NCBI GenBank assembly: GCA_902801985.1
Contig: CADCKD010000017.1
Location: 10,162 to 74,161, forward strand
Source: an uncultured bacterium
GTDB taxonomy: Bacteria; Cyanobacteriota; Vampirovibrionia; Gastranaerophilales; Gastranaerophilaceae
Length of the DNA: 64,000 nucleotides
Reading direction: 5' to 3'
In this document: piece by piece, positions 1 through 64,000 of the stretch
How the letters are laid out: every line of letters starts with the position of its first letter
How positions within the stretch are numbered: position 1 is the stretch's first letter
Translations under genes and position numbers: made by a program
Notes under the pieces: generated by a model
Databases searched by the model: none
What the model was told of the DNA's origin: nothing
Seen by the model: only the letters and a program-made list of their open reading frames with translations

Positions 1-42
1 GATTGCATATACAATGTCGGATGGGACAATGGTAATGTTTAA
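1..42 (+). CDS. 3' end of a gene cut by the window edge (...DCIYNVGWDNGNV*)
   Basis: Frame 1 is open from base 1 to TAA at 40-42. No family assignable. Confidence 0.2.
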   Translation, partial: DCIYNVGWDNGNV

Positions 43-47
43 CAAAC

Positions 48-380
48 TTGCAATGGGGTGCAGCGCAAGTTTTATGGCTGATGCAACATGGAGTGAAAAT
101 CACTGCTTCTGATAATCAACACATGACAGATGTTTATCCGGTAATTTTTCATGACGGAAGTGTAGATCCTGCTTCTGCAGCAGCAAGAGCTGTTCTAAGT
201 TCAAGTAACAATGATGAAGCAACCGAAGCAGGAGGAGTACTCAGCGCTCCACCGAAATTATGCTCGATTAAAGTTGCAGGATGCAGTCCTTGTGACTCTT
301 GCTATAATAAAGGTTTTGAAGAAGCTCAAATAAGAGATAAAATATATGGGGAAGAGGCAAGTTTAGAACGGCTTAATTAA
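48..380 (+). CDS. hypothetical small protein with Cys cluster (CSIKVAGCSPCDSCY)
   Basis: ORF track. Non-ATG start at 48, first ATG at 81. No recognisable family. Confidence 0.3.
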   Translation: MQWGAAQVLWLMQHGVKITASDNQHMTDVYPVIFHDGSVDPASAAARAVLSSSNNDEATEAGGVLSAPPKLCSIKVAGCSPCDSCYNKGFEEAQIRDKIYGEEASLERLN

Positions 381-446
381 TTTTGTTTTTGAACATAGCC
401 CCTATTTCATATTGTTGCTTTTATTAGGGAAAAATTCTTTCTTTCC

Positions 447-475
447 TTGACTTAGCTATTATTTTATAATAATAT
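447..475 (+). promoter_or_regulatory. candidate sigma70 promoter for yidC (TTGACT-17 nt-TAATAT)
   Basis: TTGACT at 447-452 and TAATAT at 470-475, about 40 nt upstream of the yidC ATG. Confidence 0.4.
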
Positions 476-515
476 TACCCTCAGAGAGAAAATACACTAT
501 GAAAGAGGATTAGGG

Positions 516-1592
516 ATGGATTTTATAACTTGGACTATTTGGTTTTTAAGTAAATTAGCAAGTTTTGTTGGTGGATATGGAATTGCAATTATTGTTTTAA
601 CGATAATTGTCAGACTTGCTATGTGGAATTTGAATGTAGAACAACAGCGCTCTATGAAAATGATGCAAACTTTGCAGCCAAAATTAAAAGCTATACAGGA
701 CAGGTACAAAAATAATCCGCAAGTTATGCAGCAAAAACTTATGGAATTTTATAAACAGCATAAGTTCAATCCTATGGGCGGATGTTTACCTTTACTTATC
801 CAAATGCCGATATTCATTCTTTTATACTCTGCTTTAATTAGCCCACAATTTATTCAAGTTGCGGGGAATCAGCATTTTCTTTTTGTTGACAGCTTAGCTA
901 CAACATTAAGGGCAACTGCCGGGATATCAAATGACGGCAAAATGGGAGCAGATGCAAATGACAAATTTATTTTAGGAAATACTGCAACAGTTTATTTGCC
1001 GGATAAAACATCAAACAACGTAAAAATAACAGACCCGACACAAGCACTTGAAATTCAAGGAGAGCTGGTTCCGGGAGAAGATGTTGTTTTTACTTTCAGT
1101 CTTGACCATATAAAAATGAAATTCTCGGAATTGGAAAAAGTTGAAAAAGCAGAAGTTACTGTTACAAATTCAAATATAAGAGAAAATGAAACAATTACAT
1201 TTACAAGGAATGATGAAGGGCTAATGACAGCAACAGTTCCTACTGTTCCTGTAAACAGAGCTTGGCACTGGGATGTAATTATTTTAATCGTACTATTTGC
1301 GGTAACAATGTTTATTTCTCAAAAAATTATGATGGCTATGACAAAAACAGATTCTCAAGATCCTACTCAAGCAGCTATCCAAAAATCAATGGGAACATTT
1401 ATGCCGCTTATGATTCTTGCAACGTTTATAATTATCCCGATTCCTGCGGGTGTCTTACTATATCTTATTACAAGTAACGTTATTCAAATAGCTCAAACTA
1501 TTATGATAAATAAACAAATTGACGATGAAATGGCTAAGAAAAAAGAAGACGTTGACGATTTAGAACTTAAAAACGCAAAAAAATTAAATTAA
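516..1592 (+). CDS. yidC: membrane protein insertase YidC/Oxa1 family, with a long insert between conserved TM regions
   Basis: N-terminal core GIAIIVLTIIVRLAMWNL...QPKLKAIQDRYKNNPQVMQQKLMEFYKQHKFNPMGGCLPLLIQMPIF, C-terminal TM block and basic tail. RBS-like AGAGGA upstream. Confidence 0.9.
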   Translation: MDFITWTIWFLSKLASFVGGYGIAIIVLTIIVRLAMWNLNVEQQRSMKMMQTLQPKLKAIQDRYKNNPQVMQQKLMEFYKQHKFNPMGGCLPLLIQMPIFILLYSALISPQFIQVAGNQHFLFVDSLATTLRATAGISNDGKMGADANDKFILGNTATVYLPDKTSNNVKITDPTQALEIQGELVPGEDVVFTFSLDHIKMKFSELEKVEKAEVTVTNSNIRENETITFTRNDEGLMTATVPTVPVNRAWHWDVIILIVLFAVTMFISQKIMMAMTKTDSQDPTQAAIQKSMGTFMPLMILATFIIIPIPAGVLLYLITSNVIQIAQTIMINKQIDDEMAKKKEDVDDLELKNAKKLN

Positions 1593-1598
1593 AATATA

Positions 1599-2651
1599 AT
1601 GAATATTTCAGAATTTGATTATAACTTACCGGAAGAACTTATTGCTCAAATGCCGGCAGATAAAAGAGAAAACTCTAAAATGATGGTTTTGAACAAGCAA
1701 AACCATACAATTGAGCACAAACATTTTTTTGATATTGTTGATTACCTTAATGAAAATGATGTTTTAGTTCTTAATAATACAAAAGTAATTCCGGCAAGGC
1801 TGTTTGGAGTAAAAGAAGAAACAGGTGCAAAAATTGAAGTTTTTTTGCTTGAAGCTCAAAAAGAAGGTTCCCCTTTATGGTCATGCCTTATTAAACCTTC
1901 TAAAAAGGTTAAACCAAATACAGTTATAAATATCAGTGATGAATTAAAAGCCATACCAATAAAAAGACTTGAAGATGATGGAGAGTGGCTTGTCGAACTC
2001 AAATATCAAGGTGATTTATTTGATATCCTCCACAGAATTGGCAATATCCCGCTTCCTCCGTATATTGAGAGGAAATTACAAACAGAGGAACAGAAGAAAT
2101 TTGATATGGAGCGCTATCAAACAGTCTACGCAAAAGACGAAGGTTCTGTTGCTGCGCCGACTGCAGGCTTGCATTTTACAGATGAAATATTAGAAAAATT
2201 ACAAAAAAAAGGGGTAGAAATTATATATGTAACTTTGAATGTAGGCTTAGGAACTTTCAGACCGGTAAAATGTGAAAATATACTAGATCACAAAATGCAC
2301 TCTGAGACATTTGAGATTACAAAAGAAGCTGCAGATGCAATCAACAACGCAAAATTTAAAGGCAAAAATATTGTCGCAGTCGGCACAACATCTGTTAGAA
2401 CTCTTGAAACTGCATACAAAAAATATGGCTGCGTAAAAGAATGCCATGATAGCTCAGAGCTATTTATTTACCCCCCTTATGAATTCAAAGTTGTAGATAA
2501 ACTTATAACAAACTTTCACCTGCCAAAATCGACTTTGTTGATGCTTGTTAGTGCTCTGGCAGGAAAAGATTTTATATTTGAAGCATACAACAAAGCCGTT
2601 GAAAACAAATATAGATTCTTCAGCTACGGCGATTGTATGCTTATACAGTAA
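1599..2651 (+). CDS. queA: S-adenosylmethionine:tRNA ribosyltransferase-isomerase
   Basis: FDYNLPEELIAQ.P...R..S.MM start, GSVAAPTAGLHFT, VGTTSVRTLE and YRFFSYGDCMLI are typical QueA blocks. Confidence 0.92.
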   Translation: MNISEFDYNLPEELIAQMPADKRENSKMMVLNKQNHTIEHKHFFDIVDYLNENDVLVLNNTKVIPARLFGVKEETGAKIEVFLLEAQKEGSPLWSCLIKPSKKVKPNTVINISDELKAIPIKRLEDDGEWLVELKYQGDLFDILHRIGNIPLPPYIERKLQTEEQKKFDMERYQTVYAKDEGSVAAPTAGLHFTDEILEKLQKKGVEIIYVTLNVGLGTFRPVKCENILDHKMHSETFEITKEAADAINNAKFKGKNIVAVGTTSVRTLETAYKKYGCVKECHDSSELFIYPPYEFKVVDKLITNFHLPKSTLLMLVSALAGKDFIFEAYNKAVENKYRFFSYGDCMLIQ

Positions 2652-3579
2652 CCTCTTTTTGAATTTGTACATATTTTGTCGCGTAAACCGCGGCAATCGC
2701 GCCATCAGCTGTCGCAGTTATTACTTGACGAAGGGGAGTATTTCGAACATCACCAATCGCATATACACCTTCTTGTGAAGTTCGCATTGTCTCATCTGTT
2801 AAAATAAAACCCTTGCTATCCTGAGCTATTTGCCCATTTATATATTCCACATTCGGGACTATACCAATATATGGGAAAACACCGTTTGTAGCAATCTCTG
2901 ACATCAAACCTGTTTTAACATTTTTAATAATAATTTTATTTACAAGTTCATCACCGCAAATTTCTTCAACTACTGAATCAAAAATAAACTCTATTTTTGA
3001 GTTATTAAATGCACGCATTTGAATAATTTTATCTGCTCTGAGTTCATCCCTGCGATGAACTACATACACTTTTGAAGCAAATTGGGTTAGATATATGGCT
3101 TCTTCAATTGCAGAATTCCCGCCTCCAACAACCGTAACAATCTTATTTTTATAAAAAGCGCCATCACAAACCGCACAGTAACTGACCCCGCGGCCTGCGA
3201 ATTCTAATTCCCCTTTTACTCCCAGCTTCATAGGTTTTGCACCGGTTGCAAGAATTACGGATTTAGCAGCAAATTCCACCTGTTTAGTTTTTATTATTTT
3301 TGGGGAAGAAACCAAATCCACACTTTCGATTTCCTGCATTGGAAATTTTTCTACCCCAAACATATCTGCGTGTTCCTCAAACTGTTCCATTAATTCATAA
3401 CCGCCAATACGTTTAAATCCGGGATAATTTTCTAATTCTAAATAATTTGAAGGCTGTCCCCCGAACATTGATACATCTACAACACCGACAGATAACTCTC
3501 CGCGAGCAGCATACAATCCTGCAGATAACCCTCCGGGGCCGCCGCCTAAAATGACAACATCAAATTCCCTTTTTTCCAT
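2641..3579 (-). CDS. trxB: thioredoxin-disulfide reductase
   Basis: FAD motif ILGGGPGGLSAG, redox CAVCDG, NADPH motif VVGGGNSAIEEA, C-terminal GDV...RQ. Confidence 0.92.
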   Translation of the reverse strand: MEKREFDVVILGGGPGGLSAGLYAARGELSVGVVDVSMFGGQPSNYLELENYPGFKRIGGYELMEQFEEHADMFGVEKFPMQEIESVDLVSSPKIIKTKQVEFAAKSVILATGAKPMKLGVKGELEFAGRGVSYCAVCDGAFYKNKIVTVVGGGNSAIEEAIYLTQFASKVYVVHRRDELRADKIIQMRAFNNSKIEFIFDSVVEEICGDELVNKIIIKNVKTGLMSEIATNGVFPYIGIVPNVEYINGQIAQDSKGFILTDETMRTSQEGVYAIGDVRNTPLRQVITATADGAIAAVYATKYVQIQKEVTV

Positions 3580-3594
3580 TTATATAAACTCTCC

Positions 3595-4098
3595 CTATTT
3601 CTCAGTTATATTGCCCCCGCCGATTTTCTCTCCATCTAAATAATACTGCGCATTTTGAGTTTTAACAACCTGACCGTCTGCATAAGTATCCAATCTTAGG
3701 GTATCAGTTCCGACAAATGTATCTCCGTCAAGCTTTAATTCCACAGTATCAGTTAGAATTTTCTGACCATATTTACCTTTCTTGGTGAAAACAATATAAT
3801 TAGTATCAACTCTATCCAATATAATTTCAGCTTTCGCACCGTTAAATGGATTACTTAATGTTATGACGTCAAATGTTCTTGATAAGTTCCATATATCTAA
3901 ACTATTTTCTTTAAATACCGCAGGACTATCAGTATCAATGCGTTTTGACGCAACGCGCCATGTCCCGTAAAAGGATTGAGGGACTTTTGTTATAGTTGCC
4001 GTTAAAAGCTTTGTTTCCTCTGCTTGAGAATTTGGACTGCAAGCAAAAAGAGCACCAAACATAAATATAAAAATTAAGAAACTGCTTAAAAATTTCAT
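3595..4098 (-). CDS. hypothetical lipoprotein
   Basis: Signal peptide with lipobox (FMFGALFA-C-SPN). No recognisable family. Confidence 0.6.
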   Translation of the reverse strand: MKFLSSFLIFIFMFGALFACSPNSQAEETKLLTATITKVPQSFYGTWRVASKRIDTDSPAVFKENSLDIWNLSRTFDVITLSNPFNGAKAEIILDRVDTNYIVFTKKGKYGQKILTDTVELKLDGDTFVGTDTLRLDTYADGQVVKTQNAQYYLDGEKIGGGNITEK

Positions 4099-4147
4099 CT
4101 CTATACCTTGTTAAAATATATAATAAATTATTTAACAATGTCAAAAA

Positions 4148-5536
4148 TTAAACAATCATCATTTTTTCGTGCAAAACTTGGGCTGAACCTTCATATCCTG
4201 CACGACCCATTACCCCATAAGTATAATTACGCCCTTGTTCAACAGAAGGCTGATTAAAGGCATCTACATTATACAATGCGCCTGCAATAGCTGTTTGTAC
4301 TTCAAACATGTACAAAAGCTGAGCCATATTATAACCTGTAATTTTATCAACACTGATAGTAACTGTTGGTCTTGAATAGTCGGATAATGTTATTTTTGTA
4401 GAATCTGCTTCAGCGTTCATAAGACTATTCATAGTCTTACCGCCGAGATAACCGATTCCCGTGTATTCAAAAATCTTTGGTATTTCCAAATTTGTATCAA
4501 AATTTTCTACCCTTATAAAATCTATAACTTTATTATTTGGTCCCTCATTAAACAACTGAATCTGAGAATGCTGATCTGTCGCACCAAGAGCTTTTACAGG
4601 GGTAGGACCTACTTGAACATCTTCTCCGTTTAAATTTTTATTTTTTCCCAATGATTCAGCCCACAACTGCGCATACCAGTCGGAAACATATTTCAAACGG
4701 CTTGAATAAGGCATCATAACAGAAATATTTTTACCCTTTTTTATATCTAAAAGATAATGAATCAAAGCATTCTGTGCAGCGATATTGTGATAAATATCAG
4801 TATTTTTTAATGCTAAATCCATATCTTTAACACCATTTATGATTTCATCAATATCAATACCTACAAGAGCAAATGGCAGCAAACCAACGGCAGAAAATAC
4901 CGAAAATCTTCCGCCTACATCATCAGGAACTACAAACGTTTTATATCCCTCTTGTTCGGAAATCTGTCTTAATATCCCTGTCCTTTTGTCAGTTGTAGCA
5001 ACAATATTTTTTCTGTAATCATCACCTAATTCTTTTTCCAAACGATCCTTCAAAATCATATATTGAGCCATCGTTTCAGCAGTATCACCTGACTTTGTAA
5101 TAACATTTACCAACGTTTTCTTCAAATCAAGCATCTCAAGTAATGCTTCCATAGAATCAGGATCAATATTATCCAAAAAGAAAATCCTAGGGAAATTATT
5201 TCTCTGTTCTTTAGACAAAAAATTCCAATATGGCTTTAATAATGCCTCCGTAACAGCCAAACCGCCAAGTGCAGAACCGCCAATACCTAGCACCAATATA
5301 TTATCAAACCTGTTCTCAACCAAGGCAGCATACTCTTTTACATACCATGCTGTTTCTTCGCTGTACCCCAAATTCATCCACTGCAAACCTTGAGAGGGTT
5401 TATCTTTTCTCTTATTTAAATCTAATATAATATTAGCAATTTGTTCTTTATAATTTTCAAACTCTTCGGCTATATTCAAACCGTGTTCTGCACCTATTAT
5501 CTTTGCATCAGCGCGCCTATAGTCTAACTTAATCAT
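4148..5536 (-). CDS. pgi: glucose-6-phosphate isomerase
   Basis: 462 aa. Blocks LVLGIGGSALG, GRFSVFSAVGLLP, GATDQHSQIQLFNEGP and NQPSVE match short-form PGI. Confidence 0.9.
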   Translation of the reverse strand: MIKLDYRRADAKIIGAEHGLNIAEEFENYKEQIANIILDLNKRKDKPSQGLQWMNLGYSEETAWYVKEYAALVENRFDNILVLGIGGSALGGLAVTEALLKPYWNFLSKEQRNNFPRIFFLDNIDPDSMEALLEMLDLKKTLVNVITKSGDTAETMAQYMILKDRLEKELGDDYRKNIVATTDKRTGILRQISEQEGYKTFVVPDDVGGRFSVFSAVGLLPFALVGIDIDEIINGVKDMDLALKNTDIYHNIAAQNALIHYLLDIKKGKNISVMMPYSSRLKYVSDWYAQLWAESLGKNKNLNGEDVQVGPTPVKALGATDQHSQIQLFNEGPNNKVIDFIRVENFDTNLEIPKIFEYTGIGYLGGKTMNSLMNAEADSTKITLSDYSRPTVTISVDKITGYNMAQLLYMFEVQTAIAGALYNVDAFNQPSVEQGRNYTYGVMGRAGYEGSAQVLHEKMMIV

Positions 5537-5626
5537 ATATACCTTTTATAACCAATACACATCGTACAATACTATTTTATATAATGAAAAATTAAAAACA
5601 AGAACCGCCTTTACATATCATAATAA

Positions 5627-6364
5627 CTATCTTAAGCGAAGAAAAGCTTCAATTTTAGCACGTACTGAATTTGTAGCATAATCATCAATATCAATATACA
5701 AACCGTTATATTTATTTGCTAAATATTTTGCAAGCTGAGCTTTTGCACAAAATGACTGTGCATAAAATACTGTCGGAATATCTTCATCAACATACATTTC
5801 TAAATCTATATCTGCAGGAACGCCCGCTTCAACACACCTTGTCCAACCATAAACATGCGTATTATCAGGGAATAACTTTAAAATATCCAAATCATTAGGA
5901 GGAACCCCCCAAAAACCAAATTGCGCATCAATTTGAGAAAATTTTTCTGGCAAAAAATATTTATCCGGCTTTACAATATTTGCCGTAATCGTAGTTATTT
6001 TATCATATAAAGGCATATTACTCGTTGAAATAACAAGCGGTTTTCTGTATTCAAATGATTCAAAAACAGTTTCTTCTACATCAAAATTCATATCCTTAAG
6101 AAGCTGAGCTGCAAACCAACCGCTATCACACTTGTCTTTGCCAATAGGTGCAATTATTTTTATAATTTCATCTCTATAATAAATTGAATTATTAATTATT
6201 TGTTTGATAATCTTGCAATAGCTCTCAGGTAAAATATTCGCATCCGGAACTTGATCTGACAAATCAAAGTCTAAATCAAACCACTGAGCATTCGGATACT
6301 CAGTACTAACACGTTTTATCACTTCAGGATGAGGATACCCCCAAAAACCTATCTTATTCTTCAT
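5627..6364 (-). CDS. hypothetical protein with an internal FWG(Y/V)P repeat
   Basis: Long ORF. IGFWGYPHPEV near the N-terminus and FGFWGVPPNDL at mid-protein suggest an internal duplication. Family not recognised. Confidence 0.5.
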   Translation of the reverse strand: MKNKIGFWGYPHPEVIKRVSTEYPNAQWFDLDFDLSDQVPDANILPESYCKIIKQIINNSIYYRDEIIKIIAPIGKDKCDSGWFAAQLLKDMNFDVEETVFESFEYRKPLVISTSNMPLYDKITTITANIVKPDKYFLPEKFSQIDAQFGFWGVPPNDLDILKLFPDNTHVYGWTRCVEAGVPADIDLEMYVDEDIPTVFYAQSFCAKAQLAKYLANKYNGLYIDIDDYATNSVRAKIEAFLRLR

Positions 6365-6384
6365 AGAATTAATATATCACAAAT

Positions 6385-6588
6385 TTATTTATTTTTTTTG
6401 TTTAAAAGTTTTTTAGTACTAACACTTTTCTTGTAATAAACACCTTTGCGCCCGAGATTTATAGAACTCGTTTTAGGCCCAACGTTGACACTCGCACCTT
6501 TCACTCCCAATGAAACACTAATTCCGGATTTGGAAAAGTTTATTCTGAATGGCCCGATTTTAATACTTTTTTTAAAATAAAACCCCAT
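6385..6588 (-). CDS. DUF4236-like small basic protein
   Basis: FKKSIKIGPFRINFSKSGISVSLGVKGASVNVG resembles the DUF4236 core, recalled from memory. Confidence 0.55.
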   Translation of the reverse strand: MGFYFKKSIKIGPFRINFSKSGISVSLGVKGASVNVGPKTSSINLGRKGVYYKKSVSTKKLLNKKNK

Positions 6589-6598
6589 TTATACCGCC

Positions 6599-7921
6599 TT
6601 ATGCTATTTCTTCATACGCATTTGGATTATTTAACAAATCATAATTGATTTCATTTTCATTATCTGCAATAGCAGCAGCAACAACAGCATCAGATGTTAC
6701 ATTTAATGTTGTTCTTAACATATCCGTTATTCTTTCAATAGTAAATAAGAATGCAAATCCTGCTGCAAGTTGTTCAGGGCTTAATCCCATTCCGTTAAGA
6801 ATTAAAGCTATCGTAATTAATCCGCCCCCAGGGATACCGGCACAAGTACTGGATGCAATAATAGCAAGTACCGCAATTTCTATAATCAAAAATGGAGTCA
6901 AGTGCACCTGATAAGCCTGAGCTAAGAATATAACAGCAACCGTCTGCAAAAGAGCAGTTCCGTCAAAATTCAAAGTTGCACCAAGCGGCAATACAAAGCT
7001 TGATATTTTATGAGATATTCCGCGTTTTTCGCAACACGCAATAGTTAAAGGCAAAGTCGCAGATGAGCTTGCCGTACCGAAAGCAACCATTGTAGCCTCC
7101 GCAATCGCAGAAAATAACATAGGTGCAGAAACCTTTGAAAAACATCTTAAAAATATCGGATAAACCATAAACATCTGTATACCAAAACCTATAAGCAGAA
7201 CAAATAAATATTTTGCAATAGGTTCAAAAATATCCATACCAAAACTTGAAATTGAACTTGCCGTAAGAGCAAAAACACCGGGAGCAGCAAATAACATAAT
7301 CCAATCAGTTATTTTCATAGTAGCTGCGAATACAGATTCAAAGAACGACACAATCGGTCTATTCACATCCCCGACTTTTGCAAGAGCAAGAGCAAAAATC
7401 ACAACAAACAATATAATCGGAACCATCTGCCCATGAGCAAAGGCTTCCATCGGATTTTCAGGTATGAATCCTAAAAATAGATTTAAGATATTACCGTGTT
7501 GCTCTGCCAATGCAGCAGATACAGCCGATTGCACTCCGGAAGCAACATTATCAGAAATATAATGAGCAGCTCCGCTTCCGGGCTTCATAAATAAAGCCAA
7601 AAAGCTTCCGATAGTAACAGCAATGGTAGTTAAAATACCGTAGTATAAAACCATTTTTGTTCCAAATTTGCCAAGCTGCTTATTATCTCCAACACTTGTT
7701 ATACCTATAATTATTGCAGATACAACAAGCGGAATGACCACCATCTGAATAAGTCTTATAAATACTTGTCCAATAAATACTAAAATATTTGAGACCCAAG
7801 GATTTTCATGTGAGTGCAAGAAAATTCCTAAAACTATACCGGCTATAATACCAAAAAATATATGCCAGTTTCGCTTAATTCCCAAACCTAAAGCAATAAG
7901 TATCTGCATATGAAGCTTCAT
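6599..7921 (-). CDS. dicarboxylate/amino acid:cation symporter (DAACS, GltP/SstT-like)
   Basis: Polytopic 440 aa. Blocks TASSSATLPLT, LGATLNFDGTAL and DM.RT..NVT.D are typical of the sodium:dicarboxylate symporter family. Confidence 0.85.
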   Translation of the reverse strand: MKLHMQILIALGLGIKRNWHIFFGIIAGIVLGIFLHSHENPWVSNILVFIGQVFIRLIQMVVIPLVVSAIIIGITSVGDNKQLGKFGTKMVLYYGILTTIAVTIGSFLALFMKPGSGAAHYISDNVASGVQSAVSAALAEQHGNILNLFLGFIPENPMEAFAHGQMVPIILFVVIFALALAKVGDVNRPIVSFFESVFAATMKITDWIMLFAAPGVFALTASSISSFGMDIFEPIAKYLFVLLIGFGIQMFMVYPIFLRCFSKVSAPMLFSAIAEATMVAFGTASSSATLPLTIACCEKRGISHKISSFVLPLGATLNFDGTALLQTVAVIFLAQAYQVHLTPFLIIEIAVLAIIASSTCAGIPGGGLITIALILNGMGLSPEQLAAGFAFLFTIERITDMLRTTLNVTSDAVVAAAIADNENEINYDLLNNPNAYEEIA

Positions 7922-8023
7922 ATATTTAAATCCTCTTCTTATAAACTAAGTCACATAGTAGATTATACAACTTTTAATTAAAATTTTCAATAATATTTTC
8001 AGTTGTAATAAATAATGTAAAAT

Positions 8024-8077
8024 AAAAAAGAGGTCTATGATCTCTTTTTTATGGTGGGCATTATAATGCTTGAGTTG
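8024..8077 (-). repeat. degenerate second copy of (tRNA-Val 3' end + hairpin terminator)
   Basis: aaaaaagaggtctatgaTctctttttt---atggtgggcAttataaTGctTgaG aligns with 8193-8249 (aaaaaagaggtctatgaCctcttttttttTatggtgggcGttataaGActCgaA). Confidence 0.7.
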
Positions 8078-8190
8078 TTGTTGAGAGCAGGGAGCTCGAA
8101 ACATACAAATCAAGTATGTCGACATAGTCGACTGACGAGGGCAAAATGTTATAAAAGACATTTTGCATTTCGAGGCTTATTGGCCGACAT
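8078..8190 (-). other. structured non-coding insert: four-way junction, cloverleaf-like
   Basis: Closing helix ctcgaaa (8095-8101) / tttcgag (8168-8174) encloses three hairpins: catac-7nt-gtatg (8102-8118), gtcgac-ata-gtcgac (8118-8132) and gcaaaatgt-8nt-acattttgc (8140-8165). Confidence 0.45.
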
Positions 8191-8222
8191 AAAAAAAAGA
8201 GGTCTATGACCTCTTTTTTTTT
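8191..8222 (-). terminator. rho-independent terminator after tRNA-Val
   Basis: agaggtc-tat-gacctct stem flanked by an A-run and a T-run. Confidence 0.8.
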
Positions 8223-8223
8223 A

Positions 8224-8299
8224 TGGTGGGCGTTATAAGACTCGAACTTATGACCCTCTCCTTGTAAGGGAGACGCTCTACCAACTGAGCTAAACGCCC
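8224..8299 (-). tRNA. tRNA-Val (anticodon TAC), CCA encoded
   Basis: Reverse complement folds as a cloverleaf: GGGCGTT / GCTC-AGTTGGTA-GAGC / TCTCC-CTTACAA-GGAGA / GGGTC / ATAAG-TTCGAGT-CTTAT / AACGCCC-A-CCA. Confidence 0.95.
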
Positions 8300-8353
8300 T
8301 TATAACTATTTATTTTTCAGCTATAAACAAGGCTTGTACCCTGTGCAAGATTT

Positions 8354-8382
8354 ATACTAGCAAGAACATATTTTTCTGTCAA
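8354..8382 (-). promoter_or_regulatory. candidate promoter for tRNA-Val (TTGACA-17 nt-TAGTAT on minus strand)
   Basis: Reverse complement of 8377-8382 is TTGACA and of 8354-8359 is TAGTAT. Confidence 0.45.
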
Positions 8383-8447
8383 GAGATATATTGAAACTTT
8401 TTTATATTTTCATCGTCTAAAAGTGTATAAGGAAATTGGAGGAGAGA

Positions 8448-9365
8448 ATGAGTACAGAAGTGTTGGATTATGAAAAGCTCAATATTGAGAGTGAAGCAGA
8501 AGAAGAGGAAATAAAAACTTTTAGCAATGTGGTGGTAGAAGATGATATTTTGCAATGTTACTTGAAAGATATCGGCAGAATAAAACTTCTTAAACCGGAG
8601 CAGGAAAAAGAGTTGGGGAAGCTTATAAAAGAGCAGAAAGATAATATTGCTAAAAGAAAACTTGTGCAGGCAAACTTGCGTCTTGTTGTAAGTGTTGCAA
8701 AAAAATACGTGGGACACGGGGTGTTATTTATGGACTTGCTGCAAGAGGGGGCAATCGGATTAATGAGGGCAGCTGAGAAATTTGATTATACAAAAAACTT
8801 TAGATTTTCAACGTATGCAACATGGTGGATTAAACAGGCACTTGTGCGTGCGATCGCAAACAGTTCCCGCTCAATAAGAATTCCAATCCACATGATAGAT
8901 AAAATAAAAAAATACAAATCTGCACTAGAGTATCTGACGGAAAAATTTGACAGGGAGCCGACTGATGATGAAATTGCGGAGTACCTTAATATAACAGTCA
9001 AAAGCCTTGTAAAAATAAAAGAATCAATTACCCCTGATCCTATCAGTTTGGAAACAAATATTACAGACGATTTATGCCTTGGTGACTTTATTGAAGACAA
9101 GACATGCAATCAACCGGAAATTGAAGTAAAGAATTACTGCTTAAAAGAACAAATGCCTGAGCTCTTAAACATCTTGACCGAACGCGAAAAACAAGTCTTA
9201 AAAGAGCGATTTGGACTAGGAAAGGAAAATCCTAAGACACTTTTTGAAGTAGGTAATCTTATGGGATATTCAAAAGAACGAATTAGGCAAATAGAAGACT
9301 GCGCACTGAAAAAACTTAGGCACAATAAAGATACACGACATTTCAAAGATTATATCGAAAACTAA
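8448..9365 (+). CDS. RNA polymerase sigma-70 family factor (RpoD/SigA-like, short N-terminus)
   Basis: Region 2 [53 protein letters not shown]. Region 4 [28 protein letters not shown]. Start moved to ATG 8448 because the TTG at 8436 lies inside the GGAGG RBS. Confidence 0.9.
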
Positions 9366-9385
9366 ATCTTTCATCTAATTCATCT

Positions 9386-9412
9386 CCGGTAATACGTATT
9401 ACCGGATTTTAT
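9386..9412 (+). terminator. terminator after the sigma factor gene
   Basis: Perfect palindrome ccggtaatac/gtattaccgg followed by atttta. Confidence 0.6.
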
Positions 9413-9453
9413 TATGCCTATTTATGAATACGCAGAGTAATAGGCGAGTCTAC

Positions 9454-10422
9454 TTAAGGTTTTATAGGTTGTACATCGTCAATATCAGTAGATATATTTG
9501 TACCGCACTCATCCGCTTTTGCATGCGCGGTTACACCCAGTTTACAGCACTTAGAGCCTTTTTTCCATTTTGAATCTTCGCCTTGAGTATAATTACAGCA
9601 GGCGATCTTTACATCTTTACTTATTTTATTCCATGCAGTATCATTACCTAACCATCCTGCACAACATAGAGGCTGATATGTTGAAGTATCGCTGCATTCC
9701 CAAGAATAATCGCTGACATTAGAAGTAGAAACTTCTGTTATACTTCTTGAAAGTGAAACACGTTGACGTGGCAGCGAAAATTCTCTCATATCAAGACCGA
9801 TAGTATTTGGGCCTTTTTTACCATTTAAATCAATCCAGCCGGTAACACTCTTCGTCGCAGGATGCGAATCGACACCGGAATGGTTTGCTCCAGTTTCTTC
9901 CGTTCTCAAAAGTACCTGAGGGCGAATACACAATACTGCCCCTCCTTTAATTTTGGCACATGAATATACAGATAACTTGTCTTCATCTGAATCAGACAAA
10001 TCGGTCACTTTTTTATTAGTACCGTTATTTGTAACTTCTTGACTCATATAACTACTAGGCAAGCAAGAATTTCCGCTTAAGAAATTTGCTTGGTAATTTC
10101 CGCAATACTCAACAATTTTGAAATTATTTTTTAAGAATTTTTCAGAGGACTTTTTAAGTAAATCTGTAGATAAATCATTGAGCCCAACAGGTTGGTATAA
10201 TGAAGTTTGGTCAAAAGATGATACATTTTCAATCATCGGCAAACGCCCTACTAAATCCATAAGATTTACAACATACTTATCATACGAACGCTGCATAAGC
10301 ATACGCTGATACCTTGTAGATAACGCCGGAACAACTAATGCCGCAATTACTGCAACAATAACCATCGCAAGAAGTAACTCTACAAGAGTAAACCCTTTAT
10401 TATGAAAATCAGAAAAACTCAT
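9454..10422 (-). CDS. type IV pilin-like (prepilin N-terminal methylation motif) protein with Cys-pair-rich C-terminus
   Basis: N-terminus ...NKGFTLVELLLAMVIVAVIAALVVP is the class III signal (G/FTLxE). C-terminus has three CC doublets (LCCAGW, IACCNY, KCCKLG). Confidence 0.8.
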   Translation of the reverse strand: MSFSDFHNKGFTLVELLLAMVIVAVIAALVVPALSTRYQRMLMQRSYDKYVVNLMDLVGRLPMIENVSSFDQTSLYQPVGLNDLSTDLLKKSSEKFLKNNFKIVEYCGNYQANFLSGNSCLPSSYMSQEVTNNGTNKKVTDLSDSDEDKLSVYSCAKIKGGAVLCIRPQVLLRTEETGANHSGVDSHPATKSVTGWIDLNGKKGPNTIGLDMREFSLPRQRVSLSRSITEVSTSNVSDYSWECSDTSTYQPLCCAGWLGNDTAWNKISKDVKIACCNYTQGEDSKWKKGSKCCKLGVTAHAKADECGTNISTDIDDVQPIKP

Positions 10423-10488
10423 ACATATCCTCCAATTGCTACATAATAATTATAGCACTTTTTGAGGTGTATAACAAGTATTATACAA

Positions 10489-12138
10489 TTAGGATATCAG
10501 AGATTTTGCAAATTCGATAGACTGTTCATTTATATCGCCGCCTGCAAGTTCTGCAAGTGCTTTTACTCTATTATCACCAGTCAAAACATACACTTCAACT
10601 TTTGTCACATCCTGCTGTGATTTTCTTACATAAAAATGTTTATCTGCCTTAGAAGCAATAATAGCTTGATGGGTAATAACCATTATCTGGTGACTCTTAC
10701 TCAAATTGAGAATTTCATCCGCTACACTTTGGCTTGCATGCCCGGATATGCCGGTATCAATTTCGTCAAAAATGACAGTATCAATTTCATCATTTGAAGC
10801 AAAAATAGACTTAATTGCAAGCATTACACGAGAAATTTCGCCGCCGGAAGCGACTTTTGCAAGAGGACGAAGCTCTTCAGAAATATTTGTAGAAATATAA
10901 AATTCAACATCATCTATTCCGCTTGGAGATAAATCTTTAGGCAAAACCCTAATTTCAAATCTGGCTTTTGGAAGTTCTAAAAAGGCTAATTTGTCTTGAA
11001 TAAGAGTAGACAATACCTGAGCATAATCTTTTCGATGTGAACTGATTTCGGATGCAATACTATATAACTCGTTTTTCTGTTTATTAATTTTTTCAGATAA
11101 TTCATTAACATTTTTAGAAGAATACTCAATACCGGAAAGTTCGTTAGAAAAATCTGCATAAGATTTTAATACAGATTCAAGACTCCCTCCATATTTACGT
11201 TTCAACTTGTCAAGAATAAATAGCCTTTCTTGTATATCGTTTAATCGCTGAGTATCATTATCTAAATTTTGACTATAATCTCGCAAAGATGAAGCAATTT
11301 CCTTTAATGCTTCAGAAGCATCATTAAATTGAGAAGTAATATCCTCCAGTTTTGCATCAAACCCCGAAGCTTTTACAACATCAGATTTAATTTTTGAAAG
11401 CCCTTCCAATATAGAGCCATCATCCCCATTCAACGCCCAATATGCGCTTCCCGTAAGTTCTTTCAACTTTTCTGCATTTGCAAGAACTTCTAGCTCTGCC
11501 TCCAAATCAGTATCTTCCGTTTCTGACTGAATATTTGCTTCTTCTATTTCATTTATTTGGAATTTTAAAAATTCTATTTGAGATTCTGTAGCATTTGCAC
11601 TGTTTTTTGCATTTTCCAGTTCTTTTAAAAGATTTTCATACTCTTTATATTTTAATTTATACACATCTAAAATGTCACCATACAAATCTTTTGCATAAGA
11701 ATCCAAAAGATTTATATGATACTGTGGCTGTAAAAATGTATAAGTTTGATGCTGCGAATGAATATCAACAAACAAAGTTCTTAAATTTTTTAATAATTCT
11801 TGATTTACAAGAGTCCCATTTATCCTTGAGCGGACTGCATTTTGAGTAATTTCTTTTGAGATAATTATTTCATTGCCTAAATCATCTATTCCGTTTTCTT
11901 GAAATAAACAAGATAAATCATGCCTGTTGTTTTCAAGCACGATTTCAATAATAGCTTTTTCGGCTCCTGTTTTTATAACATCCTTTGATACACGAGAAGA
12001 AAAAACAAGATCAATAGCGTTTATAAGAATACTTTTGCCCGCACCGGTTTCTCCGGTAATAATATTTAAACCGCTGTCAAAATTTGCAACTAATTCATCT
12101 ATTAAAATATAATCTTTTAATCTTAACTGTTTAATCAT
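10489..12138 (-). CDS. recN: DNA repair protein RecN
   Basis: Walker A GETGAGKS, long coiled-coil middle, signature ASGGEISRVMLAIK, Walker B VIFDEIDTGISG. Confidence 0.92.
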   Translation of the reverse strand: MIKQLRLKDYILIDELVANFDSGLNIITGETGAGKSILINAIDLVFSSRVSKDVIKTGAEKAIIEIVLENNRHDLSCLFQENGIDDLGNEIIISKEITQNAVRSRINGTLVNQELLKNLRTLFVDIHSQHQTYTFLQPQYHINLLDSYAKDLYGDILDVYKLKYKEYENLLKELENAKNSANATESQIEFLKFQINEIEEANIQSETEDTDLEAELEVLANAEKLKELTGSAYWALNGDDGSILEGLSKIKSDVVKASGFDAKLEDITSQFNDASEALKEIASSLRDYSQNLDNDTQRLNDIQERLFILDKLKRKYGGSLESVLKSYADFSNELSGIEYSSKNVNELSEKINKQKNELYSIASEISSHRKDYAQVLSTLIQDKLAFLELPKARFEIRVLPKDLSPSGIDDVEFYISTNISEELRPLAKVASGGEISRVMLAIKSIFASNDEIDTVIFDEIDTGISGHASQSVADEILNLSKSHQIMVITHQAIIASKADKHFYVRKSQQDVTKVEVYVLTGDNRVKALAELAGGDINEQSIEFAKSLIS

Positions 12139-12156
12139 AATTTAATATATTTGGAA

Positions 12157-13449
12157 TTACACATTCGCTCCGCAGCATTTTTTATATTTCTTGCCGCTGC
12201 CGCATGGACAAAGCTCATTTCTGCCAATCTTTTTACTTGTATCAATTTTCGGCTTTGCCTCATCTTCTTCGATAATACCTAACGTATTAGAAAAGGCATT
12301 TGATCTGTACAGCACAGTAGTTGAAGAAATAATCTTGTTACTTACATATCTGCGTTTATACTTATTTAGCAATTCATCCAATGTATAGTTCTTACCCAAA
12401 ACAGAATTAACTATTTCCATAAAGTTAGAATGTTTTTGAGCAACACTTCTTATCAAATTTGCACTAAATTTGTCATTTAGCAAGAAATATTTTATACAAG
12501 CATCATAATTTGTAACTTTTGTATAATCCTTTTCTTCAAAAATTTTATTAAATGTACCGTAAAAAGGAATTGCATACAATCCTAACTCTTTATCGTAAAT
12601 AATACCGACATCATATGTTTCTTTATGGGAAGAAAATCCGCCAAGGGAATTTTCTAAAAAGTTGTCGTAAGAATTATTGAATTCATTAACATTGAAAAAT
12701 TCAAATTTTTCAGGTTCTTGCACCAAATTAGAATAATCAGACTTAGTTCCGTCCTCTGCATAATCATTAAACAAGCCGATTAATTCATCCGCACATTTAT
12801 TAGTTGTAATAATTTCGGTTTTGCCAAAAAATTCAACAAACTTGTCATAAACTTCAGCTACATCCTGTTCAATTTCTTTCTGCTTCTCAGGGTTATCTAA
12901 ATAAACAAGTTCAGGATTTTGAATAATTTTTGCGACCGCAAAACGATAAGCATCTGTTTTGCGTTTTTCAGGTAATATTCCGGAAATTTCAAGCAAAAAA
13001 TGGTCCCCATTAATTTCAACTATACGAGCAATGATGAATTCTCCTGCTCCAACACCGCGGAATGTAGTCATCTTCATCAAAGACGTAACCATATAACGTC
13101 TTTCGTTGACGATATTTAACAAATCAAAACCTGTTTTTGTAATACGCTTAATTTCAAAAACCGAAGATATAGAATTTTCCAATGCTTCTACAATTTCTTT
13201 TGTTTCTTTATCAAGTTGCTTATTATTTTCTAAATATAACTCGGGAATACTTTTTAAATCTTCACCCAAATTACGCTCGAGGATATAACTAAAACAAGCA
13301 GATTGCAAAGGTATACCATTTTTTGAGTTCTGCCCGATAGTCTTTAAGTACTCATTAAAATCGTCTTTAATATCTTTATGTACCTGAATAAACTCGGCAA
13401 TATTTTTTATAACAGCATTTATACTATCCAATCGTTCTTGTATATTCAT
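12157..13449 (-). CDS. SEC-C metal-binding motif protein
   Basis: C-terminal [19 protein letters not shown]. The rest is not recognised. Confidence 0.7.
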
Positions 13450-13533
13450 AATGTCTCCCCTTTATAAAAATCTATTTTAGAATATAACTAATTCAGAAAA
13501 AACACAAATTATTAAGTTTTAGTAGCATTTGTA

Positions 13534-14031
13534 CTAATCAGTTAGCTTAAAATCACCGTTTTTCTTTATATGTTCGACCAATCCGCCGTCATTTAACAGT
13601 TTTATCATAACAGGCGGAAGCGGTTCTATTTGAATTATAGTACCGTTAGTTAAATTTGTTATTATCCCTTTTTCTATATCTAAATCTAATTCATCTCCAT
13701 CATCAATAGAATCCGTGTCACATTCTATTGCAAGTAATCCGATATTAATAGCGTTTCTGTAAAAAATTCGGGCAAAAGATTTGGCAAGAACAGCACCAAC
13801 TCCTGCTATTTTCATAATACGCGGAGCATGTTCTCTTGAAGAACCTAATCCAAAATTATTTCCCGCTACAACGAAATCACCTTTGGTCATACGAGATGCA
13901 AAAGTTTCATCCGCATCTTCCAAAACATGTTTTGCAAATTCATTCAAATCAGAACGCAAATGGTACAAACGCCCAGGTGCAATATGATCTGTTGAAATAT
14001 TGTCTCCAAATTTAAACGCTTTTCCCTTCAT
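13534..14031 (-). CDS. aconitase-family small subunit (LeuD-like swivel domain)
   Basis: GDNISTDHIAPGR, FVVAGNNFGLGSSREHAP and ARIFYRNAINIGL blocks. No large subunit is adjacent. Confidence 0.8.
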   Translation of the reverse strand: MKGKAFKFGDNISTDHIAPGRLYHLRSDLNEFAKHVLEDADETFASRMTKGDFVVAGNNFGLGSSREHAPRIMKIAGVGAVLAKSFARIFYRNAINIGLLAIECDTDSIDDGDELDLDIEKGIITNLTNGTIIQIEPLPPVMIKLLNDGGLVEHIKKNGDFKLTD

Positions 14032-14111
14032 AATAAAATATCTCCTTTGATATAATGTTAACCTAAAAATAAAAACTATGCTATAATTATTAAAAAGATT
14101 GAGAGGGAAAA

Positions 14112-14735
14112 ATGTATTTCAACAGAAAATGCAAAATTACATTTATATGCCACGGAGCAACAATATATTCCGAAGAAGGCAGATTTTCAGATGCTGATAA
14201 TTATCCGCCTTTGTCAGAATCAGGCGTGGACGAAATGAAAAACATTATAAGTTACCTCAAAAAAAGAGGGGTAAAAAATGATGCAATATACACTTCTCCT
14301 TCTCTAAGAACTCTACAATCGGCTACAATGGTATCCAAATTATTTAAAACTGATTATGAAGTATTAGAAGACTTAACCCCAAGAGAATGCGGGCAGTGGA
14401 ACGGCATGACTTTTTCTCAAATTTTGGATAAATATCCGACAGGCTTGAAAGATATGATTGATTATCCGGAAGAAAAAACTCAAGCCGGAGGAGAAAGCGG
14501 AGTAGAGTTTGTAAATAGAATTAAAGTTGTAATAGATAAACTTGTTAACGAAAATATTGGGAATCGCATTATTATTGTTACCCATCCAGATGTTATACAA
14601 GCAGCAATTTGTGCTGCATTAGATATAAATGCGGGCAAACTGAATAAAATATACATTAGAACAGGAAGTGCAACACAAATCAGTTACTTCGAAAACTGGG
14701 CAAGTCTTGTATATTCTGACCACGTACCTATTTAA
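14112..14735 (+). CDS. histidine phosphatase superfamily protein (PGM-like) with CHG in place of RHG
   Basis: ITFICHGAT..., SPSLRTLQSA, RECGQWNG and IIVTHPDVI blocks. Confidence 0.75.
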   Translation: MYFNRKCKITFICHGATIYSEEGRFSDADNYPPLSESGVDEMKNIISYLKKRGVKNDAIYTSPSLRTLQSATMVSKLFKTDYEVLEDLTPRECGQWNGMTFSQILDKYPTGLKDMIDYPEEKTQAGGESGVEFVNRIKVVIDKLVNENIGNRIIIVTHPDVIQAAICAALDINAGKLNKIYIRTGSATQISYFENWASLVYSDHVPI

Positions 14736-14739
14736 ACAC

Positions 14740-15492
14740 TTACTTAAGATTTGAATAAATAGTTTTTAATCCTTTTAACGTGAGAATAGGGTCAATTCTG
14801 TCGAATTTACGAGTAACATAGCGGCATATAAGCCCTGATAAACCTCCTGTTGCAACTAATTTCGCTTTTTGTCCCAGTTCTTTTTCACATTGAATAATTA
14901 GTCCATCGACCATACAAGCACTGCCTCGTACCACACCGGATAAAATAGCATCCTCCGTATTATATGCTATTGCTGCCGGAGACTCCTTAGCTTCAATCAA
15001 CGGAAGCTTTGAAGTCGCTTGCTCTAAAGATTTCAGTTGTGTTTTTACCCCCGGAGCAATAATACCGCCAAAAAACTCACCTTTTTCATTTAAAATATCA
15101 AAAGTAGTAGCCGTGCCGAAATCGACAATTATAACCGGTGCGCCCTTGAAATCCGCAACCGCAGCCGCATTAGCCAATCTATCAGCACCGATTTCTTCCG
15201 GAGTATCTGAAATTACACCAACACCCAAATCCATTGTTCCGGAAATAAAAATTGAATTTAGTGATAAGACCTCATCAAGTGCATATTTCATCTTTGCATC
15301 AAGTTCTTCAACAACAGATGCGACTACACAACCATCAATATCTAAATCTTTTAATAACTCTCTCAACAACGATATATAATCCTCTTGACTTAAATTTCTA
15401 TCTGAAGGTAAACGAAATTCTTTATAATACATATCGCCGTTAAAAATACCTAAAGTTATATTTGTATTACCTATATCAACCGTTAATAACAT
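14740..15492 (-). CDS. coaX: type III pantothenate kinase
   Basis: LLTVDIGNTN, GADRLANA and VDFGTATTFD blocks. Start set to ATG 15492, preceded by an AAAGGG RBS; the track uses an upstream TTG. Confidence 0.88.
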   Translation of the reverse strand: MLLTVDIGNTNITLGIFNGDMYYKEFRLPSDRNLSQEDYISLLRELLKDLDIDGCVVASVVEELDAKMKYALDEVLSLNSIFISGTMDLGVGVISDTPEEIGADRLANAAAVADFKGAPVIIVDFGTATTFDILNEKGEFFGGIIAPGVKTQLKSLEQATSKLPLIEAKESPAAIAYNTEDAILSGVVRGSACMVDGLIIQCEKELGQKAKLVATGGLSGLICRYVTRKFDRIDPILTLKGLKTIYSNLK

Positions 15493-15550
15493 AAAAATAG
15501 CCCTTTGGATTACCAAGGACTATTTTAATATAAAAATAATAATTTTAAAC

Positions 15551-15751
15551 CTAGAATTGAGATGCAGCTGTTGCATCTGATGCTCCGGATGGTTTGAAAT
15601 AGTCTGCGAATATACTATTTATAGGTTTTCCTGTTGCAATCTGACCAACAACATTCGTATACTGGTTTAGAAATTTTTTCAATTTTTGAACCGGATTAGA
15701 TCCTTTTTCATAATCGTTACCTGATATCCCGTTTATTGCTTGATAGCTCAT
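15551..15751 (-). CDS. hypothetical 66-aa protein
   Basis: GGAGG lies 8 nt before the internal ATG (MSYQAING...). A conserved promoter core, ATACTTTATATA, lies upstream at 15786-15797. Confidence 0.5.
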   Translation of the reverse strand: MSYQAINGISGNDYEKGSNPVQKLKKFLNQYTNVVGQIATGKPINSIFADYFKPSGASDATAASQF

Positions 15752-15884
15752 AGCATATTCCTCCAATATCATAATCGTACTTATTTATATAAAGTATTTT
15801 TTAATGACGGAATTGCAGAAAGACAAAAATATTGTTACATTTCTTTACAATTATTTTAAAATTTGATAATCATGATTACAATCT

Positions 15885-15912
15885 TGACAAAAAATTATGA
15901 GCAACTAGAATA
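15885..15912 (+). promoter_or_regulatory. sigma70 promoter for tuf (TTGACA-16 nt-TAGAAT)
   Basis: TTGACA at 15885-15890 and TAGAAT at 15907-15912. Confidence 0.6.
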
Positions 15913-15977
15913 AAAGTAGTGTAGATACTAAATTCACAATAGTATATATAGTAGACAAAGAAAAGGAGACTAATCTC

Positions 15978-17186
15978 ATGGCACGTGAAAAGTATGAACG
16001 TACGAAACCGCACGTTAACGTAGGTACAATCGGCCACGTTGACCACGGTAAAACAACATTAACAGCTGCAATTACTGGCGTTATGGCAGCTGCAGGTAAA
16101 GCAGACGCAAAAAAATTCGATGAAATCGATGCTGCTCCTGAAGAAAAAGCAAGAGGTATTACAATCGCTACAGCTCACGTAGAATATGAAACAGATGCAA
16201 GACACTATGCACACGTAGACTGCCCGGGCCACGCTGACTATGTTAAAAACATGATTACAGGTGCTGCTCAAATGGACGGTGCTATTCTTGTTGTTGCTGC
16301 AACTGATGGTGCTATGCCTCAAACTCGTGAACACATCTTGTTAGCAAGACAGGTTGGTGTTCCTAACTTGGTAGTATTCTTGAACAAATGTGATATGGTT
16401 GATGACCCTGAATTATTAGAATTAGTTGAAATGGAAGTTAGAGAACTTCTTTCTTCATACGAATTCGACGGAGACAACATTCCATTCATTCATGGTTCAG
16501 CTTTGAAAGCTTTGGAAGCTGTTCAAGCTAATCCAAATATTCAAAGAGGACAAGATAAATGGGTTGATAAAATTTGGGAATTGATGGATGCTATCGATTC
16601 TTACTTCCCAACTCCAGAACGTGATTTGGACAAGCCATTCTTGATGCCGGTTGAAGACGTGTTCTCAATTACCGGTCGTGGTACTGTTGCTACAGGCCGT
16701 GTAGAACGTGGTGTTGTTAAAGTTGGTGATGAAGTTGAATTAGTTGGTTTAGGCGAAACTAAGAAAACTACAGTTACAGGTGTTGAAATGTTCAGAAAAT
16801 CTCTTGATCAAGGTCAAGCAGGTGACAACATTGGTGCATTGCTTCGTGGTATTGATAAAACTGAAATCCAACGTGGTCAAGTTTTATGTAAACCTGGTTC
16901 AATCCACCCACACACTCACTTCACAGCTAACGTTTACGTTTTAACTAAGGATGAAGGCGGACGTCACACTCCATTCTTCCCTGGTTACAGACCTCAATTC
17001 TATATCAGAACAACTGACGTTACCGGTGAAATCAAATTCGACGGTCAAATGGTAATGCCTGGTGATAACGTAGTTATGGAAGTTACTTTGATTAACCCTG
17101 TAGCTATCGAAGAAGGTATGAGATTTGCTATCCGTGAAGGTGGCAGAACTGTTGGTGCCGGCGTTGTTGATAAAATTATAGAATAA
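15978..17186 (+). CDS. tuf: elongation factor Tu
   Basis: [18 protein letters not shown] and NKCD motifs. Strong AGGAG RBS. The loop [34 protein letters not shown] resembles cyanobacterial EF-Tu. Confidence 0.98.
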
Positions 17187-17211
17187 TAATTTTATTTAAT
17201 ATAGCTAAAAA

Positions 17212-17245
17212 AATACTCTGGTTTTATTACCAGAGTATTTTTTTT
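17212..17245 (+). terminator. tuf terminator
   Basis: aatactctgg-8nt-ccagagtatt followed by a T-run. Confidence 0.85.
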
Positions 17246-17292
17246 CTTCCTTAAACCAATTACATGAGAAACTCAATATCCAAAGAAGTCAA

Positions 17293-17463
17293 TTATGCGA
17301 GTAACTGCTCCAATAATAAAGCATTTTCTCTTGCTCTATTTAGGTCGTACAAATATCTTTCAACTGAAGATCTTAATTTTTCTTCTTTCTCGGATAAGCC
17401 ATTGTCTAGCAGCCGAACATAATTGTACACAGTAGTCATTTCATAATTGTTCTTTTTCATCAT
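17293..17463 (-). CDS. hypothetical 56-aa protein (below the ORF-track cutoff)
   Basis: Hand translation: MMKKNNYEMTTVYNYVRLLDNGLSEKEEKLRSSVERYLYDLNRARENALLLEQLLA. AGGGGAAAA RBS. Starts 21 nt after the RHH gene stop. Confidence 0.5.
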   Translation of the reverse strand: MMKKNNYEMTTVYNYVRLLDNGLSEKEEKLRSSVERYLYDLNRARENALLLEQLLA

Positions 17464-17484
17464 TTTCCCCTTTAATAAAATTCA

Positions 17485-17673
17485 TTAACCGAGTAATGCA
17501 TCTAAAATTTCTGCGTTAGATGACGCTTTTTTGCCGTTTCTTAGTTGGCTTCTATACATATAAGTTCTAAGAGCCTCACGAATTAACTCTGAACGTGTAC
17601 GATTTTCTGTTGAAGCTACAGAGTCAATCTCGTCTAAAAATCTTTCCGGCATTGAAATAAGTACTCTTGCCAT
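17485..17673 (-). CDS. ribbon-helix-helix (CopG/Arc/MetJ-type) DNA-binding protein
   Basis: MARVLISMPERFLDEIDSVASTENRTRSELIREALRTYM fits the beta-strand / helix / helix RHH pattern. AAGGAG RBS. Confidence 0.8.
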   Translation of the reverse strand: MARVLISMPERFLDEIDSVASTENRTRSELIREALRTYMYRSQLRNGKKASSNAEILDALLG

Positions 17674-17700
17674 TTTTTTTCTCCTTTAATTTTCCCTATT

Positions 17701-17749
17701 AATATTTCCCCGACATATATATAAAGTATTTTTTGATTAAAAAATTGCC
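17701..17749 (-). promoter_or_regulatory. conserved promoter/leader block (copy 1)
   Basis: Minus strand reads ggcaattttttaatcaaaaaATACTTTATATATATGtcGGGGAAATATT. About 75% identical to 18356-18404. Confidence 0.6.
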
Positions 17750-17861
17750 TATTTTTTACTTATTTAGTATATATTTGTAATATAACTTTACAATAATATA
17801 AGCAATAAAAAAGGCCGTAAACATTACGTTTCAGCCTTTTCTTTTTCCCTATTTTCAGCTT

Positions 17862-18146
17862 TTAAATATTTGAGCATTTACGAACTAATGAATAGAAATT
17901 CTTTGCTCTAAATCTTTTTTCAATTTTTGCTTCAATAGCTTTAGCTTCGCTTTCACATTCAACTTCTTTTGAGGATAAATCTTTTGCTAACTCTCTGACT
18001 GTTAACATTGCCTCGCGAGCAGAATATTTATCTATACAATCAGGAGTGATACTTTGTAAATATGAACTTGCATCAATTTTTGATGAACCAAACACTTGCA
18101 AACTCTCAAGTTCGAATTTTATTAAATTATTATTTAAATCATCCAT
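17862..18146 (-). CDS. hypothetical 94-aa acidic/coiled-coil protein
   Basis: ORF track lists 100 aa. The ATG at 18146 (MDDLNNN...) has the better RBS spacing. Confidence 0.5.
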   Translation of the reverse strand: MDDLNNNLIKFELESLQVFGSSKIDASSYLQSITPDCIDKYSAREAMLTVRELAKDLSSKEVECESEAKAIEAKIEKRFRAKNFYSLVRKCSNI

Positions 18147-18197
18147 TTCATTTTCCCTTATCATCAGGGAGAAATAAATATTTCTCCCTTAAATCTC

Positions 18198-18329
18198 TTA
18201 CATATATATATCCAAATATTGAGCGGTTGCTTCCGAACTCTCGACATCATATAGATAGTCTTCAATTGAATAATATATTTCCTCTTGTTTTGACGCCATT
18301 AACTCAGCGATTGCCCCAGACGCATTCAT
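18198..18329 (-). CDS. hypothetical 43-aa protein (below the ORF-track cutoff)
   Basis: Hand translation: MNASGAIAELMASKQEEIYYSIEDYLYDVESSEATAQYLDIYM. Its SKQEEIYYSIEDYLYDV resembles EKEEKLRSSVERYLYDL of the 56-aa ORF. Confidence 0.45.
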   Translation of the reverse strand: MNASGAIAELMASKQEEIYYSIEDYLYDVESSEATAQYLDIYM

Positions 18330-18355
18330 CTCTTTAATTCCCCTAAATAATTTAA

Positions 18356-18404
18356 TATATTTCCCTTACATATATATAAAGTATAAATGTATTGCAAAAT
18401 TGCT
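18356..18404 (-). promoter_or_regulatory. conserved promoter/leader block (copy 2)
   Basis: Minus strand reads agcaattttgcaatacatttATACTTTATATATATGtaAGGGAAATAT. TTGCAA is a candidate -35. Confidence 0.6.
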
Positions 18405-18512
18405 TAAATCGTATATAACTAATTTACATAACTTAACATAGTTTAAAATGAGTGATTTTTAGAACCTTTTGGGGTAAAATTTATAAAGGTACACAAAGAG
18501 GAAATATAAATA

Positions 18513-19610
18513 ATGCTTAGAACAGGAATTGTAGGATTGCCGAATGTAGGTAAATCAACTTTATTTAATGCTTTAACAAGTTCAAGAAATGCTCAGAGTG
18601 CGAATTATCCGTTCTGCACAATAGAGCCTAATATTGGGGTGGTTGAAGTTCCGGATGAGAGATTACCAATACTTGCAAAGCTCTGCAAGACAGAAAATAT
18701 AATACCCACAGCAATTGAATTCGTAGATATTGCAGGCCTTGTAAAAGGCGCAAGCAAAGGTGAAGGACTTGGAAACCAGTTTTTACAAAATATCAGAGAA
18801 GTTGATGCGATTATTCAAGTTGTAAGATGTTTTGATGATGATAATACAATTCACGTTTCAGGTAAAGTTGACCCTATTAGCGATATAGAAACAATTAATA
18901 CAGAGCTTGCGCTGGCGGATATGGCATCTGTTGAAAGACGGCTTGCAAAGATTTCAAAAGTTGCAAAGGGCGGAGATAAGGCTGCAGTTCTTGAGAATGA
19001 CGTATTAAATAAATTAATGGAATTACTGCAAAACTGCACTTTTATAGATATTAATGAACATTTTAATGAGGAAGAAATACCGGTTGTAAAAATGCTTAAT
19101 TTAATGTCAACAAAACCGGTTATATACTGCGCCAATGTATCTGAATACGACCTTAAAGACGGTAACGATTATACAAAGAAAGTTCAAGAATATGCAACAA
19201 AACATGGAGCAGAAATGGTTATAATCACCGCAAAAATCGAAGAAGAACTAGCTGAACTTGGAAAAGAAGAAGCACAAGAATACCTCAATGATCTTGGCAT
19301 AGAAGACAGCGGTATAAATAGAATGATTAAATCCGTTTATAATCTGTTAAAACTTCGCACATTCATAACCGCAGGAGAAAAAGAAGTCCGAGCTTGGACT
19401 ATCACTGCAGGTACAAAAGCACCTCAAGCAGCAGGAGTAATCCACACAGACTTTGAAAAAGGTTTTATACGAGCAGAAATCACCCCATGCAAAGACTTTA
19501 TAGAGCTCGGTTCGTATAATGCCTGCAAAGAAAAAGGGGTAACAAGACTTGAAGGCAAAGATTACGTTATGCAAGACGGAGATTTAGCACACTTTAGATT
19601 TGCAACATAG
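18513..19610 (+). CDS. ychF: ribosome-binding ATPase YchF
   Basis: GIVGLPNVGKSTLFNALT, DIAGLVKGAS, and the C-terminal TGS-like IHTDFEKGFIRAEI... Confidence 0.93.
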   Translation: MLRTGIVGLPNVGKSTLFNALTSSRNAQSANYPFCTIEPNIGVVEVPDERLPILAKLCKTENIIPTAIEFVDIAGLVKGASKGEGLGNQFLQNIREVDAIIQVVRCFDDDNTIHVSGKVDPISDIETINTELALADMASVERRLAKISKVAKGGDKAAVLENDVLNKLMELLQNCTFIDINEHFNEEEIPVVKMLNLMSTKPVIYCANVSEYDLKDGNDYTKKVQEYATKHGAEMVIITAKIEEELAELGKEEAQEYLNDLGIEDSGINRMIKSVYNLLKLRTFITAGEKEVRAWTITAGTKAPQAAGVIHTDFEKGFIRAEITPCKDFIELGSYNACKEKGVTRLEGKDYVMQDGDLAHFRFAT

Positions 19611-19634
19611 TTTGCTTTATATAAGAACTGAAAA

Positions 19635-19668
19635 AGCGTGAAATTCTTAAATCGAATTTCACGCTTTT
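19635..19668. terminator. bidirectional terminator between ychF and 19692-20027
   Basis: agcgtgaaattc-7nt-gaatttcacgct with flanking A-run and T-run. Confidence 0.8.
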
Positions 19669-19691
19669 ATAAATTTATCCTTTATTTAAAC

Positions 19692-20027
19692 TTATATTTG
19701 TGCGACAAACTCTTCCCCTTGCAAGTCAACAACATCAGCATTCTTTGCAAAGGTATTATATAATTCCTCTGTATATATTGATTTATCCATAACAGGATTT
19801 TTTACCTTAATAAAATTCGACATAAGTTTATAATCTTCGTAATCTTGTCCTGTTAATAATAACAAAGTATCATTAAAACGAGGGTCTTCTAATACTGCGT
19901 GATCATTTACGAACACGATATCTTTTTTCATTTGATTATGAAATCTATTTTTTTTGGATGCATTATCAAATGTATACAAGTATCTGCCTGCGAATGATTG
20001 ATTGTTGTTTACCGGAGTGATATTCAT
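19692..20027 (-). CDS. hypothetical 111-aa protein
   Basis: ORF track. Lies directly downstream of the giant GH13-like gene. N-terminus MNITPVNNNQSFAGR. Confidence 0.5.
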   Translation of the reverse strand: MNITPVNNNQSFAGRYLYTFDNASKKNRFHNQMKKDIVFVNDHAVLEDPRFNDTLLLLTGQDYEDYKLMSNFIKVKNPVMDKSIYTEELYNTFAKNADVVDLQGEEFVAQI

Positions 20028-20094
20028 ATTATTATCCTTTCAATTTACTGTCACAGTATTATTAAAACCAAATAAAATAAATTTTGCCACGATT

Positions 20095-23000
20095 TTATTT
20101 GTATATTAATAATTTTTCACCTAATACAGCGGCATTTGACATCTTTGAATAAACAGATGAGACATATCTTGAAGATGGACTGATTGTGATTCCTGTAAAA
20201 GATAATTGTTTATCACCGGAACTATATAAAACTAATGTAGAATCATTTAAATCTATTAATTTATCATCTTTACGCTTTAAGTAATAATATCCTTTTGACA
20301 ATTTAACTTCATATACCTCTTCAGGATTGTTTGCATTATAAAAAATAGTACCCGATTTCAGACCGGTAATTCCTACCCCCATTGAACCATCCATAAATAC
20401 ACCGCCTTTGCCGTAATTTAGTCTGATTTCTTTTAATTGTAAATGTTCAGGAGAATAATATTCACTATAATCAAATTTGTCGTATTTACTTGGATCTTTA
20501 TGTTGTTTAGCAGGATTAAACAAGCTAATTGCCATTCTTCCGTCTGCGGATTTTCTAAACAATGCAGGAACCTGGATATTACCCTCACCGCTGTTATAAT
20601 TACCTGCTCTATACGCACACTGTAATGGAAGAACGAACGGAGCACCATTGTTTAATGCATTACACTTCGGATTAGAGCGAATTGCCATAACTTCATCAAA
20701 TTCTTTTTTGTGCTTATCAATAAAACTCTTATACTTTGAATTATCAACATCAATCCACTCTTCATGACGCTTTTGGCGGCCTTTAATATAAATATTTTTA
20801 GTCTTAGTTTCATAACCTGTTGCACCATAATCATCCCCATCAAACATTGTTGGCATGCCTGGGAGTGCAACAAGATACTTCATCATACCTAAAAGTTTTG
20901 AAATCGCAGGATCCATAACCTTTTCAAAGACCTTATCTGAAAAATCGTTTCCTATACGATTAGGGAAATCATGATATTTTTTAGCTTGATTAATAACAGA
21001 ATTTATATTTACATCAAAAGGATTTACTCCAAATGCGTCAGGATTAAAACTTTCTCCCATATATCGACCTGATACCAAATCTGTAACAGAAAGACTAATG
21101 GCCTCAAATGCTTGCTTAAATTCCGTTTCGGATAATTTAGCAGAATACTCGCCATTCAAAACATCCATTGCTGCTTTATATATAGAAATACCCATAGCCA
21201 CAGCCTTTGGAGATACATTTGAATAATCATACGAATCTACTTCCGCATCAGAAATATTATCAAGATACTTGTTATTCACAATCATATAAGCGAGTTTTCG
21301 ATATTCTCTGTTATTTACATCATTCAAATTCGCATAGAACAAATTCATATCCATAGCAGCACAATGTAACATTCTCGGCTTGTCATGGTTTCCAATAAAA
21401 GTATATGAATACAACACAGATTCCAAAGGACCATATTTTAAAAATGGCAAATCACGAGAAATTAAAATATCCATCATTTTGTCGGCAATGTTGTTTTCAG
21501 GAACGTATGTTGCATCCTCAGGAGATTTCGTAAACATTTTAGACAAATCATTAAACAAATAAGTATAATTTGCAGTAGAAGTAATACCTGTTTCTCTTAA
21601 GAATTTTTTATTTATATCAGAATAATTTGGATATTTAGCATATTTATGTGAGAAATCAGATCTATGTAAATCCATTTCATCCGTAACTTCGGCAACTATA
21701 TATGAATTCGGATTTTGAGATACAACACCATTTACAAAACTTTTCCAAAAATCCGTAACTTGCTGCCATACATCCTCAAAACTTGCATTATTGTTTCTTA
21801 AAGACTCAATATCCGCAACATCTTTTGTCGCATCAATTCGCCAATCCAAACCTGATTGAGTTTTATCAATAATTAAATCTGCCAGTTGGAGACCTTGTAA
21901 TGTAGTATTTGAAATTGTCTTGAATATACTATCCTCAATTTCAGATGTTGAAGATAATCTTGAGATACCGGAAGATATAACATTCAAAAGTTCATCCGCT
22001 TCATCCTGAACGGAGACAGGGTTTTTAATACCCAATGTTTCCATATGAACATTTCTCATTTTATTATAATCATAAGAAATTTCACCGGTTTTGGAATTAA
22101 TTTGAGTTTCCAAATTAGGAACAAGTGCTTTTGCAAAAACATATTTGGTCATAGAAGGCACAACTAAAGGCAAAACATATTTACCAAATTCTGTAACTTC
22201 TTCACCATTAAATAATTTTTTATCTGGTGGCAATTTTTTATCAACATTTTCTAATGCTTTCATTACATACGAATATATTTGAGTATCAAGTATTTTTTCG
22301 GTTTTTGCGTAAGTCTGAGAATATTTATCCTGCAAATTAGGATTTTCTGATTTATACAAATCAAAACGAGAAACTCCAACTTCATCAAGATTATTCGCTC
22401 TTTTTGAAATATAAGGAGAAGACAACACAGAAAGGATATTTGAACCAAATTCTAAACTATCAAGAGGGAAATTCATTATTTCACGTAAAACTTGGTCATG
22501 CTTATTATCTTCAGGCAAAGTCCTTGGGCCTCTGTAAAAGCCTTGTAAAACGTTTGCTACTTCATCCTGAGTAATATCATATTTTAGAGAAGATGGAAAG
22601 TTTTTATTATCAGATAATTTTGCAATCTCTTTATACACATAGCTTGGATTATCAATATGTTTTGGAGTTATATTTTTTAACTTTTGTGCAATATATAGCC
22701 TATGAATATCAGAAGTTTTTTTAGTCCAATATTTACCGGCCTCTATTGTATAATCACGAACCTGTGCTATTCCTCTTTGAATTTTTTCTTCTTCTATCTT
22801 GCGTTCATCGGGAGACAAATTCTTCAAACGTTTATAATCGGCATTTGAATAAGTAAATTTCAACTTAGGAATATCATTATTAGCATCCCAAGTCTCAAAA
22901 CCGCCCTCAAACATACCTCCTGCGGTCCAATTAGAAAATTTCGATAAAAACTTTGTACCCTCGGCTGAATACGGACTAATCGCATCGGAAGAATAATGAT

Positions 23001-24267
23001 TACTATTGTACTCTTTTAAACGTTTTATATTGATATCATACTCTTTCGGGTCAATAACAAAATGATATGGATAAATTGAATCATTATATGTATTACTACT
23101 ATACACATTATCAGGATTTTTATTATAAGATTCTATCAAATGTTCATTATCTTTTATATCGTCATCTTCAACAAATGACTTGTCAAAATATTGAATATAA
23201 GTAGGTTTTTTAGAATCGTATTTATGATTTCGACTTTTAATAATATCCCCATCAGAATTTACAGAGTATAGATAAGGAGAATTAACAAGCTTGTGTGAAA
23301 CATTTTTAGAATTTTTAGGAAACAATCCTAAATCCCAAGTTTTGCCGTCCATAGATGTTCCGTTAAACCAATAAAAATATGGCGAATCTTCCCCATATTT
23401 TAAAACATGGTCAAAATGGACTCCTTGCAAGCCTTCATTGACAAAAGCTCCGTCTGAAACCAAATTAATCCCATGGGCAAAAAGTTTTTGCTGCAACGAA
23501 GCATAATTTTCAATATTACCTAAACTTGGGGCTATTTGATATAGTTCTTCACTCCAATATCCATGCGCACTCAACGTGTCACGGCCAAATATAGGCAATG
23601 GTATTAATCTGGAATAAACATCGTATTTATTCTCATCAATATCTTTTTCAAGTCCGGCAAGAGTTCCTCCGAGTTTATTCCATATTGTTTTTACGCTTCC
23701 CTCTCCTTTAATTTTCTTTTTGCTATTTACCTCATAATCGCCATTTGGCAAATATTCAACCCCCACATTTTGAGAGTCCGGTATAATAAGGCGCATAGCA
23801 CCGCCTTTTGAGATAGAACTTTTTGTAGGCGGAACAATATTATAAACTCTTGAATCCTTTATATCATAATTTTGGGGGCGTTCATCAAAATAATCACCGG
23901 CATCAATTTGAGGTCTGAAATCGGAAGTATTGTGTTTATTTTCAATAATATAGTGGTATGCAAAAGGTGTTCTCTCATCTATTCCGTACATTTTAGTTAA
24001 ATTAACAATATTAGAACCTGAATTTAGCTTTATACGTTCATTACCGTCAGCACTATGCAGCATCGAACCAGCTTTATAATTTCCTTTTGAATCCAAATCG
24101 ACTGAAAAAAGTTCTAAATAGCAATTCTGATTATCGGGGTCAAAAGGATAAGAAAATTCAAACTCTCTAAAACCAAATTCATTTTTTACGGGTTTATATC
24201 CTCTAAAAAAGATCCTATTCGACTCCGTAGCGGCATGCTCACGATTCAAGTTAAATGCGACCTTCAC
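20095..24267 (-). CDS. very large GH13 (alpha-amylase superfamily)-like protein, about 1390 aa
   Basis: GH13-like conserved regions: I HGINLVSDGAFVNEG, II GLDWRIDATKDV, III YIVAEVTDE, IV YTFIGNHDKPR. Start set to the GTG 6 nt after AAGGAGG; the track's ATG at 24300 overlaps a TATAAT. Confidence 0.7.
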   Translation of the reverse strand: MKVAFNLNREHAATESNRIFFRGYKPVKNEFGFREFEFSYPFDPDNQNCYLELFSVDLDSKGNYKAGSMLHSADGNERIKLNSGSNIVNLTKMYGIDERTPFAYHYIIENKHNTSDFRPQIDAGDYFDERPQNYDIKDSRVYNIVPPTKSSISKGGAMRLIIPDSQNVGVEYLPNGDYEVNSKKKIKGEGSVKTIWNKLGGTLAGLEKDIDENKYDVYSRLIPLPIFGRDTLSAHGYWSEELYQIAPSLGNIENYASLQQKLFAHGINLVSDGAFVNEGLQGVHFDHVLKYGEDSPYFYWFNGTSMDGKTWDLGLFPKNSKNVSHKLVNSPYLYSVNSDGDIIKSRNHKYDSKKPTYIQYFDKSFVEDDDIKDNEHLIESYNKNPDNVYSSNTYNDSIYPYHFVIDPKEYDINIKRLKEYNSNHYSSDAISPYSAEGTKFLSKFSNWTAGGMFEGGFETWDANNDIPKLKFTYSNADYKRLKNLSPDERKIEEEKIQRGIAQVRDYTIEAGKYWTKKTSDIHRLYIAQKLKNITPKHIDNPSYVYKEIAKLSDNKNFPSSLKYDITQDEVANVLQGFYRGPRTLPEDNKHDQVLREIMNFPLDSLEFGSNILSVLSSPYISKRANNLDEVGVSRFDLYKSENPNLQDKYSQTYAKTEKILDTQIYSYVMKALENVDKKLPPDKKLFNGEEVTEFGKYVLPLVVPSMTKYVFAKALVPNLETQINSKTGEISYDYNKMRNVHMETLGIKNPVSVQDEADELLNVISSGISRLSSTSEIEDSIFKTISNTTLQGLQLADLIIDKTQSGLDWRIDATKDVADIESLRNNNASFEDVWQQVTDFWKSFVNGVVSQNPNSYIVAEVTDEMDLHRSDFSHKYAKYPNYSDINKKFLRETGITSTANYTYLFNDLSKMFTKSPEDATYVPENNIADKMMDILISRDLPFLKYGPLESVLYSYTFIGNHDKPRMLHCAAMDMNLFYANLNDVNNREYRKLAYMIVNNKYLDNISDAEVDSYDYSNVSPKAVAMGISIYKAAMDVLNGEYSAKLSETEFKQAFEAISLSVTDLVSGRYMGESFNPDAFGVNPFDVNINSVINQAKKYHDFPNRIGNDFSDKVFEKVMDPAISKLLGMMKYLVALPGMPTMFDGDDYGATGYETKTKNIYIKGRQKRHEEWIDVDNSKYKSFIDKHKKEFDEVMAIRSNPKCNALNNGAPFVLPLQCAYRAGNYNSGEGNIQVPALFRKSADGRMAISLFNPAKQHKDPSKYDKFDYSEYYSPEHLQLKEIRLNYGKGGVFMDGSMGVGITGLKSGTIFYNANNPEEVYEVKLSKGYYYLKRKDDKLIDLNDSTLVLYSSGDKQLSFTGITISPSSRYVSSVYSKMSNAAVLGEKLLIYK

Positions 24268-24423
24268 ACACACCTCCTTAGTTACGATTATAACAAGCAT
24301 AAAGATTATTTTTTGTTATATTTTAGGACTATATTAAGAAATTTTTACATAAATTGGTATTTAGACTCTAAGCAAGGTATAATCTAGTAGTATAAAGAAG
24401 CTAGTATATAAGAGGAGTAATAA

Positions 24424-25692
<1,269 letters not shown>

Positions 25693-25703
25693 AGGAGCAT
25701 AGT

Positions 25704-26423
25704 ATGAAAAAATTCGCATTTACGTTGGCAGAAGTACTTATAACTTTAACTATTATTGGTGTAATTTCCGCAATGGTACTGCCAAATATGCTTGGCCATT
25801 GGGAGAAAAAAACACTCGAAACCCAAACTAAACACTTTTATTCTATGTTAACCCTTGCAATACAGAACTATATGGCAGATCAACATGTTGATGACCTCGC
25901 AGATACATCTATATCTTGTAATTATAATTGGGACAATTGTAGAGAAGCAGAAGAAGAAGTTCATAATTTTATAAATAGATACCTAAAAGTTGCATTAAAA
26001 TGTAGAGATGAACATGATAAGCTTACCTGCACTCAGTTTAAATGCAACAAATATGGGAATAAATCCGGTTTATTATATAAAGTTATAGATAAAAGGAGTG
26101 ATGCATACGGTTGTTTTTATCCGGATTACATACTGGCTCACGGATATGCTATAAGGATGCAACCAGCAGATGCTTACGGAACAGCAAGTGTGCAATTTGA
26201 CGTTAATGGTACGGGAGGCCCAAATCGAGGAGGTCGAGACCTTTGGGATGTATATATATATTATGATGGTTCAATAGATGAATTAAGTCCGGAAGCACGT
26301 GCAAATGAAGAATATGCTAAAAATCGCAAAGAATACCGTTTTGAGCGCTGTAAAGAATCCAGTTATGATGGAAGTGGTTGTTTTGCACACTTCAAAGATA
26401 ACGGATTTAAGTTTGACTATTAG
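25704..26423 (+). CDS. type IV pilin-like (prepilin N-terminal motif) protein
   Basis: MKKFAFTLAEVLITLTIIGVISAMVLP, followed by a Cys-containing globular part. Confidence 0.75.
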   Translation: MKKFAFTLAEVLITLTIIGVISAMVLPNMLGHWEKKTLETQTKHFYSMLTLAIQNYMADQHVDDLADTSISCNYNWDNCREAEEEVHNFINRYLKVALKCRDEHDKLTCTQFKCNKYGNKSGLLYKVIDKRSDAYGCFYPDYILAHGYAIRMQPADAYGTASVQFDVNGTGGPNRGGRDLWDVYIYYDGSIDELSPEARANEEYAKNRKEYRFERCKESSYDGSGCFAHFKDNGFKFDY

Positions 26424-26494
26424 ATTCTTCGGCTAAAGCCTCAGAATGACAGAATGTAGAATGTGTAGGTCAGACTTTAGCCTGACAATTATCT

Positions 26495-27532
26495 TTACGC
26501 ATTCTTTTTGTTATGCAAAATTGATGAAATCAATGCCGCTACTATAAAGAACAAGCCTATTAACCCTGTGACAACTTCAGGTATTTCATGAACTGTTGTT
26601 ACAAGCATTATTATTGCAAGAGCTCCAATTGCCCAGTGTGCACCGTGCTCAAGATATATAAATTTTGCCAAAGTTTTTGTTTCAACAATCAGCAGAGTTA
26701 AAGAGCGGACAAACATTGCACCAATGCCCAATCCTATTGCAATAATTATTACATCATCACTCAGCGCAAAAGCTCCTAATACGCCATCTAATGAGAACGA
26801 AGCATCAATCAATTCTAAATATAAAAAGCTTACAAATCCTGTACATTTAACAGCGTCTGTCGCACATTTTGCAAGACGAGCCTTGTCGTGCATTTCAAGA
26901 AAATGCGACAAACCTTCGATTGCCAAAAATGTAATTATACCTACAAGGCCTGCAATTATTACAGACACCTTCTCTTCCTCAGGTATAAACCCTTGAAGTC
27001 CAATTAAAATTAATAAAGAAATAATTATCTCAATTCCTCTGATATGGTCTAAATAAGACACAGGGGCTTCAATACATTTTATCCAGTGAACAGTTTTTTC
27101 GTGATTAAAGAAGTAATTTAAAAAGAGCATTATTAAAAATAATCCGCCAAAAGTTACTATCGGCGCGTGCGACAATTGAAGATAATGAGCATATTTATCA
27201 GAATCCGATATTGCAATCTTTGCGACAGTAATCATATCCAGCTTTGCAAAAACCGCAACTACAAGTATCGGGAATAAAAATCTCATCCCAAATACTGCAA
27301 TCGCAATACCCCAGGTTAAAAATCTCCTTTGCCACACTTTTGACATATGCTCAAGCTTCATTGCATTAACAACAGCATTATCAAAAGATAAGCTAATTTC
27401 TAAAACTGCTAAGATACCTGCAATAAACACAGCCATCAAACCTGCCCCAGGATGAACATGATTTCCCCAGCAGTATGCTCCGACAACACCTACTAAAGTA
27501 ACTATTATTGAATCTATAAAATATCTATACAT
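26495..27532 (-). CDS. TerC/DUF475-like integral membrane protein
   Basis: Polytopic. LEISLSFDNAVVNA and ELIDASFSLDGVLGAFA are the paired TerC-type motifs. Confidence 0.7.
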   Translation of the reverse strand: MYRYFIDSIIVTLVGVVGAYCWGNHVHPGAGLMAVFIAGILAVLEISLSFDNAVVNAMKLEHMSKVWQRRFLTWGIAIAVFGMRFLFPILVVAVFAKLDMITVAKIAISDSDKYAHYLQLSHAPIVTFGGLFLIMLFLNYFFNHEKTVHWIKCIEAPVSYLDHIRGIEIIISLLILIGLQGFIPEEEKVSVIIAGLVGIITFLAIEGLSHFLEMHDKARLAKCATDAVKCTGFVSFLYLELIDASFSLDGVLGAFALSDDVIIIAIGLGIGAMFVRSLTLLIVETKTLAKFIYLEHGAHWAIGALAIIMLVTTVHEIPEVVTGLIGLFFIVAALISSILHNKKNA

Positions 27533-27593
27533 AATAAAATCCTCTTTTTCAACATTTTATAGGAAAGGATTAAATTCCAAATCATATAAAAAC

Positions 27594-27630
27594 ACGAAAA
27601 AAAAAAGGATAACCCGCAAGAGTTATCCTT
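27594..27630 (-). terminator. terminator after 27651-28067
   Basis: aaggataac-8nt-gttatcctt, flanked by an A-run on the plus strand (a T-run on the minus strand). Confidence 0.8.
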
Positions 27631-27650
27631 TTTTTTATAAAATATGTTTA

Positions 27651-28067
27651 CTAACCGTTTATGTCACTATAGCTAGGTACATAATATTGGAAAGTATCAG
27701 GTCCGTTTTCAGGGAAAACTAAGAAGAATGGTTGATTTCTTCTGATAAGACCGGTACGTCCTTTATATACAGCTTGATATTGTTTTTGAACAGGTAATTG
27801 TTCTTCTTGGAAGTTTACATAGCTAACAGGAACAAATACGAAACCTCCGTTTTGAGGAACAACTTGTCCTGCAACTTGATATCCTTGGAACAACATCAAG
27901 TCATAATCTAATCTTGTGTTTGCATTCATTTGAACATGCAATACTTGAGGTGGGTTAGCAGTGTTAAAATCTTCTAATGCTGAAACTTGAATAGTCTTAG
28001 CTTGAGCAGATTGCATTAAAGTTACAGAAAGAATTAACCCAACTAATGTGCTTAAGATCTTTTTCAT
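27651..28067 (-). CDS. secreted 138-aa protein
   Basis: Signal peptide MKKILSTLVGLILSVTLMQSAQA. The segment TIQVSALEDFNTA... resembles KLQAYLQNAINTS... of the 60162-61193 protein. Confidence 0.6.
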   Translation of the reverse strand: MKKILSTLVGLILSVTLMQSAQAKTIQVSALEDFNTANPPQVLHVQMNANTRLDYDLMLFQGYQVAGQVVPQNGGFVFVPVSYVNFQEEQLPVQKQYQAVYKGRTGLIRRNQPFFLVFPENGPDTFQYYVPSYSDING

Positions 28068-28202
28068 TTTATATTACTCCTTTTCTATGGTTGTTTTTTT
28101 ACTCAGATAATATAAATAAAACATCAATAAAAATATTTTTGCCTTATACATAATATCATATCTTAATATATCTTAGCAGATATTCATAAAAAATTCAAGA
28201 CT

Positions 28203-35981: not shown

Positions 35982-37283
35982 TTACAATATTGAACGCAAT
36001 TCTCCGATAACAATATCCAAAGCACCTTGTTGATCTTGGAATATCGTTTTACAATCTTCACATGCCTGTTTATAAAAAGCGCTATCTGATAACAATTTTT
36101 CTATATAATCAGAAAGTTCTTTTGGCGATTTTACAACCTTGCCTGCGTTTGAACGCGACAAAAGCCAATATATATCTCTAAAATTGTGTATTGACGGGCC
36201 TGTTATTGTAGGCTTTGAATAAACTGTGGCTTCAAGAGGATTATGGCCTCCCGTTTTATTAAAGCTGCCTCCAATGAACGCAAATGAACAGATAGAGTAC
36301 ATTTTGCTAAGTTCACCCATTGTATCAAGCACAATTATATCAACATCTTTGAATGATGCATCCTTAGAACGAAATCCATAAGAAACACCTAATCTATCCA
36401 AAATTTCTATTATATTAGGAATTCTTGTTGTGTGGCGGGGAACTAAGAGTAATTTTATATCTTTGTATTTTTTTAATTTATCTTTGAATATTTCAAGAAT
36501 AATTTCATCTTCTCCCTTATGGGTACTTCCGGCAATAATTACTCTATAACCATCCTGCCCTAAATCTACTGTTTCATTAGATGCTTTTGCATCAAACTTT
36601 AAATTTTTCATTACAGATGTTCTATCAGCAGGCGCACCTATTGCGAGCAACTTTTCTTTATCCATTTCACTCTGAGTCATAATTTTTGTATATTTTGCCA
36701 AAACTCTGGTGAAAAATAAACGCATAAATCTATACAATTTAAATGTAGAATCAGACATTCTTCCGTTTATACAATAAAGTTTTATATCTCTTTTTTTGCA
36801 CATTATAGAAAATACAGGCCAAAGTTCAGTTTCCGCAATTAAAACTACTGACGGTTTAACCTTATCAAGGAAAGATTTTACACAAAATGGTATATCAAAT
36901 GGGAAATATGTAATAAAATCCGCAACATTAGAATATTTTTTCAGTGCAATTTCTTGACCTGTTTTAGTTCCTGTTGTAACTACAATCTTGTAATCAGGGA
37001 ATTCTTCTTTTGTCCGTTTTATAAGATTTTCCAACGCAATTGTTTCTCCGACAGAAACACCATGGTACATTATTACTTTATCTCCCAAATGAGGATTTTT
37101 TATAAAACCTAATTTTTCTTTCCAACCATATAAGAACTTTCTGTTCATTACACGGAAAATAAAGTAAAACGGCATCAATACAATGAATGCGATAGTTGAT
37201 AACAATCCGTATAAAAAGAACAAATCAAAGATTGATATGATAATAACAATTAATAATAAAATTAAAATCGAATATATAACCAT
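35982..37283 (-). CDS. waaA: 3-deoxy-D-manno-octulosonic acid (Kdo) transferase
   Basis: N-terminal TM, HGVSVGE motif, and a C-terminal GT-B block GGSF...GGHNPLE. Confidence 0.85.
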   Translation of the reverse strand: MVIYSILILLLIVIIISIFDLFFLYGLLSTIAFIVLMPFYFIFRVMNRKFLYGWKEKLGFIKNPHLGDKVIMYHGVSVGETIALENLIKRTKEEFPDYKIVVTTGTKTGQEIALKKYSNVADFITYFPFDIPFCVKSFLDKVKPSVVLIAETELWPVFSIMCKKRDIKLYCINGRMSDSTFKLYRFMRLFFTRVLAKYTKIMTQSEMDKEKLLAIGAPADRTSVMKNLKFDAKASNETVDLGQDGYRVIIAGSTHKGEDEIILEIFKDKLKKYKDIKLLLVPRHTTRIPNIIEILDRLGVSYGFRSKDASFKDVDIIVLDTMGELSKMYSICSFAFIGGSFNKTGGHNPLEATVYSKPTITGPSIHNFRDIYWLLSRSNAGKVVKSPKELSDYIEKLLSDSAFYKQACEDCKTIFQDQQGALDIVIGELRSIL

Positions 37284-37402
37284 GATACACCAATTTTAAC
37301 CCAAACAAGACAAAAGAGGAAATAGTTAATAAACAATAACAAATATGACTACAAAAGCACATATAATTTGACAATAAGCAGAAAAATCTATAAAATTGGA
37401 GT

Positions 37403-37915
37403 ATGGCAATAGTTTATTTAAGTTTAGGTTCAAATAAGGGTGATAGAATTGGCTTTGTTCAACAAGCTGCAAGTTTGCTTGGTATGGATGAGGGCATCAC
37501 TATTGTCAGAACATCTGCATTTTATGAAACTGAACCTTGGAATATGAATACTAAAAATTGGTTTGTTAACGCAGTTGTAGAAATTAAGACAAAATATACC
37601 CCAAAAGAACTTTTAACAATTTGCCAAGATATAGAAAAGAAACTCGGCAGAGAACATAAACAAGGAAATGACTACGAAGACAGAACCATTGATATAGACA
37701 TTTTATTCTATAACAACGATGTTATCAATGAAGAAGGTCTAACTATCCCTCACAAATATGTCCATCTAAGAGCGTTTACACTTGTGCCTATGATGGAATT
37801 AAATGCAGATTTTGTTCACCCGATACTACATAAATCAATTGTTGAAATGCACAGCGATTTAGAAAACCCTGAAATGGTATTTTTGTATGGAACAAGAGTC
37901 GACATTGATTTCTAA
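37403..37915 (+). CDS. folK: 2-amino-4-hydroxy-6-hydroxymethyldihydropteridine diphosphokinase
   Basis: VYLSLGSNKGDR, FYETEPW, RTIDIDIL and IPH....RAF.L.P blocks. Confidence 0.88.
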   Translation: MAIVYLSLGSNKGDRIGFVQQAASLLGMDEGITIVRTSAFYETEPWNMNTKNWFVNAVVEIKTKYTPKELLTICQDIEKKLGREHKQGNDYEDRTIDIDILFYNNDVINEEGLTIPHKYVHLRAFTLVPMMELNADFVHPILHKSIVEMHSDLENPEMVFLYGTRVDIDF

Positions 37916-38555
37916 TAAAACAATTGCAATTATTGGCGGTGGACCGGCAGGCTGCATTTGTGCAAAATTTTTACAAAATTTCGGATTTAAAGAAATAAAC
38001 ATATTTGATTTTGGGACACCACTTAGGACAATACTCCCGACCGGGGGCGGACGCTGTAATATTACGCATGCTATATATGATTTTAGAGATCTTACCAAAA
38101 ACTACCCTAGAGGCGAAAAATTTTTGTATTCAATATTTTCTAAATTTTCGGTACAAGACACCATAGATTTTTTCAAATCTATAGGAGTAAACATATACAC
38201 TCAAGAAGACGGAAGAATATTTCCGCAAGAAAATTCCTCATCGTTTGTCAGAGAAAAAATCCTTAAATCCCTAAAATGCAATTTTATAAAAGAAAAAGTT
38301 GAAAATATCGAAAAAATAGCAAACGGCTACAAAATAGAAACGAATAAAAGCACTTATGCTTTTGATATAGTTATAATCTCAATAGGCGGACATGCGGGTT
38401 ACAGTATTTTTAACAACCTTGAAATTAATATAATAGAACCTACGCAATCACTTGTCGGACTTCATACAAAAGAGGATTTTTCATCAATAGCGGGAGTCAG
38501 TATTAAAAATTGCACTATAGGCAAAGAAGCAGGGGATAAAAAAAATGCCATATAA
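37887..38555 (+). CDS. HI0933/BaiN-like flavoprotein, N-terminal part (split gene)
   Basis: IAIIGGGPAGCICA, GGGRCNITH. Ends just after an A8 run at 38538-38545. Confidence 0.7.
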   Translation: MEQESTLISNKTIAIIGGGPAGCICAKFLQNFGFKEINIFDFGTPLRTILPTGGGRCNITHAIYDFRDLTKNYPRGEKFLYSIFSKFSVQDTIDFFKSIGVNIYTQEDGRIFPQENSSSFVREKILKSLKCNFIKEKVENIEKIANGYKIETNKSTYAFDIVIISIGGHAGYSIFNNLEINIIEPTQSLVGLHTKEDFSSIAGVSIKNCTIGKEAGDKKNAI

Positions 38556-38994
38556 CTTAAGTATTAAACTTGCTAAAATTGAAAATTTTCAAGATGAATT
38601 AAACAATAATCCCCATAAAGATATTAAAAATCTTATCAGCAATTACATACCTAAATCTCTGAGCGAATACATTCTAAAAAAACTAAAAATAACCCCCGAA
38701 ACAAAATGCCACTCAATAAATGGTATTTTGCGAGATAAAATTAAAAATCAGATTGAGAATTTTAATATAACGATAATAAGTAAAGTTCCAGACGGAGAAG
38801 TCGTCACATGCGGTGGAGTTGACCTTAATGAGATAAATCCTAAAACTCTTGAATTCAAAAAATATCCAAACATGTTTGCCATTGGAGAAGTTTTAGACAT
38901 CGACGGCCTTTGCGGAGGATTTAATTTGCAAAATTGCTGGTCAGGAGCTTTTGTAGCAGCAAGCGCAATTAAAGAGAAAGAAAATTTGCACTAA
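38545..38994 (+). CDS. HI0933/BaiN-like flavoprotein, C-terminal part (split gene)
   Basis: VTCGGVDLNEINPKTLEFK, FAIGEVLDIDGLCGGFNLQNCWSGAF. Overlaps the upstream part by 11 nt in another frame. Confidence 0.7.
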   Translation: MPYNLSIKLAKIENFQDELNNNPHKDIKNLISNYIPKSLSEYILKKLKITPETKCHSINGILRDKIKNQIENFNITIISKVPDGEVVTCGGVDLNEINPKTLEFKKYPNMFAIGEVLDIDGLCGGFNLQNCWSGAFVAASAIKEKENLH

Positions 38995-39052
38995 TTTTAT
39001 GTTTTTGTTAGTATTTACACGTAAGTTAAATAAGTAATTAGGGAGAAGTAAT

Positions 39053-39862
39053 ATGGATTTAATGAAAGGCAAAAAGGGTCTGATTTTTGGTGTTTCAAAC
39101 ACTCACGGAATTGCATACGGAATTGCAAAACAAATTCACGAAGCAGGAGGAGAAATTGCGTTTACTTATGCAAATGAAGCTATGGAAAAACGTGTTAGAC
39201 CAATAGCAGAAGACTTTGGTGCAAAAATTATTATGGAATGCGATGTAACCAAAGAAGATGACGTAAAAAGAGTTTTTGATGAATGTGAAAAAGTATACGG
39301 AAAATTAGATTTCGTTATACACGCAGTTGCTTTTGCAAATAAAGAAGATTTAATGGGTAGATTTATTGATACATCAAAAGCAGGTTGGGATTTAGCACTT
39401 GGCATAAGCGCATATTCACTTGTTACAGTTTGTAAGTATGCAGAACCGGTTATGAATGAAGGCGGTTCAATATTTGCGATGACATATTTGGGTTCAATAC
39501 TTTCAGTTCCTGGATATAACGTTATGGGCGTTGCTAAAGCAGCTTTAGAATCCTCAATGAGATTTTTATCAGTAGATTTAGGTGCTAAGGGTATCAGAGT
39601 AAACTGCCTGTCAGCAGGTCCGGTAAAAACACTTGCAGCAATGGGCATTGGAGGTTTTACAAAAATGCTTAAAGCCGCAGTTGCTCGTTCTCCATTGGAT
39701 AGAAATGTTTCATTAGATGATGTTGGAAAAGCCGGTTTATTCTTGGCTTCTGATTTATCTTCCGGAATGACCGGAGAAGTTATTTATGCAGATTGCGGCT
39801 GTCACAGTGCATACGCATCAGCACAAGAAATGGACATACTTTCCGAGAACTTAGAAATATAG
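39053..39862 (+). CDS. fabI: enoyl-[acyl-carrier-protein] reductase (NADH), FabI type
   Basis: GKKGLIFGVSNTHGIAYGIAK, Y..MGVAKAALE, NCLSAGPVKTLA. Confidence 0.9.
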   Translation: MDLMKGKKGLIFGVSNTHGIAYGIAKQIHEAGGEIAFTYANEAMEKRVRPIAEDFGAKIIMECDVTKEDDVKRVFDECEKVYGKLDFVIHAVAFANKEDLMGRFIDTSKAGWDLALGISAYSLVTVCKYAEPVMNEGGSIFAMTYLGSILSVPGYNVMGVAKAALESSMRFLSVDLGAKGIRVNCLSAGPVKTLAAMGIGGFTKMLKAAVARSPLDRNVSLDDVGKAGLFLASDLSSGMTGEVIYADCGCHSAYASAQEMDILSENLEI

Positions 39863-39884
39863 TTAATAAAATAAACAAAAAATG

Positions 39885-39918
39885 CGGCTATAAAAAAAAT
39901 ATAGCCGTATTTTTTTTT
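39885..39918. terminator. terminator between fabI and ribF
   Basis: cggctata-A7-tatagccg followed by T9. Confidence 0.75.
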
Positions 39919-39927
39919 GCCTATGAA

Positions 39928-40836
39928 TTATAACAATATCAAATTACGAAGATCTTGATCTATTTGAGATTTTAATTCTTCTAATGATGCAAATTTTCGC
40001 TCCAAACGAATAAATTTAGTGAATTCGACATTAATAGTCTGACCATACAAATCGCCATCAAAATCCAATAAATAAATTTCTAAAATCGGAGTATCTAAAC
40101 TCTCTGAAACCGTTGGTTTAACACCAAAATTAGCAAGTCCTCGATACATTCTGCCATCAGATAATTGAACACTTACATCATAAACTCCGTATTTAGGCGG
40201 TACTAAAACGTCCGGATAGACAATATTTGCCGTAGGATAACCGATTGTACGTCCAAGATGATTACCATGAACCACTTCTGCGCGGACATTAAATTTTCTC
40301 CCAAGCATAGAACTTACCAGATAAAAATCTCCGTTTGAAATAGCACGCCTGATTGCTGAACTGCTTATTATCTGCCCATAAACATCCTGATGAGGAGTTC
40401 CGAAGTATAAATAATTATACACAACTTGATTATCAGCTAAAAATCTAACATTCCCCGATTGATCAGCTCCGAATTTATGATTAAATCCCGTAGAAATTGC
40501 AACCGGAGAAAAATATTTTACAAGTACATCTTTTAAATATTCCTGCGGAGACATTTTGTATACTTTTTCAAAATCTAATTCAATAACATAATCAAGTCCA
40601 AGTTCTTCCAGCATTTCATATTTTTCAGATTTACGGATTATGTATTTAACAGGATTATCGCTCAAAACATGTGAAGGATGTGATTTAAAAGTAATCATTG
40701 CGGATTTTTTACCATTATTTCTTGCAAAATCGACAGCACAAGATATAACAGCCTGATGACCAAGATGCAAGCCGTCAAAAAAGCCCAGAGCTAATGATAA
40801 ATTTGGAATTTCTTTTAGTTCACCATATATTTCCAA
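39928..40836 (-). CDS. ribF: bifunctional riboflavin kinase / FMN adenylyltransferase
   Basis: ALGFFDGLHLGHQ, and a kinase half with GR.IGYPTAN...E.....F.GDLYG. TTG start per the ORF track. Confidence 0.88.
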   Translation of the reverse strand: MEIYGELKEIPNLSLALGFFDGLHLGHQAVISCAVDFARNNGKKSAMITFKSHPSHVLSDNPVKYIIRKSEKYEMLEELGLDYVIELDFEKVYKMSPQEYLKDVLVKYFSPVAISTGFNHKFGADQSGNVRFLADNQVVYNYLYFGTPHQDVYGQIISSSAIRRAISNGDFYLVSSMLGRKFNVRAEVVHGNHLGRTIGYPTANIVYPDVLVPPKYGVYDVSVQLSDGRMYRGLANFGVKPTVSESLDTPILEIYLLDFDGDLYGQTINVEFTKFIRLERKFASLEELKSQIDQDLRNLILL

Positions 40837-40851
40837 CTGATTACATCTCCC

Positions 40852-42138
40852 TTAATTAAACAAAATCCCAACAATCGCAGCGGACATATACCCTGTTAAT
40901 GTTCCGCATATCAAGGCTCTTAATCCCAGCCTTGCTAAATTTTTTCTCTGGTTTGGAGCTAATTCTCCAATACCACCAAGCTGTATAGCGACAGAACCGA
41001 AATTTGCAAAGTTACACAAAGCAAAACAAGCTATTAAAAATGCTTTATCAGACAACGCACCCATATGAGTTAAATCAAAATACGCAACCATTTCATTTAA
41101 AACAAGTTTTGTACCCATAACTCCACCGACGGCAGTGGCTTCTTTTAACGGAACACCTATTGCAAGAGCGAATAGCGCGAATATCTTACCTAAAATATAT
41201 TTTAAAGACAGACTGTCAAATATTGCATAAGCTGCAGAAGAAGAACCTATATGAAATAATTTAATAACAGCAGTTCCAAAGATACCTAAAGTCCAATCAA
41301 TCATTGCGACAAGAGCCACTAACGCAAGTATCATTGCGATAATATTAAGAGCAACTTTCATACCCTCAGAAGCACCTGATGATATAGCATCAAAAACATT
41401 TATATGAGTTCTGTTTCTTTTACTGTATTTTATTGAAAAATTTTCACTTGTTTCAGGAACCAGTGTTTCAGGATAAACAATTTTTGAAATAACAAATGCT
41501 CCCGGAACAGCCATAACGGAAGATGCCAAAACATATTGAGCAGGAATTCCCATTGCAATATATATAGGCATTGTAGCAACTGAAATACAAGCCATAGACC
41601 CTGACATAGACGCAAGCATCTCAGAACGAGTTAACTTCGGCAAGTATGGTTTTATCATCATCTGAGCAGACACATTACCAACAAAAGCACTTGCGACATT
41701 GGAAAGAGCTTCTGCTCCGCTCACTGACATAATTTTATTCATCGCTTTACCAAATATCGGTATAACTCTTTGCATAATACCGTAATAGTACAAAATATTA
41801 ACCAGTATCATCACAAAAATCATTGAAGCAATAAGCTGCAAAGCAAAAATATTAGCATCACTTCCCCAAACAAGCACAAGTTTTACTTGATTCATCAATG
41901 GGCCAAAGACAAAACTTCCACCATCAGAAGCAAAGTCAAGAATTTTACGAACAAGCATGCCAAGTCCCATAAATAATTTTTCACCTAAAGGGACTTTAAA
42001 TATAAATATTGCGAAAAATACCTGTAATAAAAAACCAATACCAATAGTTTTGTAGTTTATAGCTTTACGATTATGGGACATCAAATATGCAATCCCTAAA
42101 ATTGCTAATATACCTATTACTCCTATAAATCTACTCAT
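40852..42138 (-). CDS. concentrative nucleoside transporter (NupC family)
   Basis: 428-aa polytopic protein. Its N-terminal block (RKAINYKTIGIGFLLQ) and C-terminal block (GELAPNQR) match the CNT family pattern. Confidence 0.8.
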   Translation of the reverse strand: MSRFIGVIGILAILGIAYLMSHNRKAINYKTIGIGFLLQVFFAIFIFKVPLGEKLFMGLGMLVRKILDFASDGGSFVFGPLMNQVKLVLVWGSDANIFALQLIASMIFVMILVNILYYYGIMQRVIPIFGKAMNKIMSVSGAEALSNVASAFVGNVSAQMMIKPYLPKLTRSEMLASMSGSMACISVATMPIYIAMGIPAQYVLASSVMAVPGAFVISKIVYPETLVPETSENFSIKYSKRNRTHINVFDAISSGASEGMKVALNIIAMILALVALVAMIDWTLGIFGTAVIKLFHIGSSSAAYAIFDSLSLKYILGKIFALFALAIGVPLKEATAVGGVMGTKLVLNEMVAYFDLTHMGALSDKAFLIACFALCNFANFGSVAIQLGGIGELAPNQRKNLARLGLRALICGTLTGYMSAAIVGILFN

Positions 42139-42168
42139 ATTTTCCCTCTACAAACATCGCTACAATAA

Positions 42169-43575
42169 CTATTTATTGAATATTTTCATTATTTTATCAA
42201 TCAAACCTTCAGATTCCTGAGCATCAGAAGCACCAAGTTTTTCCAGATTATCGATTTTATCTTTGATAATTTTATATTCAGATGGTTCTTTAACGAGTTC
42301 AATGTACGCTTTGTAGGTATCTAAAGCTTTTGCTTTCATTTTATTTTTTTCATAAGCATTTGCCAATTCTTTTAAAGCTCTTAAATCTCTTGAATCAACA
42401 TCTACAATTCGTTCAAGATAAGAAATTTGCATACCATAATCGCCTAAACCTTCACGATATTGAGCAAGTTTGTACAATGCTTCTTTATTTTTCGGATCTT
42501 TTTTAATTATTTTTGCATAATACTCGCTGGCATGGTCAATTTCTTTGTTTGCTGTCAAAAGTTCTGCTATTTCAAACATCAAATCAACATCACTATCGTT
42601 GATTTGAACTGCATTTATAAATTCATTCAATGCAATATCAACATTCTTTCTTAAAATATTGTATTTGCCCCAATTTACGTGAGCATTATATTCATCTCCG
42701 GATTCTTCATATACCAAAGCTCTCATTTGATACGTCAAAGGAGAATTTGGAACAAGTTTGTTGTATTCATTAACAGCATCTAATGATTTGTCAAATTCTT
42801 TAGATGAATAATAATACTGTGCCATCAAAGTATAATACCTAGGAGATTTTTTAGCCTCTTCAGGTAAATTATTTAATTTCTCATAAGCCTCAGAAACTTC
42901 TCCGATTTCAAGCATACATTGAATACGTAAAAGTTCATCTGTTGTATATTCCATTGCTTTTTTCGGATCACCGCTTTTTAAATATACAGCAGCTAAGCCT
43001 TCATTAACACGAGGAGTATCGAACCCTTTTTGTTTTGCTCTGTTTAAAGTGTCAACTGCACTTGAATATGCCTCATCTTGCAAGTATAAATCGGCAAGCT
43101 GCAAAAACATTTCTTCATGCAAATCCTCACCTTCTAAAATCATATTAAATTCATCAATTGCTTTTAACCTGTTACCTGCTTGAACATACAAATTGGCTAA
43201 TGTCATACGGGTCATCGCAATTTGTGTGCCTTCATCAGCAACTGCAAGCGCTTTTTTAAAATCATTAATCGCAAAATCTAATTTACCTTCGATAGAATTT
43301 TTATTCCCTCTGTAAATATAATATTTGTATTTATCTCTACCTTCATAAAGAGATATTAACTGCTCATACGCAAGAGGATTTGTTACATCCCTTTTCAAAA
43401 TTTCATTATAATAAGATGCAGCTTCGTCTTTTTTATCTAAAATCAATGAAATATGTCCTAATCTTTCAAGCAGTCCTATATCATTAGGATTAGCCTCATA
43501 TTCTTTTTTATATTCGCGATAGGCTTCTTCATATTGTTCATTTGCTTCAAATTGCTCTGCCAATTGTAAACTCAT
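42169..43575 (-). CDS. tetratricopeptide repeat protein
   Basis: Repeated 34-aa A..Y......P....A...LA..Y pattern throughout. Confidence 0.75.
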   Translation of the reverse strand: MSLQLAEQFEANEQYEEAYREYKKEYEANPNDIGLLERLGHISLILDKKDEAASYYNEILKRDVTNPLAYEQLISLYEGRDKYKYYIYRGNKNSIEGKLDFAINDFKKALAVADEGTQIAMTRMTLANLYVQAGNRLKAIDEFNMILEGEDLHEEMFLQLADLYLQDEAYSSAVDTLNRAKQKGFDTPRVNEGLAAVYLKSGDPKKAMEYTTDELLRIQCMLEIGEVSEAYEKLNNLPEEAKKSPRYYTLMAQYYYSSKEFDKSLDAVNEYNKLVPNSPLTYQMRALVYEESGDEYNAHVNWGKYNILRKNVDIALNEFINAVQINDSDVDLMFEIAELLTANKEIDHASEYYAKIIKKDPKNKEALYKLAQYREGLGDYGMQISYLERIVDVDSRDLRALKELANAYEKNKMKAKALDTYKAYIELVKEPSEYKIIKDKIDNLEKLGASDAQESEGLIDKIMKIFNK

Positions 43576-43646
43576 TTGTTTAACTACTCCTTATTTAAAA
43601 TATATACGCTCCTTGATTATACCATTAAATATAATATAAGACAAAT

Positions 43647-44204
43647 CTAATTATACTTATTTTGAGCCTGTGCCATACCATTATCAAGATAATAATCAAT
43701 TCCTTCAACTGCAGTTTTTAATACAGACTTTAAATCTTCTAGCTGGCTTTTATAGAAATTTTGCAGCACAAACTGCTCCGATGGAATAGGAGGCTGAGGG
43801 CCTATGCCGATTTTTAAACGAGCTATATCATGGCTTCCCAAGTGTTTTATAATACTTTTGATCCCATTATGACCGCCATCAGAACCGTTCGGGCGAAAAC
43901 GTATTTTGCCAAGTTCTATTGATAAATCATCATAAACAATCAAAATATCTTCTAAAGAAATTTTATAATAATCCATTACAGCTCTAAGAGCTTCACCTGA
44001 CAAATTCATATATGTTGTCGGCTTTATAAGAATAATATCATCTGCACCATGTCTGTATTTTGCCATAAGACATTTTAATTTCCCATTTTCTTTGAATTCA
44101 AGATTGTTCATTATTGCCAATTTATCAATAACCATAAATCCTGCATTATGTCTTGTGAAAGTGTAATTTGCCCCGACATTCCCCAAACCTGCTATAAGTT
44201 TCAT
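43647..44204 (-). CDS. pth: peptidyl-tRNA hydrolase
   Basis: LIAGLGNVG.NY..TRHNAGF, GGHNGIKSI. Confidence 0.92.
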   Translation of the reverse strand: MKLIAGLGNVGANYTFTRHNAGFMVIDKLAIMNNLEFKENGKLKCLMAKYRHGADDIILIKPTTYMNLSGEALRAVMDYYKISLEDILIVYDDLSIELGKIRFRPNGSDGGHNGIKSIIKHLGSHDIARLKIGIGPQPPIPSEQFVLQNFYKSQLEDLKSVLKTAVEGIDYYLDNGMAQAQNKYN

Positions 44205-44342
44205 AAATACTCTGCTCCTTAATCATCAAAGTTATATTACTATTTTAACTCAAATGAATATTACCATAATGATATAGAAAGATAATGCTTAACAAAAAGA
44301 TAAAAACCAAATAAATTAAAATAAAATCGACGAGGTAATAAA

Positions 44343-44903
44343 ATGAAAAACAAATTAGCAGAGAAAGAAAAAAGTTCCCAAAAAGTGGCTGATTTTTTAG
44401 AAAAGAATTCCTTACACAAAAAAGACTTTGCTCAAATGATAGGAGTCACTTTGTCTTATGTCTACAATCTTATAGATGAAACAATCCCTTTTTCAACAAG
44501 AAGCACGACTCTTGAGAGGATAGCAACGGTAATGGATATCAAACCGGAGGAATTTGAAGAATACAAAATTCCTCAAGAGCCAATTTTGCAAGACGAATCC
44601 ATAGAGTATATTAAAAACATGCTTCACAAAAAAAGAATCAGCGTAGTAAATTTTTTAAAGTCATTTCCGAGAAAAAACAGAGTAAATATTGTTGACATGC
44701 TAAGAGGAGCATACCCGCTGCCAATAGATTTTAAAGAACTGGTAATGATAGGTAAAACTTTGGATATGGACACTGAAGATATATATAATATTTGGGAAAG
44801 CAGAATGAAGCAGGTCTTAGAAGTAAACGGAATGAATCTCAGTTCCAATGCGGCTTTGGTCAATGCAATGCTTGATTGTGCGAAGAAATATGTAGATGCA
44901 TAA
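44343..44903 (+). CDS. helix-turn-helix (XRE-like) domain protein, possibly tandem HTH
   Basis: KKDFAQMIGVTLSYVYNLI in the first half. The second half has weaker HTH-like periodicity. Confidence 0.6.
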   Translation: MKNKLAEKEKSSQKVADFLEKNSLHKKDFAQMIGVTLSYVYNLIDETIPFSTRSTTLERIATVMDIKPEEFEEYKIPQEPILQDESIEYIKNMLHKKRISVVNFLKSFPRKNRVNIVDMLRGAYPLPIDFKELVMIGKTLDMDTEDIYNIWESRMKQVLEVNGMNLSSNAALVNAMLDCAKKYVDA

Positions 44904-44910
44904 GAAATAA

Positions 44911-44940
44911 AAAACTCTCATCTTAGAGAGTTTTTTATTT
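44911..44940 (+). terminator. terminator after 44343-44903
   Basis: aaaactctc-6nt-gagagtttt followed by a T-run. Confidence 0.8.
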
Positions 44941-45024
44941 TATGTTATTGACAACAAAAAATGTTCTTGTTAGTATGAACTTACACGGTGAAATTCACCT
45001 GCCGGAAATATGAATAGTGTATAA

Positions 45025-45097
45025 GCGCTTGTAGCTCAGCAGGTAGAGCACTCCCCTTTTAAGGGATAGGTCGCGCGTTCGAATCGCGCCAAGCGCA
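45025..45097 (+). tRNA. tRNA-Lys (anticodon TTT), CCA not encoded
   Basis: GCGCTTG / GCTC-AGCAGGTA-GAGC / CTCCC-CTTTTAA-GGGAT / AGGTC / GCGCG-TTCGAAT-CGCGC / CAAGCGC-A. Confidence 0.95.
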
Positions 45098-45099
45098 AA

Positions 45100-45134
45100 A
45101 TAAACGAGATAGGTTTTCTGTCTCGTTTATTTTT
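45100..45134 (+). terminator. terminator after tRNA-Lys
   Basis: ataaacgaga-11nt-tctcgtttat followed by a T-run. Confidence 0.8.
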
Positions 45135-45326
45135 GTTTTGGTAGCGATGAGAACGCCATTTTGCGTTCGGCGGATTTTGTGTAGGGCGGATGTGAGCGGA
45201 TGCGAACGCAGACCCGTAAGGTGCGAGAGCAATTACGAATGGCAGCAAAGCGAAATGAGTACTTGCTCGAAGCACAGCAAAATCCAAGACTTATATGAGT
45301 CACGTCGATAGCGAGCGAAGTGATTT
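45135..45326. other. GC-enriched non-coding insert between tRNA-Lys and the repeat of its 3' end
   Basis: Visibly more GC-rich than its surroundings. Contains gaacgc-6nt-gcgttc and three GCGGAT repeats. No convincing ORF. Confidence 0.4.
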
Positions 45327-45341
45327 ATCGCGCCAAGCGCA
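45327..45341 (+). repeat. exact 15-nt direct repeat of the tRNA-Lys 3' end (atcgcgccaagcgca)
   Basis: Identical to 45083-45097. Confidence 0.85.
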
Positions 45342-45482
45342 TAAAAAGAAAAAGAGTTTTTGTTCTTTTCTTTTTTTCTTTTCTTTTTTATTGCTTCCTT
45401 TTTGTTATACAAATATGAAAAAATTACTAGCAAATTAATTTTTTACAGTTTTTAAATACCAAATAACAAGAAAGGGGTAAAT

Positions 45483-45845
45483 ATGAAAATTAATCCTATA
45501 AACCATACAAGTTTTCAAGCACGAATTAAAATATCAAAAGACAATAAGAATCAATACGCACTGGGTGCAACTACAGCAACTACGGGTTCCGCTTCATTAT
45601 ATTTAGGTACAGATGCAGTAGGTTTGGCTCCAACAGATGTTGCAAAAGAGATTTATCAAAGCATCAACAATCCTCACTATATTGAAACAGAAAATGGACT
45701 TGCATATGTTAATAACGAAAATAGCGCACTAAGTTCAGGTGCTCTTATGCTGACATCATTACCGGCAGGTACAACTATAACACCGATTGGTTTGATTATT
45801 ATGAATAATAAAGATGCCGACAATAAAAAGAATATTCCGGACTAA
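45483..45845 (+). CDS. hypothetical 120-aa protein
   Basis: ORF track. AAAGGGG RBS. N-terminus MKINPINHTSFQAR. Confidence 0.5.
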   Translation: MKINPINHTSFQARIKISKDNKNQYALGATTATTGSASLYLGTDAVGLAPTDVAKEIYQSINNPHYIETENGLAYVNNENSALSSGALMLTSLPAGTTITPIGLIIMNNKDADNKKNIPD

Positions 45846-45860
45846 TAGCACAAAGATATA

Positions 45861-45894
45861 AAAAAAAGCTCCTCATTTAAAGAGGAGCTTTTTT
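45861..45894. terminator. bidirectional terminator (45483-45845 / clpC)
   Basis: aaagctcctc-7nt-gaggagcttt with flanking A-run and T-run. Confidence 0.8.
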
Positions 45895-45895
45895 A

Positions 45896-48430
45896 TTATT
45901 CTGCAGTTGAAGGTTCTTCAACAATTTCTACTTCTTTATCCTTTTTAGAAGCTCTTTTTCGAGCTTTATCAAAAGATATCTTGCCATCATCCATTGTGAC
46001 TTTGATTGTGTCACCAGGAGCATATTTACCGGACAGGATTTCTTCTGCAAGACTGTCTTCCATCTTTCTTTGAATTAAACGTCTCAATGGTCTTGCACCA
46101 TAAGCCTCAGAATATCCGTTCTCTGCTAAATAATCTTTAACTTCATCTGTAACATCAACATTGATTTCCTTTTCTGCCAAACGTTTGAATAAATCTTTAA
46201 GCATTAAATCAACGATTTGTCTGATTTCAGGTTTTGACAAGTGAGCAAATACGATTGTTTCATCGATACGGTTCAAGAATTCAGGTCTGAATGCTTTCTT
46301 CATTTCTTCTGATACAGTATCTTTAAGTTTTTCGTATTTATCTTTAGCTTCATCATCCGCTGTAGAGAATCCAAGTTTTGCTTTATTAGCAATCATACTT
46401 GCACCTACGTTAGATGTCATAATGATAACAGTATTCTTAAAGCTGATATGACGTCCTTTTGAATCTGTTAAACGACCGTCATCCAAGATTTGAAGCATTA
46501 TATTAAATACATCAGGGTGTGCTTTTTCGATTTCATCAAATAATACAACAGAGTAAGGTTTCTTTCTTACAAGTTCTGTCATATGACCGCCATCATCATA
46601 CCCGACATATCCCGGAGGGGAACCGATAAGTTTTGCAGTTGAATGTTTTTCCATAAATTCAGACATATCAACTCTTATCATGTTATCTTCCGAACCAAAC
46701 ATAGCTTCAGCTAATGCTTTTGCAAGTTCGGTTTTACCAACACCGGTAGGGCCACAGAAGATAAAACTTCCGATTGGTCTGTTTGGCGCTTTTAAACCAA
46801 CTCTTGCACGTCTGATTGCTTTTGAGACAGCAACAATAGCATCATGTTGACCTATAACACGCTCATGAAGAATGCTTTCTAACTTCATTAATCTTTCACT
46901 TTCACCTTCTGTTAACTTGGTAACAGGAACTCCAGTCATCATTGCAATTACTTGAGCTATATCTTCGGCAACAACCGTCGGTTTATTCAATTCATGTTCA
47001 TCACGCCATTGAGCGGATACATCACGAATTTTATCTCTCAAATCAGCCTCATCATCTCTCAATTGGGAAGCTGTCTCAAATTCCTGATTTCTTATTGCGT
47101 CTTCTTTTTGTTTAATTAAATCTTTTAATTGCTTTTCGAGTTCTTTAGCCTCCGGGCATAGAGTAGAAGCTTTTAATCTTACCTTAGAACTTGCTTCATC
47201 AATTACGTCAATCGCTTTATCAGGTAAAAATCTGTCGTTAATATATTTGCTGGACAATTTTACCGCAGCAACAATAGCTTCATCAGAAATATTTAATCTA
47301 TGATGCTCTTCATATTTTGGTTTAAGACCTCTTATAATTTCGATAGATTCTTCTTCTGTCGGTTCATCAATTTGCACAGGTTGGAAACGACGTTCAAGAG
47401 CAGAATCTTTTTCAATATAACGTCTGTATTCATCAGAAGTTGTTGCACCGATAACTTGAATTTCTCCGCGAGAAAGCGCAGGTTTCAAAATGTTTGCAGC
47501 ATCTATTGCTCCTTCTGCAGCACCGGCACCAATCAATGTATGCATTTCATCAATTACAAGAATAACATTCCCTGCTTGACGAATTTCATCCATAATTTTC
47601 TTTAAACGTTCTTCGAATTCACCACGATATTTTGTACCTGCAACCAAAAGTCCCATATCGAGCTGAATAATCTTTTTGCCATCCAATACATCAGGGACTT
47701 CAGCATTAACAATTCTTATAGCTAAGCCTTCTGCAACTGCAGTTTTACCAACACCTGGTTCTCCAAGTAAAACAGGGTTATTTTTAGTTCTTCTGGCAAG
47801 AATTTGAATAACACGTTCAATTTCTTTTTCTCTTCCTACAACAGGATCAAGCCTCAACTCTTGAGCTGCAAGAGTTAAATCACGGCCAAATTCATCCAAA
47901 CTAGGAGTTTTATTTTTTCCGGATGAACTTGAAGAACCTGAAGAAGAAGATGAAGATGATGAAGAAGAACTTCCTGCTGTTGTTGCACCTGGCTTTGATT
48001 CTCCAAGCATCTTTATAACATTACTTCTAACTTTATTTAAATCCACACCTAAGTTCTCAAGTACACGAGCTGCTACACCTTCTCCTTCACGGATAAGTCC
48101 TAAAAGCAGATGTTCCGTTCCGATGTAATTATGACCTAACTGTCTTGCCTCATCCCAAGAAAGTTCTAAAACTCTCTTTGCTCTTGGGGTAAAAGGAATT
48201 TCAACCGCAACAAATCCCGAACCTCTGCCTATAATCTTTTCAACTTCGGCTCTTGCATCTTTTAAATTTACTCCCATAGATTTTAGGGTTTTAGCAGCAA
48301 CTCCGGTGCCCTCACCGATCAAGCCCAACAAAACTTGTTCTGTTCCAACAAAGTTGTGACCCAATCTTCGAGCTTCTTCCTGAGCAAGCATTATGACTTT
48401 TATTGCTTTTTCTGTAAAACGTTCGAACAT
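45896..48430 (-). CDS. clpC: ATP-dependent Clp protease ATP-binding subunit ClpC
   Basis: Two Clp_N repeats, Walker [10 protein letters not shown] and GPTGVGKTE, a UVR-like middle domain, and a poly-Ser linker. Confidence 0.95.
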
Positions 48431-48532
48431 TTCTCACTCCTATCTCTTCTATATAAAAATTATATCCAAAAACAAGAAAAGTTTCAATATGTAATGAAAC
48501 TTTACAGAACAAAACCTACATCAGTACAGATT

Positions 48533-48859
48533 CTAAAGACCTAAATCATCATATAATTTTTTATTTGATGAGAGATCGAAAATTTTATCAGTATCCGTAG
48601 TATCCAGAATTTTGCCGTCTTTTACTAAATCTGCGACCATTTTTTCATGACTTTTATCTTCCGGATCAGACATTGCAAGTTTTGTAAAAGTTTTTATATC
48701 TTTATTGCGTTCATACAAATTTAGTGCATATTTGGACATTCCGCGAAGAAATATTTTTCTTTGTTCTTCGTGCCAGTCTTCAACAGGAGAGGACATCCCA
48801 AAGCATATATTTTGAGAATTCATAGATTTTAAACGGTTGACAATGTTTTTTAAAGACAT
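48533..48859 (-). CDS. hypothetical 108-aa protein
   Basis: ORF track, with an RBS-like GAGAGGGA upstream. No family recognised. Confidence 0.45.
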   Translation of the reverse strand: MSLKNIVNRLKSMNSQNICFGMSSPVEDWHEEQRKIFLRGMSKYALNLYERNKDIKTFTKLAMSDPEDKSHEKMVADLVKDGKILDTTDTDKIFDLSSNKKLYDDLGL

Positions 48860-48978
48860 ATATCCCTCTCTTATACATATATTATATAATATTTTTAAAT
48901 AAAAGCAAATAGCTCAAAATCATTATAAAAAATTTTCCGCATTTGCATATAAATAAAAAATTTGCTAACATTCCATAT

Positions 48979-49776
48979 ATGGATAATTTGGTTGAGAAAT
49001 TAAAAGATTTAGGTTTTAATTCATACGAAGCAAAGGTGTATCTTGCCTTGTTGAAAAAATATCCTGCGACAGGGTATGAACTTGCTCAAGCTGCAAATAT
49101 CCCTCAATCAAGAGCGTATGATGCACTAAAGTCGCTTGTCAACGACAATATTGTCGTACCTGATGATAATAAACCTCAAAAATATACCCCAATTCCTCCA
49201 AAAGAATTGACAAAAAGATACAAAAGAAAAATGACATCAACAATAGATTATCTTGAAAAAAAATTACCACAAGTAAAAGATAATTATAATGAACCGATAC
49301 ATAACATTTCCGGATATGATTCTATTATAGACAAAGTCAAAGAATTAATAAACAATACAAAAAATTCAATCTATTTAGAAATTTGGGAGGAAGACTACAA
49401 GCATATAGAAAAGGAAATTGAAGCAGCTTACGACAGAGGAGTCGCGATTAAAATAGTTGCATACGGAAATATAAAAACTCAATTTGGTACAGTATACTAT
49501 CATAATTGGGCAGTAGAAATAGAAGAAACACTAGGCAGACTGATTTTTATTCTCTCGGACAATCAGGAAGGGTTATTTGGCAGAGTAGAAGAAGACGTTA
49601 TTTGGACGCAAAATTCTAAAATAACATTTATTTTAAAAGAATTTATAGTCCACGATATGTATCTCCTTGATGTCGGTATGAATTTCCCGGAGCAGCTGAA
49701 ATATTTTTACGGACCTGGGTTTAAACGTCTTAAAGAAAAGATTTTATCTAAAGATTCCAAATACAACATACACTAA
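48979..49776 (+). CDS. TrmB-family transcriptional regulator
   Basis: LKDLGFNSYEAKVYLALLKKYPATGYELAQAANIPQSRAYDALKSLV winged-helix N-terminus. Start moved to the ATG at 48979. Confidence 0.8.
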   Translation: MDNLVEKLKDLGFNSYEAKVYLALLKKYPATGYELAQAANIPQSRAYDALKSLVNDNIVVPDDNKPQKYTPIPPKELTKRYKRKMTSTIDYLEKKLPQVKDNYNEPIHNISGYDSIIDKVKELINNTKNSIYLEIWEEDYKHIEKEIEAAYDRGVAIKIVAYGNIKTQFGTVYYHNWAVEIEETLGRLIFILSDNQEGLFGRVEEDVIWTQNSKITFILKEFIVHDMYLLDVGMNFPEQLKYFYGPGFKRLKEKILSKDSKYNIH

Positions 49777-49878
49777 TTTATAAAATTGTAATAATAATTT
49801 ACTTTTAATTTAAAAATTTGGGTTTTATAATTAAATTAATAAAAGAAAGAGCATGTTTTGGGGAGATGTTGTTAAAAA

Positions 49879-50493
49879 ATGGAAGGGTACAGTTTTGAAT
49901 TAATAACCGGACCGATGAGTTGCGGAAAAACAGAAGAACTTTTAAGAAGAATCAGACGTTGCATTATTGCAAAAAAGAAAGTTAAAGTATTTTCTCCGGA
50001 TGTTGATACACGTTCCGGCGGTGATTATATTGAATCAAGAAACGGCCTGTGGCTTGATGCAATAAAGGTTAAACACTCAATCGAAATTTTAAGCCTTGTA
50101 AAGGATGTACAAGTTGTTGCAATTGATGAATTACAATTCTTTGATACAAACATTGTTCCTGTGATAAACCAACTTATGAAAGAGGGGAAAAGGGTTATAG
50201 GAACAGGCTTAGAACTAGATTTCAAAGCAGAACCGTTTGGTTCAATGCCGGAGCTTATGTGCATTGCAACAAAAGTCGACAAACTGCATGCTGTATGTAT
50301 GAAGTGCGGCTGCGACCACGCAACAAGAACACAACGACTAATAGACGGCAAACCTGCAGACAAAAGTTCTCCTCTAATCATGATCGGAGGGGACGAAACG
50401 TACGAAGCCAGATGTATTAAATGCTACGAACTTCCGGATGTTAAAAAGAAAGCTAAAAATTTAGGACTAAAACTTTTACAATTCAACAAATAA
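49879..50493 (+). CDS. tdk: thymidine kinase
   Basis: GPMSCGKTEEL, IDELQFF, and the zinc Cys pairs CMKCG...CIKC. Confidence 0.92.
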   Translation: MEGYSFELITGPMSCGKTEELLRRIRRCIIAKKKVKVFSPDVDTRSGGDYIESRNGLWLDAIKVKHSIEILSLVKDVQVVAIDELQFFDTNIVPVINQLMKEGKRVIGTGLELDFKAEPFGSMPELMCIATKVDKLHAVCMKCGCDHATRTQRLIDGKPADKSSPLIMIGGDETYEARCIKCYELPDVKKKAKNLGLKLLQFNK

Positions 50494-50528
50494 TATTTTA
50501 CAATTCAATAAATAATAACTAATTTTGC

Positions 50529-50554
50529 AGCGGAAGACAAAGCTTCCGCTTTTT
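50529..50554 (+). terminator. tdk terminator
   Basis: agcggaag-6nt-cttccgct followed by a T-run. Confidence 0.8.
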
Positions 50555-50707
50555 ATTTGCGGATAAATGCCTTATAATACAAAAAGAATATACTTTGTAA
50601 CTATCTTTTTTTTTATAAGTATGGTAATATGTATGCAGTTATGGAACTTTTATATAATAATTCCGTCTGACTAAATGGGTAGGAATTATTGGAGGTTATA
50701 AACACGA

Positions 50708-51928
50708 ATGAATAAATTATTAAAAAAGAGCATAATATTTTTTACTCTATTTGTGGCGATGTTTGCTTGGGCTCTAAAATCTAATGTTCAAGCGGCAACC
50801 CCTATTGAAATGTATGATAATGTATGGCGACTTATAAATTCCAAATACGTTGATCAAACAAACAATGAACAAAATTGGCACAAATGGCGCCATAAATATG
50901 ACAATGTAATAAAAACGGACGAAGATGCATATGTTGCCATAGATACAATGGTTGCAAGTTTAAATGATCCGTATACAAAGTTTTTAAACCCGAAAGAATT
51001 CCAAGAGGAAACCAGCTCTATTAAAGGTTCACTAAAGGGTATTGGTATCCAAATCGGAGTCAAAGACGGGAAATTGATGGTAATTGCTCCAATAGAAGAT
51101 ACTCCGGCAGAAAAAGCAGGATTACTTGCTGATGATGAAATTTTATCAATTGACGGTAAAAGCACAAAAGGTATTACAGTAGATAAAGCTGCTGACCAAA
51201 TCAGAGGAGAAGAGGGCACTCAAGTAACTTTGCTTATCAAACGCAAGAATATGGAACCCAAAGAATATACCATTACAAGAGCAGAGATTGAAATTAAATC
51301 AGTAACACAAAAAGTTCCTACCAAAATGGAAGTACCTGAAGATATTTGCTATATCAGATTAAGTTCTTTTATTAGCAGAAATGCGGCAAAAGAAGTTGCC
51401 GATATTATTAATAATAACGAAGGCAAAAAAGCGTTTATTATTGACCTAAGATCAAATCCAGGAGGGCTTTTGAGTAATGCTATATACATTTCAGATATGT
51501 TTCTAAATGGGGGTGCAATAGTTAGTACTGTTGACCGTGACGGTTACAAAGAGACTCAAAAAGCTACAAGCGGTGTTCTCACAACAAAACCTTTGGTTGT
51601 ACTTTTGAATAAAGGTTCAGCATCTGCAAGTGAAATCTTTTCAGGAGCAATGAAAGATAATAAAAGAGCCGTTCTGGTTGGGACTCAATCTTTCGGTAAA
51701 GGTCTGGTACAAGAAATTAACAAACTCCCAAATAACGCAGGGATAAATATTACAATCCAAAAATATTTAACACCTAACGGAACAGATATTCATAAAAAAG
51801 GTATTACACCTGATGTGGTGGTTGAATTAACTGATGACGAAGTTAAAAATAAAGATGATGTTCAACTTAAAAAAGCCATTGAAGTTGCACAAAGCCTTGA
51901 AAGAAAAAATTACGTTGTTTCAAAATAA
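50708..51928 (+). CDS. carboxyl-terminal processing protease (peptidase S41) with PDZ domain
   Basis: Signal peptide. PDZ block GIGIQI...PAEKAGL..DDEILSIDG. Catalytic block GSASASEIF...GKG. Confidence 0.9.
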   Translation: MNKLLKKSIIFFTLFVAMFAWALKSNVQAATPIEMYDNVWRLINSKYVDQTNNEQNWHKWRHKYDNVIKTDEDAYVAIDTMVASLNDPYTKFLNPKEFQEETSSIKGSLKGIGIQIGVKDGKLMVIAPIEDTPAEKAGLLADDEILSIDGKSTKGITVDKAADQIRGEEGTQVTLLIKRKNMEPKEYTITRAEIEIKSVTQKVPTKMEVPEDICYIRLSSFISRNAAKEVADIINNNEGKKAFIIDLRSNPGGLLSNAIYISDMFLNGGAIVSTVDRDGYKETQKATSGVLTTKPLVVLLNKGSASASEIFSGAMKDNKRAVLVGTQSFGKGLVQEINKLPNNAGINITIQKYLTPNGTDIHKKGITPDVVVELTDDEVKNKDDVQLKKAIEVAQSLERKNYVVSK

Positions 51929-51941
51929 TAAGAGTAAAAAA

Positions 51942-51977
51942 AATATCCTGTCCTTAATGAGGACAGGATATTTTTTT
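51942..51977. terminator. bidirectional terminator (S41 protease / dxs)
   Basis: aatatcctgtcc-7nt-ggacaggatatt with flanking A-run and T-run. Confidence 0.85.
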
Positions 51978-51982
51978 GTTAA

Positions 51983-53755
51983 TTACAATATTGATTTTAT
52001 ATCATCTGCAATTAATTCTTTTTTCAATCTGTATGATGTCAGTAACTCATCCATCGGAACACGGTCAATGAATTCTTTTTTAGCTCCGTAATTCAATACT
52101 TTCATTGAAGAATTTCCGTAAAAACTTGAAATTTTTTCTCCAAATCCTCCGCTTAAAATTCCGTTTTCAAGAGTTATTACAACGCTATGATCAGATTTTA
52201 AAGAATTAAGAAGTTCTTCATCCACTCCTGATATAAATCTTGGATTTATTAAAGTAGCATCTATACCCAAAGATGATTTCAACTCATCTTTTACACTTTG
52301 TCCCAAGCCGAAGAAATCCCCCAAAGCTATAATTGCAACTTTTGAACCTCGTTCTGCGACTTTATATTTATTCAAAACAGAATAATCAGTAGTATCTTCC
52401 ACACCTGTTGAAATATATTCACAAGTCGGTACACGAATTGCAACAGAATAATTTTGTTGTTCAACCGACCAATCAAGCATTCTCAAGTATTCTTCTTTAC
52501 AAGTTGGTGCCAGATATACAATATTTGGGATATTACAAATCAACGGAATATCAAACAACCCTAAATGAGTAGCATCTGCGCTTGAAATTCCGCCCCAATA
52601 TACCAAAATAGTTGCAGGAGAATTATTCAACGCTAAATCCTGCGATAATTGGTCATAACTTCTTTGGATAAATGATGTCATAACGCCAAATATTGGTTTA
52701 GCGCCATTTTTTGCAAGTCCTGAAGAATAAGCAACTGCATGCTGCTCTGCAATACCGACATCAGTATAATTTTTTCCTAATTTGTTTCTGAATTCGCTAT
52801 CCCACCAGAAAACTCCTGGAGTTGCGGCATTAACCGCAATCACGGATTTATCCTCTTTAACTTTATTAAGAATATAATCCTTTGTTATGGTTTCATAGCA
52901 TTCAGGGATTTCATAATTCCCGCTATCCTCCGCTTTATTTAATAAACCGGGCATAGACCAGTGACCGCTTTCTTTATGTTCAACAGCAGGGGCATAACCT
53001 TTCCCTTTTAAAGTATGAATATGAACAACAATCGGATGATCAACATCTTTTACTTTCTTGAAAGTATCAATCAAAACTTGAATATTATTGCCTTCTTCAA
53101 CATAAATATAATCAAAACCAAAAGCCTTGAACCAGTTATTTGAACAAGTTCCGTTAGATTCGCGCAATTCTTTCAAGTTTTTGTACAAACCACCTTGATT
53201 TTCAGCAATAGACATCTCATTATCATTGACAATAACAATGAAATTTGAGCCTAAAACAGAAGAATTGTTAAAACCTTCAAATGCTTCACCGCCTGACAAT
53301 GAGCCGTCACCGATTAAAGCTATCACATTATATTTTTCACCTTTCAAGTCTCTCGCTTTTGCCATACCTGTTGCAAGGCTGACAGATGTAGAAGTATGCC
53401 CTATCATAAATGGATCATGAGGACTTTCATTATAGTTAAAATATCCTGAGATTTCAGAATGTTCAATAGGAGATGTAAATCCTTCTTTTCTTCCTGTTAA
53501 CATCTTATGCGGATAACATTGGTGTGAAACGTCGAAAACGAATTTATCAACAGGAGAATTAAATACATAATGAAGAGCTATTGTTGCTTCTACAACTCCT
53601 AAGCCTGGACCTAAATGGCCTCCGATTAAATTTACTCTGTTTAAAATTCCTTTTCTAATTTCATCTGCCAAAATATTCATTTCTTCTAAAGATAGTTTTT
53701 TCACATCTTCAGGAGAATTGATAGTTTCTAATACGGTAGTTTCTAATACGCTCAT
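51983..53755 (-). CDS. dxs: 1-deoxy-D-xylulose-5-phosphate synthase-like (transketolase family)
   Basis: GGHLGPGLGVVEATIALHYVF, DVSHQCYPHKMLTGR and IGDGSLSGGEAFEG blocks. Confidence 0.8.
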   Translation of the reverse strand: MSVLETTVLETINSPEDVKKLSLEEMNILADEIRKGILNRVNLIGGHLGPGLGVVEATIALHYVFNSPVDKFVFDVSHQCYPHKMLTGRKEGFTSPIEHSEISGYFNYNESPHDPFMIGHTSTSVSLATGMAKARDLKGEKYNVIALIGDGSLSGGEAFEGFNNSSVLGSNFIVIVNDNEMSIAENQGGLYKNLKELRESNGTCSNNWFKAFGFDYIYVEEGNNIQVLIDTFKKVKDVDHPIVVHIHTLKGKGYAPAVEHKESGHWSMPGLLNKAEDSGNYEIPECYETITKDYILNKVKEDKSVIAVNAATPGVFWWDSEFRNKLGKNYTDVGIAEQHAVAYSSGLAKNGAKPIFGVMTSFIQRSYDQLSQDLALNNSPATILVYWGGISSADATHLGLFDIPLICNIPNIVYLAPTCKEEYLRMLDWSVEQQNYSVAIRVPTCEYISTGVEDTTDYSVLNKYKVAERGSKVAIIALGDFFGLGQSVKDELKSSLGIDATLINPRFISGVDEELLNSLKSDHSVVITLENGILSGGFGEKISSFYGNSSMKVLNYGAKKEFIDRVPMDELLTSYRLKKELIADDIKSIL

Positions 53756-53866
53756 ATACCCTCCTCATACTAAGATATTAATACGAAAAAGCAATCATTG
53801 TCAAGATTTATAGTATTTTGCAAAGTTTAAAATTTTATACTATAATCAAGTTAAGGAGAACATATT

Positions 53867-54784
53867 ATGAAAAAGAGTTTACTTATATTATCTGCAATAA
53901 TAGCTATTTCAGCAGGAACAGCGCTGGCTGCAAAATATCAAATTAACACATCAGGAGTTGTGAAAAATTCCGGCAACGTAATATCTGCACCGTCAAATGC
54001 TGTTAATCAAAATTATTACAACACATATTCATCTCAAAACTATGTTTCAAATAACTTGGTTAACCGTGAACAAGTCGGAATAATTGAAATTGTTATGGAT
54101 TATTCAGGTAGTATGGCAAACTGGATTGGGGTGGCAAAAAGAAGTATGTCCTCAATTGTTGCACAAATTCCTACTTCTACAAATTTAGGTTTTAGGGTCT
54201 TCGGTCACGATAATTACGGAAGTAACTCTTTTGCTGTGAATACAGTGCAAGAAGTCAAAAAGATTATAAAAAAAGGTAAAAAAATCAGTGTAGTAACTCA
54301 GCAAGGTCCAACAGGCTCAACATCCGGAGTTTGCGCAGCAACCCAACAGGTTACAAGAATTTCAAATGCGAATGCAGGAGAAATACTTGCAGGTATGGAG
54401 TCCGTAGATTTAGGAGGAGCTACTCCTATGGTATACGCACTTGACAGAGCTGCGTACCAAGATTTTGCAGCTTTTGATACTACTACACCTAAAAAAATTG
54501 TACTTATAACAGACGGCGGCGAAAACTGCGGCGGAGATCCGTGTGAATTTGCAAGACGCTTAATGCAAAAGCGTTCTGATATACATATAGATGTCGTATT
54601 GGTATCATCATATTCAAGTAAATTAACTTGTCTTGCATCAACTACCGGCGGACATTTTTATAACATAAACAATTTAGGCGATTTTTCAACTGTAATGACA
54701 AAATCGCTAAATTCTCAACCATCAGAAGTTAATAGCCAAGCACTTCCGCAACAGAATTACGAATTTATTAATGAATACGACTAA
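53867..54784 (+). CDS. secreted von Willebrand factor A (vWA) domain protein
   Basis: Signal peptide ...GTALA. MIDAS motif IVMDYSGSM, then GGATP, then LITDGGENCGGDPC. Confidence 0.8.
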   Translation: MKKSLLILSAIIAISAGTALAAKYQINTSGVVKNSGNVISAPSNAVNQNYYNTYSSQNYVSNNLVNREQVGIIEIVMDYSGSMANWIGVAKRSMSSIVAQIPTSTNLGFRVFGHDNYGSNSFAVNTVQEVKKIIKKGKKISVVTQQGPTGSTSGVCAATQQVTRISNANAGEILAGMESVDLGGATPMVYALDRAAYQDFAAFDTTTPKKIVLITDGGENCGGDPCEFARRLMQKRSDIHIDVVLVSSYSSKLTCLASTTGGHFYNINNLGDFSTVMTKSLNSQPSEVNSQALPQQNYEFINEYD

Positions 54785-54785
54785 A

Positions 54786-55001
54786 CTAATTCATCTTCGC
54801 CAAATCAGAAACAGTAGTATCTAGGGCTTCTGCTATCAGGATTACCGTGTCTAAAGAAGGTTTGGAAAATGCGACTTCAATTTTACCCATAAAATTCAGG
54901 GATATTCCTATTTTATCCGCAAGCTCTTGCTGCGTCATATGCAATGCTTTTCGACGCTGCTTTATATTTATTCCTAAAATTTTATAGAAATCTTTTTGCA
55001 T
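54786..55001 (-). CDS. XRE-family HTH transcriptional regulator (71 aa)
   Basis: LGINIKQRRKALHMTQQELADKIGISLNFMGKIE. Confidence 0.85.
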   Translation of the reverse strand: MQKDFYKILGINIKQRRKALHMTQQELADKIGISLNFMGKIEVAFSKPSLDTVILIAEALDTTVSDLAKMN

Positions 55002-55058
55002 TTACGTATAGTGTATACGTAAATTTTTGTAAAATATACGTACTAATAGTACGTATAT
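55001..55058. promoter_or_regulatory. two operator-like inverted repeats sharing a TACGTATA half-site
   Basis: IR1 tttacgtata-gtg-tatacgtaaa (55001-55023). IR2 atatacgtac-taata-gtacgtatat (55034-55058). Located between the XRE gene and the divergent acetyltransferase gene. Confidence 0.65.
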
Positions 55059-55074
55059 GTAGTATGATTTTTTT

Positions 55075-55611
55075 ATGATTAAAATACTTGCAAGTCTTAT
55101 ACCAAATAAAATACTCCGAAGAAATTTCAGACAATTTTGCTATACAATCCAAATAAGATGGGAAGCAGAATATATAGGGAAAAACCTGTATTGCGGGAAA
55201 TTTTCAACGGTAAATAGAAAAACAACAATAAAAAATGACGTAAGATTAAACGGTCTGCACATTAGCGGAAACGGGAAAGTAATTATAGGCAACAACAGTA
55301 TACTGGGATTTGATACATTAATTATTTCAGACAACCACAATTATAAAGGCAAAGCACTGCCATATGATAACACATTTATAGAAAAAACAACAATTATAGA
55401 AGATTTTGTTTGGATAGGAGCAAGAGCTATACTGCTGCCAGGGGCTAAAATAGGAGAGGGTGCAATTGTACAAGCAGGGGCTGTAGTACATGGAGAAATC
55501 CCACCACTTGCAATCGCCGGCGGAAATCCCGCAAGGGTCTTTAGCTGGAGAGAAAAAGACAAATATTATGCTCTAAAAAAGCAATATAAAACTAATTCAA
55601 CGAAATGCTAA
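55075..55611 (+). CDS. hexapeptide-repeat (left-handed beta-helix) acetyltransferase
   Basis: VWIGARAILLPGAKIGEGAIVQAGAVVHGEIPPLAIAGGNPARV. Confidence 0.8.
   Translation: MIKILASLIPNKILRRNFRQFCYTIQIRWEAEYIGKNLYCGKFSTVNRKTTIKNDVRLNGLHISGNGKVIIGNNSILGFDTLIISDNHNYKGKALPYDNTFIEKTTIIEDFVWIGARAILLPGAKIGEGAIVQAGAVVHGEIPPLAIAGGNPARVFSWREKDKYYALKKQYKTNSTKC

Positions 55612-64000: not shown

Follow-up and report, generated by a model that had tools for sequence, protein, structure and literature searches.

A family of ~115-base, hairpin-rich, gene-less units behind tRNA genes of gut Melainabacteria

A duplicated tRNA 3' end behind a tRNA gene is the classic mark of integrase-mediated integration. Searches of the literature for systems like the locus described here yielded only classical tRNA islands, integrons and tycheposons. 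The tycheposons of Prochlorococcus and other tRNA-targeting islands occupy tRNA and tmRNA genes with a junction in the T-loop, restore the tRNA while leaving a partial tRNA as a direct repeat, and are stacked with the newer units nearest the tRNA. The analysis of the window (the whole 64-kb stretch of Gastranaerophilaceae DNA examined) revealed that a short insert behind its tRNA-Val(TAC) gene is one copy of a previously undescribed family of ~115-base, hairpin-rich, gene-less units in gut Melainabacteria, hereafter type B. These units resemble the islands in each of the traits listed (in a sister type, type C, the junction is in the anticodon loop), and direct repeats of the tRNA 3' part with a junction in the T-loop or anticodon loop, by which islands are recognized, were found here as well. 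Unlike islands, the units have no integrase or replication module, usually have no genes and measure ~160 nt as a whole, and their arm beside the repeat is made of conserved, covarying hairpins, whereas the island arm is AT-rich with protein-binding direct repeats. The explanation that we favour, with about even confidence, is that the insert is a miniature, non-autonomous, T-loop-directed integrative DNA element.

The tRNA-Val(TAC) locus in the window

On the minus strand of the window a terminator comes after the tRNA-Val(TAC) gene, then a 123-nt non-coding insert (8067-8190), then 15 nt that repeat the tRNA 3' end, and finally another terminator. The features of the locus are as follows.

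8354..8382, minus strand: sigma-70-like promoter of tRNA-Val (TTGACA, 17 nt, TAGTAT with TG; promoter scan)
8224..8299, minus strand: tRNA-Val(TAC), intact, CCA encoded (ARAGORN; Rfam tRNA model, 75 bits)
8224..8238, minus strand: direct repeat copy 1, i.e., T-stem 3' strand, acceptor 3' strand, discriminator and CCA of the tRNA
8191..8223, minus strand: terminator-like hairpin 1, 6-bp stem GAGGTC/GACCTC with a 3-nt loop and A-run and T-run flanks (read from the sequence)
8169..8190, minus strand: leader of the type B unit (sequence comparison of type B copies)
8141..8166, minus strand: hp1, 9-bp Watson-Crick hairpin, sequence hypervariable among copies with pairing kept
8132..8140, minus strand: conserved single-stranded motif CCTCGTCAG (alignment of type B copies)
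8118..8132, minus strand: hp2, 5-6-bp hairpin that covaries between copies (helix 2)
8069..8118, minus strand: conserved CATAC followed by hp3, a long interrupted hairpin (hp3 proper 8069-8114, 16 bp; helix 3)
8052..8068, minus strand: junction dinucleotide CA and direct repeat copy 2, the displaced or duplicated tRNA 3' end (15 nt, 1 mismatch)
8024..8051, minus strand: terminator-like hairpin 2, which repeats hairpin 1 except for one mismatch in the stem

The same layout, with the tRNA-Val at 8299-8224 of the minus strand, had been read from the letters alone in a first-pass annotation, and it proved to be real: the tRNA was called by both ARAGORN and Rfam, and the copy of its last 15 nt at 8052-8066 carries a single mismatch (expected by chance 0.06 times per window; two matches in none of 100 shuffles). 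Taken together, tRNA end and terminator form a 48-nt repeat that is 89% identical between copies lying 172 nt apart. The join at 8052..8068 falls on the first base of the T-stem 3' strand, and the same junction rule was found in other copies. As that annotation had also stated, the tiny cargo holds no integrase, and the open reading frames crossing the insert (35-71 aa) run out into the flanking DNA, with none conserved in homologous copies. A sigma-70-like promoter scan of the tRNA strand returned no promoter for the insert. The terminator scanner flagged neither of the two hairpins (8191-8223, 8024-8051), probably because the A/T runs lengthen their stems, and both are treated as putative terminators on the strength of their sequence.

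The leader contains a degenerate inverted copy of the tRNA 3' end (GTCGGC) and a copy of the T-stem 5' strand (ATAAG), as well as the conserved TCGAA. Within the motif CCTCGTCAG the core GTCAG was invariant in the 12 seed copies, and variants such as GTTCAG occurred among the wider set. The lower stem of hp3 (CTTGA-T-TTGT / ACAA-CTCAAG) is conserved while its tip covaries, and the segment comprising CATAC and hp3 shares 89% identity with two copies that the genome carries on contig 6.

The insert has a much more favourable fold than its shuffled versions (z = -5.9; none of 200 shuffles as good), in a shape other than the one first drawn for it. A cloverleaf-like fold had been proposed, with a 7-bp closing helix around three hairpins of which the last resembled a T-arm. 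The structure common to 39 distinct homologues is instead three consecutive hairpins (hp1 of 9 bp in the window copy and 11-13 bp elsewhere, hp2 of 5-6 bp, and the interrupted hp3 of 16 bp), no conserved closing helix was seen across them, and ARAGORN and the Rfam tRNA model called no tRNA or tRNA-like cloverleaf at 8052-8190. The Rfam scan suggested at the first pass matched the insert to no family: with all families at the gathering score only the two tRNAs of the 64-kb window passed, and permissive scans of type B and type A units (type A being another sister type) gave chance-level matches only.

Two near-identical copies of tRNA end and terminator at such a short distance would also be expected if the tRNA end had simply been duplicated in tandem on the spot and the sequence had then drifted, in which case the hairpins would be chance products of AT-rich DNA. 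We give this next to no credence: the intervening 123 nt are not derived from the tRNA and have homologues beside other tRNAs as well as in further genomes, and the fold is far from random. The family copies, their tRNA-specific tails and the massive covariation described below refute a simple local duplication.

Copies, target genes and occupancy in the genus

A BLAST search with the insert retrieved two more copies in the same genome, and pattern and covariance-model searches recovered ~130 type B copies in 52 of the 76 genomes of the genus, with up to 10 copies per genome and many in tandem. The expectation that copies might lie beside other tRNAs was thus confirmed, the genus having over 100 of them, which follow five or more tRNA species: Val(TAC), Val(GAC), Leu(TAG), Leu(GAG) and Leu(CAG). 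The units in the 30 loci fetched are gene-less. Each copy terminates in the last 12-17 nt of the local tRNA itself, with joins at T-loop position 56/57 or 61/62.

In being small (~100-130 nt), non-coding, hairpin-forming, multi-copy and lineage-specific, the units are like MITEs, REP/BIME, ERIC, Rickettsia palindromic elements and the PATEs of IS200/IS605, and cores of type A occur outside tRNA contexts too (one of them in an open reading frame, at its 3' end). They differ in their strict site in the T-arm of the tRNA 3' copy and in their repeats, which measure 12-17 nt, or 48 nt or more, and always represent the tRNA end, as opposed to the short, fixed-length target-site duplications of such repeats; they also lack terminal inverted repeats, and the genome has no HUH (RAYT/TnpA) gene.

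At Leu(GAG) and several other loci the repeat ends exactly at the discriminator base. The tRNA-proximal copy then runs on into CCA and terminator, while the distal copy runs on into unrelated flank without CCA, and therefore the inserted DNA brings the CCA and the terminator along. This bears on a further explanation, namely a transposon-like insertion in which the T-loop receives one of two staggered cuts and the tRNA 3' end, or a site beyond it, the other; gap repair would then duplicate a 12-48-nt target, as happens with casposons and in CRISPR spacer integration. In that case the tail would represent an extended duplication of the target site, the element itself carrying nothing tRNA-specific. 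Such a process would explain at once the perfectly matching tail and the intact tRNA for every copy at every tRNA, and would also account better for the many tRNA hosts. Casposons, which reportedly duplicate 14-15 bp at the tRNA 3' end, are like the units in their site of integration and in a duplication of ~15 bp, but they depend on Cas1 (PF01867), which is absent from this genome, as is any other candidate enzyme for this route, and they are 100 times larger and do not carry CCA and a terminator. Target duplication would not explain an insert that starts with CCA directly after the discriminator at several tRNAs, which fits an element-carried tRNA 3' end, nor the leaders, which often include tRNA-specific copies of the T-stem 5' strand. 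The two TnsB/TnsC-like transposons of the genome would make 5-bp duplications. On these grounds staggered cutting is considered very unlikely.

The occupancy of the sites is patchy. Among 30 tRNA-Val(TAC) loci in the genus ~9 have a unit, one more has no more than a 33-nt piece of a leader, and the others are empty. The tRNA is identical at several of the empty sites. Units can be stacked, with the order tRNA-A-tail-B-tail in one genome and tRNA-A-tail only in a sister genome, each unit having its own terminator type. Related genomes were thus found to contain empty sites, occupied sites and tandem arrays in place of the unstructured drift that the first-pass annotation had named as the contrary outcome.

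Base pairing and the small-RNA reading

Since the first MAFFT alignment misplaced hp1, this hairpin was analysed per sequence and via the covariance model. Covariation in the homologues, which had been put forward as a check, is very strong: in the covariance-model alignment double changes were observed in 28 of 33 pairs of type B, including all 12 pairs of helix 1 (hp1; 97% of cells paired). Compensatory cells numbered 290 (81 expected). Overall 94.9% of cells were paired compared with 70.6% in shuffles and 34-46% in slid controls, the paired fraction being inflated by the fitting of the alignment to the model. G-U cells were nearly absent (~5 of 1227), and single-sequence folds of type B gave 345 Watson-Crick pairs and 3 G-U pairs. 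This near-absence of G-U pairs points to hairpins of DNA and not of RNA.

It thereby argues against the reading of the unit as a gene for a structured small RNA that the tRNA promoter would serve by read-through, either as a tRNA-linked regulatory RNA or as a guide-like RNA. In the guide-like version the hairpins would be the scaffold and the 15-17-nt 3' segment, identical to the sense strand of the tRNA gene, the guide, by analogy with TnpB omega-RNAs and Cas12 guides; the conserved T-loop could then serve as the adjacent motif. The anatomy is indeed similar to that of TnpB/IscB omega-RNAs and Cas12 guides, with a 100-150-nt scaffold, ~16 nt identical to the flanking target and a terminator. 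Type B units always lie on the tRNA strand with a terminator after every tail, and the motifs TCGAA, GTCAG, CATAC and CAAGCA show little or no variation among the 12 seed copies, although the first two vary among more distant copies. The constant orientation, the terminators and the conserved single-stranded motifs suit an RNA equally well and count against the miniature element. RNA-like features were also detected in type A, the cores of which have GNRA-capped hairpins, tandem G-A pairs, ~5% G-U and a covarying 3-4-bp helix, and fold better in the sense strand (summed -691 kcal/mol) than in the antisense strand (-595 kcal/mol).

Besides the G-U scarcity, several observations speak against an RNA. 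A terminator lies between tRNA and unit, and the insert has no sigma-70-like promoter of its own in the scan. Some units lie behind cargo genes of opposite orientation, at a great distance from any tRNA promoter, and the tails decay (one mismatch in the window copy; loss of CCA or more in others). No TnpB/Cas12-type zinc-ribbon domain was found in the genome, and a guide would be directed at the intact tRNA gene next door, a case of self-targeting. We therefore regard a small RNA as unlikely, and of the three options offered at the first pass (miniature tRNA-targeting element, relic att site, tRNA-linked small RNA gene) the first is best supported by copies, covariation and occupancy, while the third suffers from the near-absence of G-U pairs.

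The search for an enzyme covered the genome, which is 99.9% complete. TnpB (PF07282) and HUH/TnpA (PF01797) were absent, with control genomes giving matches, and genes for IS110, reverse transcriptase and serine recombinases were likewise absent. The genome has eight tyrosine recombinases, none of them inside an element and none reaching the integron-integrase cut-offs (TIGR02249, NF011946); one protein on a small contig passes only the broad XerA-type model. That contig (contig 62) was rejected as a source as it holds no unit, and the two TnsB/TnsC-like transposons were rejected because they have no relation to the units; they are the probable source of separate cargo elements that have TGT..ACA ends. 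The units themselves encode no recombinase, nor does one occur consistently next to them. No free (circular or phage-borne) copy was found in IMG/VR: a scan with the type B motif gave no matches, and for type A the 57 pattern matches were all chance, none passing the profile.

Proposed integration, sister types and cargo

For the miniature element the following process is envisaged. The mobile unit of ~160 nt would consist, from the tRNA side, of CCA and an intrinsic terminator, a short leader, hp1, hp2 and hp3. Recombination would place it in the tRNA gene, the junction falling either within the T-loop or on the base with which the T-stem 3' strand begins. After this the tRNA would still have a complete 3' end and would gain the CCA and terminator of the element, and its original 3' end (12-17 nt) would remain as a direct repeat behind the hairpins. 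The hairpins may be selected as DNA structures that form a folded single-strand recombination site, analogous to integron attC or CTX phage attP, and the recombinase would act in trans, the tyrosine recombinases of the genome being the most plausible candidates. Tandem arrays could result from repeated events or from unequal crossing-over between repeats, and units could be removed by recombination between repeats. In the window, where the repeat also spans CCA and terminator, a unit may have been inserted a second time and then lost, or the two neighbouring copies may have undergone gene conversion. A difficulty for the miniature element is that a tRNA-specific 3' end should hamper moves to new tRNAs, yet type B occupies at least five and type A at least 15 tRNA species.

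The genome of the window contains at least three further core types (A, C and D) that obey the same rule as type B, and ~20 of its tRNA and tmRNA genes are affected. A second instance lies in the window itself.

45025..45341, plus strand: tRNA-Lys(TTT) (ARAGORN), terminator, structured unit of type A (subtype 2), exact 14-15-nt copy of the tRNA 3' end

One type A core interrupts the T-loop of a tRNA-Met fragment cleanly, and another contig has a twin of this fragment without the interruption. At some loci single accessory genes or a prophage lie as cargo between leader and core, and units of types A and D alternate with single accessory genes (e.g., Fic, GNAT and ADP-ribosyltransferase-like) in either orientation. 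Three other readings were discarded: hammerhead, C/D-box and kink-turn interpretations of the GATGA motif in type A leaders were unsupported, a single shared cargo protein as the missing enzyme was rejected since the two cargo ORFs compared were unrelated, and group I, group II or archaeal-type tRNA introns were dismissed because the tRNA 5' half is missing from the interrupted copies, the cores are smaller than such introns would be and there is no reverse transcriptase.

Like attC sites and the CTX phage attP, the units combine variable sequence with conserved hairpins, conserved bulges and a hypervariable tip, and further likenesses are the almost exclusively Watson-Crick pairing, the formation of arrays and, in types A and D, the alternation with accessory genes. 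In contrast to integrons, there is no IntI-type integrase here, the R''/R' boxes (RYYYAAC / GTTRRRY) were not seen by eye at the hp3 base or the unit ends, type B has three separate hairpins where attC has one, the platform is a tRNA gene and not attI, and cargo genes occur in either orientation, unlike those of integron cassettes. A broader and doubtful extension of this likeness is that the Gastranaerophilaceae harbor an undescribed cassette system in which a recombinase acting in trans is guided by several classes of attC-like (or guide-like) folded sites to nearly any tRNA or tmRNA gene, and there to the T-loop or anticodon loop; each event would supply a tRNA 3' end, CCA and terminator, some would carry single accessory genes, and the tRNA genes would act as a distributed integron-like platform.

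The cargo and island loci also bear on the possibility that the insert is a scar, i.e., the attR-side arm of a larger element or prophage that entered the T-loop of tRNA-Val and lost its interior, leaving hairpins that have no present function. Partial tRNA repeats behind tRNA genes do mark integrase-mediated integration, stacks of partial tRNAs left by successive integrations have been described for tycheposons (doi 10.1101/2020.12.28.424599), and the same genome holds a prophage beside type B units as well as a classical 7.8-kb island at tRNA-Met with a 51-nt repeat. The arm of that island, however, is AT-rich with direct repeats and has no type B core, and the prophage crossover (AAGGG) falls within the leader of a type B unit, and therefore the unit was the target and not a part of the phage. 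Random internal deletions would not yield more than 100 copies at five or more tRNA species with the same boundaries and the same three hairpins, nor a structure actively maintained by compensatory change. A scar is thus regarded as quite unlikely.

If the units are active mini-elements, integration into tRNA genes can be reduced to ~160 nt of structured DNA, and the same logic has been retargeted to some twenty tRNA genes in one small genome. Such retargeting implies recognition by shape or copying of the target and not a fixed attachment sequence, which would matter both for understanding how integrases and integrons evolved and for programmable insertion. Annotation is affected as well: in these genomes tRNA genes that encode CCA, and the terminators that belong to them, may be derived from elements; a unit or tail was present behind 8 of the 12 CCA-encoding tRNA and tmRNA genes counted.

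The repeats also break assemblies; contig 2 ends 23 nt past tRNA-Val(GAC).

The tRNA-Val(TAC) site and the fold of its insert

The following elements were mapped at tRNA-Val(TAC):

8354-8382, minus strand: sigma-70-like promoter before tRNA-Val(TAC)
8224-8299, minus strand: tRNA-Val(TAC)
8191-8223, minus strand: G+C-rich hairpin of 6 bp with an A-run on one side and a T-run on the other
8067-8190, minus strand: non-coding insert of 123 nt
8052-8066, minus strand: second copy of the last 15 nt of tRNA-Val(TAC), with one mismatch
8024-8051, minus strand: second copy of the hairpin

Since the mapped elements, the repeat and the non-coding insert lie in this way on the minus strand, the order of parts described in the first-pass annotation (tRNA, terminator hairpin, insert, copy of the tRNA 3' end, second terminator hairpin) was correct. 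A 15-mer as near to the tRNA end is expected by chance 0.06 times per window, and the entire 48-nt repeat has an identity of 89%. The sole reading frames across the insert are of 35-71 aa, each extending into flanking DNA, and the insert folds far better than shuffled sequence (z -5.9 and -6.4, one value per strand).

For the comparative analysis of this insert (unit type B) 12 homologues were used to build a covariance model, and 43 of its matches (39 distinct) were re-aligned. The cloverleaf-like fold proposed for the insert was not recovered; both the 12 homologues and the covariance-model alignment instead gave three hairpins in series. The first (hp1) has 9-13 perfect pairs and a sequence almost wholly different from copy to copy, hp2 has 5-6 pairs, and hp3 is long and interrupted; the lower stem of hp3 and a bulged T in it are conserved, and its tip covaries. 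The short motifs between the hairpins (TCGAA, GTCAG, CATAC, CAAGCA) showed no or almost no variation in the 12 seed copies, and TCGAA and GTCAG vary in more distant copies. Covariation among homologues, the check proposed for a structured insert, was evident in pair values that are biased towards the structure by the fitting of the alignment to the model: standard pairs made up 94.9% of cells compared with 70.6% in shuffles (reached by 0 of 500) and 34-46% with slid partners, both sides had changed in 28 of 33 pairs (shuffle mean 21.4; 0 of 500 reaching 28), and 290 compensatory cells were observed with 81 expected. The slid controls and the per-sequence folds agreed with these values. RNA stems usually evolve through G-U pairs and one-sided changes. 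Because G-U pairs are nearly absent from type B (about 5 of 1227 alignment cells; 3 compared with 345 Watson-Crick pairs in single-sequence folds), although they are the usual route for RNA stems, the results suggest that the complementarity is upheld at the DNA level.

Type B copies, their tRNA hosts and insertion boundaries

The distal half of the insert has 89% identity to two copies that lie in tandem on contig 6 of the source assembly. In exact-pattern scans using one genome per species, type B was confined to rumen and gut MAGs labelled Melainabacteria, Gastranaerophilales or 'Cyanobacteria UBA3301', the exception being one match on a short contig from a Muribaculaceae bin. With the covariance model about 130 copies were retrieved from 52 of 76 genomes of the genus (maximum 10 per genome), numerous tandem copies being spaced 145-180 nt apart. 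A search for further copies next to other tRNAs had been proposed as a check, and such copies were found: of 31 copies in fetched loci, 12 have Leu(TAG) as the nearest upstream tRNA, 6 have Leu(GAG), 3 Val(TAC), 2 Val(GAC) and 2 Leu(CAG), and the remaining 6 have no tRNA within 700 nt. Simple duplication of the tRNA end, which fits this family-wide conservation poorly, is highly improbable, and a passive scar, with the same poor fit, is distinctly unlikely.

In every case the unit terminates in the last 12-17 nt of its particular tRNA; the join follows T-loop position 56 or falls on the first base of the T-stem 3' strand. The leader, a short stretch before the hairpins, often copies the T-stem 5' strand (ATAAG for Val(TAC), GGG for Val(GAC) and Leu(GAG)) and also holds the tRNA 3' end plus trailer in inverted form, a copy that covaries with the tRNA 3' end (GGTGGGC with GCCCACC; TAATTGGGC with GCCCAATTA).

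Among 30 tRNA-Val(TAC) loci in the genus about 9 hold a unit and the rest are empty, several of the empty sites having an identical tRNA sequence. Some occupied loci carry type B, one genome carries the further core type A alone and its sister genome A followed by B; one locus keeps just a remnant, the terminator plus 33 nt from the start of a unit. At Leu(GAG) and some other loci, which are the cleanest, the direct repeat stops precisely at the discriminator base: CCA and the terminator follow the tRNA-proximal copy, and unrelated flank without CCA follows the distal one. Because only the proximal copy continues in this way, the inserted DNA is made up of CCA and terminator followed by the leader and the three hairpins, with a tRNA-end repeat of 12-17 nt as its boundary. 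A long target duplication from staggered cuts would solve how the element could re-target to a new tRNA but leaves the leading CCA unexplained. At other loci, the window included, the repeat extends through CCA and terminator and sometimes into the leader; these loci are tandem or once-tandem arrays.

Other core types in the same genome

The source genome (2.14 Mb, 33% G+C, 99.9% complete) was searched for tails, i.e., copies of the local tRNA's own 3' end behind a unit. A second tail copy was located 120-230 nt downstream of 15 tRNA/tmRNA genes, that of tRNA-Gln being a weak match with two mismatches. A search with the leader motif extended the set to tRNA-Gly(TCC), Arg(CCT) and Ser(TGA); His, Asp and Gly(GCC) came from tail searches. 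Most of the affected genes carry type A, which is distinct from type B: a single long irregular hairpin of about 100-130 nt with tandem G-A pairs and a covarying helix of 3-4 bp. A further hairpin lies before it, with a 3' strand identical to the T-stem 5' strand plus TTC. The exact 3' motif of type A was present in 30 of 166 sampled family genomes; among genomes from the order's other families it was present in 0 of 36 (control hits 0-1). The type C core stands in place of the anticodon loop of a tRNA-Met fragment, and type D lies behind tRNA-Asp. On contig 22 a type A core sits cleanly between TTCG and AATC in the T-loop of type C's tRNA-Met fragment, and a twin fragment on contig 5 is uninterrupted; the two are a filled/empty pair. 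The window holds a further instance:

45025-45341, plus strand: tRNA-Lys(TTT), terminator, type A (subtype 2) unit and tail

Here the tail is an exact copy of the last 14-15 nt and the unit is G+C-richer; the instance repeats the tRNA-Val logic with a different core class. Across all tRNA genes of the genome CCA is encoded in 11 and in the tmRNA gene only. Since a unit, tail copy or leader lies behind at least 8 of these 12 genes, encoded CCA and terminator are suggested to be often delivered by inserted elements.

That the units encode a structured RNA in place of a DNA element is unlikely, and this explanation keeps some weight because the strand is constant, terminators are present, single-stranded motifs are conserved and the type A features are RNA-like.

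Candidate enzymes, proposed mobilisation and neighbouring elements

Searches of the source genome for TnpB, IS110, HUH Y1 transposase, reverse transcriptase, Cas1 and serine recombinase gave no match, and control genomes matched. Eight tyrosine recombinases were present, none of them inside a unit: two are Xer-like, one is XerA-like and encoded on a contig of 3.5 kb, and the remainder are of phage or island type. Two of the eight lie 0.7-2 kb from units, one being the prophage integrase by the contig 6 array.

The sublocation classes attributed to Williams in 2002 reportedly treat features such as a T-loop or anticodon-loop junction as marks of integrase-type tRNA insertion. Four such classical marks are seen in the units: the T-loop/anticodon-loop junction, a restored tRNA, a partial tRNA left behind, and newer units nearest the tRNA. 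The tycheposon preprint (doi 10.1101/2020.12.28.424599) is also a source for these marks. Three features are unusual: the inserted unit is very small and carries no gene, a strongly conserved set of hairpins makes up its distal arm, and the same core classes occur behind many tRNAs with a tail matching each. Because of the four marks and these three unusual features, we give about even chances to the unit being a miniature non-autonomous integrative element, whose hairpins would act as a folded-DNA recombination site by analogy with integron attC or CTX phage attP, and which would be mobilised in trans, probably through a tyrosine recombinase. A distinct, integron-like tRNA-platform system formed by the units is a tentative and rather unlikely extension. 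No description of such units was found in Rfam, the literature searched or IMG/VR; partial tRNA repeats, hairpin recombination sites and miniature repeats are known, and their combination as a multi-class, tRNA-wide family of mini-elements appears new.

Units also adjoin genes and other mobile DNA. Type A units of other genomes are interspersed with accessory genes, one at a time (GNAT acetyltransferase, Fic, DUF2157, amidohydrolase, flavodoxin), and in the source genome a 1.3-kb segment between type D units holds one ADP-ribosyltransferase-like ORF. Other mobile elements of the source genome were located as follows (L-numbers are sequence stretches used in the analysis):

L242:1-3800 (contig 6) and contig 54:1-110: prophage end and junctions
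L245:3150-4410 (contig 22), L246:1780-3200 (contig 5 end) and contig 27:15067 onward: TGT..ACA cargo elements
L282:7297-10809 (contig 2) and L283:49-3209 (contig 46): two TnsB/TniA-like plus TnsC/TniB-like transposase pairs
contig 4:24974-32900 (integrase end in L028): classical island of 7.8 kb at tRNA-Met

The left junction of the prophage (integrase, GIY-YIG-like protein, XRE repressor, ImmA/IrrE peptidase) is 60 nt past tRNA-Val(GAC), and the right one is where the type B array of contig 6 begins; the crossover AAGGG, common to attL and attR, lies inside the leader of the type B unit that follows tRNA-Val(GAC). The break in contig 2 comes 23 nt past this tRNA. The TGT..ACA elements are separate, with conserved subterminal regions and one ORF each (one weakly ADP-ribosyltransferase-like), and are inserted in tails or leaders, the contig 22 copy being flanked by the 5-bp duplication CTCTC. 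They fit the genome's two TnsB/TnsC-like transposons and are regarded as a different system using the same neighbourhood as the units. The contig 2 Tns-like copy has a third protein with integrase SAM-like N-terminal domains only, and its cargo is an AAA ATPase and subtilase pair and an MqsR/MqsA toxin-antitoxin pair. The tRNA-Met island has a 51-nt tRNA repeat, an integrase adjoining attR and, at each end, arm-type direct repeats TTTGTCGTAA; it is without a structured core and offers an internal contrast to the units.

Eleven tRNA genes within 6 kb (contig 1:52010-58073), about 10 kb from a phage-type integrase (contig 1:68118-69137), are probably a phage- or island-borne set. A short palindromic repeat, TGTCATTGCGAG ... 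GAAGCAATCCAG, which is a separate REP-like family, is found repeatedly between genes and abuts truncated units (L002:1785-1830 and several other loci on contigs 5 and 13).
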